In this document: positions 1 through 36,263 of the stretch, one piece after another
How the letters are laid out: each line of letters opens with the position of its first letter
How positions within the stretch are numbered: the first letter of the stretch is position 1
Virus record (IMG/VR): IMGVR_UViG_3300045988_159823
Span: 1 to 36,263 of that record
Origin: a virus
Taxonomy: Duplodnaviria > Heunggongvirae > Uroviricota > Caudoviricetes
Strand: one strand, 5' to 3'
DNA length: 36,263 bases
Notes under the pieces: model-generated
The model's database searches: none
What the model saw: the letters and a program-made list of their open reading frames with translations, nothing else
Told to the model about the DNA's origin: nothing
Position numbers and translations under genes: made by a program

Positions 1-54
1 GGTAGCTCCCTCTGACAAAAGCAGGAATGATGCCATTTTCTCGTTATTTCTGCA

Positions 55-80
55 TTTTCATAAACGTTGGTTTGGGAGAA
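55..80. repeat. hix/gix/pix-like 26-bp inversion crossover site (left copy, inverted orientation)
   Basis: Reverse complement TTCTCCCAAACCAACGTTTATGAAAA matches the site at 1585..1610 over its first 14 bp and resembles the Hin/Gin-family imperfect dyad AAACC-AA-GGTTT. Confidence 0.55.
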
Positions 81-434
81 GCGGCAAAACGGAATGTAGG
101 TAACGGGCAAAACCAAATTCCGGATATGGCGGCGTTTGCCAGTTCACTTTCATCAACGGGTTTTCAAAAACTCCCTTCAGGTCTGATTATTCAGTGGGGT
201 ATTGTCAGTGGAGCATCAAACTATACGGTGACTTACCCGGTAACATTCCCAAATCGTTCACTTGCGCTGTTGGCTGTGCCACATACAACGTCGTTGGCTG
301 GTATATCTGCAATGGGCATTGCGAACTGTTCTGATATCACCAAATCACAGTTCTATATAATTGTTGGCGGTATATCTCAGGGAGAAATTGTCAAATATGA
401 AAGGTCCTGTTTTTGGGTAGCAATCGGTGTATAG
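81..434 (+). CDS. alternative (silent) tail-fibre C-terminal cassette inside the invertible segment; no own start, expected to be fused to the constant fibre N-terminus after inversion
   Basis: Open frame 27..434 ends in a tail-fibre-like C-terminus, lies opposite the expressed fibre gene, and is followed by its own tfa-like ORF. Confidence 0.5.
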   Translation, partial: AAKRNVGNGQNQIPDMAAFASSLSSTGFQKLPSGLIIQWGIVSGASNYTVTYPVTFPNRSLALLAVPHTTSLAGISAMGIANCSDITKSQFYIIVGGISQGEIVKYERSCFWVAIGV

Positions 435-442
435 GTATATCT

Positions 443-838
443 ATGATTTATTTCTCAAAATCGACTAATGGTTTTTTCTTTGATGGTATAAACAGCGACA
501 TGCCTGCTGACATTGTTGAGATAAGTACAGACTTATACAATGAATTAATTGCCGGACAGCAGGAAGGGGGTAAATTAATCACGTCAGATGAAAATGGTTT
601 ACCGGTACTGAAATCTCCGGCGATTGATTATGTCGCACGTGCTGAAAATCAGCGAATGCAGTTACTTGCTCATGCCGATAATGTCACAGCTGACTGGCGA
701 GTGGAATTAATGCTTGGTGATATCAGCAGTACAGATAAAGAAAAACTATCCGCCTGGATGGACTACAAAAAAGAAGTAAAAGCCGTCGACACTTCGACGG
801 CTCCTGAGATTAGCTGGCCTGAGTTACCGGAGGTGTAG
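443..838 (+). CDS. tail fibre assembly protein (Tfa), alternate cassette
   Basis: Tfa-like C-terminus (...LSAWMDYKKEVKAVDTSTAPEISWPELPEV); start taken at internal Met 11 of track ORF 413..838, just after the stop of the fibre cassette. Confidence 0.6.
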   Translation: MIYFSKSTNGFFFDGINSDMPADIVEISTDLYNELIAGQQEGGKLITSDENGLPVLKSPAIDYVARAENQRMQLLAHADNVTADWRVELMLGDISSTDKEKLSAWMDYKKEVKAVDTSTAPEISWPELPEV

Positions 839-1247
839 GCCATTCAATATCTGGAGCACTGGAGGTATCCACCAGTTCCAGTGCGTCCAGGTAATCCAGC
901 CACAAATTATATAGTGCCAGTTCCTCGTCTTTCAGACGACCAATAGCGGCTTTACCGGGCCATTGTTTACTGTTCATGTATTCGTTGGCCTGATTAAGCA
1001 ATAATTGCCTTTCTGATTCTGCCTGTTGAATAAGTTCTTCATGCGATGGTGGAGGTATTAGTGCCCATGTGGGTAATCCATTTTTTCCTGCAACACGAAT
1101 TTTGTCATATGGGGGCGTATTGATTGCAAATTCATTATAAACATCATCACTGACAGCCAGAGCATCATCTGGCCATGAATTTGCATTAATGTAATCATCC
1201 TTAAGCGCAGGATTCACAAAAATGTTTAATGATGGACTATAAAACAT
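810..1247 (-). CDS. tail fibre assembly protein (Tfa), expressed cassette
   Basis: 145 aa; C-terminal motif ...LWLDYLDALELVDTSSAPDIEWP typical of Tfa chaperones; directly downstream of the fibre gene. Confidence 0.75.
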   Translation of the reverse strand: MFYSPSLNIFVNPALKDDYINANSWPDDALAVSDDVYNEFAINTPPYDKIRVAGKNGLPTWALIPPPSHEELIQQAESERQLLLNQANEYMNSKQWPGKAAIGRLKDEELALYNLWLDYLDALELVDTSSAPDIEWPTPPVTQAS

Positions 1248-1248
1248 A

Positions 1249-1887
1249 TTAACCCCCTATAGCGATATAACGACCTAATACAGCATTTGCAGCAGTCGCT
1301 ATGCTTGAAAAACCGCGGAACTGATTTGATGTAATTGCAGAAGCCGACAGGATTCCTGCGCCTGAAGGTGTATGCCCCACATGACTAACTATCATTCCAT
1401 AACATGCTGACGGAAAGGCAAAAGGAAAATCATTAAGATATCCGGCATCTTCACCACCAGACCCACCAAATTTCGCCTGCCCCCACTGAATAATCAGTGT
1501 TCTCCGGGAACCTGAAATAATTAACGGAATCGTTACATACCCATTCAGACCAATGACACCCGATGCAGTGCCAGCCAGAGATAATTCTCCCAAACCAAGG
1601 TTTTCGAGAGCTGTTTTCACGGTGCCATCCGATTTGATATCGCCAAACGGATTCTTGCGGCTTAACAGCAGCGCACGAAGCGCGGTAAGCAGCTGGTCGT
1701 GCCTCCCCTTCTCCAGGCTGGCACCGGATGCCTCCACCACACTGCAAAGCTCCTCCTGTAACATGTCAAAGTAGTCATCATCCAGCTCGGTGGCAGGTGT
1801 ACCGGTCTGGGGGTTACCACGGGTAAAACCGTTCTTACCCGCGCCGAACTTATCCTTCTGCGCGGTTTTCGTGTCTATACGATGCAT
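1249..1887 (-). CDS. side tail fibre protein (constant N-terminus plus variable C-terminus)
   Basis: 212 aa, Gly/Ser-rich fibre-like C-terminus; follows the DUF2313-like gene and contains the crossover site. Confidence 0.75.
   Translation of the reverse strand: MHRIDTKTAQKDKFGAGKNGFTRGNPQTGTPATELDDDYFDMLQEELCSVVEASGASLEKGRHDQLLTALRALLLSRKNPFGDIKSDGTVKTALENLGLGELSLAGTASGVIGLNGYVTIPLIISGSRRTLIIQWGQAKFGGSGGEDAGYLNDFPFAFPSACYGMIVSHVGHTPSGAGILSASAITSNQFRGFSSIATAANAVLGRYIAIGG
1585..1610. repeat. hix/gix/pix-like 26-bp inversion crossover site (right copy, inside the fibre gene)
   Basis: TTCTCCCAAACCAAGGTTTTCGAGAG, an imperfect dyad close to the Hin/Gin/Pin site consensus; inverted partner at 55..80. 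Confidence 0.6.
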
Positions 1888-1890
1888 GGA

Positions 1891-2475
1891 TTACTCCGGA
1901 TATTTAAAAATTACGTAGGTATGCGACGGGCAGAGTTTATTAAGCACACACTCGACAACGGTGTCGCCCCAGATACGCAGTGCGGAATCACAGGGATCGC
2001 CACATGTCATCCAGGTGGTGTTGGTGGCGGCTGGCATGTTGACCTGCCAGTAATACCGCCATTCAGGCGCATTCACCGCGTCAGTACAGGCCGATGAGCA
2101 GGTGAACGTGCTTTTGTCGTATCGCGTGATGTTGGCATCCGGTCTGCCCAGGGCAGCAAGCTGTGCAAGATAAAAATTCTCGTTGATGCCGCCCGCCAGG
2201 TTAACCTTCGCATCCAGCCGTTGCTGACGCTGGCGAAGGGTCTGTGTCCCTGCAGGAATACATTCATCCGGCAGGCCGCACAGACGCTCCCAGCGGTTTA
2301 TCAGTTCGGTGGTGGTGCGCGGATCCAGCTCCCGCATCAGGGCATCCGCACGCTGATGAACACGGGTTAATGACGGTGCTGCACCGGCAATCGCCGGATC
2401 GCTGGCTGACCACGCCGGACCGGGCGGCAGCAGTGCCGACAACAGACGGATGTAATCATCGTTTGTCACGTCCAT
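1891..2475 (-). CDS. tail protein, DUF2313 / YmfQ / Mu gp48-like
   Basis: 194 aa; position between baseplate J and the tail fibre as in Mu and e14. Confidence 0.65.
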
Positions 2476-3524
2476 GAAATCGTCCCCAGAACCGCCAGTT
2501 CATTTTTTGCAATGGAGATATTGTCCGCCGGTGCAAGCAATTGATGGCTGTATTCCCCGTTCGCACCGGAAATCGCTTCACTGATACGCGACACCTTCAG
2601 TTCTCCCTGCGGATAACCATCACGCAGCAGGAACGAACGCAACTCCGCAGTGATGGCTGCTCGTATTTCCGGTGTATCCGGCGTCACACGGATATGAAAA
2701 TCCACCGTATGTGCCACCGGCCTGAACACATACAAATCAGAGCCTGCCACCGGGGCCAGTGGCTCGATATGTTGTCTTGCCGCCGTTTCCGTTGATTCTT
2801 CCGGAATGGGATTAATCAGGTCACTGCTGGCAATCATCACACCGACAGTTCCCGTTCCCATCCAGTGACGGTATGTCCATGCGCGGGTAATGCCGGGCAC
2901 TTCTTTAGCCCAGACGACATAGTCCCCGTTAGCCCCGCCCTGCGGCGTCCAGTAATACCGCTCAATGACGCGGGCGCGCCACGTTTCCAGCTCTTCAGTA
3001 TCAAATCCGCCTGTCAGGGTGTCAGCCACACCGGAAGACGGCAGACCATTCACCGGCGTGACCAGGATTAATGCCGTACCGTCGTCAGCGTTACCGACCG
3101 CGCCTGCATTTGAGCAGGCGATCGGCACGCGCAGGACACCACCGGAGCTGGTTGCATCGGCAGTTGCAGTATACTGAACCAGGTCATCGCGCTGAATAAC
3201 ACTCCCGGCGGTCACCTTCAGGCCATCGCTGACACCTTCCCAGCGCATATACCCGCTGGCAGCCGTGGCCCCCTTGCGCGGACACCGTTTCATCGCAGCA
3301 TGTCGCGCCAGCCAGGACTCATCGCACAGGTCAGGCAGCATGTTCATTGCCAGATAATCGATGTACCCGTAAACCGTATGCAGCGCCGCCGCATACACCT
3401 TTGCCCGCACGTCTTCATCCATGCGCCGGAGCGTGTCGCTGACGTCCAGCCTGGCGAATAAATCGTTACGGAGCATACTGATATTTTCTGCCAGCGTCGG
3501 GCGCTGAAATTCACTGTCCGCCAT
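2466..3524 (-). CDS. baseplate J-like protein (Mu gp47-like)
   Basis: 352 aa; size and synteny in a Mu-type baseplate cluster. Confidence 0.7.
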
Positions 3525-3939
3525 GCGTTATCGCACTCCACAGATCATCAAAAGAAATCATTACCGGTCCGTCACGACGCCAGAGAGTGATACTGTTACC
3601 CAGTTCATTAATCCCGGTGCGGCGGATATCCAGATCAATACGGGACACCACGCCGTCATCAATCATCCATTGCAGGCATTCGCGGATATACCCCCTTACC
3701 GTCAGCACCAGCTGATTGGTCAGTTTGCTGCGCTGAAGCAGCCACAGTCGGGAGCCGTAACGGTCATTCTGTACCGCAGGCCAGGTATCCCCCCACCATC
3801 CCATCGGGACGTCGGCATTGTCATCAGGCTCCGCCCGCCGCCAGGTGAACAGGGAAATCACCACGGCGCGGGTCAGCGGATCCAGCGGTGCGCTGGCGCA
3901 GGTGCGTTTACCGTTCACCGTCAGCCACAGTTCCATCAT
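3511..3939 (-). CDS. baseplate protein, Mu gp46-like
   Basis: 142 aa; overlapping start/stop with neighbours; synteny. Confidence 0.55.
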   Translation of the reverse strand: MMELWLTVNGKRTCASAPLDPLTRAVVISLFTWRRAEPDDNADVPMGWWGDTWPAVQNDRYGSRLWLLQRSKLTNQLVLTVRGYIRECLQWMIDDGVVSRIDLDIRRTGINELGNSITLWRRDGPVMISFDDLWSAITHGGQ

Positions 3940-4484
3940 GCCTCCATCGCTTTATCAGGTTTGTCGGTGTTACTGCCCTGACCGTTCTCTCTGTGACGAT
4001 GCCCGTTATAGGCAAGCCGCATCGCTGACATGGTGGTGCCGCCGGAGTCGCACAGGTCTTTCACCTGTCCGGTCACTTCCAGGTCCATTTCAAAACGTGC
4101 TCTGGGCGCATTGCGAAACGTGATCGTTTTACCTGCACCGTCCACCACGATCCCCTCCCGGGTCAGCGTCACAGACTGCCCCTGATCGTCATAGACAGCC
4201 ACCTCACCCGTCTGCAGCCCTTTTAGGCGGTAGCGTCGGTCCGACACCGTAACAACCACCGCATGAGAACGGTCGCCATCCGGAAATAACACCACCGCTT
4301 CCGCACCGCTGTTTGCCCTTGCGGTAAAACCGTAGGGTTCAAGATGTTCAACCCCAGCTTTGGGTTCACCGGCAATCAGAGACACATCCACGGTCTGACA
4401 TTTCGTGGCGGCACTGATGCTTTTCACCACGGCCCGCCCAATCAGGCCGAGGAGTTGTCGCTGCATGGCTTCAATCGTCCTCAT
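3936..4484 (-). CDS. baseplate assembly / spike protein (Mu gp45 / gpV-like)
   Basis: 182 aa; synteny. Confidence 0.55.
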   Translation of the reverse strand: MRTIEAMQRQLLGLIGRAVVKSISAATKCQTVDVSLIAGEPKAGVEHLEPYGFTARANSGAEAVVLFPDGDRSHAVVVTVSDRRYRLKGLQTGEVAVYDDQGQSVTLTREGIVVDGAGKTITFRNAPRARFEMDLEVTGQVKDLCDSGGTTMSAMRLAYNGHRHRENGQGSNTDKPDKAMEA

Positions 4485-5563
4485 CAGAACGGGTCCTCCT
4501 GTACTCTGGCTTTTTTCTTTTTCCGCGCGCCGGGGGCTTCGGGTTCAGGCAGATAAGCATCAGGTGGGCCGACACGGATTTCCGTCAGGGTGCCGTTCTG
4601 GTCCTGAGTAAACGTGACTTCCGAAACAAGCAGTTCGGTATTGTCGAAACCACAGACCGGATCGAAGACAATCACCCGCTGGTTGGGCTGCCACAGCGTA
4701 CCGTTACCCTGTCGCCAGCCCTGCACCACATAGGTGGTTTCATCCGTCCGCGCCGCCCGTTGTCGGGCTTCAAAGTCCGCACGGGCAATACAGCCTGCCC
4801 CCGTAGCCTGCCCTGTCTGCCTGATATACATCGGACGGTAACGGGCAATAAATGCGTCCTCTGTGCGGGCCCGCAGCGCGGTGGTGGTGGCCTCACCGAA
4901 ATCATCGTCGTTTCCGGCACGCTGCCCCGCCACCTGGTAAACTGAAAACCGCTCCCGGATACTCTTCTCCGTATCACAGGAAAGGATGTTTTCCCCAAGT
5001 ACCAGCGCGGTATGTGCCCGCGTTGAGCCAATACCGCCAATCACCAGCCTGCCGTGCGGGTCGTCATAAGCCAGCGCCTGCTGCTGACCGAGTATTTTGT
5101 TGATTACCTCAATCACCGTTTCACCGTGATCAGGCTGGACATCAGGAATAACACCCGACGGCGCACCGCTGTTCACCACCTCAATGCCGAAAGGCGCAGC
5201 AAGCGCCTGCGCAATCTGTACCAGCGATCGTCCGTTAAACTGTGTCGGTTCGGCTGCACAGTCAATCAGGTCAGCGGTCAGACTGCGTCCGGCAATACCG
5301 GTGCTGACCGAACGGGCATCGTAACGAACGGGCGTCGCCTCCACCCAGCCGGTGATCACCAGCTCATCACCAATCAGCACCTCCACTTTTGAACCGTTTT
5401 TAATGCGCGGCTGAAGCGTGGTGATACCCTCATCTCCCGGCCACTGGCGGGTGATCTCCACACTGAAATCCCGCGCCAGTCGTTCAACACCGGCACCGAT
5501 GCGCACCGATGTCCAGCCATTCCACTCCCGGCCATTTACCCGTAGCGTGACGTTATCGTTCAT
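4484..5563 (-). CDS. tail / baseplate hub protein (Mu gp44 / P2 gpD-like)
   Basis: 359 aa; ATGA start-stop overlap with the upstream gene; synteny. Confidence 0.6.
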   Translation of the reverse strand: MNDNVTLRVNGREWNGWTSVRIGAGVERLARDFSVEITRQWPGDEGITTLQPRIKNGSKVEVLIGDELVITGWVEATPVRYDARSVSTGIAGRSLTADLIDCAAEPTQFNGRSLVQIAQALAAPFGIEVVNSGAPSGVIPDVQPDHGETVIEVINKILGQQQALAYDDPHGRLVIGGIGSTRAHTALVLGENILSCDTEKSIRERFSVYQVAGQRAGNDDDFGEATTTALRARTEDAFIARYRPMYIRQTGQATGAGCIARADFEARQRAARTDETTYVVQGWRQGNGTLWQPNQRVIVFDPVCGFDNTELLVSEVTFTQDQNGTLTEIRVGPPDAYLPEPEAPGARKKKKARVQEDPF

Positions 5564-6888
5564 TGCACTGGCACCTTCAGAGGGATCACCGGCACAAAGC
5601 CGGGATGCGTAATGGCATTACGCCGGATAATGTCCGCGTCACGCGCCGCGTTATCAAACCAGGTCGCCGCCAGCACCAGCGCGGGTAAAACCTCATCCGG
5701 CGTGCGCTGAATGATCCGTGCAGACTGTTCAAGGCGCGTGTTGATATCCGCATTCAGATCTGCTTTCACCCGGCGCAGCGCCAGAAACAGCGCATCACTG
5801 GTTGTACGGGACAACTCCTTATCAATTGCCGTATTCAGTGTGTCGCGAATGTCAGTCAGTTCTTCCCACGTCGGCAGATCAACCGTGTTTTTCACCGCCG
5901 GTGCATTGTTCAGTGCCGGATGCGTAACGGAAGGCCAGCCGGTGCTCTGCGCGGGTGTTGTTGACTGCCCCACTGCGGCATTCTGCATCACCGCAGAAGT
6001 TGTTGGCGCAGGCAATCGGGTAACGGCATACGCCGCTTCGCTGATTGCAGTCGTACGAAGGGTGCTGGCAACCATGTTACGCTGCTGCGTCGCTGTGGCG
6101 GTGGTTTTACTGTCCGTTTTCCAGACGCCGCGCGGTTGCAAATCGCTGCCGAGGCTGACACCAGAAAGCGTTTTGATCATGGTGACCAGGTCGCTGGCGT
6201 TACCATAAAGGCGTTTCCCGGTACGCCACATTTTCTGCATCTGCTCAACGAAATTTTTGCCTGACGATGGTGGCGGCAGAAGTACCGAGATATCCCCCTG
6301 CAACAGCCTGGCAGCATCCGATACGGCAGAATCCACCACTTTCATCGCATCAGAAACATACCCAAGCATTGTGCTGACATTACCAACGACGTCGTTCTGC
6401 ACAAAATCCGCCACGCCATCGATACTGAAACCGCTGAAGCTGTCACTGATGCAGTTATCCAGTGCAGAACAGGATGACATCAGCGTCTGCGCCGTCGCCG
6501 CACCTGATGTGGGGTAAGAGAGTTCTCCTGCTTCGACAAACTTCAGGTCAAAGCGGACAATACGCCCTTCACTTTTCGATGTGCTGACCCGAACTTCCCC
6601 GTCAACACAGACTTTCAGCTCACCGTATGTCGGATGGACAAGCGTGCCGGGACCGGGTTTATTCAGCGCGTCAATCAGGCGATCGCGCTGGTCAAAGCAG
6701 TCATCTCCCACCACATAAGCCGTGATGGACGGGCGAAAAGTGATTTTCCCCAGGTCTTCGGTATAGGGTTTGTCGCGGTTCGGGTATTCATGTGTTTCCA
6801 CACGGCGACCGGTTCCCGCACTTTCTTCTTCAACCTTAAACGGCACACCTCGAAATGACGCATCCTGAAGCCTGTCTTTCCACGTCAT
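5560..6888 (-). CDS. DNA circularization protein (Mu N / gp43-like)
   Basis: N-terminus MTWKDRLQDASFRGVPFKVEEE... is Mu N-like; ATG at 6888 is preceded by GGAG; the track ORF extends to a TTG at 6936 inside the IS200 end region. Confidence 0.65.
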   Translation of the reverse strand: MTWKDRLQDASFRGVPFKVEEESAGTGRRVETHEYPNRDKPYTEDLGKITFRPSITAYVVGDDCFDQRDRLIDALNKPGPGTLVHPTYGELKVCVDGEVRVSTSKSEGRIVRFDLKFVEAGELSYPTSGAATAQTLMSSCSALDNCISDSFSGFSIDGVADFVQNDVVGNVSTMLGYVSDAMKVVDSAVSDAARLLQGDISVLLPPPSSGKNFVEQMQKMWRTGKRLYGNASDLVTMIKTLSGVSLGSDLQPRGVWKTDSKTTATATQQRNMVASTLRTTAISEAAYAVTRLPAPTTSAVMQNAAVGQSTTPAQSTGWPSVTHPALNNAPAVKNTVDLPTWEELTDIRDTLNTAIDKELSRTTSDALFLALRRVKADLNADINTRLEQSARIIQRTPDEVLPALVLAATWFDNAARDADIIRRNAITHPGFVPVIPLKVPVQ

Positions 6889-7009
6889 ATACACTCCGAA
6901 AATAAATATCCTCCGGCATAGCCGGAGGTTTTTCAAATGCGCCTATAAGGCTCTCTTACCAGCCGCGCCCTAACAGGCGCACACGATCTGACATTTGCAT
7001 CCAACTTCG

Positions 7010-7468
7010 TTACTTACGGCCCGTAAACGGGCTGCCCGGATAGGGAATCGATAGCTGCTCTCCCATTTTATCCTCTTCAAGCTGGTGCTTTATGTAATCC
7101 TGTATCTTCGCCGTGTTCTTACCCACTGTATCGACGTAGTACCCTCTGCACCAGAACTCCCTGTTCCTGTATTTGAATTTCAAATCACCAAACTGCTCGT
7201 AAAGCATCAGACTGCTTTTCCATTTCAGATATCCCATAAAGCCGGATACGCTCATTTTGGGCGGGATCTCCACAAGCATATGGATATGATCTGCACAGCA
7301 TTCAGCTTCCAGAATCCGTACACTTTTCCACTCACACAGCTTTCTCAAAATACTGCCTATTGCTCTACGCTTCTCTCTGTAGAACACCTGTCTTCGGTAT
7401 TTTGGCGCAAAAACTATGTGATATTTACAGTTCCATCGGGTGTGCGCTAAGCTCTTTTCGTTCCCCAT
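7010..7468 (-). CDS. tnpA: IS200 transposase TnpA (HUH / Y1 family)
   Basis: MGNEKSLAHTRWNCKYHIVFAPKYRRQVFY... and the HIHMLVEIPPKMSVS motif are characteristic of IS200 TnpA; start at internal Met 18 of the track ORF. Confidence 0.85.
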   Translation of the reverse strand: MGNEKSLAHTRWNCKYHIVFAPKYRRQVFYREKRRAIGSILRKLCEWKSVRILEAECCADHIHMLVEIPPKMSVSGFMGYLKWKSSLMLYEQFGDLKFKYRNREFWCRGYYVDTVGKNTAKIQDYIKHQLEEDKMGEQLSIPYPGSPFTGRK

Positions 7469-7611
7469 TGGGACCCCCTTTTGATTTCTTGTTTGACACT
7501 TGCAGTTGCCAGACCGCAAGGTGTTTTAACAAATCAAAAGGGGTTTTAATAACTGGCTCAAAGCTGAAAGCTTTCCGGACCCCCCAGCCTAGCTGGGGGT
7601 TTTCTGTGCAC

Positions 7612-7637
7612 AAAAAAGCCACCTATTAGAAGGTGGC
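7612..7637 (-). terminator. rho-independent terminator (hairpin GCCACCT/AGGTGGC plus T-run on the minus strand)
   Basis: 7-bp GC-rich stem followed by TTTTTT in the minus sense, 20 bp downstream of the 7658..8188 gene; may instead be the IS200 left-end palindrome. Confidence 0.5.
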
Positions 7638-7657
7638 CTTGTAATGAATTTTATTAA

Positions 7658-8188
7658 TTAGCGAGTCAGAAACAACGAATCTTTATACTTTTGCTGTTGT
7701 TCATTTAAATACTTAGCTGTTTCATCGCTGGCAAATGGAAATATTACCGTATTTTTAGGCATGGTAATTTCTTTTTTGTCCAGCGTCAGAGTAAACATAG
7801 GAACATACTGAGCAGAGTAACGCACCGCAGAAACGAGCTCTAGTTTAGACTCTTCAACAACACTTAAATTATCCAGGCTAACTTTCTCTTCATCTTTTTT
7901 CTTTGACGCATTTAAAGTTTTTATTACTTTATTTAATTTCTCCTGAAAATCCTCCTTAAAGTTTTCAGGATTGCCGTCGACAACAAGAATCTGTTCACCC
8001 TGATTATCTGGAAAAATAATCTTTGCACTTATCAATTTATTTTCTTTATAAACATCACCAAGTTTTATGGCTCCTCCAGATAACTGAATAATATGTTCAT
8101 CTTTAAAGGAGATGTTGCCAGAGATTATGAGAGATGAAAAAACAGCCGCTGCTCCAAGAATTACACTTGCTGTGATATAGCCTTTCAT
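7658..8188 (-). CDS. AT-rich cargo gene: secreted/periplasmic protein of unknown function
   Basis: N-terminal signal peptide MKGYITASVILGAAAVFSSLIISG with no lipobox Cys; Lys/Glu-rich mature part; AT-rich relative to flanking tail genes. Confidence 0.55.
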   Translation of the reverse strand: MKGYITASVILGAAAVFSSLIISGNISFKDEHIIQLSGGAIKLGDVYKENKLISAKIIFPDNQGEQILVVDGNPENFKEDFQEKLNKVIKTLNASKKKDEEKVSLDNLSVVEESKLELVSAVRYSAQYVPMFTLTLDKKEITMPKNTVIFPFASDETAKYLNEQQQKYKDSLFLTR

Positions 8189-8279
8189 TTTTCGCCTATT
8201 AACATTTTTCTAAATGTGCATTAATTCTATCACTCTATTTATGACTTACAACCAGCAATACCTGTGAGGGGAATCCTGG

Positions 8280-10112
8280 CTACCAAAATCGGGTATAGCC
8301 AACATCGTGATTTATATCAATGCCACTGGAACGTGTTTCCGTAACCCGCATACCTGGTGGCATATTCATAAATGAAACCTTGATCTCGCCATCAACTTTT
8401 GGCGCGATAGCTTTGTTAATCATGAAGGGATTCGGGCCTGTGGCATCGGAGGCGTTGTTTGACTGAGCCGGATCTACCGCCGGATAAGGTGTGTATCCCC
8501 GCGCCGGTATTCCCGTCCCATAAGCATCATAAGCACCCGCGCCCCACTGCGCAGAGTTAATGGCATCGACCGTGTCACCGGAACTGTCGGTAAACCATTC
8601 AATAATCGGCTTCAGCTTATCCCACATATCCTGAAACCACTTAACAACCGGTCCCCAGTTATTGATCACCATCCCCAGCGGCGACCAGGCAAAAACCTTC
8701 TTAAGAAGTTCCCAGCCAGTCTCAAAATAAGGACCAATGGTTTCCCAGAGTTTCTTAAAATAAGGTCCGACAACATCCCAGTTAGTGATAATTAATCCCG
8801 CAGCCAGGGCTATCGCCGTCGCAATCATGCCAATCGGCGTCATCGACATGATCCTGCTGACAATACTGATGGCACTGCCCACGCCCATCAATCCCAGTTT
8901 CAGAATCGCAAGACCGGCAGCAAGCCCGACGACGCCGCGAATAACCCGGGGATTTTCATCCGCAAACTTAGTGAATTTTTCCCCCAACTCCCCCAGCCAT
9001 TGCGTGATATTTTTAGCGTCACCAGAAAATGCGCCGCCAATAGCTGCAAGACCGTTAGTTGCGGTCCCCGTCATTGCCTCCCACAGGTTGGACAGCGTAC
9101 CAAGCTGTGCCTGAACACGTTTATTCAGGCTGGCCTGTTTATTCATCTTCTGCTGGATCTGATCGTAACCATCCTTTCCTTTATCGATCAGAGCATTGAC
9201 CACCTGAAGGGTTTCGGCATCATCACCAAATATTGCCTTAAGTACACCTGTTCGCTTAACGTCGGTCAGTTTTCGCAGCTTTGCCAGTTGCTTAAACATG
9301 TTATCAAGACCGCCAAAACTCCCTTTGCCGTCAGTAAAATCGAGCTGCACTCCGAGTTTCTGGCGGGCCATGACTTTATTGACGTCCCTGATTTTCTTAA
9401 CGCTTAATCCGGACTGGATAACTTTTCGCAGGGCATTACCTGCCGACTCCCCGTTCATCCCCATCTGATCCATCATGACGCTGATGGGGGCAAGGCTCTG
9501 TGCAGCCTGAAGACCGTCCTTGTTCACCATCTTCAGAACAGAACTGGTTTTAGTGAAGAAGGACAACATGTTGGTATCGTCAACGCCCAGATAAAACGCC
9601 TTCTGGATAGTGTCGAACAGCCCCATCATGTCTTCTGACGCCGTTCCGGTAGCATCCTGCATCTTTGCAGCAAACTCAGCAGCCGCTTCCGGTGTTTTTT
9701 TCAGTTGTACCGCAAGATAAGCTGTCGCTTTACCCACACCGCCAAGAATGTTTTCTGCCGGGATCCCCTGACGCACCAGCATCTGCATCATGTTCTGGAA
9801 ATCAGCCGTTGTACCGGGTAGCTGGTTACCCAGGCCAATAGCCAGTTTATTGATGTCCTGAAAGCTCTTTCCAACCTCGCCATTCGCATCCATCATGGCG
9901 ACTTTCAGCCCGGTGGCGGCGTTTTCCTGATCGGCATAAGATTTCAGGGAAAGCGTCAGACCCGCTGCCAGTCCGCCACCAAGCGCCAGCCCACCCTGTG
10001 ACGCTTCTTCCGCCTGGCGTTTAAATCCCCGGATTTTCTTTTGCATTTTCGACAGCGCGGGAGAAAGCCTGTCGACACCGGTGATCAACGCCTTAAGCTC
10101 AAATTCAGCCAT
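8280..10112 (-). CDS. tail tape measure protein
   Basis: 610 aa; Ala/Gly-rich helical N-terminal half and hydrophobic segments; lies between the chaperone and baseplate genes. Confidence 0.8.
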   Translation of the reverse strand: MAEFELKALITGVDRLSPALSKMQKKIRGFKRQAEEASQGGLALGGGLAAGLTLSLKSYADQENAATGLKVAMMDANGEVGKSFQDINKLAIGLGNQLPGTTADFQNMMQMLVRQGIPAENILGGVGKATAYLAVQLKKTPEAAAEFAAKMQDATGTASEDMMGLFDTIQKAFYLGVDDTNMLSFFTKTSSVLKMVNKDGLQAAQSLAPISVMMDQMGMNGESAGNALRKVIQSGLSVKKIRDVNKVMARQKLGVQLDFTDGKGSFGGLDNMFKQLAKLRKLTDVKRTGVLKAIFGDDAETLQVVNALIDKGKDGYDQIQQKMNKQASLNKRVQAQLGTLSNLWEAMTGTATNGLAAIGGAFSGDAKNITQWLGELGEKFTKFADENPRVIRGVVGLAAGLAILKLGLMGVGSAISIVSRIMSMTPIGMIATAIALAAGLIITNWDVVGPYFKKLWETIGPYFETGWELLKKVFAWSPLGMVINNWGPVVKWFQDMWDKLKPIIEWFTDSSGDTVDAINSAQWGAGAYDAYGTGIPARGYTPYPAVDPAQSNNASDATGPNPFMINKAIAPKVDGEIKVSFMNMPPGMRVTETRSSGIDINHDVGYTRFW

Positions 10113-10287
10113 GTGTGCGTTTCTCCTGCTCTATCCTGTTTGCCTGACTGACCAGCAAGGGAATTTCACTGATCGGCATATTCAGCAATTCGAAGGGATT
10201 AATGCGCCAGTAGCTGGCGCAATCAAAGAAGCGATCAGTAAGGTATTCAGCCGTCAGGCCTGGAGGAAAAAACCAGCCACAAGCCAC
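10105..10287 (-). CDS. -1 frameshift extension of the tail assembly chaperone (GT-like product)
   Basis: ORF in the -1 frame relative to 10254..10523, overlapping it by 34 nt and ending 8 nt inside the tape measure start. Confidence 0.5.
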   Translation of the reverse strand: MACGWFFPPGLTAEYLTDRFFDCASYWRINPFELLNMPISEIPLLVSQANRIEQEKRTHG

Positions 10288-10523
10288 GCCGCTGCATTCA
10301 GGTCTGCCGGAGACATCTGGTCGACAGAGCTTTGCGGCACTTTCGCCAGCCGCACAATATATTTCGATACCACATGCGCCAGAAGTCTGACGGACTCATC
10401 CTGATTCATCTGGTAGGGATACCCCAGCTCGCGGACATCTTTCCCGGTGGGCTCATCAAACTCCAGTACGGAGAGTGTCTCGCCATGAGCGGTAATCGGT
10501 TTCTTTAACTCAAGCTCTTTCAT
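10254..10523 (-). CDS. tail assembly chaperone (lambda G / Mu gp41 analogue)
   Basis: 89 aa ORF immediately upstream of the tape measure gene, with a -1-frame extension ORF overlapping its 3' end. Confidence 0.6.
   Translation of the reverse strand: MKELELKKPITAHGETLSVLEFDEPTGKDVRELGYPYQMNQDESVRLLAHVVSKYIVRLAKVPQSSVDQMSPADLNAAAWLVAGFFLQA
10266..10272 (-). other. candidate slippery heptamer T_TTT_TTC for a -1 programmed ribosomal frameshift
   Basis: Minus-strand GGT TTT TTC CTC in the chaperone zero frame; the -1 frame continues as FFPPGLTAEY... Confidence 0.5.
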
Positions 10524-10879
10524 TACTGGTAATCCCCTTCTTCACCGTGGAACTCAAGATCGACCGTGCCTTCTTCGGCATTATGGTTCGCTTCGCCGTG
10601 CAGCCAGGCAGACGACAGTACATAGACCTGACCGTTCGCCAGCTCGGCAGTGATGGTCATCTCATCAGACGAGGTGATTTTGCTCACCGGAAAATTCTTC
10701 GGCACCTTGAAGGTCCCTTTGACATAAGGCGCACGGTGAGTTTCCTTGCGGTCCACTGAACCGTCCAGGCCGATGATGTCATCATTGACCGTCCTGTTCA
10801 TGGGCACCTCAATGCCGCCGGTCAGCGATAGCTGCTGACCGTCAATTTTGAAATAACAGGTTCCCCCGATACGGGCCAT
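10523..10879 (-). CDS. tail tube protein (Mu gpM-like)
   Basis: 118 aa, directly downstream of the sheath gene with start/stop overlap. Confidence 0.7.
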   Translation of the reverse strand: MARIGGTCYFKIDGQQLSLTGGIEVPMNRTVNDDIIGLDGSVDRKETHRAPYVKGTFKVPKNFPVSKITSSDEMTITAELANGQVYVLSSAWLHGEANHNAEEGTVDLEFHGEEGDYQ

Positions 10880-12375
10880 TATGCAGACTCCTCTGAATAC
10901 TGAAGACGGAACTGGTTAACCACGGCAAAGACACGCAACTGGTTAACATAGTCAGGCGGGAACAGCGTGTTCAGGCGGTTCGGATCGCTGGCATCACGCT
11001 CCACAACCAGGTACTGCTTGAACAGTTCGTAGTTTTCCACGATCCCCGCACGCTCGAGCTGACGGTAGGTTGCCAGCAGTTCCCCTTTGATCACCGCCGG
11101 GGTGACAATCGCCTGACCGGGACCAAAGCGGGTACCGTCACAGGCAAGCTTGTGACGCCCGTACTTACTGGTAATGACGGATTTCAGTTTGCGCAGTACA
11201 TACGCACTGGTATGCAGCGTCTCGCTGTCGAGGTAGCTGTTATCCGCAACCCCGTAAGCATTTTTCCTGTACGTGGTGACATCACGCTGAATGCGCAGCA
11301 CCCCGCTTTCGACATACGCCGTTGCCACGCCATGAGACAGCAGGGTCTGCTGCTCGGTCATTGTGAACCGTTTCCCCTTCGGCGCAGGCAGCATACCCAC
11401 CAGCTCACCGGTCTGCGTGGGACGTGCCGGATCGTTGCGGATAAACACCGCTGCGCGGGCGGTACGGCTTGCCGCCAGCTCGTCGGCAGGCGTCTGGGTC
11501 TCTTTTTCGTACCCCGCCAGGGTGATGTGCTGCTGGTTAAACTGGTCACCTGCGGTCACCAGTTCTGACAGTGTGCCGGTCTTTGCCGTATACACATGAC
11601 CATACAGCTGACGCGCATAGCTCCAGCGACCGCTGGTATCGTTCATCTCGGTCACCAGCGTGTTAACGGAGGCCGTGTCGTTGAACGGCAGACCGATATA
11701 ATCAAACGGCTCATCCGCCATTGCAGCCACCGCGCCGGTGAGAACCGGAGCGCCCGTTCCGGCGGTCCCCGTCACCACGGCAATCTGTACGCCCGCTGGC
11801 AGCACTTCACCCCCACCGAAGCCGTAGTAATTGAGGCTGACAGGAATTTCATTCCCGCAAAGCCCCTTATGACGCGCGGTCAGCGTGACAACACCAGCCG
11901 AAGATGAAGCTGTAAACGGCAGGGCCGGAACGGCATTGATGGCATCTTTGATACTGCTGGCAATCGTCGTGACGTTATCGCCGTTGGTCACCGGAGCCTG
12001 CACGCGGGTACGTCCCACATAGACATTCACCGTGCCGGTTTCGGTTGCCGCCCCGGTCACCGTCAGCGTAACCGTTGCCGCCGCGCCTGTGGATTCAGGA
12101 ACGGCAATCACATACAGCTCACCAAACGGGTCGGTCTGGCGATAAGCCTCGACCATACGCGCCAGCTGACTTCCCGCACCACAAATCTGGCGTGCATAGT
12201 CTGCCGACGGCATCAGTACCAGACTGTTGGCAACAATCTCTGCACCGTTATTGGCATGACCAATCAGCAGCGATGCTCCGCTGTCCTGTGCAGTATTCGC
12301 CGCCGAGTTATCCATTTCCGCATAAAACAACGGAACCAGCGTATTCGACGGAATGGTGTTAAAGCTTATCGTCAT
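10879..12375 (-). CDS. contractile tail sheath protein (Mu gpL-like)
   Basis: 498 aa; size and position upstream of the tube gene. Confidence 0.8.
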   Translation of the reverse strand: MTISFNTIPSNTLVPLFYAEMDNSAANTAQDSGASLLIGHANNGAEIVANSLVLMPSADYARQICGAGSQLARMVEAYRQTDPFGELYVIAVPESTGAAATVTLTVTGAATETGTVNVYVGRTRVQAPVTNGDNVTTIASSIKDAINAVPALPFTASSSAGVVTLTARHKGLCGNEIPVSLNYYGFGGGEVLPAGVQIAVVTGTAGTGAPVLTGAVAAMADEPFDYIGLPFNDTASVNTLVTEMNDTSGRWSYARQLYGHVYTAKTGTLSELVTAGDQFNQQHITLAGYEKETQTPADELAASRTARAAVFIRNDPARPTQTGELVGMLPAPKGKRFTMTEQQTLLSHGVATAYVESGVLRIQRDVTTYRKNAYGVADNSYLDSETLHTSAYVLRKLKSVITSKYGRHKLACDGTRFGPGQAIVTPAVIKGELLATYRQLERAGIVENYELFKQYLVVERDASDPNRLNTLFPPDYVNQLRVFAVVNQFRLQYSEESA

Positions 12376-12537
12376 CGGTATTCACCTTTTTATTCACGCG
12401 CCGGATATCACCCGCTGCTTCACGGCGCAGCCAGTAGTTGTTCTCGTCAACATTTCGCCCTTCGGCGGGCAAAAGGTCGCCGCGGGCAGGGTCAGGAACT
12501 GACCGCCCTTTAACAGGTTTCACAAACATGAAGATTC

Positions 12538-13098
12538 TCAGGAAGGAAGGGTTATTTCGGTGTGATGTTCGATATCGCCGTCAGGCCCGTTACCGGGATC
12601 GAGATAATCAACATCAATCGCCAGCGTTCGCAGTTCATCCAGACTGTTCAGGTCATCCTGCTGGCGGGTATCGTCTTCAGTCAGCTCGCTGATGACCGAA
12701 AAATCGAACTGATAAATCAGCTCATGACGATTCAGATCCAGCAGCGTGCCGCCGTCATAGGTAATCGGGTTACCGCACGCCTCCGGGTTCCAGCCCAGCA
12801 GAGCCTTAAAGAGCATCTGCCGGACATCGTCCACCACATCATACGAGGCAAACTGACCGCGCTCATCACGCCCGTTACTCAGTATGACAACCACGGAGAA
12901 ACCCTCTTTCAGCTCCTGCCAGTAGTCGGTCTGGCTTTTGTTTTCTCCCGGAGAATCATCACCCGGTACAACATATGCCGCCGGGAGTTTCAGCTTTCCG
13001 ACCTCCGGCAGATTTTTGAACTGGGCCGCGCCTGCAACCCGGTTTTCAAAATACGGACAGCGGGCACGCAGTGCAGCAATAACAGGCGTCAGTTTCAT
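12538..13098 (-). CDS. tail completion / terminator-type protein (Mu gp37/38-like)
   Basis: 186 aa; position between the head-tail joining genes and the sheath. Confidence 0.45.
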   Translation of the reverse strand: MKLTPVIAALRARCPYFENRVAGAAQFKNLPEVGKLKLPAAYVVPGDDSPGENKSQTDYWQELKEGFSVVVILSNGRDERGQFASYDVVDDVRQMLFKALLGWNPEACGNPITYDGGTLLDLNRHELIYQFDFSVISELTEDDTRQQDDLNSLDELRTLAIDVDYLDPGNGPDGDIEHHTEITLPS

Positions 13099-13601
13099 CT
13101 GTGTCGTCGCTCCGGCTTCAGTGATTTACGCAATTCCCGCGCCAGAAAATAGCGTGTCCAGCTGCGGTTCTTTTCAAGAGTTTCCACCATGAAGTTATTA
13201 CGTGGAGCCAGTCGCCAGCCGCTGCCACCGGATGCACCACGATGATGACTACGACGACGTTTTGCTCCTCCCCGGACACCAAAAAACAGAAATGCCGGAT
13301 AGAAGTCACCAGAGATCATCCGGTTCCCCTTCCCGTTGCGCTGGTTAGGGGCAATGCGTGTCATAAAACCGGCTCGCTTTTTACTGGCTCTCGGCACCAT
13401 ATAACCAATCGAACGAGCCAGGCGTCCGGTCTGATAACCGGGGTTTTCACCTGGTACCGACCGCGCACGGCGCATCACCAGCCGACGGGCATCACGCATA
13501 TGACGCTGCCCAATCGTGACAAACGCCCGCCGGACACGGGCGCGGTTAAAGCGCATCTCGGCGGGCTGCTGAACATCAACGTGAAAAAAGGGAGTCGCCA
13601 T
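13095..13601 (-). CDS. virion morphogenesis / tail completion protein (very basic)
   Basis: 168 aa, Arg-rich; synteny in the head-tail joining block. Confidence 0.45.
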   Translation of the reverse strand: MATPFFHVDVQQPAEMRFNRARVRRAFVTIGQRHMRDARRLVMRRARSVPGENPGYQTGRLARSIGYMVPRASKKRAGFMTRIAPNQRNGKGNRMISGDFYPAFLFFGVRGGAKRRRSHHRGASGGSGWRLAPRNNFMVETLEKNRSWTRYFLARELRKSLKPERRHR

Positions 13602-13986
13602 TGCTGCCTCCGTGACTCTGCCTACATTCGCCCAGCTCCGTACACTCCAGCAGCAGAAAGCGCCGCGCCCCGTTCAGATCACGCTGACGTTTCACCCGGT
13701 ACACACTGTCATCACAGACCACCTCATAATCAGCATTGATCCCCCGGCGGTAACGAATGGTGATGTAATGGGTGATGGCGTCCCCGGTCTGCGCGGTTTC
13801 CTGCCAGGTGGTGGCACTGGTCTGGATAACCTTCGCCCATGTCCGGAACGTAACCGGGTATTGAGGCTCCACGCCAAAGTTATCCGCGGGCATATCCACC
13901 CGCTGGCGGATCAGGACGCGTTTATTCAGTTCACCGGGGTCCGGCAGAATGTAGGTTGCGCTGGTCTGCGCCTGACGAATTTTCAT
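13576..13986 (-). CDS. head-tail adaptor / head closure protein
   Basis: 136 aa; synteny downstream of the connector-like gene. Confidence 0.45.
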   Translation of the reverse strand: MKIRQAQTSATYILPDPGELNKRVLIRQRVDMPADNFGVEPQYPVTFRTWAKVIQTSATTWQETAQTGDAITHYITIRYRRGINADYEVVCDDSVYRVKRQRDLNGARRFLLLECTELGECRQSHGGSNGDSLFSR

Positions 13987-14306
13987 TGCGGAAAGTACCT
14001 GTACGGGCCGACAAGCCAGCCAAAACTCTGCGGCATGTCGAGTTTCTCCACTTCAGTAACCGACGAGCGGTTTTCGTAAAAATGGCTGATAAGCATCAGC
14101 ATCCCCAGACGAATATCATCCGGCAGGTGCAGCCCGTCCGGATCGCTGTCCGGAATGGTTTCATCCGGTGCATAGAGCTTCCGGTTCAGATACGTTTCCG
14201 TCCGCTTTTGTGCCGCACAGGCCAGCAGTTGCAGATGGCGGTCATCAGTATCGAAATCCTCATCCAGCCGGAGTTGGGCTTTAATCTCTTCCATTGTCAG
14301 AAGCAT
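13983..14306 (-). CDS. head-tail connector (gp6-like) protein
   Basis: 107 aa, acidic; synteny directly after the capsid gene block. Confidence 0.5.
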   Translation of the reverse strand: MLLTMEEIKAQLRLDEDFDTDDRHLQLLACAAQKRTETYLNRKLYAPDETIPDSDPDGLHLPDDIRLGMLMLISHFYENRSSVTEVEKLDMPQSFGWLVGPYRYFPQ

Positions 14307-14308
14307 AC

Positions 14309-14509
14309 TCAGCCCTCTTTACTGGTCGTGGCTTTTTTCTCTTTTGCCGCTTTACTGCTTTTTGCACTGATTCCGCGCTCTGCTAACCCGGCCTGAAGTG
14401 CAATCTCCTGCACCCGGGCAGGAAGCGCCCCGTCGTCATACTCACCGGCCCGAATGACCTCAACACGCATACCGTCCGGTGACCATTTCAGATCTTGTTT
14501 CAGGATCAT
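14309..14509 (-). CDS. small head-module protein, unknown function
   Basis: 66 aa ORF between the major capsid and connector genes, Lys/Ala-rich tail. Confidence 0.35.
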   Translation of the reverse strand: MILKQDLKWSPDGMRVEVIRAGEYDDGALPARVQEIALQAGLAERGISAKSSKAAKEKKATTSKEG

Positions 14510-14558
14510 GATTCTTCACCCGTCAGAACAGGGGGCGCGGTTCCGCGCCCCTGAGTGA

Positions 14559-15764
14559 TTACGCCGCTGCAATCTTCAGCAGTTTGATGGCCTGCGAATC
14601 GACCAGCATCCCGCCGGTGCGCTTGGTGGTATAAAAACCGACAAACGGTTTATTGGTGTACGGGTCACGCAGAATGCGGGTGCCGATACGGTCAACGATG
14701 GTGTAACCCCGTTTGAAGTTACCAAATGCAATGGCTTTCGCATCAGCAGCGATATCCGGCATCTGTTCGTTTTCAGCGATACCGTAACCCGCCAGAGAGG
14801 ACGGCTGCCCCAGTTCCAGCCCCGGACGCCACAGATAGTTACCCTCGCTGTCTTTCAGCAGACGGATGGCAAACAGGCTGTTGTTGTTCATCATGAACTT
14901 CGCGCCAGTGCGGTGTGCCTTACGCAGCGTGTAAATCAGTTTGATAATGGCGTCTGCGGTCACCGTCGTCGCTTCACCGGATACAATATGCTGAAGTTTA
15001 CCGAACGCACGAACCTTATCGGTTTCATCAGTGGATTCATACGCCAGGAACCCTTTCGGCTTCTTGGTGCCATCGCCTGAGGTAAAGGCAATTTCTTCCT
15101 GTTCGGCAAATTCGGTTGCCAGCTCGCTGTTGATCCAGGCCTCCACGTTGAAGAAGGCATCGTCCAGCATTTTCTGGGTAGCCTGCGGGTTGCCGTAAAT
15201 TTCCCCCATGAGAGGTTCAATCAGCTCCAGTCTGGAGGTGGCAGTCTGGGATCGCGTATCCGTTTCCCCCACCCATCCGGAAGCCGTACCGCCCAGATTC
15301 ACCAGTTTTTTGTAGTCGGAACCGCCAACGGTGATCACCGTGGCTTCCTGACGCATCACCACTTCATCTTTCAGCAGGTTAAGAATGTTGCGATCCAGTT
15401 CTTCCGGCACGGCGTAGCCACCGTCTTCATCGGTACCCACCTGCAATGCCTTACGCTCCAGATCGCGCAGACCGTCTTCACGGCCTTTACGCAGGAAGCC
15501 CACAAACGCCTCTTTATGCTCGGTGGCCAGTTTATTTTGCGCTCCACCAGCCGGACGTTTCAGCTCAAGCAGCTCTTTTTCAAGGTCGCTTTTGAGATTT
15601 TCCAGCTCGCTGAGTTTCCCGTTCAGGGTTTCCACCTGCCCGGCAAGCTTGCCTTTTTCCTGCTCAATCGCATCCACGCGCTTGTCGTTCTTTGCTTTGA
15701 AGTCGTCAAACTTCTGCTGCAGCTCCTGCGCGACCTGTTCGACATCTTTAATATCAACCGTCAT
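14559..15764 (-). CDS. major capsid protein, HK97 fold
   Basis: 401 aa with a coiled-coil delta-domain-like N-terminus (KLSELENLKSDLEKELLELK); follows the prohead protease gene. Confidence 0.8.
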   Translation of the reverse strand: MTVDIKDVEQVAQELQQKFDDFKAKNDKRVDAIEQEKGKLAGQVETLNGKLSELENLKSDLEKELLELKRPAGGAQNKLATEHKEAFVGFLRKGREDGLRDLERKALQVGTDEDGGYAVPEELDRNILNLLKDEVVMRQEATVITVGGSDYKKLVNLGGTASGWVGETDTRSQTATSRLELIEPLMGEIYGNPQATQKMLDDAFFNVEAWINSELATEFAEQEEIAFTSGDGTKKPKGFLAYESTDETDKVRAFGKLQHIVSGEATTVTADAIIKLIYTLRKAHRTGAKFMMNNNSLFAIRLLKDSEGNYLWRPGLELGQPSSLAGYGIAENEQMPDIAADAKAIAFGNFKRGYTIVDRIGTRILRDPYTNKPFVGFYTTKRTGGMLVDSQAIKLLKIAAA

Positions 15765-15778
15765 CGTATTTCTCCTGA

Positions 15779-16465
15779 TTAGAAGTTCAGATTTTTCAGT
15801 GCATTCAGTGCAGAGCCCACATCCTCAGCGTCGCGCAGGGACAGTGCGCCATAGCCCCCGGCCATGAATGCTTTGGCCTGGGTACGGGAGAGTCCGACAT
15901 CACGCAGGACTCTTTCGATTTTTTTCTGTTCGGGGATTTCCCCGCGGGCCAGTGCGTTCTTGACGTCGCTGATCCGCGCCTCGTCGTTAGACGGGAACGT
16001 CACCAGGCTGACTTCCCAGAGGTCGATTTCTTTCAGCAGAAAGGCTTCTTTGCTCCGGTCGTATTCCCAGTCTTTCAGGACGTACCCAATAGAAAGGCCG
16101 GTTAACGAACCGGCCTTCATGTGTGCATGTGCGCGTTTTGCGAGGGGATCATCATCAATAAGCAACCGTCCCCTGACGTAAAGCCCGACATCGTCTTCCT
16201 TCATTTCGGTGTAAACACCGATGGGTTCATCCATGCGGTGCTGCCAGAGCAGCGCAGGTAACGCTTTTCTGTCACTCCACGCCCGCAGGGAAGCAGCAAA
16301 TGCCCCGGACATCACCACATCATCGTGGCTGTCCTTTACACCAAAGACGGAGCCATACCCTTCAAACTCACCGGAGTCACTGACAGATTTCAGACTCAGC
16401 GGTACATCAAGACGTTGTTTCGTCTGCATTGGCGTTATCCTTCTGCTTACCGGCTTTACTGCCAT
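15779..16465 (-). CDS. prohead protease (HK97 / S78 family)
   Basis: 228 aa between the portal and capsid genes; the true start may be the internal Met at 16429. Confidence 0.7.
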   Translation of the reverse strand: MAVKPVSRRITPMQTKQRLDVPLSLKSVSDSGEFEGYGSVFGVKDSHDDVVMSGAFAASLRAWSDRKALPALLWQHRMDEPIGVYTEMKEDDVGLYVRGRLLIDDDPLAKRAHAHMKAGSLTGLSIGYVLKDWEYDRSKEAFLLKEIDLWEVSLVTFPSNDEARISDVKNALARGEIPEQKKIERVLRDVGLSRTQAKAFMAGGYGALSLRDAEDVGSALNALKNLNF

Positions 16466-17648
16466 CGGAGGGTTTCGTGGTCATGTTCATCGGTGTGAGA
16501 TAGACATCACCACCGGGACGCGGATTCATATCTTCCAGGTCGCGGCAGTCATTGGGAGAGTAAATTCCCCAGTTGATCCCGGTGGCGTAGGCTTCAAAAC
16601 GGGACTTCATATCCCCGCGCAGTAACGCCCCGGCGTTAAATTTGGCGTAATAAACGCCCTGCTTACTTTTTCGTACCAGTCCGGTGTTGATCCGCTGTTC
16701 GATGCGGGTCAGATACGGCACCAGTGAATAGTTGATAAATCCCAGCCCCAGCTCTTCGATATTGTTGAAGGTGGCGCGATCGGTGTTCTGCACCATGTGC
16801 AACGGCACCCGGAACAGACGACAGATTTCTTCAAGCTGAAACTTGCGGGTTTCCAGGAACTGGCTGTCCTCGGCGTTCAGCGCCATCGACTTCCAGTCCA
16901 GCCCCATCTCAAGGATCATCGGGCGGTGAGCATTGCCAAGCCCGGTGTGACGCTCCTCAAAATCTTTCTTCAGGCGCTCATAAGCCTGATCTGACAGCGT
17001 CTGCTCTGTACGCAACACACCCGACGTCACCGCGCCATTGCTGAACAGTCTGGCCCCGTGCTCTTCGGTCGCAGCTGCCAGCGATATTGCCTCGCGGGCA
17101 TAGGCGATGGGATTCAGCCCCACCAGTCCGTCCAGCGTCAGCGTGCGCACATGCCAGATATCCTCCTGGCTCAGTACATCCGTGGAGCCATCCGGGAATG
17201 TGACCTGATAGATCGGCTCCCAGCTACTGTTAAGCTTCGGTTCCACACAGCCGGGATCGACGGGCAGCAGTTCAGCCACTTCGCCAAATGCTTTCACTTT
17301 GTAGGCGTAAAAGTTTCCCCGCAGGCACAGACAGGTGACCACCAGCTCCCAGAACTCCTGCGGCGTCATATAGCCATTGGGATGCGTGGAGATCAGTTTA
17401 TGCAGACGTTCGCCGGTGGCTCTCTGCTTCAGGCTGCCGTTCAGGTGATACAGATTGCAGGGCAACATCCCGACCGACTCTGCCAGCACTCTGACGCAGG
17501 AAAAAACCGCCGTCAGTCGCATGGCCCGCTGACTGCTGATCTGCTTTCCGGTATAGGTGTCGTAGGACAACCCGATGGCATCCGCCAGCTCTGCTGGCGT
17601 GGTCACCGGTGCGTCACTTTTTCGTTGAAATAATCCCGAAAAGAACAC
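16407..17648 (-). CDS. portal protein (HK97 family)
   Basis: 413 aa; position after the terminase large subunit. Confidence 0.8.
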   Translation of the reverse strand: MFFSGLFQRKSDAPVTTPAELADAIGLSYDTYTGKQISSQRAMRLTAVFSCVRVLAESVGMLPCNLYHLNGSLKQRATGERLHKLISTHPNGYMTPQEFWELVVTCLCLRGNFYAYKVKAFGEVAELLPVDPGCVEPKLNSSWEPIYQVTFPDGSTDVLSQEDIWHVRTLTLDGLVGLNPIAYAREAISLAAATEEHGARLFSNGAVTSGVLRTEQTLSDQAYERLKKDFEERHTGLGNAHRPMILEMGLDWKSMALNAEDSQFLETRKFQLEEICRLFRVPLHMVQNTDRATFNNIEELGLGFINYSLVPYLTRIEQRINTGLVRKSKQGVYYAKFNAGALLRGDMKSRFEAYATGINWGIYSPNDCRDLEDMNPRPGGDVYLTPMNMTTKPSDGSKAGKQKDNANADETTS

Positions 17649-17830
17649 TATTTACCTCCACCAACAGACAGCTGTGTACGGTCGAGATATCGCGCTACCA
17701 GCCACGACCAGAACAGGCACAACGCCCCGGCAACAACAAACCCCGCCGGGGGATAAATCAGCCAGGCACCATACGCCAGCAAAAGCGCCCCCAGCACGCC
17801 CACCAGAGGCGCGAGAATCAGCATGATCAT
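17648..17830 (-). CDS. possible small membrane protein (two predicted TM helices)
   Basis: 60-aa hydrophobic ORF filling the gap between terminase and portal; could be spurious. Confidence 0.3.
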
Positions 17831-17841
17831 AATTACCTCAG

Positions 17842-19575
17842 TTAAAGCGAGCGGATCCCATAGGACTCAATGTGGTCAGACAGCGTGTCTTCTTTCTCGT
17901 ACAGCATGGCTCTGCCAACCGCCATAATCAGCGCAACTGCACCATCGATTTTGTTTTCCGCCTGCTCTTTGACGGGCTTCACCACATCATCGTTACCCGG
18001 AATGGTTTTGCCGACCACGTTGCCGATACACCAGGTCATGATGGGATTGCCATCATGATGAAAGCGCCCCGATTCAATTGCCGCTTCCAGCTCTTTCATC
18101 GGGTCGGACATGTTGGTGTAGTTCTGAATGATAGTGATGGGGTTCAGGTCTTCATCAGCAAGGTCATGTGACAACCCGGTCGCCCCGAAGGGGTCGATGG
18201 GTGACTCACTGACCGGGCTGATTTTGTTCGCCGCTTTGGCCTCCTCGAGGATGTAGCGATAATCCACCTCCGCACCATCGGTAACGGTCAGAACGCCCAT
18301 TTCCACCCATTTCTGAAAGCGTTCGGCTGTCCGTCGATCTTCATTTTTCTCGACGCTGTACACCGTGTCATACGGTACCCAGAAACGCGGGGCCACACTG
18401 TAGTAATGCGTTTTACCGTCAATCTCGCGGGTATAAAGTCGCGCCATGCTGTTCATATCCAGCTTACGCGCCAGGTCAAAGGCCAGAATGCACGGCTGCC
18501 CCTCGAACTGCTCAAGGGTCAGTGATTTATCCTCGCAGCTCTGCCAGCTCACCAGGTTGAAATACGCCGAACGCGCCGACACCCAGATATTGAGGTGTTT
18601 TGTTTTAAAGACGTTTGCCAGACGGGCGTTATTTTTCGCACGCTGCTGCTGACTTAACAAAAATTCGCGATAAACCGACACGCCAATATTTGGATTGGCT
18701 TTTTCCAGCACCTGCGGGTCGGTCCAGTCGTCACCTTCATCAACGGTATAGATGATCCCGAACAGTTCATCGTTAGGCACCGAGCCGTTGAGCATCTCGA
18801 TGACTTCCCGCCGCTTGTCGTAGCACGGCCCCTCAATGTTGTACCCGGCGGTGGTGATGGCCCACATCAGTGGCTGACGTCGCGCCCCCATCCCGGTAAG
18901 CATCGTGGTGTAAAGCGCATCGGTGGCGTGCTCGTGATATTCATCCACCACAGCACAGTGGGGTGATGAACCATCACCGGGGTTACCGATCAGCGGTTCA
19001 AACCGCGCGCCATCCTCCGGACGGTTCATGTTTGAGGCGTTAACCTCAATCCCGAACGCTTCCGTCAGCATGGGTGTGCGTTTACACATCAGTCGCGCCG
19101 GGCGAAAGACTTCCCACGCCTGTTTCTCCGTCGTGGCACCGGAATACACTTCCGCGCCAAACTCGTTATCACAGGCAAAACAATACAGGGCGACACCGGC
19201 AGAGATTGCCGATTTGCCGTTCTTACGGGGGATTTCGGTATACACCTCCCGGAAGCGGCGCAGCCGGGTACCTTTATTGACCCAGCCAAACGCACAGCAG
19301 ATCACAAAGAGCTGCCACGGCTCCAGCGTGATGGGCATCCTCTTGAATGCCCACTCCCCCTTGGTGTGTGGCAACAGCTGAATAAATTTCGCGGCCCGTT
19401 CAGCCAGGTCCTTGTCGAAGCGGTAACGAAACGACTTACTTTTTTCCGCCATCAGGTCATCAAGATGGCGCTGGCAGGCCTGAATCACAAACTGGCAGGC
19501 CACAATCTTTCCGCGCACGACATCACGGGCATACTGATTGGCAGCATTTACGTTGGGGTAAGATTTCCGGCTCAT
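17842..19575 (-). CDS. terminase large subunit
   Basis: 577 aa with ATPase and nuclease halves; ATGA overlap with the small subunit gene. Confidence 0.9.
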
Positions 19576-20075
19576 GATTCGATGATTTTCAGAAACGGGT
19601 TAGTGGCTTTCTTCTGCCCCGCCAGGCCAATCAGACGCTGGCGGCTGCTGGGGTCGAGTCCGAGCATTGCCCCCGTGCTGCTCATCTCGGACTCCTGTTC
19701 TTTCTTGGCGGTCAGCTCCGGATTTTTGACCATGCCACCCATTGCACCGGTGATGGTGTTGCCCTGTCTGGCAATATTTTTCACGGCACACCGCCAGAAC
19801 TCGTAGGCCACGCACCACCGCTCAAGCACCGCGAGGTCAGTCACGCACAGCAGGCCCTGACCGCAGAGTTCTTTGGTTGTCAGTTGCCACATGATCGTGG
19901 CGAGAGGGAGATCTTCTTCAGCGAACCACTCCGGTGGCTCAACACCTTTGATGGGCGTAAAAACAGGTTCATCTTTATTCAGGGCTCGCTTGCCGGGGTT
20001 TCCGGCCAGCGCCTTGCGCGCCGTTGGCTTGGGGCGACGCCCGGAACGCCCCGCCGTTCCAGCCATATGCGGCAC
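19572..20075 (-). CDS. terminase small subunit (P27-like)
   Basis: 167 aa, basic N-terminus; directly upstream of the large subunit and downstream of the HNH gene. Confidence 0.75.
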
Positions 20076-20191
20076 TCCTGGTTAAATTTCATTTTTCGCG
20101 GGTATAAAAAAACGATGGGGCGGGCAGTCCGGAAGACGTCAGGTCACAGGGATTTGACCCGCCCCTCCTCTCTGGCAGTGGGAACTGGTTC

Positions 20192-20542
20192 TTACTTCAG
20201 CCGTTCACGGGCCGTCTTCGCCTTATGACACGGCCAGCACAGGCTCTGCAGATTGCTGTCGGCATCAGTGCCGCCATGCGCTTTAGGGATGATGTGGTCA
20301 ACGGTTTTCGCCTCACGCACCACACCGGCACGCAGACATAACTGACATAAACCTTTGTCACGCTCCAGCACACGCGCGCGGATAACATCCCACTTCGAAC
20401 CGTAGCCGCGCTGATGACGGGATTGTCCTGGCTTGTATTGCTTCCAGCCTTCGCTTTTGTGGCTTTCGCAATAGCCTGACGGATCAGTAGTAGTATGGCG
20501 GCAACCGCGAACGCGGCAGGCTTTTGGGGTTCGTGGTGGCAT
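20192..20542 (-). CDS. HNH endonuclease (terminase-associated, cos-phage type)
   Basis: CxxC ... DHIIPKAHGGTDADSNLQSLCWPCH motif; start at internal Met preceded by GGAG. Confidence 0.8.
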   Translation of the reverse strand: MPPRTPKACRVRGCRHTTTDPSGYCESHKSEGWKQYKPGQSRHQRGYGSKWDVIRARVLERDKGLCQLCLRAGVVREAKTVDHIIPKAHGGTDADSNLQSLCWPCHKAKTARERLK

Positions 20543-20607
20543 GCTGGCTCCAATAAAAAGCCCCGCGACGCGAGGCTTAGACAGAAAAAACACCGGATAA
20601 GATCTGG

Positions 20608-20811
20608 TCATTCTTCCTTTTTAATAATGACTTCTCGAGGGCGCAATTGTTGGATAGCACGACAAATACAATATGGAATAACAGCCCATGCTACTCCCAT
20701 TGCTGCACCTGCAGCCTGTTGTGGAGCACTCTGAGCACCGAAAACCCCGAGGATTCCTTCAATAAATCCAATAGCACTACACAAAAGACTGATGGCCCAG
20801 AGAATTTTCAT
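20608..20811 (-). CDS. small hydrophobic protein, unknown function (AT-rich)
   Basis: 67 aa with two hydrophobic segments and a charged C-terminus; AT-rich patch 20600..20930. Confidence 0.4.
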   Translation of the reverse strand: MKILWAISLLCSAIGFIEGILGVFGAQSAPQQAAGAAMGVAWAVIPYCICRAIQQLRPREVIIKKEE

Positions 20812-20928
20812 AAACCCAAACTCCTTTTAAATAAACACATTACCAGGATAATTCTCATAAAATATTAGTAAAGTATTTTCAGGAAAATAGCGTATCACTG
20901 CCTATTTTTGACACTGATGCTGGGATAA

Positions 20929-21303
20929 TTATTCCGGTCGCTGGAGTTGCTCATGATGATACAGAGCGAGAATCAGGTCATAAGACCCTTGCCTGTCTTT
21001 GTAACCAGTTTTATCAACCAATTCAGCTTTACTGATTCCGGGTAAATCAAGAATCAGATTCGCAACTTCAATTGCCCTTTGGTACAACTTACCGCCCTTT
21101 TTCTCCCCATGCAGTGGTTTTACATTCTTGAGGTAACCGCTATCCGCCAGGGCGAGAAATGTTGTCCTTGGGCATATCTTCTTTCTTGACGATTCGCTTT
21201 CTGTAACCTCTGCGACAGCTGCATCCCATGCATCCCGAGGAGTCATTGAGCTATCAGCCACCAAATGATAAGCGATTAAAGCAACGTGAGCGTATTGAGA
21301 CAT
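20929..21303 (-). CDS. hypothetical protein downstream of the lysis cassette
   Basis: 124 aa from the internal ATG; the track ORF begins at a GTG that overlaps the Rz stop. Confidence 0.45.
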   Translation of the reverse strand: MSQYAHVALIAYHLVADSSMTPRDAWDAAVAEVTESESSRKKICPRTTFLALADSGYLKNVKPLHGEKKGGKLYQRAIEVANLILDLPGISKAELVDKTGYKDRQGSYDLILALYHHEQLQRPE

Positions 21304-21341
21304 AATGCATCCATATACAAAAATCTCATGATAAGACTTTT

Positions 21342-21785
21342 CTAATATGAACACTGTGATCTCACATATTCTTGCAGGCCATTCAATTGGTTAGTTATGG
21401 TTTCGATGCGCTCTCTGAGAACGAAATAATCCCGTTGAGCGGTGTCAGTAAGTCTGGGGCTGGAAGCATCATCCACGCCGGAGGCGGCGGTGGTTTTATC
21501 CTTGTCCGGGCAGACTGCTTTGACGTGCAGCCACTTACGACCAGCAGAAACATCAGCACAAAGACTTTCGATAGTCGCGTTAGCATCAACAAGCTCCTTT
21601 GTATATCTGGCATCGAGTTCAGCTACATCACGTTGACGCTTCTGCATGTCAGCGATAATGGATGCGGCCTTATCACGCTGCTTTTTGTAGGTGATGGCGT
21701 TATCACGGTAATGATTAACCGCCCATGACAGGCAGACGATGATGCAGATAACCAGAACGGAGATAATCGCGGTGACTCTGCTCAT
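21342..21785 (-). CDS. Rz: i-spanin Rz
   Basis: [34 protein letters not shown]... is nearly collinear with lambda Rz. Confidence 0.85.
21395..21586 (-). CDS. Rz1: o-spanin Rz1 (embedded in the +1 frame of Rz)
   Basis: Lipobox LLVVSGC followed by TSKQ...[25 protein letters not shown], as in lambda Rz1. Confidence 0.8.
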
Positions 21786-22258
21786 ACCTCAATCTCTCTG
21801 ACCGTTCCGCCCGCTTCTTTGAATTTTGCAATCAGGCTGTCAGTCTTATGCTCGAACTGACCATAACCAGCACCAGGCAATGAGGCCCAGATATTGCTGC
21901 AACGGTCGATTGCCTGACGGATGTCACCGCGATCAATCATTAGTAAAGCGCCACGCTCCTTAATCTGCTGCAATGCAACAGCATCCTGGCTTTTAGGAGA
22001 GAAGTCTGTCAGCCCTAACTGCTTGCGGTAAGCATCCCACCAGCGTGAAAGAAGTTGATAACGGCCTGCGGCTGTTGATTTGAGTTTCGGGTTTAGCGTG
22101 ACAAGTTTTCGAGGGTGATCGGAGTAATCAGTGAAGAGTTCGCCACCGACAATAACGTCATAACCGTGGTTACGTGTCGGTTGTCGCCCGTTATCCGTTC
22201 CTTCTGACCAGGCCACCATATCAAGGAAAGCTTTACGCTGAGGATTTAGTACCTGCAT
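21782..22258 (-). CDS. R: endolysin, lambda R-type lytic transglycosylase
   Basis: [64 protein letters not shown]... is highly similar to lambda R. Confidence 0.9.
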
Positions 22259-22261
22259 AAA

Positions 22262-22597
22262 TTACTCCTTCGAGCTACCAAATTTGTTACCGATTACTCG
22301 CATTGCAGCCCCACGAATAGCATCGACACCGATCAGCCCAACGCCGCCACCAATGGCAACAGAAAGAGATTTAGGCCATCCGACATACTCAAGAGCGGAT
22401 GCAAAAGTCAGCGTCAGAGCACCACAGAGCAAAATCTCGAGCGTTTTTCGCTTCCAGCCACCACCACCGCCAAAATAGGCAATGCGCAAGCCAGCCATAA
22501 CGATCGACATAATCACTGCGCCCAGCGGTGTGTCTCCACGCCACCAGCTCTGAAACAACTCCAGCCAGTCCGGCCAGGTATTTGGGTTATGAGGCAT
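22262..22597 (-). CDS. holin (putative)
   Basis: 111 aa with hydrophobic TM segments and a charged C-terminus, immediately upstream of the endolysin. Confidence 0.6.
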   Translation of the reverse strand: MPHNPNTWPDWLELFQSWWRGDTPLGAVIMSIVMAGLRIAYFGGGGGWKRKTLEILLCGALTLTFASALEYVGWPKSLSVAIGGGVGLIGVDAIRGAAMRVIGNKFGSSKE

Positions 22598-22749
22598 TTG
22601 TAGTTATCTCTCACCTCGCTGATACAGCAGGTGCAAATTGAGGAAACATCATGTTCCGCAAATCAGAAGCGGAAACGTCAAAGAAGCCGAGTCAAAGGAT
22701 AACTGCGAGATAAACCAAGCCCAACGAACAACCAGGCCCAGAAACGACA

Positions 22750-22771
22750 AAACCCGCTCATCGGCGGGTTT
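22750..22771 (-). terminator. tR'-like rho-independent terminator upstream of the holin
   Basis: Minus-sense hairpin AAACCCGC/GCGGGTTT followed by TTTTGTCGTTT, about 150 bp upstream of the holin start. Confidence 0.45.
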
Positions 22772-22863
22772 AAGCTGTGTGGCGAAGTAACCACTCTTAA
22801 CACATTACATGATAAAATGCGGACCGCGTTAGTAATATTTTTCTCATATATTGGGTTCACTAC

Positions 22864-23610
22864 ATGCGACATAATTTTTCTAAAGACACTATAAAAAAAT
22901 TAGCAGAGCGGGCAGCATTCATTTGTTCAAACCCTTCATGCCCTAGATTGACCATTGGCCCATCAATTGATGGCAATAAATCAATCAAGACAGGAGTTGC
23001 TGCTCACATATGTGCAGCATCTCCTGATGGCCCACGCTATGACATGTCACAATCAGAAACAGAAAGGAAGTCAATTAACAATGGCATATGGCTGTGTGCT
23101 ACTTGTTCTGTATTAATAGATAAGAATCAGGGGCTAGACTATCCGGCACCTGTATTAAGAAAATGGAAAAAAGATCATGAAAGCCTTATAAGCTCCTGTC
23201 TTGAAGGTTCGATTAATATTACCTTCGATGCTTTGAAATATATTCAACAGCATGATGAAAGAAATCTGGCAAAAAAGATTATAAATGAATTGGATGATAA
23301 AGGGGCTTTGTTCGTAGAATATCATCTTGAAAACCCCTGTTTTGTTGCCGAATCACTCAAAGAGTTAAGAACATGTTTGACCTCTTTGCTTTCTCAAATC
23401 CCAGATGAATCACCTCTATTTATCGTTTGCAAGTCAATTCGAGAAGCATGCCGTTATTATATGAACAACACTTCTAAAGACGCAGGGATTAAAGAGTTAG
23501 AATTTTCGTTGGGAGCTGTCAGAAAAATCGTAGGTATCAACGTTAAAAGAATATCAGAAACCTACGGGGTTAAACCTAGCCCACAATTATCTACCATAAT
23601 GCCAGATTAA
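22864..23610 (+). CDS. AT-rich cargo gene: HNH-nuclease-like N-terminal domain plus uncharacterized C-terminal domain
   Basis: CSNPSC ... AAHICAASPDGPRY ... NGIWLCATCS arrangement resembles an HNH zinc-finger nuclease core; encoded antisense to the late operon between Q and the holin. Confidence 0.6.
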   Translation: MRHNFSKDTIKKLAERAAFICSNPSCPRLTIGPSIDGNKSIKTGVAAHICAASPDGPRYDMSQSETERKSINNGIWLCATCSVLIDKNQGLDYPAPVLRKWKKDHESLISSCLEGSINITFDALKYIQQHDERNLAKKIINELDDKGALFVEYHLENPCFVAESLKELRTCLTSLLSQIPDESPLFIVCKSIREACRYYMNNTSKDAGIKELEFSLGAVRKIVGINVKRISETYGVKPSPQLSTIMPD

Positions 23611-23619
23611 ATCTGTTAC

Positions 23620-23650
23620 GCAGCAACAAAGTTAAACTCTATGTTGCTGC
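23620..23650 (+). terminator. hairpin terminator after the plus-strand cargo gene
   Basis: 9-bp inverted repeat GCAGCAACA / TGTTGCTGC with a 13-nt loop, followed by a T-rich stretch; lies in the 50-bp gap before the Q stop. Confidence 0.4.
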
Positions 23651-23660
23651 CTTAATTTTA

Positions 23661-24023
23661 TTACTCCATTTCTAAACGAATATCCAGCATCGAGAGACAA
23701 CCATCTATAAACCCTTCAGCCAACTGTATCTCTATACGTATCAATTTCTCATCTTTTTTGTATGCTTTTGCTATCTTCCTTTTCGAGATGCCATACAGGT
23801 AATGAGCCACAATCAGAGAGTGCTCATACGGTTTTCTCTTCTTAAGAAGAGCAAGACAACCTTCAATAATTAATGCATCACTATCTGAACAAGCCTGACG
23901 TGTTTTGCTTGTATAGGGAAGAAGCCCTTTAAACCCAGCAGCTATAGGAGAATAGTCTACTCCAGAACTATCACTCGCCGCCCATGCTCCCCAACGATCC
24001 AGAACCATCTGAATATCACGCAT
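23661..24023 (-). CDS. late antiterminator Q (QuuD / phage 82 Q-like)
   Basis: MRDIQMVLDRWGAWAA ... LDIRLEME closely resembles QuuD of the DLP12 prophage; start taken at internal Met 6. Confidence 0.8.
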   Translation of the reverse strand: MRDIQMVLDRWGAWAASDSSGVDYSPIAAGFKGLLPYTSKTRQACSDSDALIIEGCLALLKKRKPYEHSLIVAHYLYGISKRKIAKAYKKDEKLIRIEIQLAEGFIDGCLSMLDIRLEME

Positions 24024-24040
24024 CAACTTTCTCCGCAAAA

Positions 24041-25036
24041 TCAGGCCAGCACGCCAATTGCCAGCGCACGATCGATAAAACGAAATATCAGCTCCAGCTG
24101 GGAGCCATACTTCTCTTCAAATGCCACGGTATCCGCATGCAGCTCGTCGTGATGCTTTCTGCACAAAGGCAACACAAAGAGGTCATGCGCTTTTGTACCC
24201 ATTCCCCCCTGACCGTGGCCTATCAGGTGGTGGGGATCATCAGCAGGCTTACCACAACATGCACACGGCTGTGTCTTAACCCAGCGCGTGTACTTTTCAT
24301 TAACCCAGCGGCGACGTTTTGGGCGTAACATAAAAGACTCCGGCGACTCCGGATCCACTTTCAGCGCCAGCACCTTTTTTGCCTTATCCTGGATGATGCT
24401 GGTGGCAGGAACCGAAGGCACAAGGTCACTTTCCCGGGTGACAGACGGCACAACAGGCTTCGGTAATCTCAGTGCCTTACGGGCTGCACTTTCCGGTAAG
24501 GCACCCGCCAGGTCATTACGAATCAGCCACCAGCACAGTTCCGGCATTGTCACAGCGTGACTATCATCAAAACCGAGATCCCGACGCACAACAGACAACA
24601 CCCAGCGGGCACAGTTATCCGTTGCCATTGATTCCAGCCGTTCCGTGAACTGATCGCGCAGCTGGTTATCGCAGTGCCAGCACAGACGGATTGCGCCCGG
24701 CGCGTGTCGCATTGTGGTCATGTTCTCGCTGTGCCAGTCGGAATGAGGCCACTGGCAGCCTTTTTCACGAAGTAACCAGCTTTCAAGACATTCCACTCCA
24801 CCAGCACGACGAATCACTGCCTCATTGCGGAACACGGCCCGAACGGCAGGATCATCCGCCAGCGGTTGTGATGCCGCCGGAACGGCACCACTGGCGAAAG
24901 ATGAATAACGTTCCGGCTCAGGCTCCAGCAGGACACGCCCCTGCATAAACAAGGGCATCAGCTCTGAACCTGGTCTGAACAATACGATCCCCATACGCGG
25001 GGCAATTTCAGGGGTCAGTAGTGCTCTCACGGTCAC
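24041..25036 (-). CDS. DUF968-type protein (YdfU-like) with a C-terminal Cys/His HNH-like motif
   Basis: C-terminal CACCGKPADDPHHLIGHGQGG...LCRKHHDELH; position between KilA-N and Q. Confidence 0.55.
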   Translation of the reverse strand: MTVRALLTPEIAPRMGIVLFRPGSELMPLFMQGRVLLEPEPERYSSFASGAVPAASQPLADDPAVRAVFRNEAVIRRAGGVECLESWLLREKGCQWPHSDWHSENMTTMRHAPGAIRLCWHCDNQLRDQFTERLESMATDNCARWVLSVVRRDLGFDDSHAVTMPELCWWLIRNDLAGALPESAARKALRLPKPVVPSVTRESDLVPSVPATSIIQDKAKKVLALKVDPESPESFMLRPKRRRWVNEKYTRWVKTQPCACCGKPADDPHHLIGHGQGGMGTKAHDLFVLPLCRKHHDELHADTVAFEEKYGSQLELIFRFIDRALAIGVLA

Positions 25037-25037
25037 C

Positions 25038-25835
25038 TCAATGAACGGTATCGAGCAGCTTTAATAGCTCAGGGAATCGGGATTCGAAAAAGTGCGGCTG
25101 CGTCTCGCGCGGATTTGCGGGACTGGTGATGTTCTTGCCGAACATGCAGCCTTTCGCTGTTAGCGACCAGAATTTTTTGATGTTGTTAATCGCGGTACGG
25201 CTGTATCGTTCGCGCTGTTCGACGATCCCCAGCTTCACCATCTGGTGATATGCCTGATTAGCCGTAAGGCGGATACCATACTGCTTCAGCAGTGCACTCA
25301 ATGATAGCGTAGGGCGGCTTGAGCCATCGAGTGCATCAGCAGGAGCATCAATGGCATAGCGCGGTGCCAGATTCGGTAAGCCAACAGCCTCCTGAAGCTT
25401 CTGACAGGCTCCAAGCACTGATGAGTTAGACAGGTTTAATTCCCGGCGCATAAAGTCCAGCAGAATCACACCAGCCTGCATCTTGTCAGCAGCCTGTCCG
25501 GATAATTTTTCCGGTGCGCTGGTTACCATATCGAAAGTACGGATCACCTTCAGATGGAATGACGGGCTGATCCACATTGCATAGGCATACACCAGTTCTT
25601 TGCAGACATACGTCCCCTGGTTATTTCCGCCACGAATAACGTTAACTGGCTCTATATTGACCGAGTTGCAAATCTGCAACTCGCTTATTAAACGTTCAGT
25701 TTGCTCATTGCGGAGCCAGAATGCAGGCTTATGCTTATCCAGAGAACCGGCAGCCCTGTGCAGATCGTTCAGGCTGTAACGACCATAAGCATCACGACGA
25801 ACTTCAATACCATCAATGACCATCAGATTATTCAT
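25038..25835 (-). CDS. KilA-N domain protein (antirepressor-like)
   Basis: N-terminal MVIDGIEVRRDAYGRYSLNDLHRAAG... KilA-N signature. Confidence 0.65.
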   Translation of the reverse strand: MNNLMVIDGIEVRRDAYGRYSLNDLHRAAGSLDKHKPAFWLRNEQTERLISELQICNSVNIEPVNVIRGGNNQGTYVCKELVYAYAMWISPSFHLKVIRTFDMVTSAPEKLSGQAADKMQAGVILLDFMRRELNLSNSSVLGACQKLQEAVGLPNLAPRYAIDAPADALDGSSRPTLSLSALLKQYGIRLTANQAYHQMVKLGIVEQRERYSRTAINNIKKFWSLTAKGCMFGKNITSPANPRETQPHFFESRFPELLKLLDTVH

Positions 25836-25854
25836 ACTTCGTTTCTCCTCTTAA

Positions 25855-26244
25855 TCAGGCGGCTGCACCCGCCGGTTTCTCGTACTTACTGATAGTGATC
25901 TCGACCTTCCCTTCCGGGATAACCGGTCCCCACTCCACCAGCATTCTTTTCACCTGACTGTCGTCTTCCCACACACCCGCGTGGGTCAGGGCGTCAAACA
26001 GCGCCTTGTTATAGTTGTCCAGATCGCGGATCCGGTTATCCGGAGGAAACAACACGATCTCCACTGAAGCAGGTGCCGACGTTGGTTTCGGCAGACGACG
26101 TAACTGCTCAACTATTGCTGCACACGCCGCGCTCTGGAATTTGCGCCCCGCCGCGCTTATCAGGCTCTTACCTGCAAACGCCCCTTTGTTGGGGTGTCGC
26201 CAGTACGAGTTCACGCTGGGCGGGAAAGGCAGGATCAGCTTCAT
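25855..26244 (-). CDS. rusA: Holliday junction resolvase RusA
   Basis: LPFPPSVNSYWRH ... DLDNYNKALFDALTHAGVWEDDSQV matches the RusA family. Confidence 0.85.
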   Translation of the reverse strand: MKLILPFPPSVNSYWRHPNKGAFAGKSLISAAGRKFQSAACAAIVEQLRRLPKPTSAPASVEIVLFPPDNRIRDLDNYNKALFDALTHAGVWEDDSQVKRMLVEWGPVIPEGKVEITISKYEKPAGAAA

Positions 26245-26564
26245 ACTTTCAGGCCCCTCTCATGTAACCAGTGGGCTGCACGCAGCCTGCCGTTTTCCTC
26301 ACCGGCAAGCAGTGCGCGGATAATCCCGACCGCCTCGCTGTCGTCGTCCTTCACCGCGGTATGAAGCGTTATCCCCCGGGCCACGCCACGCTTTATCGTG
26401 ATGACGCCTTTTTTCTCCAGTGCGCGAAGATGCTCTACCGCTGCATTCACTGAACGGTATCCCAGCATGGTTGCCACCTCCTGATTGGTTGGCGGAAAGC
26501 CACGCTCTTTCTGATAAGAAATCAGCATATCCAGCACCTGCTGGCATTGAGTTAACGTCGTCAT
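26241..26564 (-). CDS. LexA N-terminal DNA-binding-domain homologue without the S24 autoprotease domain
   Basis: MTTLTQCQQVLDMLISYQKERGFPPTNQEVATMLGYRSVNAAVEHLRALEKKGVITIKRGVARGITL aligns with the LexA winged-helix domain; the ATG overlaps the upstream stop (TAATG). Confidence 0.65.
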   Translation of the reverse strand: MTTLTQCQQVLDMLISYQKERGFPPTNQEVATMLGYRSVNAAVEHLRALEKKGVITIKRGVARGITLHTAVKDDDSEAVGIIRALLAGEENGRLRAAHWLHERGLKV

Positions 26565-26779
26565 TAAGCCACCACGTAATTCCCTGACAGATACCACTCT
26601 TCACACGATGCAGCGCGCTTGCTGCTTTTCCGTAAGCACCGCTCACGACGCGCCAGAAAATTGTTTCGTTCTGGCTGGGAGTGGCTTTCACGGAATGCCG
26701 CCATCCACACGGTTGCAGCACGACGAAATAAGCCCCTGGACTCCAGTTCTTCCGCCTGGCGGGCCAGGCACAAAATCAC
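26564..26779 (-). CDS. PerC/ANR-like small regulator (start uncertain, possibly GTG)
   Basis: C-terminal AEELESRGLFRRAATVWMAAF resembles the PerC-family motif; the 5' part of the track ORF overlaps another ORF in a different frame. Confidence 0.35.
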   Translation of the reverse strand: MILCLARQAEELESRGLFRRAATVWMAAFRESHSQPERNNFLARRERCLRKSSKRAASCEEWYLSGNYVVA

Positions 26780-26825
26780 CCGCGGGTCGTTAGTGCCGAC
26801 ATAGAAATTGCGTACAGGTCTGGTT

Positions 26826-27059
26826 TCACGAACTGGTTGCCGTTCCGCCTCCGGCGATATCTTTGTCTGGCGCGGGAAATGTCTGCGTGTATCCCCCTTC
26901 ACAACGGTGAGCCACACGCCCACTCTGACGTAACTTGCTTGCTGACTGCAGAACGCGCTGCCGTGAGTAACCTGCAAAAGCATCAGCAATGTCTCCGGAA
27001 GTACACCCAGGATGGGCTTCAATGAATTTCTGAACTTCATTCAAAAGACTCATAATCAC
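26826..27059 (-). CDS. small protein translationally coupled to the O-like gene (possible winged-helix)
   Basis: 77-aa ORF whose ATG overlaps the replication gene stop (ATGA); N-terminus looks protein-like. Confidence 0.35.
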   Translation of the reverse strand: MIMSLLNEVQKFIEAHPGCTSGDIADAFAGYSRQRVLQSASKLRQSGRVAHRCEGGYTQTFPAPDKDIAGGGTATSS

Positions 27060-27997
27060 CCCCTGAATCCTGCTGGGATCTGGCTGTAGTCCACATTGTC
27101 GTAACTGGCTTTGAAGTACGGGTCTTCACGTTTTTCTGTGTGCGTGCTGACGGACGGCGATAAGCGCAGGAAAAGCTCATCCCATTTTTCCCGCAACTTC
27201 GACGGGCTGAGCACGTTACGGCACCAGAACGGATCGCGGCTGACGCGGCTGTACATCTCGCAGATTTGTTTGTGAGTACGACCATCCTGCACACACATCA
27301 GGCGAATTTCGTTTGCCCAGGCTGTCCAGTTCGGTTCTTTGGGACGAATCACCTCGCCGTCACATTCGGCGGCCTGCTCGTACAGGGCGATGATTTTTTT
27401 CCAGAGCCACTGTGCGCAGGTCAAATCATCCTGCGTTCCCCACTGACGCTTTTTAGGGCTGAATACAACCGCATCAGGATGGCGAGTTAAAAAATCCTGT
27501 TCATCCGTCTGCGTGTCCGGTTGCGAAGCGTCCGGACGAGAAGTTTTTTTATCTGACGGATCATGTTTTGATTTTACTGACGGATCCCCGCCAGATTCTG
27601 ACGGGTGAAAACCCGCTTTTTTGCCAGATTTCGACGCATCAAATTTTGACGGGTCAGATTTTGATGCGTCAGATTTTGACGGGTCAGAATCTGACAGTTG
27701 AGAAAATGCCGCTGCCTGAAGCTTCGCAACGTTAAGCTGATAAACATTCGACGCATTGCGGTTACCCTGGCGACGCGCCTTACGCGTTAACCAGCCTTCT
27801 GCTTCCAGCCGTGCGATAGCCGTTCTGACGGTACTCATCCCCGCGCCAATCTGGCGGGCAATGGTTTCAATTGATGGCCAGCACACACCTTCGTCATTAC
27901 TGAAATCAGCCAGGCGGGCCATAATTGCCACGCTGGATAATTTCATGCCTGACGCAGCGCAACCATCCCATACATAGCCGGTTAATTTAGTGCTCAT
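27056..27997 (-). CDS. replication initiator, lambda O-like (N-terminal HTH; iterons within the gene)
   Basis: N-terminal HTH-like VCWPSIETIARQIGAGMSTVRTAIARLEAEGWLT; central SDSDPSKSDASKSDPSK repeats are encoded by a tandem DNA repeat array. Confidence 0.7.
   Translation of the reverse strand: MSTKLTGYVWDGCAASGMKLSSVAIMARLADFSNDEGVCWPSIETIARQIGAGMSTVRTAIARLEAEGWLTRKARRQGNRNASNVYQLNVAKLQAAAFSQLSDSDPSKSDASKSDPSKFDASKSGKKAGFHPSESGGDPSVKSKHDPSDKKTSRPDASQPDTQTDEQDFLTRHPDAVVFSPKKRQWGTQDDLTCAQWLWKKIIALYEQAAECDGEVIRPKEPNWTAWANEIRLMCVQDGRTHKQICEMYSRVSRDPFWCRNVLSPSKLREKWDELFLRLSPSVSTHTEKREDPYFKASYDNVDYSQIPAGFRG
27577..27699. repeat. putative replication origin iterons (about six 15-bp direct repeats, CAGATTTTGACGGGT-like)
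   Basis: Contiguous 15-bp units at 27625, 27640, 27655 and 27670, with degenerate copies at 27592, 27685 and 27577, all inside the O-like gene as in lambda ori. Confidence 0.6.
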
Positions 27998-28006
27998 GAC
28001 CGACCT

Positions 28007-28345
28007 CTATTTCCCTGAATTTACGACGAAACTGTTCGAGCGGGCTGAAGCACTCATGCTCATAGCCTTCACGGAGGTAGATAACCCGTTGTGTTTCCGG
28101 CTCCCAACGAATGACTCTGACGGGCACTCCGTAGTGATCTTTGAACCAGCGGTTAACTTGTCGCAAAGGACTGTCTCCTTCTGCCGGTTGAAATCACCCA
28201 CAGCCCACTCTGCAAAGCTGTGGGTTACAATTTCCCTGTCACCTGGTACATTCACTGCATAGCAATATTCCACCTTCGCTTTTCCACCCGGTACAGGAAG
28301 CGCAATCAGTTGCGAGCGACGGTAGTGTGTTGTTAAACTGTTCAT
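28007..28345 (-). CDS. hypothetical protein, translationally coupled to the CII-like gene
   Basis: 112-aa ORF with an ATGA overlap to the upstream gene. Confidence 0.4.
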
Positions 28346-28911
28346 GCGTTAGTTTCTCCACAACCAGAAGCAATCGACGCCACGACGCCCGGAGCTGCAC
28401 ACTCGCGGGCGTCATTACTTTCTGAAATGCAAAAAATTTTGTAGACAAGTGCTGCATGCTCCTGCAGCTTCGAAATTGAGAGATACAGCTCGTCGTTAAT
28501 TGCTGTCTTCTCATGCGGTTCCACTACACCATCTTCGATTGCTGAACGAATCTGTTTTGAATAACTGCCGATCTGTTCAATGACTTCCAGCAGACGCTGG
28601 TTAATATCGGCGTTGTCCACATCCTCGACGTCAGGAAGAGACACAAAGACGCCATTTGCAGACTGCGCCACAGCATCAGCAATGAAGTGAGTGCCACCAG
28701 CACGCTGTAAAACCATTGCCCATCCCAGCGGGAAAATCTGATCGCCATCTGCACGAAGGCGGTTGAATAAAGCGTTTTCTGTTACATCGAGCCAGTCAGC
28801 CGCTTCAGCGTAACCACCCGGCAACGCCGCGATAGTTTTTCTGACAGCTTTCACGTACCACTCAGGCTGTTTTTCTATTTTCCAGTGATGCTTACCCACG
28901 ATTAGCCTCAT
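28342..28911 (-). CDS. CII-type regulatory protein (CP76-family-like)
   Basis: 189 aa with an HTH-like segment [19 protein letters not shown]; sits immediately after cro in the early-right operon. Confidence 0.55.
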
Positions 28912-28942
28912 CGTTCTGTGGTTAAAAATTGAAAGTGTTCTG

Positions 28943-29143
28943 CTAATCTTTCGGATAGATATCCGGTCTTAAGTCAGATTTCGTAATTGCACCTGACGTG
29001 CATTGCTCAAGTTTTTTAGCCAGCACAAAACTGGCTTTTTTATAGCCATTGAAAACCAGCCGTAAGTAGCCAGGTGTTGAGCCAACTTTTCCGGCCAACT
29101 CGCCCTGCTGTTCTTTGGTTAAAGAGTCCCAATACGCTTTCAT
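28943..29143 (-). CDS. Cro-like HTH regulator
   Basis: 66 aa, MKAYWDSLTKEQQGELAGKVGSTPGYLRLVFNGYKK...; divergent from the repressor; GGAGG precedes the ATG. Confidence 0.65.
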   Translation of the reverse strand: MKAYWDSLTKEQQGELAGKVGSTPGYLRLVFNGYKKASFVLAKKLEQCTSGAITKSDLRPDIYPKD

Positions 29144-29145
29144 AC

Positions 29146-29170
29146 AATATGTACCTCCGGTGTACATATT
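29146..29170. promoter_or_regulatory. operator-like palindrome AATATGTAC-N7-GTACATATT overlapping the cro ribosome-binding site
   Basis: Perfect 9-bp inverted repeat in the cI / cro divergent region. Confidence 0.45.
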
Positions 29171-29197
29171 ACATGATTGAAATGAACCTTCAAGATA

Positions 29198-29218
29198 CTT
29201 GTACCTTAACGGTACAAG
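29198..29218. promoter_or_regulatory. operator-like palindrome CTTGTACC-TTAAC-GGTACAAG
   Basis: Perfect 8-bp inverted repeat sharing the GTACC core, 15 bp upstream of the repressor start. Confidence 0.45.
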
Positions 29219-29233
29219 GGTTTTAATTTCGTT

Positions 29234-29908
29234 ATGAAAACAATCCATGACATCCGGCGGTCTAACGCCAGAAAACTGAGAGATGGTGTTGGCGGGAATT
29301 CTTCCTTTGCCACTATGATTGATCGCGAGCCAACCCAGACCAGCAGGTTTATGGGAGATGGTGCTACTAAAAATATCGGTGACAGCATGGCACGACACAT
29401 CGAAAAATGTTTCGACCTGCCTGTCGGATGGCTCGATCAAGAACACCAGACAACGAACATCACAAAAAAACCTGATGTTTCAATCACTAATAAACAAATC
29501 ACATTAGTCCCTGTCATATCATGGGTACAGGCCGGAGCATGGAAAGAAGTTGGATATTCTGAGGTTGATTTGAGCACAGCAGAAACGTATCCCTGCCCTG
29601 TCCCCTGTGGGGAAATGACTTATATCTTGCGGGTGATAGGTGATTCAATGATTGATGAGTACCGCCCGGGAGACATGATTTTTGTCGATCCTGAAGTACC
29701 TGCCTGCCACGGTGACGACGTTATTGCATTGATGCACGATACAGGTGAAACCACCTTCAAAAGGTTGATAGAAGATGGGACACAGCGTTATCTCAAAGCG
29801 TTAAACCCAAACTGGCCTGAGCCTTACATTAAGATCAACGGTAATTGCTCTATAATTGGTACAGTGATTTTCTCAGGAAAACCAAGAAGATACAAAATCA
29901 AAGCCTAA
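29234..29908 (+). CDS. CI-type prophage repressor (HTH plus S24 LexA-like peptidase domain)
   Basis: C-terminal S24 motifs GDSM and ...DGTQRYLKAL...; N-terminal DNA-binding region; divergent from cro. Confidence 0.85.
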   Translation: MKTIHDIRRSNARKLRDGVGGNSSFATMIDREPTQTSRFMGDGATKNIGDSMARHIEKCFDLPVGWLDQEHQTTNITKKPDVSITNKQITLVPVISWVQAGAWKEVGYSEVDLSTAETYPCPVPCGEMTYILRVIGDSMIDEYRPGDMIFVDPEVPACHGDDVIALMHDTGETTFKRLIEDGTQRYLKALNPNWPEPYIKINGNCSIIGTVIFSGKPRRYKIKA

Positions 29909-29920
29909 TCAATGTTTATG

Positions 29921-29943
29921 AACCTGCTTCGGCAGGTTTTTTT
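29921..29943 (+). terminator. rho-independent terminator after the repressor gene
   Basis: AACCTGC-TTCG-GCAGGTT followed by TTTTTTT, 13 bp after the stop. Confidence 0.6.
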
Positions 29944-30250
29944 ATACTTGGCAATGTACCTTTGAGATACATAATGTACCCAAGAGAAACAACAAACAGG
30001 CAGGACGTCCACGAAGTAACCCCCTGGAGCATATGAAGTCCAGGCTGATTCGTTAGCAACAAAAAAGCGCCCTACCGGACGCTTCGCTCTTTAAAAATCA
30101 GTAACCCTCACTTTGGGCCTGGATCTGGTGGCCTGGGATGAGGTGGAATATGAAAAGGCTCTATTGGTCGACTCATTATCCAATCCTATTATGTCTCATT
30201 TCTTCGGTTTCGGTGGTTTCGGCTTCGGAGGTACATGTCCGTGAACTGGA

Positions 30251-30691
30251 TTATGCTTGTTGGTCATCATTAATATCCGTTAGTTCATTCTCTAGAGGTA
30301 GATCTCCCGCACACCAAGCAATAAATTTTTCTTTGGTTGTTAGATCGTACTTAGTTGGAACACCAGCAAAAATGCAGGCCCGAATGAAAGCCGCTCGTTC
30401 AAGTGATTTCCATGGATTACTATCGGTATCTTGGATTTTTAAATACCTAGCTTGCAACTGATCTTCAGAAAGAGTATCAGACTCAATCAGCAGTCTTTTG
30501 TAATGCCTCGCTTGTTCTTTAGACATCCCAGCCTCCTGGCCGAACTGATAGACCAACTGAAGAACCGAAAGTACGGCAACAAACAAACCGAAAATAAATA
30601 AATTACTGTACGGGGCGAAAACTGAAAAACCGAGAACGATTAACATCAACGTTATTAATTTATCAATACGAGTTAACAACGTGTAATTCAT
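30251..30691 (-). CDS. AT-rich cargo gene: small inner-membrane protein (two TM helices plus cytoplasmic domain), unknown function
   Basis: Hydrophobic LITLMLIVLGFSVFAPY and LFIFGLFVAVLSVLQLVY; start at internal Met preceded by GGAG; AT-rich island 30040..30850 downstream of cI. Confidence 0.55.
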   Translation of the reverse strand: MNYTLLTRIDKLITLMLIVLGFSVFAPYSNLFIFGLFVAVLSVLQLVYQFGQEAGMSKEQARHYKRLLIESDTLSEDQLQARYLKIQDTDSNPWKSLERAAFIRACIFAGVPTKYDLTTKEKFIAWCAGDLPLENELTDINDDQQA

Positions 30692-31386
30692 CTTCTCCAA
30701 TACATAAGAGTAGTGAATATAAAATTTATAATCGTCTCTGGTCATATTAGTCTCAGTTTTCCTTGGGTGGTTTTGGAGGAACTGGAGGCTTTTGTCTTAA
30801 CGGCACATGCCTCTCCTCATACTTATCTACACATCGTTCCATATAAATCCTTATCGTTGTTGGGGAGTGTTACATAATAACCAAATCCTTGTTGTTGGGG
30901 AATAACTAGGTCCACCTCGCCTGATGTGGCTAAAAGCAGGCACATAACAGCTAAGTATTTTCAACCAGAGAGAATCCTTAGCGTTGTGGTGAATGCGGCT
31001 CAGCGCACGCGGGTAAAGGTTGAGGCTGACAGTCGACCTTCTGTGGATACCCACCCGCCTGGTGTGCAACCTTCGCCAGGCACCGGGAGGCACCCGGCAC
31101 CACAACTTTATGCTGTGTGTAGTCTTGGCGGTACCAGCTTGTACCCTTGCTTCCGGCTGGTACCGTCCTTTTTACAAAACAGAGAAGAGCATCACCGGAC
31201 GACGGGCTCATAACCCAATCCATCCGGGCGGCTGCCACCGCAGGTGTTCTTCTCTGTTTTGTGGAGAAACTAACCGCCCCTACGGGGGCATTTATGGAAA
31301 TGTAATTGACTCAATAATCGCCGGACGGTGAGGGCTTCCTTTTACCAGAATTCAGCGTGGTGCAGCACATATACGTGGAGAACAAA

Positions 31387-31923
31387 ATGTCATTTATTAA
31401 AACTTTTTCTGGGAAGCATTTTTATTATGACAAGATAAATAAAGACGACATCGTTATTAACGATATCGCGGTTTCCCTTTCAAATATCTGCCGCTTTGCA
31501 GGACACCTTTCACACTTCTATAGCGTCGCCCAACATGCGGTGCTTTGCAGCATGCTGGTACCGCAGGAATTTGCTTTTGAAGCATTAATGCATGATGCAA
31601 CAGAAGCGTATTGCCAGGACATCCCCGCACCACTGAAACGCCTTCTTCCTGACTATAAACGGATGGAAGAAAAAATAGACGCCGTAATCCGTGAGAAATA
31701 CGGGTTACCTCAGGCTATGAGCACGCCCGTGAAATATGCCGATCTCATCATGCTGGCAACCGAACGCCGCGATCTCGGGCTTGATGATGGCTCTTTCTGG
31801 CCAGTATTGGAAGGTATCCCGGCAACAGAGATGTTCGAAGTTATTCCTCTGGCTCCTGGCCATGCCTACGGGCTGTTTATGGAGCGTTTTAAAGAGCTGC
31901 ATAAGATACGTAAGCAATCCTGA
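31387..31923 (+). CDS. HD-domain phosphohydrolase (YfdR-like)
   Basis: H...HD...E motif region FEALMHDATEAYCQDIPAPLK; ATG preceded by GGAG; the track ORF starts at an upstream GTG. Confidence 0.7.
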   Translation: MSFIKTFSGKHFYYDKINKDDIVINDIAVSLSNICRFAGHLSHFYSVAQHAVLCSMLVPQEFAFEALMHDATEAYCQDIPAPLKRLLPDYKRMEEKIDAVIREKYGLPQAMSTPVKYADLIMLATERRDLGLDDGSFWPVLEGIPATEMFEVIPLAPGHAYGLFMERFKELHKIRKQS

Positions 31924-31978
31924 CAGCGAAATTAACTAGTGAAATAGTTTTGTAGCAAAAGAAATGAGGTTATCAAAA

Positions 31979-32224
31979 ATGCTTCAAATGCTGACACTTG
32001 AGGAATGGGCTGCGGAAAAATTTAGGAGTAATCCTCCAAGTGTGTCCACATTACGTCGTTATGCTAAGCAGAATTTATTTTGTCCACCGGCAATGAAACA
32101 AGGTCGACTATGGCGAGTGCGTGAGGATGCAGAGTTAGTTGGGGAGTTAGTTACTCCAGTAATAAAGAAAAGTGATTCTATTATTCTACAAAGGATTTTA
32201 GGTAATGGCAGCCAGACCACGTAA
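31979..32224 (+). CDS. xis: excisionase (lambda Xis-like)
   Basis: LTLEEWAAEKF ... STLRRYAKQNLFCPPAMKQGRLWRVRED parallels lambda Xis; overlaps the int start; exact start ambiguous (31964, 31979 or 31988). Confidence 0.7.
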   Translation: MLQMLTLEEWAAEKFRSNPPSVSTLRRYAKQNLFCPPAMKQGRLWRVREDAELVGELVTPVIKKSDSIILQRILGNGSQTT

Positions 32225-33335
32225 AAATAATGTTTCAGTCCCGAACTTGTATCCGCTTTATAGCAGAAAAGTAAATAAAGTCTATTGGCGATATAAACAT
32301 CCAGTGACCGGGAAGTTTCATTCTTTAGGCACAAACGAAGCTGAAGCCATTGCTATTGCCACTGAGGCAAATTCACGCCTGGCTGAGCAAAGAACCCGGC
32401 AGATTCTGGCTATCAGTGACAGGATCGCAACCAGCAAAGGAAAAGCAATCACAACGTCAACCTGGTTAGATCGCTATCAAGCAATCCAGGATGACAGACT
32501 GGAAAGTGGCGATATAAAGCTCAACACCTATAAACAGAAAGCCAAACCAGTATCCTTGCTCAGGGAACGAGCAGGAATGAAATTAATTTCATCAGTTGAT
32601 GCAAGGGATATAGCACAATTGCTTGACGAGTATATCACTGCCGGGCAACCGAGGATGGCGCAAGTAGTCCGCTCCGTTCTAATTGATGTATTCAAGGAGG
32701 CACAACACTATGGGGAAGTCCCTCCGGGCTATAATCCTGCACTGGCAACCAAACAACCCAGAAGAAAAATTACCCGACAACGGTTAAATCTTGAAGAGTG
32801 GCAAAAAATCTTTGATATTGCAGATGCCAGTCATCGTTATATGGGGAATGCCATGCTGTTAGCACTGGTTACCGGCCAACGGTTAGGTGATATCTCACGT
32901 ATGAAATTTAGCGATATTTGGGATGATCATCTTCACGTCATCCAGGAAAAAACCGGGAGCAAAATCGCCATCCCGCTTTCTCTGCGCCTCAATGCGATTA
33001 ACTGGAGTTTGCGCGATGTAGTAGCCCGTTGCCGTGACTATGCTGTCAGCCCATACCTTGTACATTTTTTTCGTACTACTTCACAGGCTGAACGCGGCGC
33101 ACAGGTTAAAGCCAATACCTTGACTATGAATTTCAGTAAAGCAAGAGATTTAGCAGGAATTGATTGGGGGAAAGGTTCACCTGCCACATTCCATGAACAA
33201 CGGTCTTTATCTGAACGTCTGTACAAAGAACAGGGGATCGATACTAGAAAGCTACTGGGCCATAAAACCCAGCAGCAAACAGATCGCTACCATGATGACC
33301 GAGGGAAAGATTGGAGTAAAATAGCTATAATTTGA
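32205..33335 (+). CDS. int: tyrosine integrase, lambda Int family
   Basis: Collinear with lambda Int including ...TFHEQRSLSERLYKEQ...LLGHKTQQQTDRYHDDRGKDWSKI (catalytic R-H-R-Y region). Confidence 0.9.
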   Translation: MAARPRKNNVSVPNLYPLYSRKVNKVYWRYKHPVTGKFHSLGTNEAEAIAIATEANSRLAEQRTRQILAISDRIATSKGKAITTSTWLDRYQAIQDDRLESGDIKLNTYKQKAKPVSLLRERAGMKLISSVDARDIAQLLDEYITAGQPRMAQVVRSVLIDVFKEAQHYGEVPPGYNPALATKQPRRKITRQRLNLEEWQKIFDIADASHRYMGNAMLLALVTGQRLGDISRMKFSDIWDDHLHVIQEKTGSKIAIPLSLRLNAINWSLRDVVARCRDYAVSPYLVHFFRTTSQAERGAQVKANTLTMNFSKARDLAGIDWGKGSPATFHEQRSLSERLYKEQGIDTRKLLGHKTQQQTDRYHDDRGKDWSKIAII

Positions 33336-34185
33336 CTCTTGTAGGATCCATATCATCAGGAATAGAAATGCTATCACAAAAAAAGATTACTTCTGGCCCT
33401 TGGTACCTAGATTGAGCACTATAGCTGATACCGTACTCAATTTTTCTAAGACCAGTGTACATGTTGTTTATTTCAACAGTATTATCGTAAGATACAATCC
33501 ATGGATGCTTTGAATTAGATTTTATAATATTAGCAATTTCGACATGATCATCATGACTATAATGGTTTTGATACAAGCCCTTTCCTTTAACATAATATGG
33601 AGGGTCAAGATAAAGCAATGTTTTTAATGGGAATCCAGTTACAGTATTTTGCAAGAATGATTTAGCATCTTGGTTATAGATACAAATATCAGATTTACGG
33701 TCTGCTATTACCTTAATACGGTTTACTAAATCAACCTTATTAAATCGAGCATCTATTTTCCATTTTCCATTTTGTTCCTTACCACCAATTACACCACCTA
33801 ACAAAATTCCTGACCGATTTGTTCGATTAAGGAAAAACGTAGCGAATCCAACTTCCAATGAGGAATAATCACATTGATTACTAATGATATTTTTATTCTT
33901 ATACCATTCATCCATATTCACAGGGGTTTTTTCAATTAATTGGCAAAACTGATCAGTTTCTTCTAGAATTGACCGCCAAAAACAAAAAATGGCGTTATTA
34001 AGATCGTTTAAATGTATACGTGATGCTTTCCCAGACAAAAGTAAATTAATGGCTACTCCAGCACCACCAGCATACGGCTCAACATATTCGCAACCATCTA
34101 AACCATTGATCATAATGATCTTTGATAGATAGTTAGTTAATTTACCTTTACCACCAGGATACCGTAATGGGGTGCTGAATCTCAT
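33325..34185 (-). CDS. N6-adenine DNA methyltransferase, Dam (D12) family
   Basis: RYPGGK, VEPYAGGAGVAINLL (SAM-binding) and LYLDPPYY (catalytic DPPY) motifs in Dam-like order; AT-rich; 3' end overlaps the int 3' end by 11 bp. Confidence 0.8.
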   Translation of the reverse strand: MRFSTPLRYPGGKGKLTNYLSKIIMINGLDGCEYVEPYAGGAGVAINLLLSGKASRIHLNDLNNAIFCFWRSILEETDQFCQLIEKTPVNMDEWYKNKNIISNQCDYSSLEVGFATFFLNRTNRSGILLGGVIGGKEQNGKWKIDARFNKVDLVNRIKVIADRKSDICIYNQDAKSFLQNTVTGFPLKTLLYLDPPYYVKGKGLYQNHYSHDDHVEIANIIKSNSKHPWIVSYDNTVEINNMYTGLRKIEYGISYSAQSRYQGPEVIFFCDSISIPDDMDPTRVKL

Positions 34186-34254
34186 ATCTTATACTCAACG
34201 ATCAAAAACTACTGTATATAATACCACATTATCTGGTTTCAGGATACCATAGAA

Positions 34255-35964
34255 TCACTTAGTCACAACGCTCTTAACTCTTTCAGGATTAAGGCCAAAT
34301 TCTTCCCCTATAACAAAGCGCAATGCTTCGATAAGAGTATCGTTAAACTTGTCTACCAATATTTTATTATCCTCAGCCCACTTTCTATATGGATTGTATT
34401 TTACACCGCCACATTTTATCAGTTCTTGTAATGTTTTCTCCTGTATAAATTTTTTGAATAACTCTCTTATCCTTGAACCATCAAGTTTATCTTTATTAAC
34501 TTCTTTTATTTTTTCTTTTAATTTAATTTTTTGCTCACTAATATTAAGAGCAGTAATTATGGGGTTGGACTTTTCGAAAAAATAGTCTTTAGTATAATGT
34601 AGTGGGTTGTTCTTCCAGAAATCATCACTGGCATCTAGGTTAAATAGATATTCGAAAATTATTTGATCCGGTGGTAATATTCCCGGTAATTTAACCACAT
34701 TCGCATGCTTGACATTCTCCACGTCAGCATCTAAAACAATTATTGCAGACTTATAAAAACCAGGAACTTTTTTGTTTAAAAGTTGAATATAGTTTTTGCA
34801 TCCAAGAGTTATGTCCTTATTTAAATTAAGTAATCTTCTTATATCTCTGCGTGTTACAACAGAACAAAATAAATCATAATTTTCCTTATCCTCAAAGAAA
34901 ACATTAGTCTTCCGAATAGACTCCTGCTTATTCAACTGTAATGTTTCATTGCAAAGATCTAGCCTAATATCTCCCCATGAATAATCATTCTTTACTTCTA
35001 ACTTACCGTAAGTATTTGTTAGATATATCACCTTATAGTTTTTGCTGTCTCTTTTCGTATATTCATATACTGAATTTATAATCTCTGGTGAATGAGTGGT
35101 AAATACCACCTGTAAATCTAACTTCTTAGTGATAGATGATAATTTCTCAATTAAACGTCTCTGTGCTGCAGGAAACAATCCAGCATCAATTTCATCTATC
35201 AATAGAATCCCACCATGATAATCTGGATATTCAGCCTGAAGTTTTTTAAATGAAAAAATAGCTTGTAGTATTTGTCCTAAATTATCCTCGCCAACAGAAA
35301 CAGATTGATGATCGTATTTTTCACCACTAACAACCATCGAGTCTATAGTACCATTTGTTTTTGTTAGATTATTGGCATTTCGTACACCTAAAATATATGA
35401 ACTTAATTGAACAAAGTCTTGTCTATTTAAATTCATAAATTCATCAATATCAGACACAGTGTATTTTTGACGATCTGGCACGGGTGTAAGGCGCTTCATA
35501 CTCAAGTAAATTAGCGGATGTGTAACCTTTCTGCTATCACTAGCCCCATTAGTAGTAGTATTATTACGAACCGTTGCTCGAGGGTATGAATGTTCACTCC
35601 TTAAATATAGACCGAGTTTTAATTGTTCCAACTCCTTCTGTTCAGCTCCATCATATATAATGACATCAACATCCATAGAACTTGGCGTATCAAACTTTTC
35701 TGAGAGCCGGAAATGCTCTCTAAACTGAGATGAGAAAGGTTTTCCAGCAAGAGTCTTATATTTTCTCAGATCTACCTTTGGCTCTTGAGTATAATCGGTC
35801 TCAAAATTAAACATTTGGGCAGCAATGCCCAACACCGTCGATTTTGACGTACCATTTTTGCCACAAATTGCCGTTATACGTTCACCAAAATGGATCGTAC
35901 AGTCATTCAAGCCTCGAAAGCTCTTTATTTTTATTTCTTTTAGCTTGGTTATTTTTTGGGACAT
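34255..35964 (-). CDS. OLD-family-like ABC ATPase with a probable C-terminal TOPRIM nuclease domain
   Basis: Walker A GKNGTSKST, Walker B ILLIDEIDAG, H-loop TTHSPE; C-terminal FFEDKENYD plus IIVLDADVE look like a TOPRIM Glu and DxD; start at internal Met with AGGA spacing. Confidence 0.7.
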   Translation of the reverse strand: MSQKITKLKEIKIKSFRGLNDCTIHFGERITAICGKNGTSKSTVLGIAAQMFNFETDYTQEPKVDLRKYKTLAGKPFSSQFREHFRLSEKFDTPSSMDVDVIIYDGAEQKELEQLKLGLYLRSEHSYPRATVRNNTTTNGASDSRKVTHPLIYLSMKRLTPVPDRQKYTVSDIDEFMNLNRQDFVQLSSYILGVRNANNLTKTNGTIDSMVVSGEKYDHQSVSVGEDNLGQILQAIFSFKKLQAEYPDYHGGILLIDEIDAGLFPAAQRRLIEKLSSITKKLDLQVVFTTHSPEIINSVYEYTKRDSKNYKVIYLTNTYGKLEVKNDYSWGDIRLDLCNETLQLNKQESIRKTNVFFEDKENYDLFCSVVTRRDIRRLLNLNKDITLGCKNYIQLLNKKVPGFYKSAIIVLDADVENVKHANVVKLPGILPPDQIIFEYLFNLDASDDFWKNNPLHYTKDYFFEKSNPIITALNISEQKIKLKEKIKEVNKDKLDGSRIRELFKKFIQEKTLQELIKCGGVKYNPYRKWAEDNKILVDKFNDTLIEALRFVIGEEFGLNPERVKSVVTK

Positions 35965-36031
35965 ATTTTCCTTCGTCCTCATTTTGATTAAAAAAACAGA
36001 TAAACGGAAAAATGCTACCATGTAGAGAAAG

Positions 36032-36064
36032 TTTTGATAACTTATTTTGATAAAATTTTGATAA
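36032..36064. repeat. three direct repeats of TTTTGATAA at 11-13 bp spacing
   Basis: Read directly: ...gTTTTGATAActtaTTTTGATAAaaTTTTGATAAcc...; lies between the ATPase start and the icd terminator. Confidence 0.4.
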
Positions 36065-36080
36065 CCGTTAGCAGACTAAC

Positions 36081-36110
36081 AAAAAACAACGGGAGCGTTA
36101 CACTCCCGTT
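36081..36110 (-). terminator. rho-independent terminator of icd
   Basis: Minus-sense hairpin AACGGGAG-TGTAACG-CTCCCGTT followed by GTTTTTTG, 24 bp after the icd stop. Confidence 0.55.
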
Positions 36111-36133
36111 AATAGATTTAACAAATCACGATA

Positions 36134-36263
36134 TTACATATTCTTGATGATCGCATCACCAAACTCTGAACATTTCAGCAGTTTAGCGCCTTCCATCAGA
36201 CGCTCGAAGTCATAGGTTACGGTCTTCGCATTGATTGCGCCTTCCATACCTTTAACAATCAGG
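36134..36263 (-). CDS. icd: isocitrate dehydrogenase, 3' end (partial; continues beyond the window)
   Basis: Translation ...[42 protein letters not shown] matches the conserved enterobacterial Icd C-terminus. Confidence 0.85.

What the first reader, a model, noticed from the sequence alone, without database searches (positions are those of the whole stretch)
55..1610. Gin/Pin-type invertible tail-fibre host-range switch; invertase gene not in the window
Two 26-bp hix-like sites in inverted orientation (55..80 and 1585..1610) bracket a segment of about 1.5 kb. The segment holds the variable C-terminus of the expressed fibre plus its Tfa on the minus strand, and a promoterless alternative fibre C-terminus plus Tfa on the plus strand. 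The constant fibre N-terminus (1611..1887) lies outside. This is the Mu G-segment / e14 P-segment architecture. The pin/gin-like recombinase must lie left of position 1.
Basis: partly seen in the sequence, partly recalled or inferred. Interest (0 to 1): 0.5.

Follow-up and report, generated by a model that had tools for sequence, protein, structure and literature searches.

The report
Phage tail-fibre flip switch, orphaned
This is the well-known invertible "P segment" that lets an e14-type E. coli prophage swap the tip of its tail fibre; it is ordinary, except that in this lineage the switch's own recombinase gene is only a short stump and the segment has flipped since that loss, so another enzyme must turn it.

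Summary
Two 26-bp hix-type sites (55-80 and 1585-1610) lie in inverted orientation. Both are 26/26 identical to the two crossover sites of the K-12 e14 P segment. They flank two convergent cassettes, each a fibre C-terminus plus a Tfa chaperone. In-silico inversion gives an in-frame 218-aa alternative fibre, and that exact protein exists in public assemblies.

The window is a full-length e14/SfV-family prophage in icd, nearly identical to E. coli L65.

One correction. In L65 and every relative examined, the pin gene left of position 1 is a stump of about 137-144 nt. The rest was replaced by a GmrSD-type type IV restriction gene. 296 of 5,426 complete E. coli genomes share this junction.

The segment has still flipped since the truncation:
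- Two near-isogenic strains differ over 10.5 kb only by the exact inversion of 81-1584.
- One assembly of the window's own lineage is identical to L65 over 10.1 kb once the segment is re-inverted.

Inversion must therefore be catalysed in trans. The enzyme is not identified. The stump retains the region where Din-family enhancers lie.

This is a known system with different cargo alleles and an orphaned configuration. Interest is low to moderate.

The parts
55..80 (.). pin-proximal crossover site (pix/hix-type, 12-2-12). The core dinucleotide is 67-68 (TT on the plus strand, AA on the minus).
   Evidence: 26/26 identical to the K-12 e14 site next to pinE. Same layout as Mu gixR.
1585..1610 (.). 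Crossover site inside the fibre gene, encoding ...ENLGLGE. The core dinucleotide is 1597-1598 (AA).
   Evidence: 26/26 identical to the K-12 e14 site inside stfP. Homology with the SfV group of phages (SfV, SfI, SfII, SfIV) starts exactly here.
67..1598 (.). Invertible P segment, crossover to crossover. The unique interior is 81-1584 (1504 bp). GC is 40-47% against 54-60% in the adjacent tail module.
   Evidence: The exact inversion of 81-1584 is the only difference between strains 22-250 and 22-245 over 10.5 kb. It is also the only difference between L020 and L65 over 10.1 kb.
1249..1887 (-). Fibre gene in the current orientation (212 aa). Residues 1-101 (1585-1887) are constant. Residues 102-212 (1252-1584, followed by the stop codon 1249-1251) are the variable receptor-binding part.
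   Evidence: ORF. Gp53-like_C at residues 131-211. The N-terminal 101 aa differ from K-12 StfP by 2 residues. The exact protein is indexed in 109 blocks of public assemblies.
810..1247 (-). Tail fibre assembly chaperone (Tfa) paired with the current fibre tip.
   Evidence: Caudo_TAP, E = 1.8e-33.
81..434 (+). Alternative fibre C-terminus (117 codons plus stop). After inversion it is fused in frame to residues 1-101, giving a 218-aa fibre.
   Evidence: In-silico inversion. Gp53-like_C, E = 4.9e-15. The exact 218-aa protein is found as P0001 on 70 contigs.
27..434 (+). ATG-initiated ORF (135 aa) that starts outside the repeat and reads through the pin-proximal site into the silent cassette. It is the counterpart of K-12 stfE.
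   Evidence: The leader MMPF..IFINVGLGE is conserved in K-12 stfE and in Cartapus. Expression and function are claimed for the K-12 counterpart in PMC12529663 and were not tested here.
443..838 (+). Alternative Tfa chaperone. It converges on the other tfa and overlaps it by 29 bp.
   Evidence: Caudo_TAP, E = 1.8e-24. The protein accession is the same (WP_000639074.1) in strain DAM, whose locus carries an intact pinE.
1..54 (.). Spacer between the pin start codon (immediately left of position 1, on the minus strand) and the crossover site. It presumably holds the pin promoter. The distance from the crossover centre to the invertase start is 67.5 bp, as in Mu.
   Evidence: The promoter role is inferred, not tested.
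778..805 (-). Terminator-like hairpin with a T-run, just downstream of the active tfa on the minus strand.
   Evidence: Consensus scan only.
1891..2475 (-). ymfQ (Mu gp48-type baseplate wedge gene), directly upstream of the fibre gene in the late operon. Given for context.
   Evidence: Phage_Mu_Gp48, E = 1.8e-26. 97% identical to K-12 YmfQ.

Best explanation
The region is the P-segment DNA-inversion switch of a full-length e14/SfV-family prophage integrated in icd.

**How it works.** The late tail operon is read on the minus strand through ymfQ into the fibre gene. Residues 1-101 are encoded outside the segment. A Din-family serine invertase cuts both 26-bp pix sites at their AA core and exchanges the strands. 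This replaces the 111-residue Gp53-like receptor-binding tip and its Tfa chaperone with a 117-residue alternative tip and its own chaperone, so the host range of the particles changes.

**What is shown.**
- The sites, the in-frame alternative fusion, and both orientations in nature.
- The cognate pin gene is reduced to its first 137-144 nt in this lineage. The deletion brought in a GmrSD type IV restriction gene.
- Inversion has happened after that truncation, including in the window's own lineage.

**What is inferred.**
- Inversion is catalysed in trans by an invertase encoded elsewhere. Candidates are a PinE/Gin/Cin-type gene of another prophage or plasmid where one is present, or a PinQ/PinR-type recombinase, which is the only candidate seen on the L65 chromosome.
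- The retained stump still supplies the Fis-dependent recombinational enhancer.
- The two tips confer different receptor specificity.
For: **Sites and frame.**
- The sites are identical to the experimentally defined e14 sites (PMC12529663 gives TTGGTTTGGGAGAAGG / CCTTCTCCCAAACCAA).
- They are unlikely to be chance.
- The alternative fusion is in frame.
- Domains are as expected for fibre tips and chaperones.

**Prophage context.** icd, ymfQ, integrase and excisionase are present. K-12 e14 synteny is shown.

**Stump.**
- Annotated as a 144-bp pseudogene and translated.
- Homology to pinE and to the Cartapus invertase ends at about nt 137.
- The same junction is in 296 of 5,426 complete genomes, in all 7 displayed assemblies with the exact 212-aa fibre, and, by sequence comparison of stump and junction with L65, in the 3 displayed assemblies with the exact 218-aa fibre.

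**Flipping after truncation.**
- 10 complete genomes have the window orientation and 12 the inverted one. Eighteen of these 22 are listed among stump-bearing genomes.
- 22-250 and 22-245, both with the stump, differ over 10.5 kb only by the inversion of 81-1584.
- L020 becomes 0/10,100 different from L65 after re-inversion, with identical IS200, stump and GmrSD gene.

**Trans candidates.**
- The L65 chromosome has no second pinE-like place and one place beyond the bait for a pinQ query.
- 48 of the 60 listed stump genomes have further pinE-like places.
- DAM and ANT show what such a place can be: a second SfV-like prophage with an intact pinE.
- PinQ and PinR are reported to invert the e14 P segment in trans (PMC12529663).

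**Enhancer.** The Hin enhancer is 65 bp long and lies 99 bp from hix (PMC3798978). At the same spacing it would fall at about pin nt 32-110, inside the stump. The 67.5-bp distance from site to start codon and the stretch GTATCAACAAATGACCAGAA are shared with Mu gin.
Against: - No invertase was located or shown to act in the source strain.
- In K-12 a pinE deletion is reported to lock the segment although pinQ and pinR are present (PMC12529663). A PinQ-type enzyme at native level may therefore not be enough. That deletion probably also removes the enhancer, which complicates the comparison.
- The second place in L65 for the pinQ query was not located or checked for integrity.
- The last 45 kb of plasmid pL65-2 and a 1.2-kb replicon were not read.
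- Enhancer retention rests on spacing and sequence conservation only.
- An IS200 sits inside the tail operon, so particle production, and hence any host-range role, is uncertain in this lineage.
- The orientation in an assembly is the majority state of a culture. It gives no flipping rate.
Confidence: 0.85

Rival explanations
1. Frozen relic in the source strain. The sites and cassettes are intact, but without pin the segment no longer inverts in this particular strain. The two orientations seen in relatives would then reflect flips in strains that carried a helper invertase, now absent here.
For: - pin is a stump.
- The L65 chromosome has no other pinE-like DNA at blastn sensitivity.
- The recombinase genes annotated in the 100 kb of pL65-2 that were read lie beside Tn3-family transposase or IS genes, and none is annotated as an invertase.
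- K-12 without pinE is reported locked (PMC12529663).
- Four stump genomes show neither a pinE-like nor a pinQ-like place on the chromosome.
Against: - L020 is identical to L65 over 10.1 kb except for the inversion, so a flip happened very recently in this lineage.
- The exact 212-aa and 218-aa fibres are both common, at 109 and 141 index blocks.
- L65 has one place beyond the bait for the pinQ query, and trans inversion by PinQ/PinR is published (PMC12529663).
Confidence: 0.25
2. Host-domesticated anti-phage switch rather than a phage host-range switch. On this reading the functional product is the ORF that starts at the conserved ATG next to pin (27-434 here) and reads into whichever cassette lies there. 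It would be a small hydrophobic-leader protein carrying a receptor-binding tip, able to block adsorption of other phages, as proposed for StfE2 of K-12 e14.
For: - The ATG and leader are conserved in the window, K-12 and Cartapus.
- A functional claim exists for the K-12 counterpart (PMC12529663).
- The prophage carries an IS200 in the tail operon and has lost pin.
- Defence genes sit at both ends of the prophage.
Against: - The leader overlaps the pix site and the presumed pin promoter, so its conservation needs no coding explanation.
- No promoter-like site was found for it.
- The remaining structural genes are open and the integrase is intact in the window, which is consistent with a still functional phage.
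- The same cassette arrangement occurs in the phage Cartapus, a P2-like (Peduoviridae) genome record.
Confidence: 0.15
3. The inversions arise by RecA-dependent homologous recombination between the short inverted repeats, not by site-specific recombination.
For: No intact cognate invertase is present. The arms share 19 identical bases.
Against: - 19 bp is below the length usually needed for efficient RecA recombination (established knowledge).
- Every inversion seen is bounded exactly by the hix-type arms.
- A perfect 17-nt inverted repeat inside the segment (183-199 / 1481-1497) is not used in any variant examined.
- The sites are the known Pin substrates.
- The two orientations are about equally frequent, which needs a high rate.
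Confidence: 0.03

Closest known systems
P segment / pinE of the defective prophage e14 of E. coli K-12 (Plasterk and van de Putte 1985; Mehta et al. 2004; Kirigo et al. 2025, PMC12529663)
   Same: - Same chromosomal site (icd).
- Same gene order: ymfQ, fibre, tfa, tfa', fibre', pin.
- Both 26-bp crossover sites are identical.
- The constant 101 residues differ by 2.
- Same 29-bp convergent overlap of the two tfa genes.
- Same ATG-initiated ORF next to pin.
   Different: - The segment is 1.5 kb, not 1.8 kb.
- Both variable cassettes are different alleles. The current fibre as a whole is 72% identical to StfP over 171 residues. The alternative tip has nothing in common with K-12 stfE beyond the leader.
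- The prophage is full length (about 36 kb), not a 15-kb remnant.
- pin is a stump.
- mcrA is replaced by a GmrSD-type restriction gene.
G segment / gin of phage Mu
   Same: - A constant S N-terminus lies outside the segment.
- Sv-U and Sv'-U' cassettes converge inside it.
- The invertase gene lies next to the silent cassette.
- The sites have the same 12-2-12 layout with the AAACC-NN-GGTTT core.
- The crossover centre is 67.5 bp from the invertase start.
- The baseplate genes (gp45-48 type) are homologous.
   Different: - The G segment is 3 kb, with long fibres and a GA core dinucleotide.
- The Mu sites match the window site at 18/26.
- gin is intact.
Escherichia phage Cartapus (P2-like, Peduoviridae): invertible fibre cassette
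   Same: The pin-proximal cassette (alternative tip and its Tfa), the crossover site and the first 137 nt of the invertase gene are 94% identical to the L65 locus.
   Different: - The invertase is intact (188 aa).
- The constant fibre part and the tail module are of a different, P2 type.
Shigella phage SfV and relatives (SfI, SfII, SfIV)
   Same: The baseplate and tail module and the constant fibre part, up to and including the crossover-site sequence, are 95.5% identical.
   Different: SfV has a single fibre tip and one tfa, followed by gtr O-antigen genes. No second cassette and no invertase gene is annotated within 3.5 kb of the fibre genes.
Cross-acting DNA invertases (Fin of Fels-2 acting on the Salmonella H segment; PinQ/PinR acting on the e14 P segment)
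   Same: A segment inverted by a recombinase encoded in another prophage (as cited in PMC12529663).
   Different: In those cases the cognate invertase gene is still present. Here it has been deleted, so trans action is the only route.

Membership tests
Din-family (Gin/Cin/Pin/Hin) invertible segment | Two 26-bp crossover sites in inverted orientation, each an imperfect 12-2-12 dyad, with identical core dinucleotides | tested here: met
   The core is AA in both. The layout was compared with the Mu gix sites read from the Mu genome.
Din-family (Gin/Cin/Pin/Hin) invertible segment | Constant 5' gene part outside the segment and alternative 3' parts inside, both fusing in frame | tested here: met
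   One search gives 212-aa and 218-aa products. Both carry Gp53-like_C. Both exact proteins exist in public assemblies.
Din-family (Gin/Cin/Pin/Hin) invertible segment | Intact serine invertase gene adjacent to the segment | tested here: not met
   The gene would lie outside the window. In L65 and in every relative where this position was inspected, only nt 1 to about 137-144 remain.
Din-family (Gin/Cin/Pin/Hin) invertible segment | Both orientations occur in otherwise identical DNA | tested here: met
   22-250 against 22-245. L020 against L65. 10 against 12 complete genomes.
Din-family (Gin/Cin/Pin/Hin) invertible segment | Fis-bound recombinational enhancer in cis, within the 5' part of the invertase gene | tested here: inconclusive
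   The homologous stretch is retained and conserved against pinE, Cartapus and gin. Its spacing fits the 99-bp spacing plus 65-bp length of the Hin enhancer (PMC3798978). Fis binding and enhancer activity cannot be tested with these tools.
Din-family (Gin/Cin/Pin/Hin) invertible segment | Strand exchange catalysed by a serine invertase in the strain | not testable with these tools
   Only indirect evidence: one place beyond the bait for a pinQ query in L65 and further pinE-like places in most stump genomes.
e14 P region (K-12 archetype) | Prophage at icd with the order ymfQ, stfP, tfaP, tfaE, stfE, pinE, and the e14 pix sequences | tested here: met
   The exception is that pinE is truncated and mcrA is replaced.
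Shufflon (Rci tyrosine recombinase, multiple sfx repeats) | More than two short repeats delimiting several segments, plus an rci gene | tested here: not met
   Only two sites are found in 36 kb. The adjacent remnant is of the resolvase/invertase type.

The most novel reading that the evidence does not exclude
The orphaned P segment is a naturally occurring client switch. After a restriction-gene insertion deleted its invertase but spared the first ~137 nt, where the enhancer would lie, the segment is kept flipping by recombinases of unrelated prophages. In the window's lineage the candidate is a PinQ/PinR-type enzyme only about 38% identical to PinE. This configuration is carried by about 5% of complete E. 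coli genomes. It may be maintained because the host, rather than the phage, benefits from it, for example through receptor masking by the ORF at 27-434.
Probability: 0.3. Interest if true: 0.5.

Novelty: new member of a known kind. Interest (0 to 1): 0.27.

Why it matters
As a tail-fibre inversion switch this is textbook biology and adds nothing new in kind. Three points have some value.
- Annotation pipelines label all four cassette genes generically and call the stump a pseudogene. The locus would therefore be scored as dead, yet the sequence data show it has flipped since the invertase was lost.
- It gives population-level support, independent of the laboratory K-12 work, for invertible segments being driven by recombinases encoded elsewhere in the genome.
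- The slot downstream of pin holds a different nuclease-type defence gene in different e14/SfV-family prophages: McrA, GmrSD/mREase_IV or PD-T4-3. Turnover at that slot is evidently what cost this prophage its invertase.

Tried and rejected
**Locating the trans-acting invertase.**
- search_dna_similar lists only the best place per record. I used chimeric queries (the GmrSD gene as bait plus pinE or pinQ) to read the count of further places. This gives numbers, not coordinates.
- A search with the intact pinE/PD-T4-3/AraC junction from strain DAM did not bring up 22-250 among the 60 rows shown.

**L65 plasmids.** I read the first 100 kb of pL65-2 and all of pL65-4. In pL65-2 the recombinase genes lie beside Tn3-family transposase or IS genes, and none is annotated as an invertase. 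pL65-4 has no recombinase gene. The last 45 kb of pL65-2 and a 1.2-kb replicon were not read.

**The DAM/ANT pair.** I first took it for a second isogenic example of stump-locus flipping. It is a different prophage with an intact pinE and is not counted as evidence.

**Literature.**
- The original papers (Plasterk and van de Putte 1985; Mehta et al. 2004; Kutsukake et al. 2006; Johnson's 2015 review) are not held.
- The statement that Din enhancers lie within the 5' end of the invertase gene therefore rests on my own knowledge of Kahmann et al. 1985, Huber et al. 1985 and Johnson and Simon 1985, plus the spacing given in PMC3798978.
- One literature search was too broad to be useful.

**Fis sites.** I did not score Fis sites with a matrix, because the consensus is too degenerate to be informative.

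**Explanations considered and rejected.** A shufflon (only two sites, and the remnant is of the resolvase type). RecA-mediated inversion (arms too short, boundaries always at the hix arms).
Full report
**1. The observation**

The window has an inverted repeat at 62-80 and 1585-1603. It is 19 nt long, 95% complementary, with 1504 nt between the arms.
- Each is an imperfect 12-2-12 dyad: TTCTCCCAAACC-AA-GGTTTTCGAGAG, and on the minus strand TTCTCCCAAACC-AA-CGTTTATGAAAA. Both have the same AA core, which Din-type inversion requires.
- The 19-mer TTCTCCCAAACCAASGTTT, with up to three mismatches allowed, occurs exactly twice in the 36-kb window, in opposite orientation. Chance expectation is 0.04.

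| Feature | Coordinates | Size | Domain |
|---|---|---|---|
| Current fibre | 1249-1887(-) | 212 aa | Gp53-like_C |
| Its chaperone (Tfa) | 810-1247(-) | 145 aa | Caudo_TAP |
| Alternative fibre C-terminus | 81-434(+) | 117 codons | Gp53-like_C |
| Alternative Tfa | 443-838(+) | 131 aa | Caudo_TAP |

Inverting 67-1598 in silico joins residues 1-101 to the alternative cassette without a stop, giving a 218-aa fibre. GC content steps from 40-47% inside the segment to 54-60% in the tail module.

**2. What the window is**

- Bases 1-2500 match the chromosome of E. coli L65 (NZ_CP034738.1) at 100%.
- The whole window differs from L65 by two SNPs and by lacking an IS1A that splits the L65 integrase. 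The source is therefore a sister of L65.
- The window spans a complete prophage. It runs from the base after the pin start codon to the attachment site inside icd.
- The head genes are HK97-type. The tail and baseplate genes are Mu-type and 95.5% identical to Shigella phage SfV.
- K-12 e14 occupies the same site with the same order: ymfQ, stfP, tfaP, tfaE, stfE, pinE, mcrA, icd'.
- Both K-12 pix sites are 26/26 identical to the window's sites. The constant 101 residues differ by two.
- The cassettes are different alleles from K-12's.

So this is the e14 P segment itself, in a full-length relative and with different cargo. Comparison with Mu, read from its genome, shows the same plan. The Mu sites are TTATCCAAAACCTCGGTTTACAGGAA and TTCCTGTAAACCGAGGTTTTGGATAA. 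In Mu, as here, the crossover centre lies 67.5 bp from the invertase start codon.

**3. The invertase**

Something is there, but it is not a gene.
- In L65 the annotation shows a 144-bp "recombinase family protein" pseudogene that starts immediately left of window position 1.
- It translates to MLIGYVCVSTNDQKIDLQRNALNCAGCELIFEDKISGTKSESLGL and then runs into unrelated sequence.
- Pfam places it at Resolvase positions 2-52 of 145. The conserved Arg7 is Cys.
- Aligned with K-12 pinE and with the intact invertase of phage Cartapus, homology ends at about pin nt 137. There a terminator hairpin of the neighbouring gene begins.
- That neighbour is a convergent 629-aa GmrSD_N + GmrSD_C protein. It gives a full-length match to PADLOC mREase_IV and sits where K-12 has mcrA.

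How widespread the junction is:
- 296 of 5,426 complete E. coli genomes have it.
- All seven displayed assemblies that encode the exact 212-aa fibre have the stump, the GmrSD gene, the icd remnant and the same IS200.

**4. Does it still flip?**

*Complete genomes.* Ten carry this cassette pair in the window's orientation and twelve in the inverted one. Eighteen of these 22 are listed among the stump-bearing genomes.

*A near-isogenic pair.* Strains 22-250 and 22-245 both come from chicken meat in Gifu. Their chromosomes are 5,073,329 and 5,073,334 bp, with the locus at identical coordinates. Both carry the stump. Over 10.5 kb they differ only by the exact inversion of window 81-1584.

*The window's own lineage.*
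- The predicted 218-aa fibre with the L65-type constant part exists as an exact protein on 70 contigs (P0001).
- Its contexts carry the same IS200, stump and GmrSD gene.
- One of them, L020, is identical to L65 at all 10,100 compared positions once the segment is re-inverted.
- The two exact fibres are indexed in 109 and 141 blocks of the collection.

Inversion has therefore occurred after the truncation, recently, in this lineage.

**5. Who catalyses it?**

This part is inferred. A 48-residue stump cannot do it.
- With a chimeric query (GmrSD bait plus pinE), the L65 chromosome shows no second pinE-like place at blastn sensitivity. 48 of the 60 listed stump genomes show one or more, and 22-245 and 22-250 show two.
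- Strains DAM and ANT show what such a place can be. They hold a second SfV-like prophage, next to an AraC-family gene, with an intact pinE and a PD-T4-3 gene.
- With pinQ in the query, L65 shows one place beyond the bait. I could not locate it or check that it is intact.
- Kirigo et al. (PMC12529663) report that PinQ and PinR, 38% identical to PinE, invert the K-12 P segment in trans. They also report that a pinE deletion locks the segment.
- The parts of the L65 plasmids that I read hold recombinase genes only beside Tn3-family transposase or IS genes, and none is annotated as an invertase.

The enzyme in the source strain stays unidentified. A PinQ/PinR-type recombinase is the only candidate seen.

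**6. The enhancer**

Din invertases need a Fis-bound enhancer in cis. For Hin it is 65 bp long and lies 99 bp from hixL (PMC3798978). For Gin, Cin and Hin it lies within the 5' part of the invertase gene. This last point rests on my knowledge of Kahmann 1985, Huber 1985 and Johnson and Simon 1985, which are not held in the library.

At the same spacing the enhancer would fall at about pin nt 32-110. The stump keeps nt 1 to about 137. Stretches such as GTATCAACAAATGACCAGAA and TGTGCAGGATG are identical between the stump, pinE and Mu gin. The deletion thus spared all the cis elements: two sites plus the probable enhancer. Whether that reflects selection or accident cannot be told from one deletion event.

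**7. The "promoterless" cassette**

The silent cassette lies in an ORF (27-434) that begins at an ATG outside the repeat, 26 bp from the pin start.
- Its leader MMPF..IFINVGLGE is conserved in K-12 stfE and in Cartapus.
- Kirigo et al. claim that the K-12 counterpart, after inversion, makes a protein (StfE2) that blocks T2 adsorption (PMC12529663).
- The leader overlaps the pix site and the presumed pin promoter, so its conservation is not evidence of coding.
- No promoter-like site was found for it.

I keep this as a rival reading.

**8. Verdict**

The finding is real and correctly classified. It is a known system and not a new kind. The correction is that the cognate invertase is deleted in this lineage. 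The added result is that the orphaned segment has nevertheless kept inverting.

Rivals:
- Frozen relic in this one strain (0.25).
- Host-domesticated anti-phage switch (0.15).
- RecA-mediated inversion (0.03).

Interest is low to moderate.

Noticed in passing
Left of window position 1 (L001:5886-8000; NZ_CP034738.1 375370-377484): pin is cut to 137-144 nt. It is followed by a convergent 629-aa GmrSD-type type IV restriction gene (full-length match to PADLOC mREase_IV) in the place of K-12 mcrA. The same junction is in 296 of 5,426 complete E. coli genomes.
   Followed up: yes
L016/L017 (strains DAM and ANT), 1115-2500: A second SfV-like prophage next to an AraC-family gene has an intact pinE followed by a PD-T4-3 (GIY-YIG) defence gene. 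373 genomes share this arrangement. The slot downstream of pin therefore holds McrA, GmrSD or PD-T4-3 in different prophages, which makes it a variable nuclease-defence slot.
   Followed up: partly
window 33325-36021 (-): Between the integrase and icd lie a 588-aa AAA_15/AAA_21 ATPase and a D12-class adenine methylase. The methylase gives a full-length match to PADLOC PD-Lambda-5_B (E = 1.9e-121). This is probably a two-gene defence cargo at the other end of the prophage. The ATPase was not matched to PD-Lambda-5_A among the rows shown.
   Followed up: partly
window 7010-7519 (-): An IS200C transposase gene is inserted in the tail operon, between a 176-aa gene of unknown function and the DNA-circularisation gene. 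It is present in all displayed assemblies of this lineage in both orientations. It may be polar on baseplate and fibre expression.
   Followed up: partly
window 32249-32257: This is the 9-bp target where L65 carries an IS1A that splits its integrase. The window lacks the IS1A and has an intact 376-aa integrase (32205-33335). The only other differences from L65 are SNPs at 29951 and 30139.
   Followed up: yes
window 183-199 and 1481-1497: A perfect 17-nt inverted repeat inside the segment encodes the LIIQWG motif of both Gp53-like tips. It is not used as an inversion boundary in any variant examined.
   Followed up: partly
window 1585 (L019, SfV orf21): Homology with the phages SfV, SfI, SfII and SfIV starts exactly at the crossover site. 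SfV has one fibre tip and one tfa and no annotated invertase gene within 3.5 kb. The pix sequence thus marks a mosaic joint between the constant tail module and exchangeable tips.
   Followed up: partly
window 1-1136 and L008 (phage Cartapus): The pin-proximal cassette, the crossover site and the start of the invertase gene are 94% identical to a P2-like phage whose tail module is unrelated. The cassette plus invertase evidently moves as a unit between phage families.
   Followed up: partly
window 26564-27040 region (L65 annotation, yfdN): RefSeq marks a PerC-family regulator gene and one hypothetical gene of this prophage as frameshifted in L65.
   Followed up: no

Follow-up and report, generated by a model that had tools for sequence, protein, structure and literature searches.

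A prophage-borne HNH-DUF6650 fusion protein, predicted to be a single-gene anti-phage nuclease, encoded beside the antiterminator gene Q

The DUF6650 domain is known from type VI Thoeris, in which a TIR protein is combined with the DUF6650 protein ThsG as the killing effector and 2'cADPR is the signal (bioRxiv 10.64898/2025.12.03.692087). The model proposed for ThsG is a hexameric tube whose inter-protomer pockets carry positive charge; some members have N-terminal transmembrane (TM) helices, and the killing mode of those that lack them was stated to be unclear by the authors, in whose main text the term HNH is not found (bioRxiv 10.64898/2025.12.03.692087). DUF6650 was also named as newly implicated in defense by DefensePredictor (Science 2026), which validated the single-gene SMEK-DUF6650 system DS-27 in E. 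coli (PMC13092281).

The HNH nucleases gated by a sensor are another class of defense effectors. Cap5 is activated by ligand-induced tetramerization, with His56 as the general base (PMC12141522), while the HNH of PDB entry 9OM4 belongs to the HNH-APAZ effector of SPARHA Argonaute systems, and SPARHA forms filaments (PMC12738770). Both kinds of protein, sensor-gated HNH nucleases (Cap5, SPARHA) and DUF6650 effectors (ThsG, SMEK-DUF6650), were thus known separately before, and the gene described here joins the two in one polypeptide.

The gene lies in the window IMGVR_UViG_3300045988_159823, a viral stretch of 36,263 nucleotides that was analyzed whole, and its features are collected in Table 1. 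It occupies the interval between the antiterminator gene Q and the holin gene, which in the lysis cassette is followed by GH24 lysozyme and Rz. A preliminary description of this DNA had pointed to a 248-aa AT-rich ORF with its own start on the opposite strand of this interval and to a hairpin downstream of it, and both are borne out: the GC content of the CDS is 37.6% (GC3 30%) against 49.9% for the window, and the hairpin GCAGCAACA...TGTTGCTGC, which is located between the convergent stop codons of the gene and Q, has a T-rich tail on the plus strand only. The gene is therefore a cargo gene, being AT-rich, on the opposite strand and provided with its own terminator, and its traits are those of a moron: a GC content that departs from that of the window, a terminator of its own, a place between conserved phage modules, and no counterpart in close relatives.

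Table 1. Coordinates of the HNH-DUF6650 gene, its domains, and the surrounding features in the window.
Feature	Coordinates	Strand	Evidence or remark
CDS, 248-aa HNH-DUF6650 protein	22864..23610	+	ORF list; ATG start; identical to WP_001406331.1
N-terminal Cap5-type HNH nuclease domain (predicted), aa 1-115	22864..23208	+	
C-terminal DUF6650 domain (profile-based), aa 121-248, all-helical bundle	23224..23607	+	
Stem-loop and T-tract; the cargo gene's probable intrinsic terminator	23620..23650	+	RNAfold dG -15.2 kcal/mol
Antiterminator Q	23661..24038	-	Pfam PF06530, E 6.5e-52; phrog_79
Probable Q-dependent late promoter region, short leader, and tR'	22749..22845	-	Conserved non-coding block, bordering directly on the start codon of the cargo gene
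Intrinsic terminator hairpin AAACCCGCC..GGCGGGTTT and T-run, inside the conserved block	22750..22771	-	Terminator scan
Second terminator	22715-22741	-	
Lambda-family holin S, first gene of the lysis cassette	22262..22597	-	PF05106, E 2.6e-27; phrog_126
Packaging-type HNH, separate phage gene adjoining the terminase	20192-20611		

The 1.1-kb region is 100% identical to that of an E. coli L65 prophage of the P27/SfII/SfIV/e14 type, which is located next to icd. Compared with strain GCUET01 over the same 1.1 kb, the CDS is free of differences, and the 17 that exist are confined to the leader/terminator region. With the K. aerogenes prophage homolog as reference, dN/dS is 0.05 overall (0.046 in the HNH domain and 0.061 in DUF6650), which indicates a real gene under strong purifying selection; this value, the intact ORF, and the length conserved in more than 100 homologs rule out a pseudogene or a chance ORF. 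The PGAP product names given to WP_001406331.1 are "hypothetical protein" and, in newer records, "DUF6650 family protein".

The interval between the cargo start codon and the holin contains, on the minus strand, a non-coding block that is kept in SfIV, SfII, cdtI, phiP27, the Stx2 phages, and all the cargo-bearing prophages. Its elements are ordered as CGCGGTCCGCA-N15-TGTTAAGAGTGGTTACTTCGCCACACAGCTT, the AAACCCGCC/GGCGGGTTT terminator, and the second terminator (~22715-22845), with the stretch CGCGGTCCGCA...TGTTAAGAGTGGTTAC...terminator covering ~22749-22845; the first hairpin is retained in other prophages with sequence changes. In the cargo-less 1720a-02 and PPyecE_EH1910, the block begins ~10 nt past the Q stop codon, and in Stx2a_1447 and phiP27 it is located upstream of every late-strand gene, tRNAs and stx included. 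The block is probably the Q-dependent pR'-tR' promoter/leader/terminator module, and the cargo gene with its terminator appears to have been inserted between Q and this putative module. According to the preliminary description, late transcription has to cross the gene in antisense, a view that the position of the block does not support. With the block on the holin side of the cargo, late transcription would most likely be directed away from the gene, and if the block is the late promoter module, the only antisense transcription of it would be read-through from Q. A promoter scan found no canonical sigma-70 site on either strand for the cargo gene or for pR', so that the divergence of late transcription from the cargo gene is something we infer from the position of the block; the alternative is a late promoter on the Q side of the cargo gene. 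Two candidate -10 elements, TATATT (22847-22852, plus strand) and TATCAT/TAATGT (22814-22802, minus strand), have no good -35 and are not claimed. An Rfam search of 22200-24100 gave no match.

The same slot is filled by homologs of the gene in K. aerogenes (85% identical), E. coli (60%), and Buttiauxella (56%), each adjoining a PF06530 Q. The four prophages that carry these 56-85% identical copies differ in their holins, endolysins, terminases, and replication genes, and Q is 83% identical where the neighboring cargo homolog is 60% identical. Elsewhere, the slot is occupied by opposite-strand ORF pairs, as with cdtI orf53/54, SfIV_48/49, and Stx2a_1447_23/24, for which PADLOC and Pfam returned only DUF6731, on cdtI orf54; in phiP27, it holds L22, a PD-Lambda-1-like gene (PADLOC 2e-89) on the same strand as Q. 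Their insertion site is that of the HNH-DUF6650 gene and their proteins are unrelated to it, which makes the site a general hotspot. The preliminary description had equated this interval with the classic late-operon cargo position of stx; cargo is indeed found between Q and the holin, but by the order of the elements the slot between Q and the putative pR'-tR' module is a sub-slot other than the stx position.

A profile search of both halves of the protein, of the kind that the preliminary description had proposed, returned a Cap5-type HNH in the N-terminus and DUF6650 in the C-terminus. The three motifs that had been taken as HNH-like, CSNPSC, AAHICAASPDGPRY, and NGIWLCATC, are all found in the N-terminus, where C21, C26, H48, R58, N73, C78, C81, D86, and N88 are the same in all of the 101 homologs aligned. 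C21/C26/C78/C81 would form a CCCC zinc site, H48 is equivalent to the general base of Cap5, and D86, which is equivalent to the Cap5 Mg ligand Asp95, is together with N88 a likely metal ligand; the position of the PsCap5 Mg ligand His91 is Ser or Ala in the HNH-DUF6650 family, and the metal site would thus differ in detail. The AlphaFold2 model built with the 101 homologs (pLDDT 89.9, pTM 0.87) has strands at 44-48 and 74-78 and then a helix at 79-90, consistent with a beta-beta-alpha-metal fold, and its N-terminal domain structurally matches the HNH domains of Cap5 and McrA. Sequence matches in the PDB include Cap5 (8ysq 1e-8, 7rwk 9e-7, also 7rwm and 8fm1) and, by phmmer, 9om4 (3.4e-8, residues 13-113). 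The best PADLOC match is PDC-M68A (7.5e-27, covering only positions 1-130 of the 253-position model), followed by the CBASS "Effector endonuclease" and SAVED_HNH (Cap5) models at 5e-21 to 1e-13, and the PADLOC and PDB alignments all end at about residue 115-130. The Pfam HNH_2 match is marginal (E 0.086), an NCBIfam search of the protein gave nothing meaningful, and in a BFVD fold search the homing and packaging phage HNHs scored only E 0.5-1, with no viral structure reaching E 1e-3. Profiles and the predicted structure alike argue that the N-terminal half is an HNH nuclease domain of the Cap5/SPARHA effector subfamily.

HNH-DUF6650 shares the N-terminal HNH domain with Cap5 but differs from it in the C-terminus, which is SAVED in Cap5 and the all-helical DUF6650 here, and in the zinc site, which is CCCH in Cap5 and CCCC here. 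The CBASS partner of Cap5 is also missing, as there is no CD-NTase/cyclase gene in the prophage annotation or in the 99 ORFs flanking homologs. The HNH of the SPARHA effector is of the same subfamily and is activated by higher-order assembly; unlike HNH-DUF6650, it is paired with a short Argonaute for guide/target sensing, and SPARHA has no DUF6650. The PADLOC candidate PDC-M68A resembles the protein in the N-terminal region, whereas the C-terminal half is unmatched and PDC-M68 is a multi-gene candidate, on which a literature search found nothing.

The C-terminal part, set down in the preliminary description as about 150 aa with no recognizable motif, has proved to hold a recognizable domain. 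A precomputed PF20355.5 (DUF6650) match is carried by every homolog (335 homolog clusters), and since 98-100-aa fragments of the C-terminal region alone also bear it, the match is assigned to that region. The local Pfam version, PF20355.3, gave no DUF6650 match on the query or on its C-terminal half, and among the homologs only P0007 scored (E 7e-4); this model being too narrow for the HNH-DUF6650 branch, the link was made by exhaustive profile search and hhalign. The exhaustive HMM search with a profile of the C-terminal region only, run against 1.84 billion representatives, yielded 525 proteins with E<=1e-3, among which stand-alone proteins of 150-180 aa are numerous, and PF20355.3 was found in 70 of 73 sampled matches (best 6e-20). 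When the C-terminal profile was used in a word-indexed search, the matches were all truncated members of the protein's own family. Aligned by hhalign with bona fide PF20355 proteins, the C-terminal profile gave 99.9% probability and E 2.8e-33 over 122 columns. The motifs LED(K/R), E..P..V..S....R..LT, ACR, LG..R..G, and the C-terminal L.I.P are common to canonical DUF6650, and the conserved residues here are E156, S164, R169, C196-R197, R220-K221, G224, and P247. In the predicted model, helices span 121-243, and a PDB structure search with this domain met generic helix bundles only. Homology of the C-terminal half to the DUF6650 family is solid at the profile level, and on this evidence the C-terminal ~130 aa are a DUF6650 domain.

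The C-terminal half of the protein belongs to the Pfam family of ThsG, PF20355, with shared motifs, while ThsG is DUF6650 alone or with TM helices and HNH-DUF6650 adds a nuclease to it; no ThsB/TIR gene adjoins HNH-DUF6650, in contrast to type VI Thoeris. In the bona fide locus of E. coli ACN001, a 243-aa ThsG directly adjoins the ThsB_TIR gene. The ACN001 ThsG family profile matched the canonical DUF6650 profile with E 4.7e-4 and a probability of 33% and the HNH-DUF6650 C-terminal family with E 0.097 in the same register, and hhalign of the C-terminal profiles against the single sequences of SMEK-DUF6650 and ACN001 ThsG was not significant. By profile comparison, ACN001 ThsG is a very distant DUF6650 family. 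As the link to the validated ThsG stands at the level of the Pfam family only, we infer by analogy, and no more firmly than that, that 2'cADPR specificity may carry over to HNH-DUF6650. The ACN001 thsB gene is located within a P2-like prophage hotspot; a plasmid copy of thsB is frameshifted and has no ThsG beside it. DS-27 (WP_087896215.1), an E. coli system, likewise consists of a single gene and has its DUF6650 domain at the C-terminus, residues 169-292, but its N-terminus is SMEK rather than HNH, and its single-sequence hhalign to HNH-DUF6650 is the non-significant one given above. Its validation as a single gene indicates that a TIR partner is not indispensable for defense by a DUF6650 protein.

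The HNH-DUF6650 gene is a stand-alone unit, and no TIR, cyclase, or other partner candidate is annotated in the prophage. The full-length architecture was scanned with one genome per species, neighbors being taken as the ORFs within 3 kb and clustered, and was found in 28 species that span Enterobacterales, Burkholderiales, Xanthomonadales, Bacteroidota, Cyanobacteria, Acidobacteriota, and a Clostridium relative. Among these 28 species, no neighbor is conserved beyond two loci that have the same element, and in a Pfam scan of the 99 flanking ORFs (27 species) no family occurs in more than two. The family members are mostly chromosomal, in non-phage contexts with unrelated neighbors, and some copies are in defense-island-like contexts, for instance adjoining HEPN_AbiV and DUF4062. 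In E. coli, the gene is present in 24 of 5426 complete genomes, and a search of sequenced phage records found it in 0 of 50,697. In ~50 further species, the same HNH (~50% identity, residues 2-113) is fused to other C-termini, and DUF6650 also exists alone or on other N-termini, with no TIR neighbors in the cases examined; as each is seen in other combinations, both halves behave as shuffled modules. The "lysogenic conversion protein" of P2-EC46 is the same HNH fused to another C-terminus.

DefensePredictor lists WP_001406331.1 in its Table S10 as a "predicted novel defense gene" with a mean log-odds of 8.6, and the protein is not among the sets that were screened and plaque-assayed in that study (PMC13092281). 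This listing, the PADLOC matches to PDC-M68A and Cap5, the DUF6650 domain, and the lack of a conserved partner are the grounds for a reading in terms of defense or abortive infection, and they agree with the preliminary description, which had seen in the gene a candidate single-gene exclusion or abortive-infection nuclease. We consider it probable that this is a lysogenic-conversion (moron) gene encoding a one-polypeptide anti-phage nuclease. In the best-supported model, drawn by analogy with the systems above, the Cap5-type HNH would be the killing module and DUF6650 the regulatory one. The nuclease would be made in the lysogen and held inactive, and upon superinfection the DUF6650 domain would sense a trigger, most likely a small phosphorylated nucleotide bound on the Arg-rich surface (R169, R197, R220/K221) by analogy with ThsG, or alternatively a phage component. 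Sensing would drive or rearrange an oligomer in which the HNH domains are paired and competent for cleavage, as in Cap5 tetramers or SPARHA filaments, and non-specific DNA degradation would then abort the infection or exclude the incoming phage. A more specific version, which we put forward only tentatively and regard as rather doubtful, is that HNH-DUF6650 is a free-standing DNase under the control of a nucleotide second messenger, and that the prophage carries it with no synthase for the signal. In that case, DUF6650 would act as a portable sensor/oligomerization module serving HNH, SMEK, TM helices, and other N-termini, and the trigger would be either a TIR-type cADPR isomer supplied in trans or a nucleotide generated by the infecting phage.

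Four other explanations were weighed, and each is less consistent with the data than a single-protein anti-phage nuclease. The protein might be an orphan Thoeris-type effector, a DNase gated by a cADPR isomer that needs a TIR (ThsB) signal in trans, with ThsB coming from a host Thoeris locus or another mobile element and the prophage supplying the effector only. The membership of the 2'cADPR-responsive ThsG in the DUF6650 family and the Arg residues conserved in common with canonical DUF6650 are in line with this, and type VI Thoeris does occur in E. coli, where ACN001 thsB is present in 42 of the 5426 complete genomes and strain LT2-3 has both genes. LT2-3 is, however, the one shared genome among those listed, which is about what chance would give for 24 and 42 carriers in 5426 (~0.2 expected), and at least 19 of the 20 listed carriers of HNH-DUF6650 lack ACN001 thsB. 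The prophage has no annotated TIR, no family recurs among the flanking ORFs described above, other DUF6650 proteins occur alone, with SMEK-DUF6650 defending as a single gene, and the dN/dS is not expected for an effector that is useless in most of its hosts, so this explanation is considered unlikely. A function that benefits the phage itself, either as a sponge for a cADPR-type signal (counter-defense) or as a nuclease of the lytic cycle, is the least probable of the four. The gene is phage-borne, DUF6650 proteins bind the Thoeris signal, and phage sponges for such signals exist in Tad1 and Tad2, but the catalytic HNH residues, needless for a sponge, are invariant, and the mostly chromosomal distribution of the family speaks against it as well. 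The gene is, moreover, AT-rich, on the opposite strand, and outside the early and the probable late transcription units, and the phage has another gene for its packaging-type HNH.

A selfish homing endonuclease that cuts the empty Q/pR' junction of related phages and copies itself in would account for the 56-85% identical copies that fill the same slot in different prophages, and free-standing HNH genes are common in phages. Yet the HNH groups with the defense effectors Cap5, SPARHA, and PDC-M68A rather than with the homing HNHs of BFVD; NUMOD, AP2, IENR1, or another DNA-binding module was not found, the second domain being DUF6650. Most family members are chromosomal with unrelated neighbors, the slot in cdtI, SfIV, Stx2a_1447, and phiP27 is filled by unrelated cargo, and the absence of the gene from the sequenced phage records is also at odds with homing, for which we see very little chance. 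A type IV-like restriction nuclease is slightly better placed than homing, at a low probability all the same: the helical C-terminal domain would read a feature of foreign DNA in the manner of McrA, making cleavage modification- or structure-dependent. The HNH domain does match EcoKMcrA and ScoMcrA, with lower scores, and the prophage sits at the icd site, as do those of the e14 family. McrA is a cargo of the e14 prophage family. The nearest labelled relative of WP_001406331.1 in DefensePredictor is also a restriction enzyme, an RM type II HNH REase, at 35% coverage (PMC13092281).

The protein itself is not new, having already received a domain-based name and been picked out by a machine-learning screen; what the literature reachable by search does not describe is the HNH-DUF6650 fusion, its TIR independence, and its place in the Q-proximal slot. 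The slot for cargo identified here in lambdoid phages of the P27/SfIV/cdtI/Stx2 type, with Q on one side and the probable late promoter on the other, is a practical place in which to search for new defense genes, Stx phages included. In this fusion, DUF6650 would be coupled to an output that can be read, DNA cleavage, and the protein could therefore help to find the ligand or trigger of this domain. If the second-messenger reading is true, a soluble nuclease fusion would be the simplest biochemical handle on the DUF6650 ligand and on the killing mode of TM-less ThsG. The main value of the HNH-DUF6650 protein would be as a tractable model for DUF6650 action.

The interval between the antiterminator gene Q and the conserved leader/terminator block upstream of the holin gene repeatedly serves as a cargo site across this lambdoid phage group, found in the window as well as in the cdtI, SfIV, Stx2a_1447, and phiP27 loci. 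It holds unrelated genes of unknown function, mostly on the opposite strand, one of which is DUF6731; the occupant in phiP27 is a PD-Lambda-1-like protein. The slot lies upstream of the leader/terminator block and is a separate site from the stx position, located downstream of it.

Coordinates of the Q-proximal slot, the type VI Thoeris reference locus, and other genes of the window
Feature	Location	Strand	Remarks
Slot, window	~22845-23660		
Slot, cdtI (L008)	1595-2983		
Slot, SfIV (L006)	2405-3827		
Slot, Stx2a_1447 (L097)	2630-4193		
Slot, phiP27 (L096)	2592-3821		
Type VI Thoeris, validated by experiment	L099 (E. coli ACN001) 2270-3618		
HNH endonuclease, 139 aa	window 20192-20611	-	adjoins P27-family small terminase
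DUF6979 family protein	window 20929-21354	-	Pfam 1.7e-28; between Rz/lysis genes and HNH/terminase genes
DUF968 protein	window 24041-25036	-	C-terminal match to HNHc_6 (E 4e-6); immediately upstream of Q
Integrase	window 32205-33335	+	adjoins methyltransferase/ATPase pair
Dam-like methyltransferase, 286 aa	window 33325-34185	-	PADLOC PD-Lambda-5_B, full-length match, E 1.9e-121
AAA_15/AAA_21 ATPase, ~570 aa, PtuA/AriA/HEC-04-like	window 34255-36021	-	adjoins Dam-like methyltransferase

A comparison with E. coli GCUET01 over 22600-23700 revealed 17 nucleotide differences, all clustered within 22655-22761, in the leader/terminator stretch that precedes the holin gene. Two of them fall in the first terminator's loop, and the cargo CDS carries none. 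The cluster marks either a recombination boundary or a regulatory sequence that evolves rapidly.

The HNH and DUF6650 halves of the cargo protein both recombine freely. The same HNH domain (approximately 50% identity) is joined to other C-terminal domains in approximately 50 species (HNH-only matches, homolog loci L045-L095) and likewise in the "lysogenic conversion" proteins of P2-EC46 and a Yersinia phage. DUF6650, in turn, forms the C-terminus of a 351-aa protein (L103, 2501-3556; L104, 1051-2106) that has an unknown N-terminus of 237 aa and whose gene adjoins an integrase at smpB. The type VI Thoeris of ACN001, found in 42 of 5,426 complete genomes, resides in a P2-like prophage hotspot with replication endonuclease/DinI genes on one side and the portal gene on the other. 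Its DUF6650 effector, ThsG, was missed by the local Pfam DUF6650 model, and its family profile reached only E 4.7e-4 against canonical DUF6650, because this ThsG is highly divergent.

Besides the cargo protein, the window encodes two HNH-type proteins, of which the 139-aa endonuclease is the usual packaging-associated HNH; the other is the DUF968 protein. The DUF6979 protein, for which a PADLOC search returned no match, may represent a further small cargo gene. IS1 splits the integrase in strain L65, and that of the window is unsplit. Together, the methyltransferase and ATPase resemble a second defence cargo, PD-Lambda-5-like in type, which this prophage carries at its int end.

Follow-up and report, generated by a model that had tools for sequence, protein, structure and literature searches.

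We report that an AT-rich island in an SfV/e14-like temperate phage is a four-gene cargo operon occupying a fixed cargo slot, which is bounded by a conserved leader and by a terminator, and lies just downstream of the cI-repressed promoter PL and antisense to it. The operon encodes a two-transmembrane (TM) protein, probably a remote relative of the SLATT proteins, together with three proline-rich micro-proteins. We tentatively propose that the TM protein is a latent SLATT-like membrane effector, expressed in the lysogen and controlled by the micro-proteins, that would serve abortive infection or exclusion, a reading that we hold to be plausible rather than probable. The window, that is, the whole stretch of DNA analysed, comprises 36,263 nt, and the features discussed below are located in it as follows.

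cI, ymfK-like: 29234-29908, the gene upstream of the terminator at 29920..29943.
cI terminator: 29920..29943, plus strand, Rho-independent; from the terminator scan, the SfV equivalent being annotated as a terminator.
PL/OL, promoter and operators: 29948..29991, plus strand; TTGGCA (29948), 16 nt, CATAAT (29975).
cI operator-like sites overlapping PL: 29955-29971 and 29975-29991.
Whole cargo cassette: 30055..30911, minus strand; AT-rich stretch replaced with respect to phage SfV, antisense to PL.
Cassette-end terminator: 30061..30085, minus strand, Rho-independent; from the terminator scan.
Downstream micro-ORF 2, 22 aa: 30108..30176, minus strand; MSRPIEPFHIPPHPRPPDPGPK.
Downstream micro-ORF 1, 24 aa: 30196..30270, minus strand; MMTNKHNPVHGHVPPKPKPPKPKK.
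Two-TM membrane protein, 164 aa: 30251..30745, minus strand; RefSeq WP_000196298.1, 'hypothetical protein'.
Upstream micro-ORF, 29 aa: 30753..30842, minus strand; MERCVDKYEERHVPLRQKPPVPPKPPKEN, with a TGA stop 7 nt before the membrane-protein ATG.
Conserved cargo-slot leader: 30846..30911, minus strand; contains repeats R1 and R2, a Shine-Dalgarno (SD) sequence and a -10-like hexamer.
Leader direct repeats: R1 30900-30884 and R2 30865-30846, minus strand; both CCCCAACAAC..AAGGATT.
-10-like hexamer of the leader: 30879-30874, minus strand; TATTAT.

The initial annotation had described a minus-strand ORF ending at 30251, on the strand opposite to cI and within an AT-rich island. A check of the sequence confirmed that both the ORF and the island are real and that the cassette lies on the minus strand, with a GC content of 0.41 between 30055 and 30911 and 0.38 in the membrane-protein ORF, compared to 0.50 over the whole window. 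The start of the gene had to be revised: the 146-aa ORF previously drawn at 30251-30691 begins at codon 19 and is a truncation of the gene at 30251..30745, whose ATG at 30745 gives a protein of 164 aa. Residues 1-18 were conserved in 33/33 aligned homologues, with M1, D5, F8, Y12, S13 and E17 invariant; the alignment of PHROG 6315 begins at residue 1 of the 164-aa protein, and the RefSeq product WP_000196298.1 corresponds to this form. We also considered M19 as the start of a second product, as in SieB/Esc, where a full-length protein is accompanied by a truncated self-immunity product made from an in-frame internal start. An internal start at M19 was rejected in either role because the protein encoded by the 18 upstream codons is conserved, whereas other loci have GAAAAA, GAGAAA or GAAAGG in place of the SD-like GGAG before codon 19, so that the conserved internal start of the P22/lambda SieB type is missing here; M19 itself is invariant.

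Similarity searches returned 72 homologues of the membrane protein at E <= 1e-3, and an exhaustive search extended the family to 225 clusters at 50% identity. Homologues were present on 64 viral contigs, and full-length identity was 54-99% across Enterobacterales and 25-45% beyond. An alignment of 33 sequences contained 39 invariant columns. Judged by this conservation, the gene is a real, conserved prophage cargo gene, and the proposal that it is cargo was borne out: it encodes a genuine 'moron' membrane protein in a variable slot beside the immunity region of an SfV/e14-like prophage. That RefSeq, PHROGs and Pfam assign no function might suggest that the ORF arose by chance in a spacer rich in AT or is what remains of a decaying gene, but the invariant columns and the breadth of the family refute this explanation, whose probability we consider negligible. 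Two variants of 186-189 aa (P0002 and L029) read into the stretch following the stop codon in another frame. As regards function, neither the 164-aa nor the 146-aa form matched PADLOC-DB v2.0 at E <= 10, two distant family members had no match in it at E <= 0.01, PHROG 6315 carries no assigned function, and our literature search found no mention of WP_000196298.

The two TM helices and the charged tail described in the initial annotation were recovered when the topology was checked. In the 164-aa protein, hydrophobic helices at approximately residues 30-45 and 50-67 have the 4-residue loop PYSN between them, and are followed by a cytoplasmic tail of about 100 residues that contains 12 K/R and 17 D/E. 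The AlphaFold2 model (pLDDT 78.5) places long helices at residues 3-43 and 47-88. The protein is thus predicted to form an inner-membrane helical hairpin with both termini in the cytoplasm (N-in/C-in) and a helical cytoplasmic domain of about 100 residues, the soluble part spanning residues 68-164. In this topology only the approximately 4 residues of PYSN face the periplasm, and the conserved residues are nearly all cytoplasmic. A class II holin, which has two TM helices and the same N-in/C-in topology, would be compatible with these features; holins of this class are, however, encoded in the late operon together with the endolysin and spanin genes, and the assignment was ruled out by the location of the gene in the early/immunity region, antisense to lytic transcription. 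In phage EKP1, the homologue adjoins a separately annotated class II holin gene located on the opposite strand.

The only family signal obtained for the membrane protein was to SLATT (2TM effectors that associate with SMODS and SLOG). The comparison was made with the curated SLATT profiles of Pfam (PF18160, PF18181, PF18183, PF18184 and PF18186) and NCBIfam (NF033631-NF033635), none of which was matched by the window protein itself at E <= 1 (Pfam) or E <= 10 (NCBIfam). Sub-threshold matches to NCBIfam SLATT_4 (NF033632) were given by 49 of the 118 family representatives, with a best E of 2.2e-5, and matches to SLATT_1 (NF033634), also sub-threshold, by 15 of the 118; among the ten members listed in detail, the best SLATT_4 score was 23 bits, against a cut-off of 55 bits. 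The alignments were co-linear, residues 36-131 corresponding for example to profile positions 33-128 of 154, and single family members reached E values of 0.03-0.04 with Pfam SLATT profiles. When the predicted structure was compared with BFVD using Foldseek, 8 of the 13 best matches were named SLATT; the best three had probabilities of 0.96-0.97 and TM scores of 0.53-0.56, with E values of 0.19-0.29, and no solved SLATT structure was among the fold-search matches. UniRef names two homologues, 62-68% identical, as SLATT. A search for bona fide SLATT_4 sequences, by profile and with the distant member P0198, returned only the family itself. The distant-homology check proposed in the initial annotation yielded profile matches to SLATT, all below the curated family cut-offs. 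Because sub-threshold SLATT_4 matches recur in 49/118 representatives and SLATT entries head the viral fold search, we consider that the membrane protein is probably a remote SLATT relative.

SLATT proteins are predicted pore-forming effectors in CBASS, DRT10/UG17, RADAR, DRT3 and AbiA. The membrane protein has in common with them a two-TM hairpin flanked by cytoplasmic helices, a length of about 150-180 aa and residence in mobile elements or prophages. Known SLATT proteins work, however, with an enzyme partner (a reverse transcriptase, a CD-NTase or others), and the cassette has none: genes for SMODS/CD-NTase, SLOG or reverse transcriptase were absent from it and from more than 70 related loci, with a single exception in which a distant relative (28% identity) directly follows a gene for a PF12281 nucleotidyltransferase. 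Conversely, we found no description of proline-rich micro-ORFs beside SLATT genes in the SLATT-system papers that we searched.

Whereas the initial annotation had recognized a single cargo gene, the island holds four conserved ORFs, three of them proline-rich micro-ORFs that had been overlooked and that make the cassette most distinctive. All three micro-proteins contain the motif His-hydrophobic-Pro...Arg/Lys-Pro-Pro, and no PHROG family matched them. A homologue of the upstream micro-ORF was found in 76 of the 79 loci examined, amounting to about 30 distinct peptides, also beside a relative only 27% identical and in phages Fels-2, vB_YenM_42.18, PSTNGR2lys and EKP1; distant phages retain this single upstream peptide only. 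The downstream micro-ORFs, or an in-frame fusion, occurred in 25 of 29 loci. Micro-ORF 1 is read in the +1 frame relative to the membrane-protein gene, whose final 7 codons it overlaps, and IIPNHVPPKPRPPA-type relatives hold the same position in other loci; micro-ORF 2 had orthologues in 8 divergent loci. Entropy at the three codon positions was 0.82/0.54/1.23 for the upstream micro-ORF, 0.32/0.16/1.40 for micro-ORF 1 and 0.38/0.23/1.14 for micro-ORF 2, and synonymous exceeded nonsynonymous codon differences by 216:58 in micro-ORF 1 and 229:100 in micro-ORF 2. Since variation is biased towards the third codon position and synonymous differences are in excess, the substitution patterns indicate that the micro-ORFs are translated. 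Some variants of the peptides lack consecutive prolines (PAPIPEPKP, PRPAPAPKPEP), and the conserved residues extend beyond the prolines (EERH-M-P, PIEPFH, IIPNH).

The micro-ORFs are tied to the membrane protein in two ways. In nearly all loci the stop codon of the upstream micro-ORF lies within the SD/ATG region of the membrane-protein gene or 6-20 nt from it, near enough that the two genes could be translationally coupled, and in three Pectobacterium assemblies the proline-rich peptide corresponding to micro-ORF 1 forms an in-frame extension of the membrane protein at its cytoplasmic C-terminus. Two other interpretations of the same DNA were discarded. A glycine-rich peptide on the plus strand, MSHFFGFGGFGFGGTCP (30192-30244), proved to be the antisense of micro-ORF 1, and the 160 nt past the stop codon, taken as a 3' UTR or a decayed C-terminal tail, are accounted for by two conserved micro-ORFs. 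For an identical locus in E. coli, RefSeq lacks 3 of the 4 genes, and the membrane-protein homologues of Fels-2 and vB_YenM_42.18 are overlaid by annotated ORFs on the wrong strand.

Homology to SfV around the cassette is confined to 29900-30054 and 30912-31287, and SfV carries orf33 in between. A survey of 5426 complete E. coli genomes found the cassette in 51. Its module travels as a unit among unrelated temperate phages and is antisense to the adjoining lytic operons in Fels-2, vB_YenM_42.18, PSTNGR2lys and EKP1; the terminator site at 30061..30085 is 85-90% conserved in Klebsiella and Pectobacterium loci. The promoter scan scored PL at 10 of 12. The operator motif TGTACC-N5-GGTACA, with two mismatches or fewer allowed, had no more than 4 occurrences in the 36 kb, two of them between cI and cro (29150 and 29200) and two at PL, compared to a mean of 0.93 in shuffled sequences, of which 1 in 100 reached 4 occurrences. 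Since two copies of this cI operator motif, at 29955 and 29975, fall on a promoter-like site that follows the cI terminator, OL/PL is placed between cI and the island. The Klebsiella locus L008 shows the same PL/OL layout with an operator type of its own.

The arrangement bears on the assignment, in the initial annotation, of a rex-equivalent position where lambda carries rexAB. A hotspot for genes of abortive infection, rexAB and bstA among them, has been documented next to cI, and Rex is the classic membrane-depolarising abortive-infection system of the immunity region. Lambda RexB and the membrane protein are alike in being encoded by a prophage close to cI and placed at the inner membrane. 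RexB, however, crosses the membrane with four TM helices, depends on the sensor RexA, and is encoded between cI and PL in a unit co-transcribed with cI from PRM. The present protein has two TM helices, no RexA-like ORF accompanies it, and no search detected sequence similarity to Rex. Because the cassette lies beyond PL, is antisense to it and is not co-transcribed with cI, it is outside the rex position, OL/PL separating the cI terminator from the island. BstA is likewise the product of an accessory gene with a terminator of its own at a mosaic hotspot beside the repressor gene of lambdoid prophages; bstA immediately follows cI, downstream and in the same orientation, presumably sharing the cI promoter, and BstA is reported to localise to phage DNA replication sites. 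In contrast, the present cassette is antisense, lies beyond PL and encodes a membrane protein and peptides. Among the other cargo proteins of the slot, no match to a defence family was found in PADLOC (E <= 0.01) and no informative match in Pfam, so the slot lends no guilt by association.

The leader is conserved, with a mean pairwise identity of 83% against 68% for the coding sequence. Repeat R2 contains the SD sequence of the first cistron, and the TAnnnT of the -10-like hexamer was kept in 21/21 distinct sequences. The candidate promoter is weak by consensus, with a good -10 but TTCCCC as its -35. The promoter scan called no minus-strand promoter upstream of the operon, its only call on that strand, a 9 of 12 match, lying inside the membrane-protein ORF. 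On its layout, the cassette would be expressed in lysogens. The leader is not specific to this cassette, since it precedes unrelated cargo genes in other prophages and, in E. coli, accompanies different cargo in no fewer than 218 additional genomes; nor are its repeats cI operators, being conserved among phages with different repressors. A structured RNA was discarded, since RNAalifold yielded no more than a hairpin of 5 bp, located in the backbone part. GGA motifs spaced 35 nt apart, one of them in the SD, would give the leader a CsrA-like layout. Pairing of the leader with a neighbouring STnc100-like sRNA was predicted at -35.6 kcal/mol, a value equalled or bettered by 92% of shuffled leaders, and no STnc100 match was present in five other cassette-bearing loci. 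Targeting of the C/A-rich repeats by GcvB, whose sequence was verified, was likewise rejected, dinucleotide shuffles being equal or better in a fraction of 0.50-0.90 across 5 loci; the leader resembles a GcvB target in composition only.

Several other functions would accommodate part of these observations. A prophage cargo protein of the inner membrane, encoded beside the immunity region in an orientation compatible with lysogen expression, could act in superinfection exclusion by blocking DNA entry at that membrane (cf. P22 SieA and T4 Imm), with the micro-proteins as accessories. Because only PYSN faces the periplasm, however, there would be little surface for an incoming ejection apparatus; the conserved residues lie on the cytoplasmic side, and the sole family signal points to SLATT effectors. 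We regard this possibility as unlikely. The initial annotation had suggested superinfection exclusion or abortive infection, and the SLATT signal would suit the latter better. The small ORF directly upstream, abutting the membrane-protein start, recalls the dependent translation of hok/mok, and the module moves as a unit between unrelated temperate phages. Both features would fit a toxin-antitoxin-like addiction or stress module for prophage stability or lysis timing, with the membrane protein as the toxin, the upstream peptide as a labile antidote and no anti-phage role. Hok, however, is a single-TM protein of about 50 aa under the control of the Sok antisense RNA. A 164-aa protein whose conserved cytoplasmic domain is large is unlike such type I membrane toxins, and inspection by eye of the plus strand of the leader consensus revealed no dedicated promoter for an antisense RNA. 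In addition, up to three extra peptide genes downstream of the toxin fit a simple antidote poorly, and the slot also holds unrelated non-membrane cargo; a module of this type is in our view unlikely.

Two further explanations concern the peptides themselves. Each operon has several paralogous peptide genes that are subject to purifying selection, and these could encode active products, either ribosome- or chaperone-binding like the proline-rich antimicrobial peptides or bacteriocin-like, with the two-TM protein as exporter or immunity protein; small two-TM immunity proteins are usual beside peptide genes in bacteriocin loci. The peptides do resemble the apidaecin type in being short, hydrophilic and proline-rich, with a PRPP core after an aromatic/His-hydrophobic-Pro stretch. 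Apidaecin-type peptides, however, have the conserved C-terminus PRPPHPRL, whereas those of the window end in ...PRPPDPGPK, ...PKPPKPKK and ...PPKPPKEN, and those of relatives in ...PRPPAPKK, ...PRPPQPGK or acidic tails, so that the warhead (penultimate Arg, terminal Leu) is missing. They moreover originate from bacteria or phages, are synthesised intracellularly and do not arise by polyprotein processing; they lack a signal or double-glycine leader as well as a dedicated exporter, cytoplasmic synthesis would poison the producer, and distant phages keep just one peptide. Together these points make active peptides improbable. We attach similarly little probability to the micro-ORFs being cis-acting leader or ribosome-arrest peptides, in which polyproline stalling, responsive to EF-P or the translation state, would set the expression or stability of the membrane-protein mRNA with no trans-acting proteins involved. 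A PP-x-PP near a stop codon that overlaps the SD of the next gene, and lengths of 22-35 aa, approximately that of the exit tunnel, speak for such arrest. Against it stand the variants without consecutive prolines, the conservation of non-proline residues, the inability of downstream ORFs to control translation of an upstream gene, and the in-frame fusion to the membrane protein.

The reading that we prefer, a latent SLATT-like effector under micro-protein control, would operate as follows. In the lysogen, where PL is repressed, the cassette would be transcribed from its own leader, and the membrane protein, inserted in the inner membrane, would be a latent effector of the pore type. The micro-proteins, which share a motif of the polyproline-II type, would bind the cytoplasmic domain of the effector and hold or gate it. 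Infection by a second phage would upset this control, compromising the membrane, and the infection would be aborted or excluded. On prophage induction, head-on transcription from PL through the cassette would silence it and provide self-immunity. The Pectobacterium fusion counts in favour of a tie between micro-proteins and membrane protein. The missing enzyme partner, which known SLATT proteins have, counts against the effector reading, and several paralogous peptide genes would be unusual for antitoxin-like regulation.

A more specific version, which we put forward as doubtful, is that the 22-35-aa polyproline-II peptides, which almost all genomes leave unannotated, serve as sensor or gate for a SLATT-like pore that stands alone, and that the cassette represents an unrecognised, widespread phage-borne immune or conflict system; the peptides might then report the state of translation, of proteolysis or of a host factor that binds proline motifs. 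If true, this would be the first SLATT-type effector without need of an enzyme partner and the first defence system to sense through a set of micro-ORFs, and a SLATT-like protein that travels only with tiny peptides would be a simple system for gating studies. Prophage-cargo catalogues built on current annotation miss both the micro-ORFs and the wrong-strand homologues, and the slot, in which cargo is exchanged between leader and terminator antisense to PL, is a ready place to seek new accessory functions.

What follows the repressor gene is not the single cargo gene of the initial annotation but an operon of four ORFs with a leader and a terminator of its own, in which a membrane hairpin protein is accompanied by proline-rich micro-proteins that are co-inherited with it and under selection, and in which the first two cistrons are tightly spaced. 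The island is AT-rich, as had been described (GC 0.41 over 30055-30911 and 0.38 in the membrane-protein ORF, vs 0.50 in the window), and its cargo gene is real and interesting. The mapped features are:

29948-29975, plus strand: PL promoter-like site TTGGCA-16-CATAAT, overlapped by the second palindrome pair
30085-30061, minus strand: terminator, kept in distant loci
30176-30108, minus strand: downstream micro-ORF 2, encoding MSRPIEPFHIPPHPRPPDPGPK
30270-30196, minus strand: downstream micro-ORF 1, encoding MMTNKHNPVHGHVPPKPKPPKPKK
30745-30251, minus strand: membrane-protein gene
30842-30753, minus strand: upstream micro-ORF, encoding MERCVDKYEERHVPLRQKPPVPPKPPKEN
30911-30846, minus strand: leader with direct repeats R1 (30900-30884) and R2 (30865-30846)

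The minus-strand ORF terminating at 30251 was borne out, but the start proposed for it, ATG 30691 (146 aa), lies at codon 19: the full ORF starts at ATG 30745 and is 164 aa long. The start Met of this longer form is common to 33/33 aligned homologues (54-91% identical), all of which share M1, D5, F8, Y12, S13 and E17; the PHROG 6315 alignment begins at its residue 1, and the RefSeq product is the 164-aa form. The GGAG before codon 19 is not retained in other loci, and the internal start is therefore unsupported. The gene is both conserved and mobile. Homologues were found in Enterobacterales (n=72), and an exhaustive profile search yielded 225 clusters at 50% identity, whose proteins were, among the matches listed, mostly single-domain and 150-180 aa long. 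The family occurs on 64 IMG/VR viral contigs, the cassette is present in 51 of 5426 complete E. coli genomes, and relatives at 31-36% identity are carried by the cultured phages Fels-2, Yersinia vB_YenM_42.18, Providencia PSTNGR2lys and Elizabethkingia EKP1. Some close variants of 186-189 aa (homologue P0002 and locus L029) have lost the stop that corresponds to 30251; they continue in another frame (...SEAETTETKE...) across the sequence of micro-ORF 1, which is there consequently overlapped by the extended membrane-protein ORF.

Alignment of the upstream DNA of distant loci revealed ~200 nt of conservation before the membrane-protein ATG. The TGA of the upstream micro-ORF lies 7 nt before this ATG. 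Equivalent ORFs of 24-42 aa, with the stop 6-20 nt before the main ATG, are present in 76/79 loci and encode about 30 distinct peptides, that of a 27%-identical relative included; the stop usually falls within a conserved string, ACTGAGGT, which is the source of the next gene's Shine-Dalgarno, as is typical of translationally coupled genes. The same ORF type also occurs in Fels-2, vB_YenM_42.18, PSTNGR2lys and EKP1, and in the latter two it is annotated, as a hypothetical protein. H12, P14, P19 and P23 are invariant in the upstream peptide (19 paired sequences), and codon-position entropy of the ORF is 0.82/0.54/1.23.

The 160 nt from the membrane-gene stop codon to the terminator hold the two downstream micro-ORFs, the first of which, read in the +1 frame, overlaps that gene's final seven codons. 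Downstream ORFs, one to three per locus, occur in 23 of 29 enterobacterial loci; in 2 more the peptide is joined in frame to the membrane protein's C-terminus (Pectobacterium, ...MAKPPVDGHIPPRPRPPAPPKAQN), and neither ORF nor fusion was detected in 4. Because of the Pectobacterium fusion, a physical link between peptide and membrane protein is supported. Codon-position entropies (0.32/0.16/1.40 for peptide subfamily B1, IIPNH..., and 0.38/0.23/1.14 for B2, RPIEPFH...) and synonymous to nonsynonymous changes (216:58 and 229:100, respectively) point to clear purifying selection on both subfamilies. All the micro-proteins share His-(V/I/M/L/A)-Pro followed by Arg/Lys-Pro-Pro-x-Pro and are hydrophilic, without a signal sequence; none matched a PHROG family.

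The phage of the window is temperate, SfV/e14-like and integrated in Escherichia coli, and 29900-31400 is 99.9% identical to the strain L65 chromosome. RefSeq lists there, in window order, ymfL, ymfT (cro-like) and ymfK (cI-like, LexA family), then on the opposite strand 'hypothetical protein' WP_000196298.1, and last a 'frameshifted' pseudogene, yfdR (5'-deoxynucleotidase), xisE and int. Pfam assigned the cI product to S24 peptidases and that of the cII-like gene to Phage_CP76, with weaker, sub-threshold matches of cro to YdaS/HTH and of yfdR to YfbR-like HD. In the L65 locus (L001, 6306-8213) the integrase gene of the otherwise identical prophage is interrupted by IS1A; in the window int is intact (376 aa, 32205-33335). 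Just past int, 33325-34185 (minus strand) and beyond is very AT-rich (GC 0.31-0.35) and encodes a DNA adenine methylase, which in the identical L65 locus is followed by an AAA family ATPase; this stretch may be a separate island or a defence locus at the attachment site.

The cassette had been placed where lambda carries rexAB; instead, it lies downstream of the cI-operated early-left promoter (PL) and antisense to it. A TGTACC-N5-GGTACA palindrome (<=2 mismatches) has only four copies in 36 kb, at 29150 and 29200 between cro and cI and at 29955 and 29975 after cI; shuffled sequences averaged 0.93 matches, and four were reached once in 100 shuffles. Since the second pair overlaps the promoter-like site, which is immediately 3' of the cI terminator, 29948-29991 (plus strand) is probably OL/PL with two cI operator-like palindromes. 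Predicted PL would be directed as cI, towards yfdR-xis-int. At the equivalent position the SfV record marks terminators alone, with no operator or promoter annotation, and a Klebsiella locus of the same layout has TTGACT-16-TAATAT with GTAAG-type operators common to its own cI-cro region. SfV homology ends at 30054 and restarts at 30912; in SfV the gap is filled by a different gene, orf33, in sense orientation. Prophages of Enterobacter, Klebsiella and Pectobacterium, and the locus of the 27%-identical relative, invariably have the gene between repressor and early-left genes and convergent with the repressor; in Fels-2, vB_YenM_42.18, PSTNGR2lys and EKP1 it again runs antisense to the lytic operons around it. 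In the P2/186-like phages Fels-2 (L086, 3501-3962) and vB_YenM_42.18 (L087, 2986-3447) neither the homologue nor its upstream micro-ORF is annotated; annotated ORFs cover both on the opposite strand, probably a mis-annotation. A match to the Rfam sRNA STnc100 (43.9 bits vs gathering score 47, E 8.6e-8) occupies 30953-31176 (plus strand), a part of the PL transcript that falls between cassette and yfdR. Its 3' part (31114-31168) gives a weak DicF-like match, the element terminates in a 9-bp stem (GGTACCAGC ... GCTGGTACC) and then a T-run, and RefSeq annotates a 'frameshifted hypothetical protein' across it.

The 66-nt leader before the first micro-ORF has a mean pairwise identity of 83%, vs 68% in coding sequence. 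It holds two direct repeats, CCCCAACAAC..AAGGATT, of which R2 supplies the Shine-Dalgarno; the hexamer between them is TAnnnT in 21/21 distinct sequences (TATAAT in one), and no conserved RNA structure was found in the leader. The same leader lies directly 5' of unrelated cargo in other prophages, including a 242-aa CxxC protein (PhiR29_1), an 'ECs1072 family' protein and 171-173-aa hypothetical proteins, and at least 218 further E. coli genomes have the leader but not this cassette. The leader belongs to the slot and not to this cargo; the fixed slot comprises PL/OL, terminator, exchangeable cargo and leader, supplies the expression signals and always has its cargo oriented against PL. The conserved slot ends, leader and terminator, are at 30846-30911 and 30059-30099 of the window and frame exchangeable antisense cargo genes, as loci L090 and L095-L097 illustrate. 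Three loci have the change CAACAA to CAGTCA in both leader repeats at once, suggestive of a shared binding partner or of gene conversion. Just outside the cassette, the backbone has a conserved 5-bp hairpin (GCCTG ... CAGGC; 30919-30941, minus strand), with a compensatory change (CCGG/CCGG) in one locus.

The two N-terminal TM helices of the initial annotation were recovered as hydrophobic segments at about residues 30-45 and 50-67. Four residues (PYSN) connect the helices, and because K/R-containing segments flank them, both ends of the protein should be cytoplasmic. AlphaFold2 with the family alignment (pLDDT 78.5, pTM 0.67) modelled helices 3-43 and 47-88 as a long hairpin, with four shorter helices in the C-terminal part; the cytoplasmic domain has conserved DSNPW and AGDLP motifs. 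The distant-homology search proposed initially had a divided outcome: curated models were not passed, but a consistent lean towards SLATT (two-TM effectors associated with SMODS and SLOG) emerged. With the membrane protein as query, Pfam gave 0 families at E <= 1, NCBIfam nothing beyond a weak TIGR04402 match, PADLOC 0 matches at E <= 10 and PDB searches nothing informative. NF033632 SLATT_4 was matched by 49/118 family representatives (best E 2.2e-5), SLATT_1 by 15/118 and SLATT_fungal by 3/118, in co-linear alignments (e.g. residues 36-131 on profile positions 33-128 of 154). SLATT-named proteins were 8 of the 13 best Foldseek matches among viral models, the top three matches having probability 0.96-0.97, E about 0.2-0.3 and TM about 0.55, and two close homologues carry SLATT names in UniRef. 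Profiles and models thus lean towards a remote SLATT-like protein, not a proven SLATT member. SLATT proteins are predicted pore-forming effectors in CBASS, DRT10/UG17, RADAR, DRT3 and AbiA-type systems. Those described are always paired with an enzyme partner, whereas none is present in this cassette. One distant relative is directly 3' of a PF12281 nucleotidyltransferase gene, an arrangement closer to classical SLATT systems; this relative (L083, 3720-5483) is 28% identical, without an upstream micro-ORF and on the same strand as the PF12281 (NTP_transf_8) gene.

Exclusion of DNA entry by the membrane protein is disfavoured, because its periplasmic face comprises only about four residues. A module of the toxin-antitoxin-like or prophage-maintenance kind is possible, but accounts poorly for the additional peptide genes downstream. 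The peptides might themselves be active, PrAMP- or bacteriocin-like: their PRPP core resembles apidaecin but is all they have in common with it, since they are without its defining C-terminal PRPPHPRL and Arg-Leu end. A role of the micro-ORFs as cis-acting arrest peptides is opposed by variants without consecutive prolines and by the downstream ORFs, which cannot regulate a gene upstream of themselves.

We favour a module in which the membrane protein would be a latent membrane-perturbing effector, and the micro-proteins polyproline-II ligands that bind and control its cytoplasmic domain. In the lysogen, with PL off, the cassette would be expressed; upon prophage induction, head-on transcription from PL would silence it. 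Superinfection may free the effector from control, leading to abortive infection or exclusion. Abortive-infection genes are known to reside in the immunity-proximal region. The cassette is best viewed as a SLATT-like putative membrane effector module in which micro-protein partners replace the enzyme.

Follow-up and report, generated by a model that had tools for sequence, protein, structure and literature searches.

The window analyzed here is the whole 36,263-nucleotide stretch of DNA (IMGVR_UViG_3300045988_159823), which was found to be an E. coli lambdoid prophage of the e14/SfV/SfII/ST64B type. The minus strand carries cro, a CII-family gene, the replication genes and the Q antiterminator, and the plus strand carries the cI repressor gene followed by the early-left operon with an HD-domain (YfdR-like) gene, xis and int. 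Q and CII were thus present, and the Pfam/ORF survey of the window detected no N-type protein. Between cI and the HD-domain gene lies a 641-bp interval (30746..31386), which was identical (100%) over its full length in strain L65 and served as the query for the sequence comparisons below. The features of this part of the prophage are as follows.

29150..29216, OR, matching the operator pattern TGTACC-N5-GGTACA
29234..29908, + strand, cI repressor gene
29920..29939, cI terminator, just before PL
29948..29975, + strand, PL, TTGGCA-16-CATAAT, from the promoter scan, just after the cI terminator
29955-29971 and 29975-29991, + strand, two OL operators, TGTACC-N5-GGTACA with 1 and 2 mismatches, respectively
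29991..30057, + strand, PL-proximal element (PPE), conserved and RNA-like, with which the PL transcript begins
30251..30745, - strand, 164-codon ORF between cI and the structured interval, without a Pfam match (the "membrane cargo gene" of an earlier note on this DNA)
31290..31386, + strand, untranslated segment upstream of the HD-domain gene, which in other phages follows yfdP-yfdQ
31387..31923, + strand, HD-domain gene, with a Pfam YfbR-like HD match and the RBS GGAGAA
31964..32224, + strand, xis
32205..33335, + strand, int

By BLAST, the sequence from 31276 to 31386 matched what lies between yfdQ and HD in SfIV and in an Stx2c phage, which indicates that yfdP-yfdQ were lost from the present prophage and that the junction lies in the last of three hairpins in the interval (HP3 below).

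Upon comparison of the interval with SfII, K-12 e14, ST64B, an Stx2c phage and E. coli prophage 52148, we found that the three hairpins (HP1 to HP3) form the 3' portion of a longer conserved RNA of approximately 380 nt (30912..31290, + strand), which is composed of five parts: an upstream block, a multi-branch domain, HP1 with its U5 tract, HP2 and HP3. The interval therefore holds a conserved, structured, non-coding plus-strand RNA that heads the early-left operon. Its components, together with an ORF that overlaps them, are listed below.

30912..30943, + strand, upstream conserved block: a small hairpin (CCAC 30912-15/GTGG 30926-29) followed by AAAAGCAGGCAC, common to the window, SfII and e14
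30950..30982, + strand, P0 hairpin: inverted repeat GCTAAGTATTTTC/GAGAATCCTTAGC, just 5' of the multi-branch domain
30983..31106, + strand, Domain 1, multi-branch and STnc100-like: closing helix GTTGTGGTG (30983-91)/CACCACAAC (31098-106), an inverted repeat
31020..31331, + strand, ymfH-like ORF of 103 codons, overlapping Domain 1, HP1, HP2 and HP3; counterpart of K-12 ymfH
31107..31126, + strand, single-stranded U/G-rich linker TTTATGCTGTGTGTAGTCTT, which varies between domain classes
31127..31173, + strand, HP1: inverted repeat with a 13-pair stem (31127..31167) and a loop of 15 nt, then C and UUUUU (31169-31173)
31169..31267, + strand, HP2, 99 nt: 25-pair outer stem (31169-31193/31243-31267) that includes U5, and an interior three-way junction (31195-31241) that carries a conserved loop, CUCAUAACCC
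31276..31289, + strand, HP3: GCCCC-TACG-GGGGC, G+C-rich, without a U tract, at the junction with the segment upstream of the HD-domain gene

The earlier note had suggested for this interval a small RNA or a long structured leader preceding the HD-xis-int operon, and the suggestion is borne out in that the RNA is conserved, strand-specific and covarying, is always placed after cI/PL and before the first early-left gene, and has a K-12 orthologue with RNA 3' ends and sRNA-like Hfq chimeras. The RNA folding and covariance analysis across related prophages that the note had proposed gave values far from those expected by chance. The segment 31125..31300 folded with a dG of -86.2 kcal/mol versus a shuffle mean of -53.4 (z = -7.7). 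Among 30 distinct variants, 93.4% of the cells in the alignment were paired as in the proposed structure, and compensatory changes were present in 13 pairs, compared with 3-7 when the partner columns were slid by 1-3 positions. The covariation score was 0.140, versus at most 0.063 for the slid versions, and was reached by 0 of 500 shuffles. Additionally, the arms contain many G-U pairs, which would give A-C mismatches on the opposite strand, so that these pairs fit only the plus strand. The stems of HP1 and HP3 are maintained by differing sequences across the variants, and that of HP2 is nearly invariant.

HP1 is shaped like an intrinsic terminator, its G+C-rich 13-pair stem being followed by C and U5 on the transcribed strand; it was missed by the terminator scan because the loop limit of that scan is 8 nt and the HP1 loop has 15 nt. 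The stem core CGGTACCAGC (31129-31138) pairs with GCTGGTACCG (31156-31165) at all ten positions, so the 10-bp hairpin of the earlier note was found where it had been placed and extends to the 13-pair stem. HP1 alone gave a dG of -23.0 kcal/mol (z = -5.1). Compensatory changes were observed at 6 of its stem pairs, the U5 tract was unchanged in 30 of 30 variants, and the stem had a different sequence in the ST64B-like and L114-like variants (in the ST64B-like variants, UA to CG, AU to GC and CG to UA).

HP2 begins with the U tract that follows HP1; at its base, UUUUUACA pairs with UGUGGAGA, and all of this is invariant, so that in read-through transcripts the U tail would be taken up into the base of HP2. 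HP2 alone showed a dG of -51.0 kcal/mol (z = -8.3). Its outer stem was 99.3% paired, with 18 of the 25 pairs invariant and one pair seen as GC, AU and CG; the interior helices showed only modest covariation. The perfect 13-bp inverted repeat noted earlier forms the core of a pair of 25-nt arms (31174-31198/31238-31262) that are 84% complementary. The GCCCC/GGGGC hairpin was likewise present. This hairpin, HP3, gave a dG of -12.0 kcal/mol alone (z = -2.9) and carried compensatory changes at 4 of its 5 pairs, with four sequence versions among the variants. No Rfam family matched HP2 or HP3, and no description of the present element was found in the full-text literature on ymfH, on SfV/SfIV early-region RNA or on HK639; HP2 and HP3 are widely conserved but undescribed leader elements. 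The RNase III hairpins of phage early transcripts, of which the lambda N leader and sib are examples, resemble HP2 in being long, near-perfect duplexes (>20 bp) that lie where the PL transcript is not translated, near possible target genes. A split RBS, in which GGAG at 31264 would be bridged over HP3 to the start codon, was considered and rejected, as the downstream start codon varies between variants.

To the 5' side, the conservation boundary of the upstream block fell at position 167 of the 641-bp query. P0 was also found, with altered sequence, in the ST64B and class B variants. Domain 1 folded with z = -3.1 and occurred in at least four classes (58, 115, 124 and 135 nt), which have different interiors and share the closing helix (also given as GUUGUGGUG/CACCACAAC). 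The linker that follows is a candidate Hfq-binding or seed region. ARAGORN gave no match over the whole window, and a tRNA/tmRNA-like reading of Domain 1 was set aside.

The Rfam family STnc100 (RF02076) matched 30953..31176 (+) over its whole model (consensus positions 1-206) with a score of 43.9 bits and E = 4.6e-8; the gathering score of 47 was not reached, and STnc100 was accordingly absent from the gathering-threshold Rfam matches in the window. Related loci scored 39.5 bits (SfII) and 35.1 bits (ST64B), and no STnc100 match was found for the e14 copy at E < 0.01. In the Rfam alignment, HP1 falls on the terminator stem of STnc100, and the hallmarks of the family are in register: the closing helix with its GAAU junction, the terminal CCGGGAGGCACCCGG hairpin, and the terminator hairpin with its U tract. 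STnc100 and Domain 1 are thus both multi-branch structures with a GGUG...CACC closing helix, GAAU following the 5' strand and a terminal hairpin CCGGGAGGCACCCGG abutting the 3' strand, then an intrinsic terminator, and both are borne by lambdoid prophages. In contrast, their internal arms are unlike. From these sequence and structural features, we judge that the sRNA part of the element is a divergent relative of this known family.

True STnc100 in an Stx2c phage (149.5 bits) lies in the late region 3' of stx2, whereas the window copy lies in the early-left leader. The former also lacks an HP2-like sequel, so HP2 and HP3, which follow HP1 in the window, are not part of the STnc100 family. According to recent published work, STnc100 and PasD (PasD1/PasD2 of enteropathogenic E. 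coli) are related prophage sRNAs of one family; PasD1 and PasD2 are approximately 172 nt long and are reported structural relatives of STnc100, and Hfq dependence and Hfq RIL-seq evidence have been reported for the Pas sRNAs, including PasD. PasD, unlike the early-left element of the window, belongs to the late region, close to Q and lpxR. Identity with PasA-D was rejected, since the four published probe sequences were absent from the window and related loci even with 4 mismatches allowed.

Two other prophage sRNAs resemble the element in position and biogenesis only. PreS (LPR1) of lambda is an Hfq-dependent sRNA whose gene lies within the early-left operon. DicF of the Qin prophage is also Hfq-dependent and is excised from the early operon of a defective lambdoid prophage; its Rfam model reached 19.4 bits, where the gathering score is 48. 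HP1's 5' arm, UUGGCGGUACCAG, is similar to UUGGCGGUAUCAG of DicF.

Experimental data on this RNA come from the K-12 orthologue, which is approximately 90% identical, and not from the present prophage. The e14 "ymfH" locus of K-12 shares 89.7% identity across window positions 30912..31279 and has the same order of cI-like gene, leader, xis and int. It differs from the window in the HP1 loop and the HP2 interior, its leader adjoins xisE rather than an HD gene, and it is annotated as a protein gene. To locate RNA ends, the published Term-seq data of MG1655 (Adams et al. 2021, PMC7815308, Supplementary file 1) were used for the ymfH-xisE-intE strand, and the register of the printed strings was checked against sgrS. 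Three 3' ends map to the element (PMC7815308). One, at 1201195(-) with 34,193 reads and ending in CTGGTACCGCCCTTTTT, corresponds to the last U after HP1 (window 31173). Another, at 1201257(-) with 29,484 reads and ending in CACCACAACTTTA, lies 4 nt past Domain 1 (window 31110). The third, at 1201423(-) with 109,099 and 285,136 reads and ending in GACAGGCAC (also cited as ending in GTGGTGAAAAGACAGGCAC), corresponds to window 30943, just upstream of P0. Those at 1201257 and 1201423 are listed as not Rho-dependent (PMC7815308). HP1 with its U5 tract thus marks a real RNA 3' end in the K-12 orthologue, which can also reflect exonuclease trimming to the hairpin, besides termination. The end of the upstream block is probably the equivalent of the very abundant K-12 3' end and a processing site.

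The K-12 RNA also behaves like an sRNA on Hfq, as published RIL-seq features indirectly indicate. In the re-analysis of Bar et al. 2021 (PMC8175672), "ymfH" appears in 81 and 117 chimeric fragments with 3-4 partners, mostly as the second member of the chimera (0.67-0.75), and its sRNA probability ranks beside that of DicF. The Hfq CLASH supplements do not mention ymfH. The YmfT iModulon includes K-12 ymfH, xisE and intE, which are thus co-regulated. In the window, the promoter scan found no plus-strand promoter for a free-standing sRNA between 30746 and 31130. The sequence CTGATG-16-CATAAC (30921..30948) was tried as an sRNA promoter and discarded as weak by eye; because the abundant K-12 3' end falls within it, processing is favored over initiation at this site.

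We found the element to be widespread. The 641-bp query was matched in 2,798 of 5,426 complete E. coli genomes, approximately half, and many of these matches cover only a 163-bp module comprising HP1 to HP3 (31125..31287), which also stands alone in BLAST against Stx2c phages, with 94-96% identity. The upstream domain is still present in the genomes that match only the module and has the same architecture across its classes, so that the "module" amounts to no more than a longer RNA's conserved portion. Of 136 loci that carry the module, a cI-like gene precedes it on the same strand in 114, and in 17 of the remainder the flanking sequence is too short to decide. The first gene downstream begins no more than 300 nt away; it is of the YfdP/Sb37 family in 98 loci, an HD gene in 12 and xis in 9. 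The distance from the element to the start codon varies, from approximately 20 nt (yfdP) to approximately 45 nt (xisE) and approximately 100 nt (HD, in the window).

At the other end of the leader, related loci have PPE behind at least five distinct types of promoter/operator. Covariation was seen in its inner stem (UA/GC/CG), and its covariance model (R1) found a single copy in the window; PPE is a candidate cis-acting modifier of PL transcripts. The putL and putR sites of HK022 are, like the window element, structured RNA in the early-operon leader of an N-less lambdoid phage. They differ in that put is approximately 70 nt long, has two stems and lies immediately after PL, and in that the window element contains a terminator instead of suppressing one. 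The PPE model did not match putL or putR, the PL-leader segment 29941..30100 shared only chance 9-10-mers with HK022 in BLAST, and no HK022 match was among those listed for the 641-bp region. With the element 1.1 kb from PL and both kinds of search against HK022 negative, a put-type antiterminator RNA was rejected as its identity.

Several other explanations of the locus have to be weighed against an RNA of this kind. The earlier note had proposed that the hairpin with its GTACC cores is the early-left operator/promoter, bound by CI. The motifs do occur (GGTACC at 31130 and 31159 and TGTACC at 31140, all within 31130..31164), and the operators of this phage have a TGTACC core, but these copies are merely the arms of HP1. 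No operator-like site (TGTACC-N5-GGTACA, up to 3 mismatches) or promoter-like site was found in 31100..31300, and PL and OL are at 29948..29991, approximately 1.1 kb upstream of the hairpins. The nine GGTACC sites in the window, versus 4.7 expected, are not a significant excess. The same hairpin also occurs in phages with the quite different TTGCAT...CGCAA type of operator (for example SfII and strain 52148), so the motif is not tied to immunity, and we regard the operator proposal as very improbable. A small protein, a YmfH homologue encoded by the ORF 31020..31331, is no more credible in our estimation. The ORF region is annotated as "ymfH" in K-12 and as "hypothetical protein" in many other RefSeq genomes, and a K-12 ymfH clone has a phenotype, the triggering of a retron toxin. 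Against this, substitutions are spread evenly over the three codon positions (18/20/19 in e14, 27/34/32 in ST64B and 35/36/30 in L114), the homologues contain frameshifting indels of 1, 4 and 20 nt, and conservation tracks RNA pairing. The predicted product is rich in Arg, Cys, Pro and Gly and would start at TTG, and the class B variants have no such ORF and were left unannotated by PGAP. The view that the interval has no convincing ORF thus holds for its conserved part, and what might have passed for a conserved protein-coding gene in related phages is this ymfH-like ORF, without a coding signature; K-12 ymfH is most likely an annotation artefact over the present RNA. That the inverted repeats act as DNA, as a miniature transposable element or as a recombination or protein-binding site, might be read from the sharp homology boundaries of the 163-bp module (31125 and 31287) within differing flanks and from the recombination junction in HP3. 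This is highly unlikely, since in DNA the G-U pairs would become A-C mismatches, RNA pairing is kept through the changes, the orientation relative to the operon is fixed, and the aligned flanks show no target-site duplication where the module begins and ends; moreover, the constant architecture of the upstream domain makes the module part of a longer RNA.

Two further explanations accept the RNA and assign it a different role. HP2, with its three-way junction and invariant loops, might be an independent, riboswitch-like sensor or a protein-binding operator for the translation or stability of the first early-left gene. Its stem and loops are nearly invariant among phages with wholly different flanks, as in the Stx2c phages and across the matching half of the E. 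coli genomes, and its end lies 10-30 nt from the first RBS downstream in most loci. Conservation of sequence inside a duplex suggests a sequence-specific partner that recognizes it. On the other side, Rfam offers no match, there is neither a ligand nor a protein that could be named as its partner, the first start codon lies at varying distances and the covariation of the interior is modest, which leaves a sensor or operator improbable. Alternatively, the whole element could be a cis-acting leader that alters RNA polymerase or the nascent transcript, by processive antitermination through RNA or by conditional attenuation, as with HK022 put, with HP1 as a regulated terminator and the sRNA as a by-product. 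The prophage has no detected N-type protein, yet structured RNA that is not translated takes up the first 0.3-1.2 kb of its early-left operon; the position and orientation of the element behind PL are fixed, a second conserved and covarying RNA-like element, PPE, stands at the start of the PL transcript, and HK022 provides the precedent in which RNA alone suffices. However, the searches described above revealed no likeness to put, and at least four interchangeable classes of Domain 1 are hard to square with a single conserved contact surface on the polymerase. STnc100, a close relative of Domain 1, lies in the late region, which is antiterminated by Q and needs no such function, and in K-12 without induction the RNA has its 3' end at HP1 and behaves on Hfq as an sRNA does. 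We consider a cis-acting leader of this type unlikely.

The model that best accounts for the locus, to which we assign a probability of roughly 0.6, is that HP1 ends an Hfq-binding sRNA and acts as a barrier before HD-xis-int, and that HP2 and HP3 belong to the 5' UTR of the read-through mRNA. The transcript would run from the STnc100-related domain (30983..31106) through the U/G-rich linker to HP1 (31127..31167) and U5, and HP1 with U5 would serve as the intrinsic terminator of an Hfq-binding sRNA of approximately 170-230 nt. The 5' end of this sRNA is probably cut from a longer transcript near 30943/30944, because the scan gave no promoter and a cleavage would account for the abundant upstream 3' end; the product would be approximately 230 nt long if it ends at 31173, or approximately 167 nt if it ends at 31110. 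Since HP1 directly precedes HD-xis-int, it may also shield the excision and integration genes from upstream transcription. Where polymerase reads through HP1, the U tract and the next 20 nt would instead pair with 31243..31267 to form HP2, followed by HP3 and the first RBS. HP2 and HP3 would then constitute the 5' UTR of the operon mRNA and may act as a processing or stability element; the 25-pair stem of HP2 is long enough for RNase III, the obvious candidate enzyme, and HP3 could cap the processed mRNA.

If the model of an sRNA ended by HP1 before a structured 5' UTR holds, an STnc100-type sRNA and a strong terminator lie right before the excision and integration genes of a very common prophage group, which offers a testable account of how xis and int are kept silent in lysogens of N-less phages. 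HP2 is a highly conserved, uncharacterised RNA element. K-12 ymfH and hundreds of prophage "hypothetical proteins" would become non-coding RNA, and the triggering of the retron toxin by the ymfH clone may be an RNA effect. As a broader and tentative proposal, possible but doubtful at present, PPE, the interchangeable STnc100-like domain and HP1-HP3 could together form an RNA-only control unit of the early-left operon in N-less lambdoid phages. In the lysogen, the sRNA would be released and xis/int blocked; upon induction, an RNA-modified polymerase or processing at HP2 would override the block. If true, this would be a new and widespread mechanism of prophage excision, present in approximately half of E. 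coli genomes.

The multi-branch domain of the conserved RNA (window 30983..31106; related loci L114, L135, L005 and L053) was found in at least four interchangeable classes of 58, 115, 124 and 135 nt, all of which shared the closing helix GUUGUGGU(G)AAU...CACCACAAC. The class does not track the immunity type: the window and the Stx2c phage have operators in common but different domain classes. Two further elements lay between the early-left promoter, PL, and the conserved RNA:

29991..30057, + strand, RNA-like element of 67 nt starting about 16 nt past the PL -10
30064..30085, - strand, strong terminator-like hairpin with 9 pairs and a T run

In related prophages, the PL-proximal RNA-like element was present downstream of at least five different immunity (promoter/operator) types, and covariation was seen in its inner stem (UA/GC/CG). 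It had no detectable relationship to the HK022 antiterminator RNAs putL and putR, and no description of it was found in the literature. The minus-strand hairpin was positioned between PL and a minus-strand ORF (30251..30745). Transcripts from PL must therefore cross this gene and its terminator in the antisense direction to reach the conserved RNA.

Within the conserved RNA, a stretch that includes the hairpin HP1 (31114..31168, + strand) gave a weak match to the Rfam DicF family, with a score of 19.4 bits (E = 0.17) against a gathering score of 48; DicF has UUGGCGGUAUCAG, while the HP1 5' arm reads UUGGCGGUACCAG. DicF, too, is an Hfq sRNA; it is excised from an early operon that belongs to a defective lambdoid prophage. 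Among the tail genes of the window prophage (7478..7601, - strand), the Hfq-binding sRNA STnc490 (RF01405) was matched over its full length (142 bits, E = 3.8e-29). C4 antisense RNA and isrK were both absent from the window at the gathering threshold; matches of 60-80 bits occurred in the rightward early region of ST64B and the Stx2c phage:

L004 and L006 (related loci), about 909..1102, - strand, C4 antisense RNA/isrK matches
L141 (related locus), 9494..9682, C4 antisense RNA/isrK matches

The segment from the small hairpin HP3 to the HD gene (31276..31386) corresponded to the yfdQ-HD intergenic region of SfIV (L142 25843..25953) and Stx2c phages, and yfdP-yfdQ are therefore absent from the window prophage. 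The deletion junction lies within a hairpin resembling HP3.

The ymfH ORF of K-12 e14 (L002 3576..3887) corresponded to window 31020..31331, and no coding signature was seen in this ORF. A K-12 ymfH clone reportedly triggers the RcaT toxin of retron-Sen2 (bioRxiv 10.1101/2020.06.22.160242). Since the ORF lacks a coding signature, the structured RNA may be the active agent of the ymfH clone on RcaT.

What the first reader, a model, noticed from the sequence alone, without database searches (positions are those of the whole stretch)
33325..35964. Two-gene AT-rich cargo module at the int-icd hotspot: OLD-like ATPase/TOPRIM nuclease paired with a Dam-family adenine methyltransferase
The genes are co-oriented 69 bp apart, with composition unlike the phage backbone, and sit between the integrase and the attachment-site side (icd), where e14 carries ymfD/ymfE/lit. 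The upstream protein has SMC/ABC-type ATPase motifs (GKNGTSKST, ILLIDEIDAG, TTHSPE) and a C-terminal region with a TOPRIM-like Glu and DxD, as in OLD/GajA-class nucleases. The downstream protein is a clear Dam-type MTase (RYPGGK, EPYAGGAG, DPPYY). I know of no characterized system that pairs an OLD-type nuclease with a dedicated Dam-like methylase. It could be a restriction-modification-like or methylation-gated defence module in which m6A marks self DNA, or the methylase could protect the prophage from the nuclease.
Basis: partly seen in the sequence, partly recalled or inferred. Interest (0 to 1): 0.8.

Follow-up and report, generated by a model that had tools for sequence, protein, structure and literature searches.

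The report
OLD-like nuclease plus methylase defence pair
A prophage cargo slot next to the E. coli icd gene holds a widely conserved two-gene unit, an ATP-driven OLD-like nuclease and an adenine DNA methylase, which is probably an unnamed restriction-modification-like phage defence related to the validated PD-lambda-5 system.

Summary
Two co-oriented minus-strand genes lie 69 bp apart in an AT-rich (about 32% GC) cargo slot between intE and icd of an e14-like prophage. They encode a 569-aa ABC ATPase with a divergent TOPRIM C-terminus and a 286-aa D12 adenine methylase.

The pairing is not chance. In 55 of 69 loci from one-genome-per-species contigs, the methylase sits immediately downstream of the ATPase on the same strand. 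These loci span Proteobacteria, Bacteroidota, Mycobacterium and Listeria. The two proteins co-diverge (Mantel r 0.84).

The methylase belongs to the PD-Lambda-5_B family (E 1.9e-121), so it is the methylase of an experimentally validated system. The partner here is not PD-Lambda-5_A (ParB/HEPN). It is an OLD-like ATPase-TOPRIM protein, distantly related to HEC-04/IbfA. The same methylase family pairs with either partner, and four loci carry all three genes.

Most likely this is a restriction-modification-like module: m6A marks self DNA and the ATPase-TOPRIM protein is the effector. A guard or abortive-infection reading remains possible. I found no paper describing this pair.

Verdict: a new variant of a known kind, of moderate interest, and directly testable.

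The parts
34255..35964 (-). Gene for the 569-aa ABC-ATPase/TOPRIM-like protein (OLD-like effector). The Walker A motif GKNGTSKS is aa 35-42, the Walker B residues are D257-E258 and the H-loop residue is H291.
   Evidence: ORF. Pfam AAA_15, AAA_21 and SMC_N. PADLOC HEC-04 3.4e-22, ATPase-Toprim_I-B 2.1e-14 and GajA 1.3e-15. phrog_3940 at 7.5e-146, end to end. AF2 model with pLDDT 86 whose top Foldseek match is OLD nuclease 6p74 at 3.7e-12.
34258..34929 (-). C-terminal region (aa 346-569): a four-stranded TOPRIM-like core followed by an all-helical domain. Invariant residues are E358, D359, D412, D414, P432-D433-Q434 and K504.
34186..34254 (-). 69-bp spacer between the two genes. It contains TGgTATTAT, a possible extended -10 element for the methylase.
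   Evidence: Sequence read directly. The consensus scan did not call it. It is not conserved: many homologous loci have gaps of 2-30 bp. This is inference only.
33325..34185 (-). Gene for the 286-aa D12-class N6-adenine DNA methyltransferase of the PD-Lambda-5_B family. The AdoMet motif is EPYAGGAG (aa 36-43) and the catalytic motif is DPPY (aa 194-197).
   Evidence: Pfam PF02086 8.7e-18. PADLOC PD-Lambda-5_B 1.9e-121 and MTase_II 6.2e-103. The motifs are 93-100% conserved in 56 pair-associated homologues.
35965..36029 (-). Cargo-specific leader upstream of the ATPase gene. It holds the ribosome-binding site and presumably the promoter of the two-gene unit.
   Evidence: Sequence. Similarity to e14-like prophages that carry other cargo stops at about 36030. 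No consensus promoter was called.
36030..36133 (-). Conserved prophage/att flank: the icd terminator hairpin (36111-36087) and three TTATCAAAA direct repeats (36032-36064). This marks the boundary of the cargo slot.
   Evidence: Terminator scan. The repeat occurs 4 times against 0.38 expected. The region is shared with strains that have other cargo.
32205..33335 (+). intE-type tyrosine integrase. It converges on the methylase gene and overlaps it by 11 bp, forming the other boundary of the cargo slot.
   Evidence: ORF. Annotated as a site-specific integrase in identical E. coli regions.

Best explanation
This is a mobile two-gene anti-phage module with restriction-modification logic.

Shown: the D12 methylase has intact AdoMet and DPPY motifs and belongs to the same family as the methylase of PD-lambda-5.

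Inferred: it puts N6-methyladenine on the DNA of the cell and of the prophage.

Shown: the upstream protein is an OLD-like machine, with an ABC-ATPase head and a TOPRIM-type metal-dependent nuclease domain plus a helical domain.

Inferred: it acts as the effector. It uses ATP binding or hydrolysis to engage DNA, and it nicks or cuts DNA that lacks the mark, such as incoming phage DNA.

Shown: the pair is inherited as a unit. It sits in defence-cargo slots of prophages (the e14 int-icd slot, the P2 gpA-portal slot, int-adjacent in phiNP) and of an integrative conjugative element.

Shown: the methylase family is a common core to which alternative effectors are attached. These are the ParB/HEPN protein of PD-lambda-5, this ATPase-TOPRIM protein, or both together.
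For: Tight, cross-phylum synteny: 55 of 69 loci have ATPase then methylase on the same strand with a median gap of about 47 bp, and some are only 2 bp apart.

Co-divergence of the two proteins: Mantel r 0.84, with 0 of 999 permutations reaching it.

All catalytic motifs of both proteins are invariant.

The methylase matches PD-Lambda-5_B at 1.9e-121. PD-lambda-5 is a validated broad-range defence, and it had to be cloned in a strain deleted for the mrr region (PMC9519451). I read that as a sign that the methylase is active in vivo.

Methylases 58-60% identical to this one are preceded by PD-Lambda-5_A instead. Four loci carry A, the methylase and this ATPase together.

The nearest tested relative of the ATPase, HEC-04, needs both its Walker A motif and its TOPRIM E/DxD residues for defence, and is toxic when induced.

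The module sits in known defence hotspots.

The decay pattern is asymmetric, as in restriction-modification systems. The ATPase is broken with the methylase intact in 3 loci; the reverse is not clearly seen in any.
Against: No experiment exists on this pair.

OLD-family and HEC-04/PARIS-type proteins characterised so far act without a methylase. Several are abortive-infection sensors rather than self/non-self nucleases.

The TOPRIM assignment is statistically weak.

Intact ATPase homologues without any nearby methylase exist: two Pasteurellaceae loci, L050 and L051, and distant relatives L062 and L063.

The methylase shows no hypervariable target-recognition region. If there is a recognition site, it is probably uniform across the family, which is unusual for classical restriction-modification diversification.

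The decay counts are small, and some loci come from metagenome bins.
Confidence: 0.5

Rival explanations
1. Guard or abortive-infection reading ('RM+Abi'). The ATPase-TOPRIM protein is a latent suicide effector, like PARIS AriAB, PrrC or HEC-04. It is held in check by the methylase or by normal methylation. It is released when a phage inhibits the methylase or deploys an anti-restriction protein, and it then destroys host nucleic acid and aborts the infection.
For: The ABC-ATPase plus TOPRIM architecture is that of PARIS, Gabija, HEC-04 and retron effectors, several of which are abortive-infection sensors. [quoted passage not shown] In the three-gene loci the ATPase is added to a complete PD-lambda-5 A+B pair, like a backup layer. 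Obligate linkage and co-divergence fit a physical sensor-bait complex.
Against: In the common two-gene form there is no other restriction component for the methylase to serve. A methylase kept only as bait is an expensive solution. The broken-ATPase/intact-methylase asymmetry fits this reading as well as the best explanation, so it does not discriminate.
Confidence: 0.27
2. Two independent cargo genes. The methylase serves the prophage or element, for example by protecting its DNA against restriction in new hosts or by epigenetic regulation. The ATPase-TOPRIM protein is a self-sufficient single-gene exclusion system like P2 Old or HEC-04/IbfA.
For: HEC-04/IbfA and P2 Old work as single genes. 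Phages often carry orphan D12 methylases; phiNP has a second adenine methylase elsewhere in its genome. ATPase homologues without a methylase exist (L050, L051, L062, L063).
Against: Adjacency holds in 55 of 69 species-level loci across phyla and in non-phage contexts, with near-overlapping stop and start codons. The two proteins co-diverge. The same methylase family is always found next to some nuclease-type partner.
Confidence: 0.12
3. Methylation-directed attack. The methylase marks invading or replicating phage DNA, and the ATPase-TOPRIM protein cuts the methylated DNA (Type IV-like logic).
For: The alternative partner of this methylase family, PD-Lambda-5_A, is a ParB/HEPN protein. From my own knowledge, that architecture resembles modification-dependent enzymes of the GmrSD/BrxU type. 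PD-lambda-5 works best on T-even phages, which have modified DNA.
Against: A constitutively expressed methylase would mark the chromosome too and make the system self-lethal. Nothing in the sequences suggests that the methylase is targeted to foreign DNA.
Confidence: 0.05

Closest known systems
PD-lambda-5 (Vassallo et al. 2022, PMC9519451; PADLOC PD-Lambda-5_A/B)
   Same: The methylase family is the same (PD-Lambda-5_B, 1.9e-121). Both are two-gene operons with the effector upstream and the methylase downstream. Both sit in prophage cargo slots, including the P2 hotspot. Methylase relatives 58-60% identical to the window protein are true PD-lambda-5 loci. Four loci combine both effectors.
   Different: The partner here is a 569-aa ABC-ATPase/TOPRIM protein, not the roughly 450-500-aa ParB/HEPN protein. 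No PD-Lambda-5_A model is among the 25 best PADLOC matches of the window ATPase. From the PADLOC model names I infer its rule would need both components and would miss this module.
HEC-04 / IbfA (Payne et al. 2024 bioRxiv 10.1101/2024.01.29.577857; PMC12111858)
   Same: Both are ABC ATPases fused to a C-terminal TOPRIM domain in one polypeptide. HEC-04 is the best PADLOC match (3.4e-22), and the alignment runs through the E and DxD region. The C-terminus alone still finds HEC-04 in 6 of 21 family members. In HEC-04 the Walker A and TOPRIM residues are essential for defence.
   Different: HEC-04/IbfA is a single-gene system of about 500 aa with no dedicated methylase. It was found embedded in Hma loci or on IncI plasmids. 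Sequence similarity to the window protein is distant and partial.
OLD family nucleases (P2 Old, Ts OLD 6p74, Bp OLD 6nk8; Gabija GajA; retron Eco8 effector; PARIS AriA/AriB)
   Same: The overall architecture and the top full-length fold matches agree. The conserved Glu and DxD sit in canonical TOPRIM positions, followed by a helical domain. The family also occupies the P2 gpA-portal slot, which is where P2 old sits.
Type II restriction-modification systems with alpha-class D12 methylases (e.g. DpnII/Dam group)
   Same: The methylase class is the same, and the PADLOC Type II methylase model matches at 6.2e-103. Both link a nuclease and a methylase in an operon. Both show conserved methylases with interchangeable, fast-evolving nucleases.
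   Different: The nuclease partner is an ATP-dependent ABC/TOPRIM protein, not a PD-(D/E)XK, HNH or GIY-YIG endonuclease. The target sequence and methylation sensitivity are unknown.
AbiR of Lactococcus lactis pKR223 (recalled from memory: Twomey et al. 2000; not checked here)
   Same: It is an abortive-infection determinant whose toxicity to the host is said to be relieved by a linked methylase. This is a precedent for a methylase neutralising a non-classical effector.
   Different: The proteins are unrelated and the operon has several components. This is my recollection only.

Membership tests
OLD family nuclease | N-terminal ABC-type ATPase with Walker A, Walker B, signature-like motif and H-loop | tested here: met
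   Pfam AAA_15 2e-19, AAA_21 4.4e-15, SMC_N 1.5e-7. GKNGTSKS, SxGEDN, D257-E258 and H291 are invariant. Foldseek of the full model gives 6p74 OLD at 3.7e-12 and GajA at 7e-12.
OLD family nuclease | C-terminal TOPRIM domain with an invariant Glu after strand 1 and DxD after strand 3 | tested here: inconclusive
OLD family nuclease | Second-metal ligands and a catalytic Lys contributed by the helical domain (Bp OLD E404, T506/E508, K562; PMC6755086) | not testable with these tools
   Candidate invariant residues exist (D359/E361, D433-Q434, K504). No residue-level superposition could be made.
OLD family nuclease | Class-defining neighbour: none (Class 1), UvrD helicase (Class 2/Gabija), retron reverse transcriptase (Class 3) or DUF4435 (PARIS) | tested here: not met
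   The neighbour is a D12 methylase in 55 of 69 loci. In the window the neighbours are the methylase, intE and icd.
PD-lambda-5 | Component B: D12 methylase matching PD-Lambda-5_B | tested here: met
   PDLC04018 at 1.9e-121, covering 2-280 of 286 aa.
PD-lambda-5 | Component A: ParB/HEPN protein matching PD-Lambda-5_A, adjacent to B | tested here: not met
   The upstream protein is an ABC ATPase, and none of its 25 best PADLOC matches is PD-Lambda-5_A. True A proteins from L073, L076, L003, L007, L029 and L054 score 5e-65 to 9e-164.
HEC-04 / IbfA | Single-gene ABC ATPase-TOPRIM matching the HEC-04 model over its full length and acting alone | tested here: not met
   The match is partial (3.4e-22; best stretch aa 252-441 against model positions 233-405 of 494). 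The gene is obligately paired with a methylase.
Type II restriction-modification | DNA methyltransferase with intact catalytic motifs | tested here: met
   PF02086 8.7e-18. MTase_II PDLC03358 6.2e-103. DPPY is 100% conserved.
Type II restriction-modification | Cognate endonuclease blocked by the methylation | not testable with these tools
   This needs methylome and cleavage assays. The only indirect support is linkage and the decay asymmetry.
Dam (GATC orphan methylase, TIGR00571) | Score above the NCBIfam cut-off for the dam subfamily | tested here: not met
   61.3 bits against a cut-off of 114.85.

The most novel reading that the evidence does not exclude
A restriction-modification system whose restriction component is an OLD-type ABC-ATPase/TOPRIM machine gated by m6A. 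More broadly, the PD-Lambda-5_B methylase would be a universal 'self-marking' core onto which unrelated effectors are plugged interchangeably in mobile-element hotspots: ParB/HEPN, two clades of ATPase-TOPRIM, or both stacked. That would make methylation-sensing a property of OLD-like nucleases, which has not been reported.
Probability: 0.35. Interest if true: 0.75.

Novelty: new variant of a known kind. Interest (0 to 1): 0.55.

Why it matters
OLD-like ATPase-TOPRIM proteins (P2 Old, Gabija, PARIS, retron effectors, HEC-04) are among the commonest defence effectors. How they tell self from non-self is only partly understood, and none is known to read DNA methylation.

This module is widespread. 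At 50% identity clustering there are roughly 40 near-full-length clusters with E below 1e-80 and 288 with E below 1e-30. It occurs in many phyla, and about 135 of 5426 complete E. coli genomes carry the methylase family. The module would not be called as PD-lambda-5, because its ATPase matches no PD-Lambda-5_A model.

If methylation gates the nuclease, this adds a new class of ATP-dependent restriction enzyme. It would also explain PD-lambda-5 as one member of a modular family.

The module is small, at 2.7 kb. It comes from E. coli and from an inducible phage (phiNP), so it can be tested with standard phage panels.

Tried and rejected
(1) PD-lambda-5 membership. Rejected: the A component is absent.

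(2) Gabija, PARIS or retron membership. Rejected: no GajB helicase, DUF4435 protein or reverse transcriptase is nearby, and the matches cover the ATPase part only.

Rejected: those NCBIfam hits are weak P-loop-only matches far below their cut-offs. The conserved C-terminal domain with the E/DxD motifs exists.

(4) A strong structural proof of TOPRIM. Folding the C-terminus alone gave a confident model but only weak matches. Pfam found nothing.

(5) Literature. Searches for the accession numbers, for the OLD-plus-methyltransferase combination and for prophage hotspot terms found no description of this pair. The PAO1161 paper links an OLD gene and a methylase only by coincidence. Rousset 2022 does not mention methylases. 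Krishnan et al. 2020, on ABC-ATPase conflict systems, may list such neighbourhoods, but it is not held in the library.

(6) The TTATCAAAA repeats as an operator of the module. Rejected as the first choice: they lie in backbone shared with prophages that carry other cargo.

(7) A conserved internal promoter for the methylase. The spacer is not conserved.

(8) Testing whether carrier strains lack mrr.
Full report
**1. Observation**

The window region 33325-35964 holds two minus-strand ORFs 69 bp apart. One encodes a 569-aa protein (34255..35964) and the other a 286-aa protein (33325..34185). GC is 0.31-0.37 here, against 0.50-0.59 in most of the prophage backbone.

The 3-kb stretch is 99-100% identical to seven complete E. 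coli genomes. In those genomes it lies between a site-specific integrase (intE) and icd, at the end of an e14-like lambdoid prophage.

Other strains have different cargo in the same int-icd slot: a DUF262 protein plus a hypothetical, or an Sll1717-type P-loop ATPase. From established K-12 annotation, e14 carries ymfD, ymfE and lit there.

Similarity to those strains ends at the integrase stop codon (33335) and resumes at about 36030. The variable cargo is therefore about 33336-36029.

**2. The two proteins**

The large protein has ABC/SMC-type ATPase motifs. Pfam gives AAA_15 (2e-19), AAA_21 (4.4e-15) and SMC_N.

In an alignment of 32 homologues, these positions are invariant:
- the Walker A motif GKNGTSKS;
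- a signature-like SxGEDNxGQ;
- the Walker B residues D257-E258;
- H291.

So are several C-terminal positions:
- N354, F357, E358 and D359 ('FFEDKE');
- D412 and D414 ('VLDGDV');
- L426-P427;
- P432-D433-Q434;
- K504.

The full-length AlphaFold model (pLDDT 86) finds these as its best Foldseek matches in the PDB:

| Match | E-value | Note |
|---|---|---|
| Thermus scotoductus OLD nuclease 6p74 | 3.7e-12 | 484 alignment columns |
| Gabija GajA | 7e-12 | |
| Retron Eco8 OLD-type effector | 2.8e-10 | |

The C-terminal 224 residues were folded alone (pLDDT 90.8, pTM 0.88). They give a four-stranded core with E358 just after strand 1 and D412xD414 just after strand 3, followed by an all-helical domain. 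That is the canonical TOPRIM order described for OLD proteins (PMC6755086).

Statistical support for this domain alone is weak:
- Foldseek ranks the Bp and Xcc OLD C-terminal regions first, but with E of about 0.3.
- Pfam finds no TOPRIM.
- The C-terminus alone matches the PADLOC HEC-04 model in 6 of 21 family members, best E 3.6e-4.

At full length the best PADLOC matches are HEC-04 (3.4e-22, through the E/DxD region) and the retron I-B ATPase-Toprim model (2.1e-14, aa 222-491).

PHROGs places the protein end to end in phrog_3940, which has 'unknown function' (7.5e-146).

I conclude that this is an OLD-like ABC-ATPase with a divergent TOPRIM nuclease domain. Membership of the OLD family proper is not demonstrated.

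The small protein is a D12-class adenine methylase (PF02086, 8.7e-18). It is not a Dam equivalog: it scores 61 bits against a cut-off of 115. Its decisive match is PADLOC PD-Lambda-5_B at 1.9e-121. A Type II methylase model also matches at 6.2e-103.

**3. What PD-lambda-5 is**

Vassallo et al. (PMC9519451) selected PD-lambda-5 from ECOR7. They record it as 'ParB/HEPN, methyltransferase' (RCQ13837.1 and RCQ13838.1). It protects against nearly all phages in their panel, most strongly the T-even phages. It had to be cloned in MG1655 deleted for the mrr region. [quoted passage not shown]

The window ATPase is not PD-Lambda-5_A.

**4. The pair elsewhere**

The ATPase family has 886 close hits, all about 570 aa. 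They come from Enterobacterales, Acinetobacter, Pseudomonas and others, including Citrobacter phage phiNP. At 50% identity clustering, 288 clusters have E below 1e-30.

A scan of one genome per species returned 69 loci. A homologue of the window methylase is present as follows:

| Arrangement | Loci |
|---|---|
| Methylase (39-76% identical) directly downstream, same strand; median gap about 47 bp, some 2 bp | 55 |
| Methylase within about 0.3-2.2 kb | 4 |
| Contig ends just after the ATPase gene | 5 |
| ATPase gene itself degraded | 1 |
| No methylase (two Pasteurellaceae, two 31%-identical distant relatives) | 4 |

The taxa include Gamma- and Betaproteobacteria, Bacteroidota, Geobacter, Mycobacterium and Listeria.

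Pairwise identities of the two proteins across 56 distinct loci correlate strongly (Mantel r 0.84, 0 of 999 permutations). The methylase is somewhat more conserved: mean identity is 0.62 against 0.56. Its catalytic motifs are invariant, and no hypervariable target-recognition block is visible.

In E. coli the module appears in several settings:
- Seven genomes carry this exact pair at icd.
- A DNA-level search finds the methylase family in 135 of 5426 genomes.
- A 47%-identical ATPase with a methylase lies beside another prophage integrase. This is the commonest type among the sampled rows.
- One pair lies inside an integrative conjugative element.
- A pair occupies the P2 gpA-portal hotspot in reversed order. 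Its ATPase is only 25% identical by BLAST but belongs to the same phrog_3940 (2e-135).
- PD-lambda-5-type loci are also present: a 501-aa A protein plus methylase in the P2 hotspot, and a ParB/Srx protein convergent with the methylase in a lambdoid prophage.

The icd-int slot holds diverged versions of the pair in Buttiauxella and in a metagenomic contig. The inducible Citrobacter phage phiNP has integrase, ATPase and methylase in that order at its genome end.

**5. Modularity**

Methylases 58-61% identical to the window protein are preceded by a 450-480-aa protein. These are closer to the window methylase than the betaproteobacterial ATPase-linked methylases are, at 48-50%.
- For L073 and L076 the upstream protein is a bona fide PD-Lambda-5_A (5e-65 and 2e-74).
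- Similar arrangements occur in L088 and L090, where the upstream protein was not scanned against the model.

Four loci hold all three genes, with A-component scores between 8e-97 and 9e-164. They are Edaphovirga L003, Kushneria L007, and Mycolicibacter L029 and Mycobacterium L054.

In a neighbour-joining tree of the methylases, partner type is not monophyletic. This tree has no support values and the sampling is biased towards ATPase loci.

PADLOC needs 25 models for PD-Lambda-5_A but only two for B. The picture is a conserved methylase core with interchangeable, fast-evolving effectors.

**6. Mechanism**

Shown:
- The two genes are co-inherited.
- Catalytic motifs are intact in both proteins.
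- The methylase belongs to the family of a validated defence system.
- The module sits in defence hotspots.
- The ATPase is related to HEC-04, whose defence requires its ATPase and TOPRIM residues and which is toxic when induced.

Inferred:
- m6A marks self DNA.
- The ATPase-TOPRIM protein attacks unmarked DNA.

One weak piece of extra support is the decay pattern. Three loci have a disrupted ATPase gene with an intact methylase (L049, L054, L064). Three have both genes disrupted. None clearly has the reverse pattern.

The main rival is a guard or abortive-infection design, in which the ATPase-TOPRIM protein is released when the methylase or methylation is compromised. This fits the 'RM+Abi' remark, the three-gene loci, and the behaviour of PARIS- and PrrC-type relatives. 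Independent functions are unlikely given the linkage. Methylation-directed attack would be self-lethal.

**7. Comparison and novelty**

The module works like a restriction-modification system and like PD-lambda-5. It is not a member of PD-lambda-5 (no A component), Gabija, PARIS, retron systems or HEC-04.

I found no paper describing this pair. [quoted passage not shown] 2020, cited) could not be read.

I rate it a new variant of a known kind. Interest is moderate at 0.55. It would be higher if methylation gating of an OLD-like nuclease were shown.

Noticed in passing
window 22864-23610 (+): An AT-rich 248-aa ORF lies on the strand opposite to the lysis and Q genes, between the holin and the Q antiterminator. 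Its N-terminal region matches HNH endonuclease domains of CBASS SAVED-HNH effectors and the PADLOC candidate PDC-M68A (7.5e-27). There is no Pfam hit. It is probably a second defence moron in this prophage.
   Followed up: partly
window 7010-7519 (-) and 7658-8188 (-): An IS200-like Y1 transposase (PF01797, 1.7e-37) is inserted among the tail genes in a low-GC patch. Next to it is a 176-aa AT-rich ORF with a signal-peptide-like N-terminus and no family match.
   Followed up: partly
window 36032-36064 (-), plus 31970-31978 (+): Three TTATCAAAA direct repeats, 11-13 bp apart, lie between the icd terminator and the ATPase start. A fourth copy sits at the start of xis. That is 4 copies against 0.38 expected. 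They lie in backbone shared with e14-like prophages carrying other cargo. They are therefore more likely integrase arm-type sites than regulators of the module.
   Followed up: partly
window 33325-33335: The integrase (+) and methylase (-) genes converge and their 3' ends overlap by 11 bp. In strain L65 the otherwise identical integrase is split by an IS1A insertion, whereas it is intact in the window.
   Followed up: no
L050 5818-7671 and L051 5815-7662 (Aggregatibacter, Haemophilus): These ATPase-TOPRIM homologues (about 41% identical) carry a roughly 55-aa N-terminal extension and have no methylase within the flanks. They are a natural exception to the pairing. They could show whether a host methylase substitutes for the missing partner.
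   Followed up: partly
L008-L012, L026 (Cupriavidus, Sphingorhabdus, Comamonadaceae, Melaminivora and others): Identical or nearly identical copies of the pair occur in different families of Proteobacteria. They show the same 42.06% identity to the query, and their methylase sequences are identical in five loci. This suggests recent spread on a broad-host-range element. The flanks were not analysed.
   Followed up: no
L085 5814-6665 (Citrobacter phage phiNP OR565852): A methylase ORF 56% identical to the window protein follows the annotated AAA ATPase. It is missing from the feature table that the tool returned for this record.
   Followed up: yes
window 30138-31331: This stretch has many overlapping short ORFs on both strands and no clear gene. 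In the L65 record the neighbouring region is annotated as a frameshifted hypothetical. It is possibly a decayed gene or a non-coding RNA region.
   Followed up: no

Follow-up and report, generated by a model that had tools for sequence, protein, structure and literature searches.

An icd gene end, a terminator and three direct repeats at the right end of the window

The DNA analyzed here, referred to as the window, is a 36,263-nt IMG/VR virus record (IMGVR_UViG_3300045988_159823), and both of its ends are 100% identical to the genome of Escherichia coli L65. Read in the orientation of the window, the gene order in L65 is xis, int, a Dam-like methylase, an AAA ATPase, the repeats, a terminator and a full-length icd. 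The window breaks off within icd, of which it includes 42 codons, one further base and the stop codon, on the minus strand (last codon ATG at 36137–36139, stop TAA at 36134–36136). The hairpin of the icd terminator has a fold energy of −17.7 kcal/mol (z = −3.6) and is kept across 65 related loci, with compensatory changes in nine of 10 pairs. The coordinates of all features are collected in Table 1.

Table 1. Features of the right-hand part of the window (positions are those of the window)
Feature	Position	Strand	Basis and remarks
Excisionase	31979–32224	+	PF07825; probable start ATG 31979, longest ORF from 31964
Tyrosine integrase, e14 type, 376 aa	32205–33335	+	N-terminal arm-DNA-binding domain, residues 1–73; PF09003 and PF00589
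Cargo gene 2, Dam-like N6-adenine DNA methyltransferase	33325–34185	-	PF02086; PADLOC PD-Lambda-5_B, E = 1.9e-121
Cargo gene 1, AAA/ABC-type ATPase between P′3 and int, outside the att site	34255–35964	-	Pfam AAA_15, AAA_21; PADLOC best hits HEC-04, AriA, PtuA-like
P′3, outermost arm-type repeat (predicted)	36032–36040	-	TTATCAAAA; 13 bp from P′2; outer limit of the conserved att region
P′2, arm-type repeat (predicted)	36045–36053	-	TTATCAAAA; 11 bp from P′1
P′1, arm-type repeat (predicted) closest to the core	36056–36064	-	TTATCAAAA in icd orientation; extended form GGTTATCAAAAT; +189 from the icd anchor
Replacement icd terminator, phage-borne	36077–36111	-	Hairpin 36111–36087, then T-run; terminator scan
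Phage-borne replacement icd 3′ end (last 42 codons and stop), part of the P′ arm of attL	36134–36263	-	Comparison with the unoccupied allele

Between the cargo ATPase gene and the terminator of the icd end lie three direct repeats, which read TTTTGATAA on the plus strand. The initial annotation had described them as three copies at 11–13 bp spacing (36032–36064), and this is exact. Four exact copies of TTTTGATAA occur on both strands of the whole window, against 0.37 expected, and none of 100 dinucleotide-preserving shuffles of the window reached four. The fourth copy (31970–31978) lies directly upstream of the probable xis start. It was considered as a conserved regulatory or autoregulatory Int site and rejected, being found only in the window's lineage and in one Shigella genome (L130); it is absent from K-12 e14 and from all other e14-class loci compared, and is therefore probably a chance occurrence.

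Neither int nor xis is disrupted in the window. The integrase shares 95% identity with IntE of K-12 and 59% with phage 21 Int; PF09003 covers residues 1–73 (E = 7.1e-37), the catalytic domain PF00589 is present, and residues 15–375 match lambda Int structures (1z1b, E = 1e-56). Xis is 36% identical to phage 21 Xis, in an alignment that begins at residue 6 of the long ORF. The int gene of L65 is interrupted by IS1A (L001, 1129–3036), which splits off the arm-binding domain; the window is otherwise identical, with int intact.

The ATPase and the PD-Lambda-5_B-like methylase are probably an anti-phage defence pair, and this combination was found in only seven complete E. coli genomes. The distance of 113 bp at which icd and its terminator had been placed beyond the ATPase start is correct to the start of the longest ORF (36021), which is without a Shine–Dalgarno sequence. 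It does not hold from the RefSeq start of the identical L65 gene (35964), which is preceded by AAGGA and leaves a gap of 170 bp to the icd stop.

The prophage is inserted in icd and brings its own gene end

In L65 the other prophage end is ~40 kb distant, past the tail-fibre genes with which the window begins, and there a DUF262 gene (L002, 596–2485), an icd pseudogene fragment of 168 bp and iraM are found. Together with the full-length icd past the window's right end and the near-identity of Int to IntE, this bears out the e14-type insertion that had been proposed from the window alone. A comparison of the two junctions, as recommended at the time, revealed an attL/attR duplication of 216 bp (92% identity), which starts at ATGTTACGCCATATGGG and is identical over its first 127 bp. 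The left edge of the duplication maps to 36298, which places the 11-bp core block ATGTTACGCCA at the would-be positions 36288–36298. The core is thus inside icd, 25–35 bp past the window's right end, and not at some other locus, for instance a tRNA gene.

Because attL and attR are identical over 127 bp, the crossover point is unreadable from the L65 lysogen alone, and it was therefore taken from K-12. There, attL/attR identity is limited to 11 bp (ATGCTGCGCCA) followed by divergence, which pins the crossover to that block. The 127-bp identity of the resident allele and the phage copy after the core suggests a past exchange of icd ends between phage and host. The displaced icd fragment of L65 (L002, 3325–3492) carries a TGT-to-TAT change (Cys to Tyr) relative to an unoccupied allele (L192), which fits a loss of selection on the fragment.

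The empty attB was rebuilt by joining the chromosomal flanks of attL and attR, and a genome was counted as a match if at least 80% of the query was found in one place. By this measure, 2,967 of the 5,426 complete E. coli genomes have the rebuilt site without interruption, with an identity of up to 99.8%. In strain M8 the empty site is 99.8% identical to the rebuilt attB, and icd is directly followed by iraM. Relative to the M8 allele, the icd end in the window differs by two synonymous changes, and its 3′ UTR and terminator have diverged; the icd protein of L65 and M8 has the same accession (WP_000444487.1). The phage thus supplies a replacement icd terminus, as the initial annotation had it, without changing the protein. 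This replacement copy is what the window shows as icd end and terminator, which therefore belong to the prophage. Where the annotation had the prophage abutting the 3′ end of icd, it was right about insertion in icd, but the icd end seen in the window is itself the P′ copy of the phage. The right-hand prophage boundary is now fixed inside icd, beyond the window, and the icd end in the window is phage DNA. Sequence comparison shows that attP carries a copy of ~216 bp of the icd 3′ end plus terminator.

The repeats mark the outer limits of a conserved att region

The P′ arm of the window is present in 500 of the 5,426 E. coli genomes, and in ~480 genomes the homology begins at window position 36031, one base outside P′3. 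Directly past P′3, K-12 and L65/window diverge completely. Among 31 distinct sequences of the e14 class, the repeat cores are near-invariant, and the 2- and 4-nt spacers and the outer flank vary. A conserved att module, ending at 36031/36032, is thereby separated from a variable cargo slot. It appears that cargo was inserted just outside P′3, leaving the att site undisturbed, and defence-type cargo seems to have a slot at either end of e14-type prophages.

A further copy of the repeat is present in the other arm. The P-arm fragment of the far junction reads GGTTATCAAAAC, and the P-arm copy of TTATCAAAA lies ~126 bp to the other side of the core. Measured from a fixed icd anchor in the window and L65, the P-arm copy is at −171 and the P′ copies are at +189, +200 and +213, a span of 393 bp from the P-arm copy to the end of P′3. 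The corresponding offsets of TTATCAAAA in K-12 e14 are −172 in the P arm and, again, +189, +200 and +213; in phage 21 and five 21-like phages the repeat is TTCCCCAAAA, at −173 and at +187, +199 and +212, and for phage 21 the positions were also taken straight from its sequence. Contiguous e14-type attP sites were found in three IMG/VR contigs, in which a P-arm copy and three P′ copies occur together and the P-arm copy is 360–361 bp from P′1. In its junctions, attB, Int and Xis homology, and one plus three repeats at the limits of an attP of ~400 bp, the prophage agrees with the icd-inserting lambdoid att sites (e14/phage 21 type).

Repeat motif and integrase N-terminus vary together across icd-associated loci

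Using the integrase protein alone as query, with one genome per species, we recovered 80 Int relatives (53%–95% identical) in many Enterobacterales, of which 74 adjoin the icd 3′ end on the opposite strand. Nearly all of the icd-adjacent loci have two to four direct repeats, usually three, and the repeats start 66–70, 77–81 and 90–94 nt after the icd stop, at the same position for all motif classes. In 50 of the 74 loci int follows directly after the repeats; in the other 24 there is 0.7–5.6 kb of varied cargo in between. Seventy-three loci fall under four main motifs and one variant of the e14 class, each with its own version of Int residues ~15–25 (Table 2). The T(A/T)GCAAAA loci come from two separate genera or lineages (Klebsiella sp. 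and Morganella) and have changes at Int residues 18–19.

Table 2. Repeat motifs at icd-adjacent loci and the accompanying Int segment
Repeat class	Loci	Int segment
TTATCAAAA	34	PNLYPL(Y/F)SRKxNK
TCCCCAAAA (phage 21 type, TTCCCCAAAA)	22	PNLYxKLDKRxGK
CTGCAAAA	9	PGLSCYTDARTKK
CAGTAAAA	5	NLFCFxDPRTKR
T(A/T)GCAAAA, variant of the e14 class	3	PNLYP(M/F)FSRK

Several loci depart from the usual pattern. There are two repeat copies in four loci and four copies in one (among L143, L152, L175, L187 and L166), and in Erwinia tracheiphila (L115, ~10300–10460) the array is cut inside the first repeat by foreign DNA. A contig labelled Vagococcus sp. WN89Y (L153) has an enterobacterial-type icd end, a phage 21-class integrase and TTCCCCAAAA repeats; its Gram-positive label is probably a matter of contamination or mislabelling. 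For the CTGCAAAA class, IMG/VR contains six loci that include the end of icd. Of these, four represent attL, a fifth has too little upstream sequence for a call, and the sixth is the only candidate for a contiguous site. The last of these (L261, ~5500–6040 of an 85-kb contig) has an e14-type P-arm copy (TTATCAAAA) ~362 bp upstream and three P′ repeats of the CTGCAAAA class, a hybrid junction such as would arise from two different icd prophages in tandem. IMG/VR yielded no CAGTAAAA locus with icd.

These data raise the possibility, which we regard as evenly poised between right and wrong, that the icd integrases of Enterobacterales form a natural set with at least four arm-specificity classes (TTATCAAAA, TTCCCCAAAA, TCTGCAAAA and TCAGTAAAA) plus the T(A/T)GCAAAA variant, sharing one target gene and one layout of one plus three repeats, with specificity residing in ~10 residues of the Int N-domain (15–25). 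If so, arm recognition could be recoded independently of core recognition, which would account for competition between different phages for one site, or for their tandem stacking there (as L261 may illustrate), and would offer orthogonal integrases for a single attB. To our knowledge, the only one of these class differences present in the literature is that between phage 21 and e14, and the family-wide covariation of repeat motif with Int N-domain is the sole element of this work beyond what we know to have been described.

Which protein recognizes the repeats

The initial annotation had offered three roles for the repeats, namely Int arm-type sites, IHF sites of the att region, and operators of the cargo promoter. 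The last of these, in which they would act as operators or promoter elements of the ATPase–methylase operon, draws on their position ahead of the operon, at 67 bp from the probable start of the ATPase and on the side where transcription would begin. Conservation regardless of cargo contradicts it, and we consider it extremely unlikely: the same repeats, at the same distance from icd, recur in K-12 e14, phage 689R6 and ~500 E. coli genomes in which the downstream sequence is unrelated, so that they accompany many different cargos, and they occur in the 50 of 74 loci that have none. Furthermore, homology stops exactly at the repeat edge, and no sigma-70-like promoter was found on either strand of 35850–36263. 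A role as IHF sites bending the P′ arm is suggested by P′1 and the start of P′2, which read TATCAAAATTTTA and fit the IHF consensus WATCAANNNNTTR. Such a match is created by any two e14-type repeats 11 bp apart, however, and only one of the three copies fits. The match is not conserved across the family, as the phage 21-, CTGCAAAA- and CAGTAAAA-class sites at the same positions are unlike the consensus, and the specificity of IHF, a host protein, should not shift with the integrase lineage. The better conserved IHF-like match is a different one, located in the P arm (at −105) in K-12 e14 as well as in phage 21, and we judge it very improbable that the repeats themselves are IHF sites.

The covariation of motif with Int, and the presence of the repeats with or without cargo, support Int arm sites and argue against both cargo operators and IHF sites. 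Since Xis is inherited with Int, covariation alone is also compatible with recognition by Xis or another linked factor. The repeats could then be bound by Xis, or by a different phage-encoded accessory protein, in place of Int; xis adjoins int and diverges between classes (e14-type versus phage 21), so it would co-vary too. The layout points the other way, as the int-proximal arm has three tandem copies at its outer limit and the other arm has one at its own, which corresponds to the arrangement of Int sites in lambda, where Xis sites lie inside the P arm. In addition, Int has a strong arm-binding domain (PF09003), and it is Int residues ~15–25 that track the motif, including in the Klebsiella sp. 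and Morganella T(A/T)GCAAAA lineages. We therefore regard binding by Xis or another accessory protein as unlikely. Repeats that mark the outer limit of att, recur in the opposite arm and differ between integrase lineages at a constant target carry the signature of lambda-type arm sites, and it is on these grounds that they are assigned as P′1–P′3. Judged from such sequence comparisons, the three repeats are very probably Int arm-binding sites, the first of the roles originally offered.

Proposed architecture of the att site

We conclude with high confidence that 36032–36263 forms the attL P′ arm of an e14-family prophage in icd, with the repeats as Int arm-type sites. Sequence comparison shows that the chromosomal 5′ part of icd is joined to the phage copy at the short core (ATGTTACGCCA here, ATGCTGCGCCA in K-12), so that icd stays intact, and that the original 3′ end is displaced to the far junction beside iraM. 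P′1–P′3 would be bound by the N-terminal arm-binding domain of Int, the TTATCAAAA copy in the P arm would serve as P-arm site, and Int would assemble the recombination complex by bridging these outer arm sites and the core-type sites, as lambda Int does. Since the att site is in a coding region, the P′ sites would have to sit beyond the gene end and terminator, ~234–267 bp from the core. Int would thus have a stretch of ~235 bp to bridge between the core and P′1, and the resulting attP would be unusually long, at ~395 bp. The locus offers a textbook case of a protein-coding gene used as an attachment site without inactivation.

Comparison with e14, phage 21 and lambda

The arrangement is already known: it is classical that e14 and phage 21 insert into icd and supply a gene end of their own (PMC6379469), the phage 21 repeats are annotated in GenBank, and the att region of the window is essentially that of e14. 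The full-text literature searched for phage 21/e14 arm sites contained only general mentions of e14 in icd.

Like the prophage of L65 and the window, e14 of K-12 presents the series icd, prophage, icd fragment (icdC) and iraM, and has TTATCAAAA repeats, with three copies downstream of the phage-borne terminator and a fourth at attR, in the P arm; the P′ arms are 95.8% identical over 95 bp. The two differ in what surrounds the att site. Between P′3 and int, e14 carries C0293, ymfD, ymfE and lit where the window has the ATPase and the Dam-like methylase, and the far end holds mcrA in e14 and, just inside attR, the DUF262 gene in L65. The prophage of the window, at ~39 kb, has full morphogenesis genes, whereas e14 is a 15-kb remnant.

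Phage 21 (M61865, OL657228) shares with the window the icd target, the phage-borne icd end and terminator, and one P-arm and three P′-arm repeats at positions that agree within 1–2 bp. In GenBank OL657228.1 the three P′ copies carry the annotation 'integration site attP consists of 3 subsites P1P2P3; consensus YYTTCCCCAAAA'. The repeats of phage 21 are thus YYTTCCCCAAAA and not TTATCAAAA, its Int and Xis are only 59% and 36% identical to those of the window, and its int follows directly after the repeats, with no cargo, whereas cargo lies between them in the window. The span from the P-arm copy to the end of P′3 is 395 bp, compared with 393 bp in the window. Wang et al. are reported to have delimited in vitro, in 1997, a minimal phage 21 attP of 366–418 bp with outer limits at 'repeated dodecamers', arm sites reportedly proposed by S. 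J. Schneider. The measured spans of 393–395 bp fit that range.

Lambda likewise has a heterobivalent tyrosine integrase with an N-terminal arm-binding domain (PF09003), and its P1, P2 and P′1–P′3 sites resemble those of the window in that three tandem direct repeats lie in the int-proximal arm and a site lies in the other arm. Its motif is a different one, and it has two P-arm sites where the window has one clear copy. The P′ sites of lambda are within ~90 bp of the core; those of the window are farther away because the gene end and terminator sit between. Finally, the target of lambda is intergenic, whereas that of the window is a protein-coding gene.
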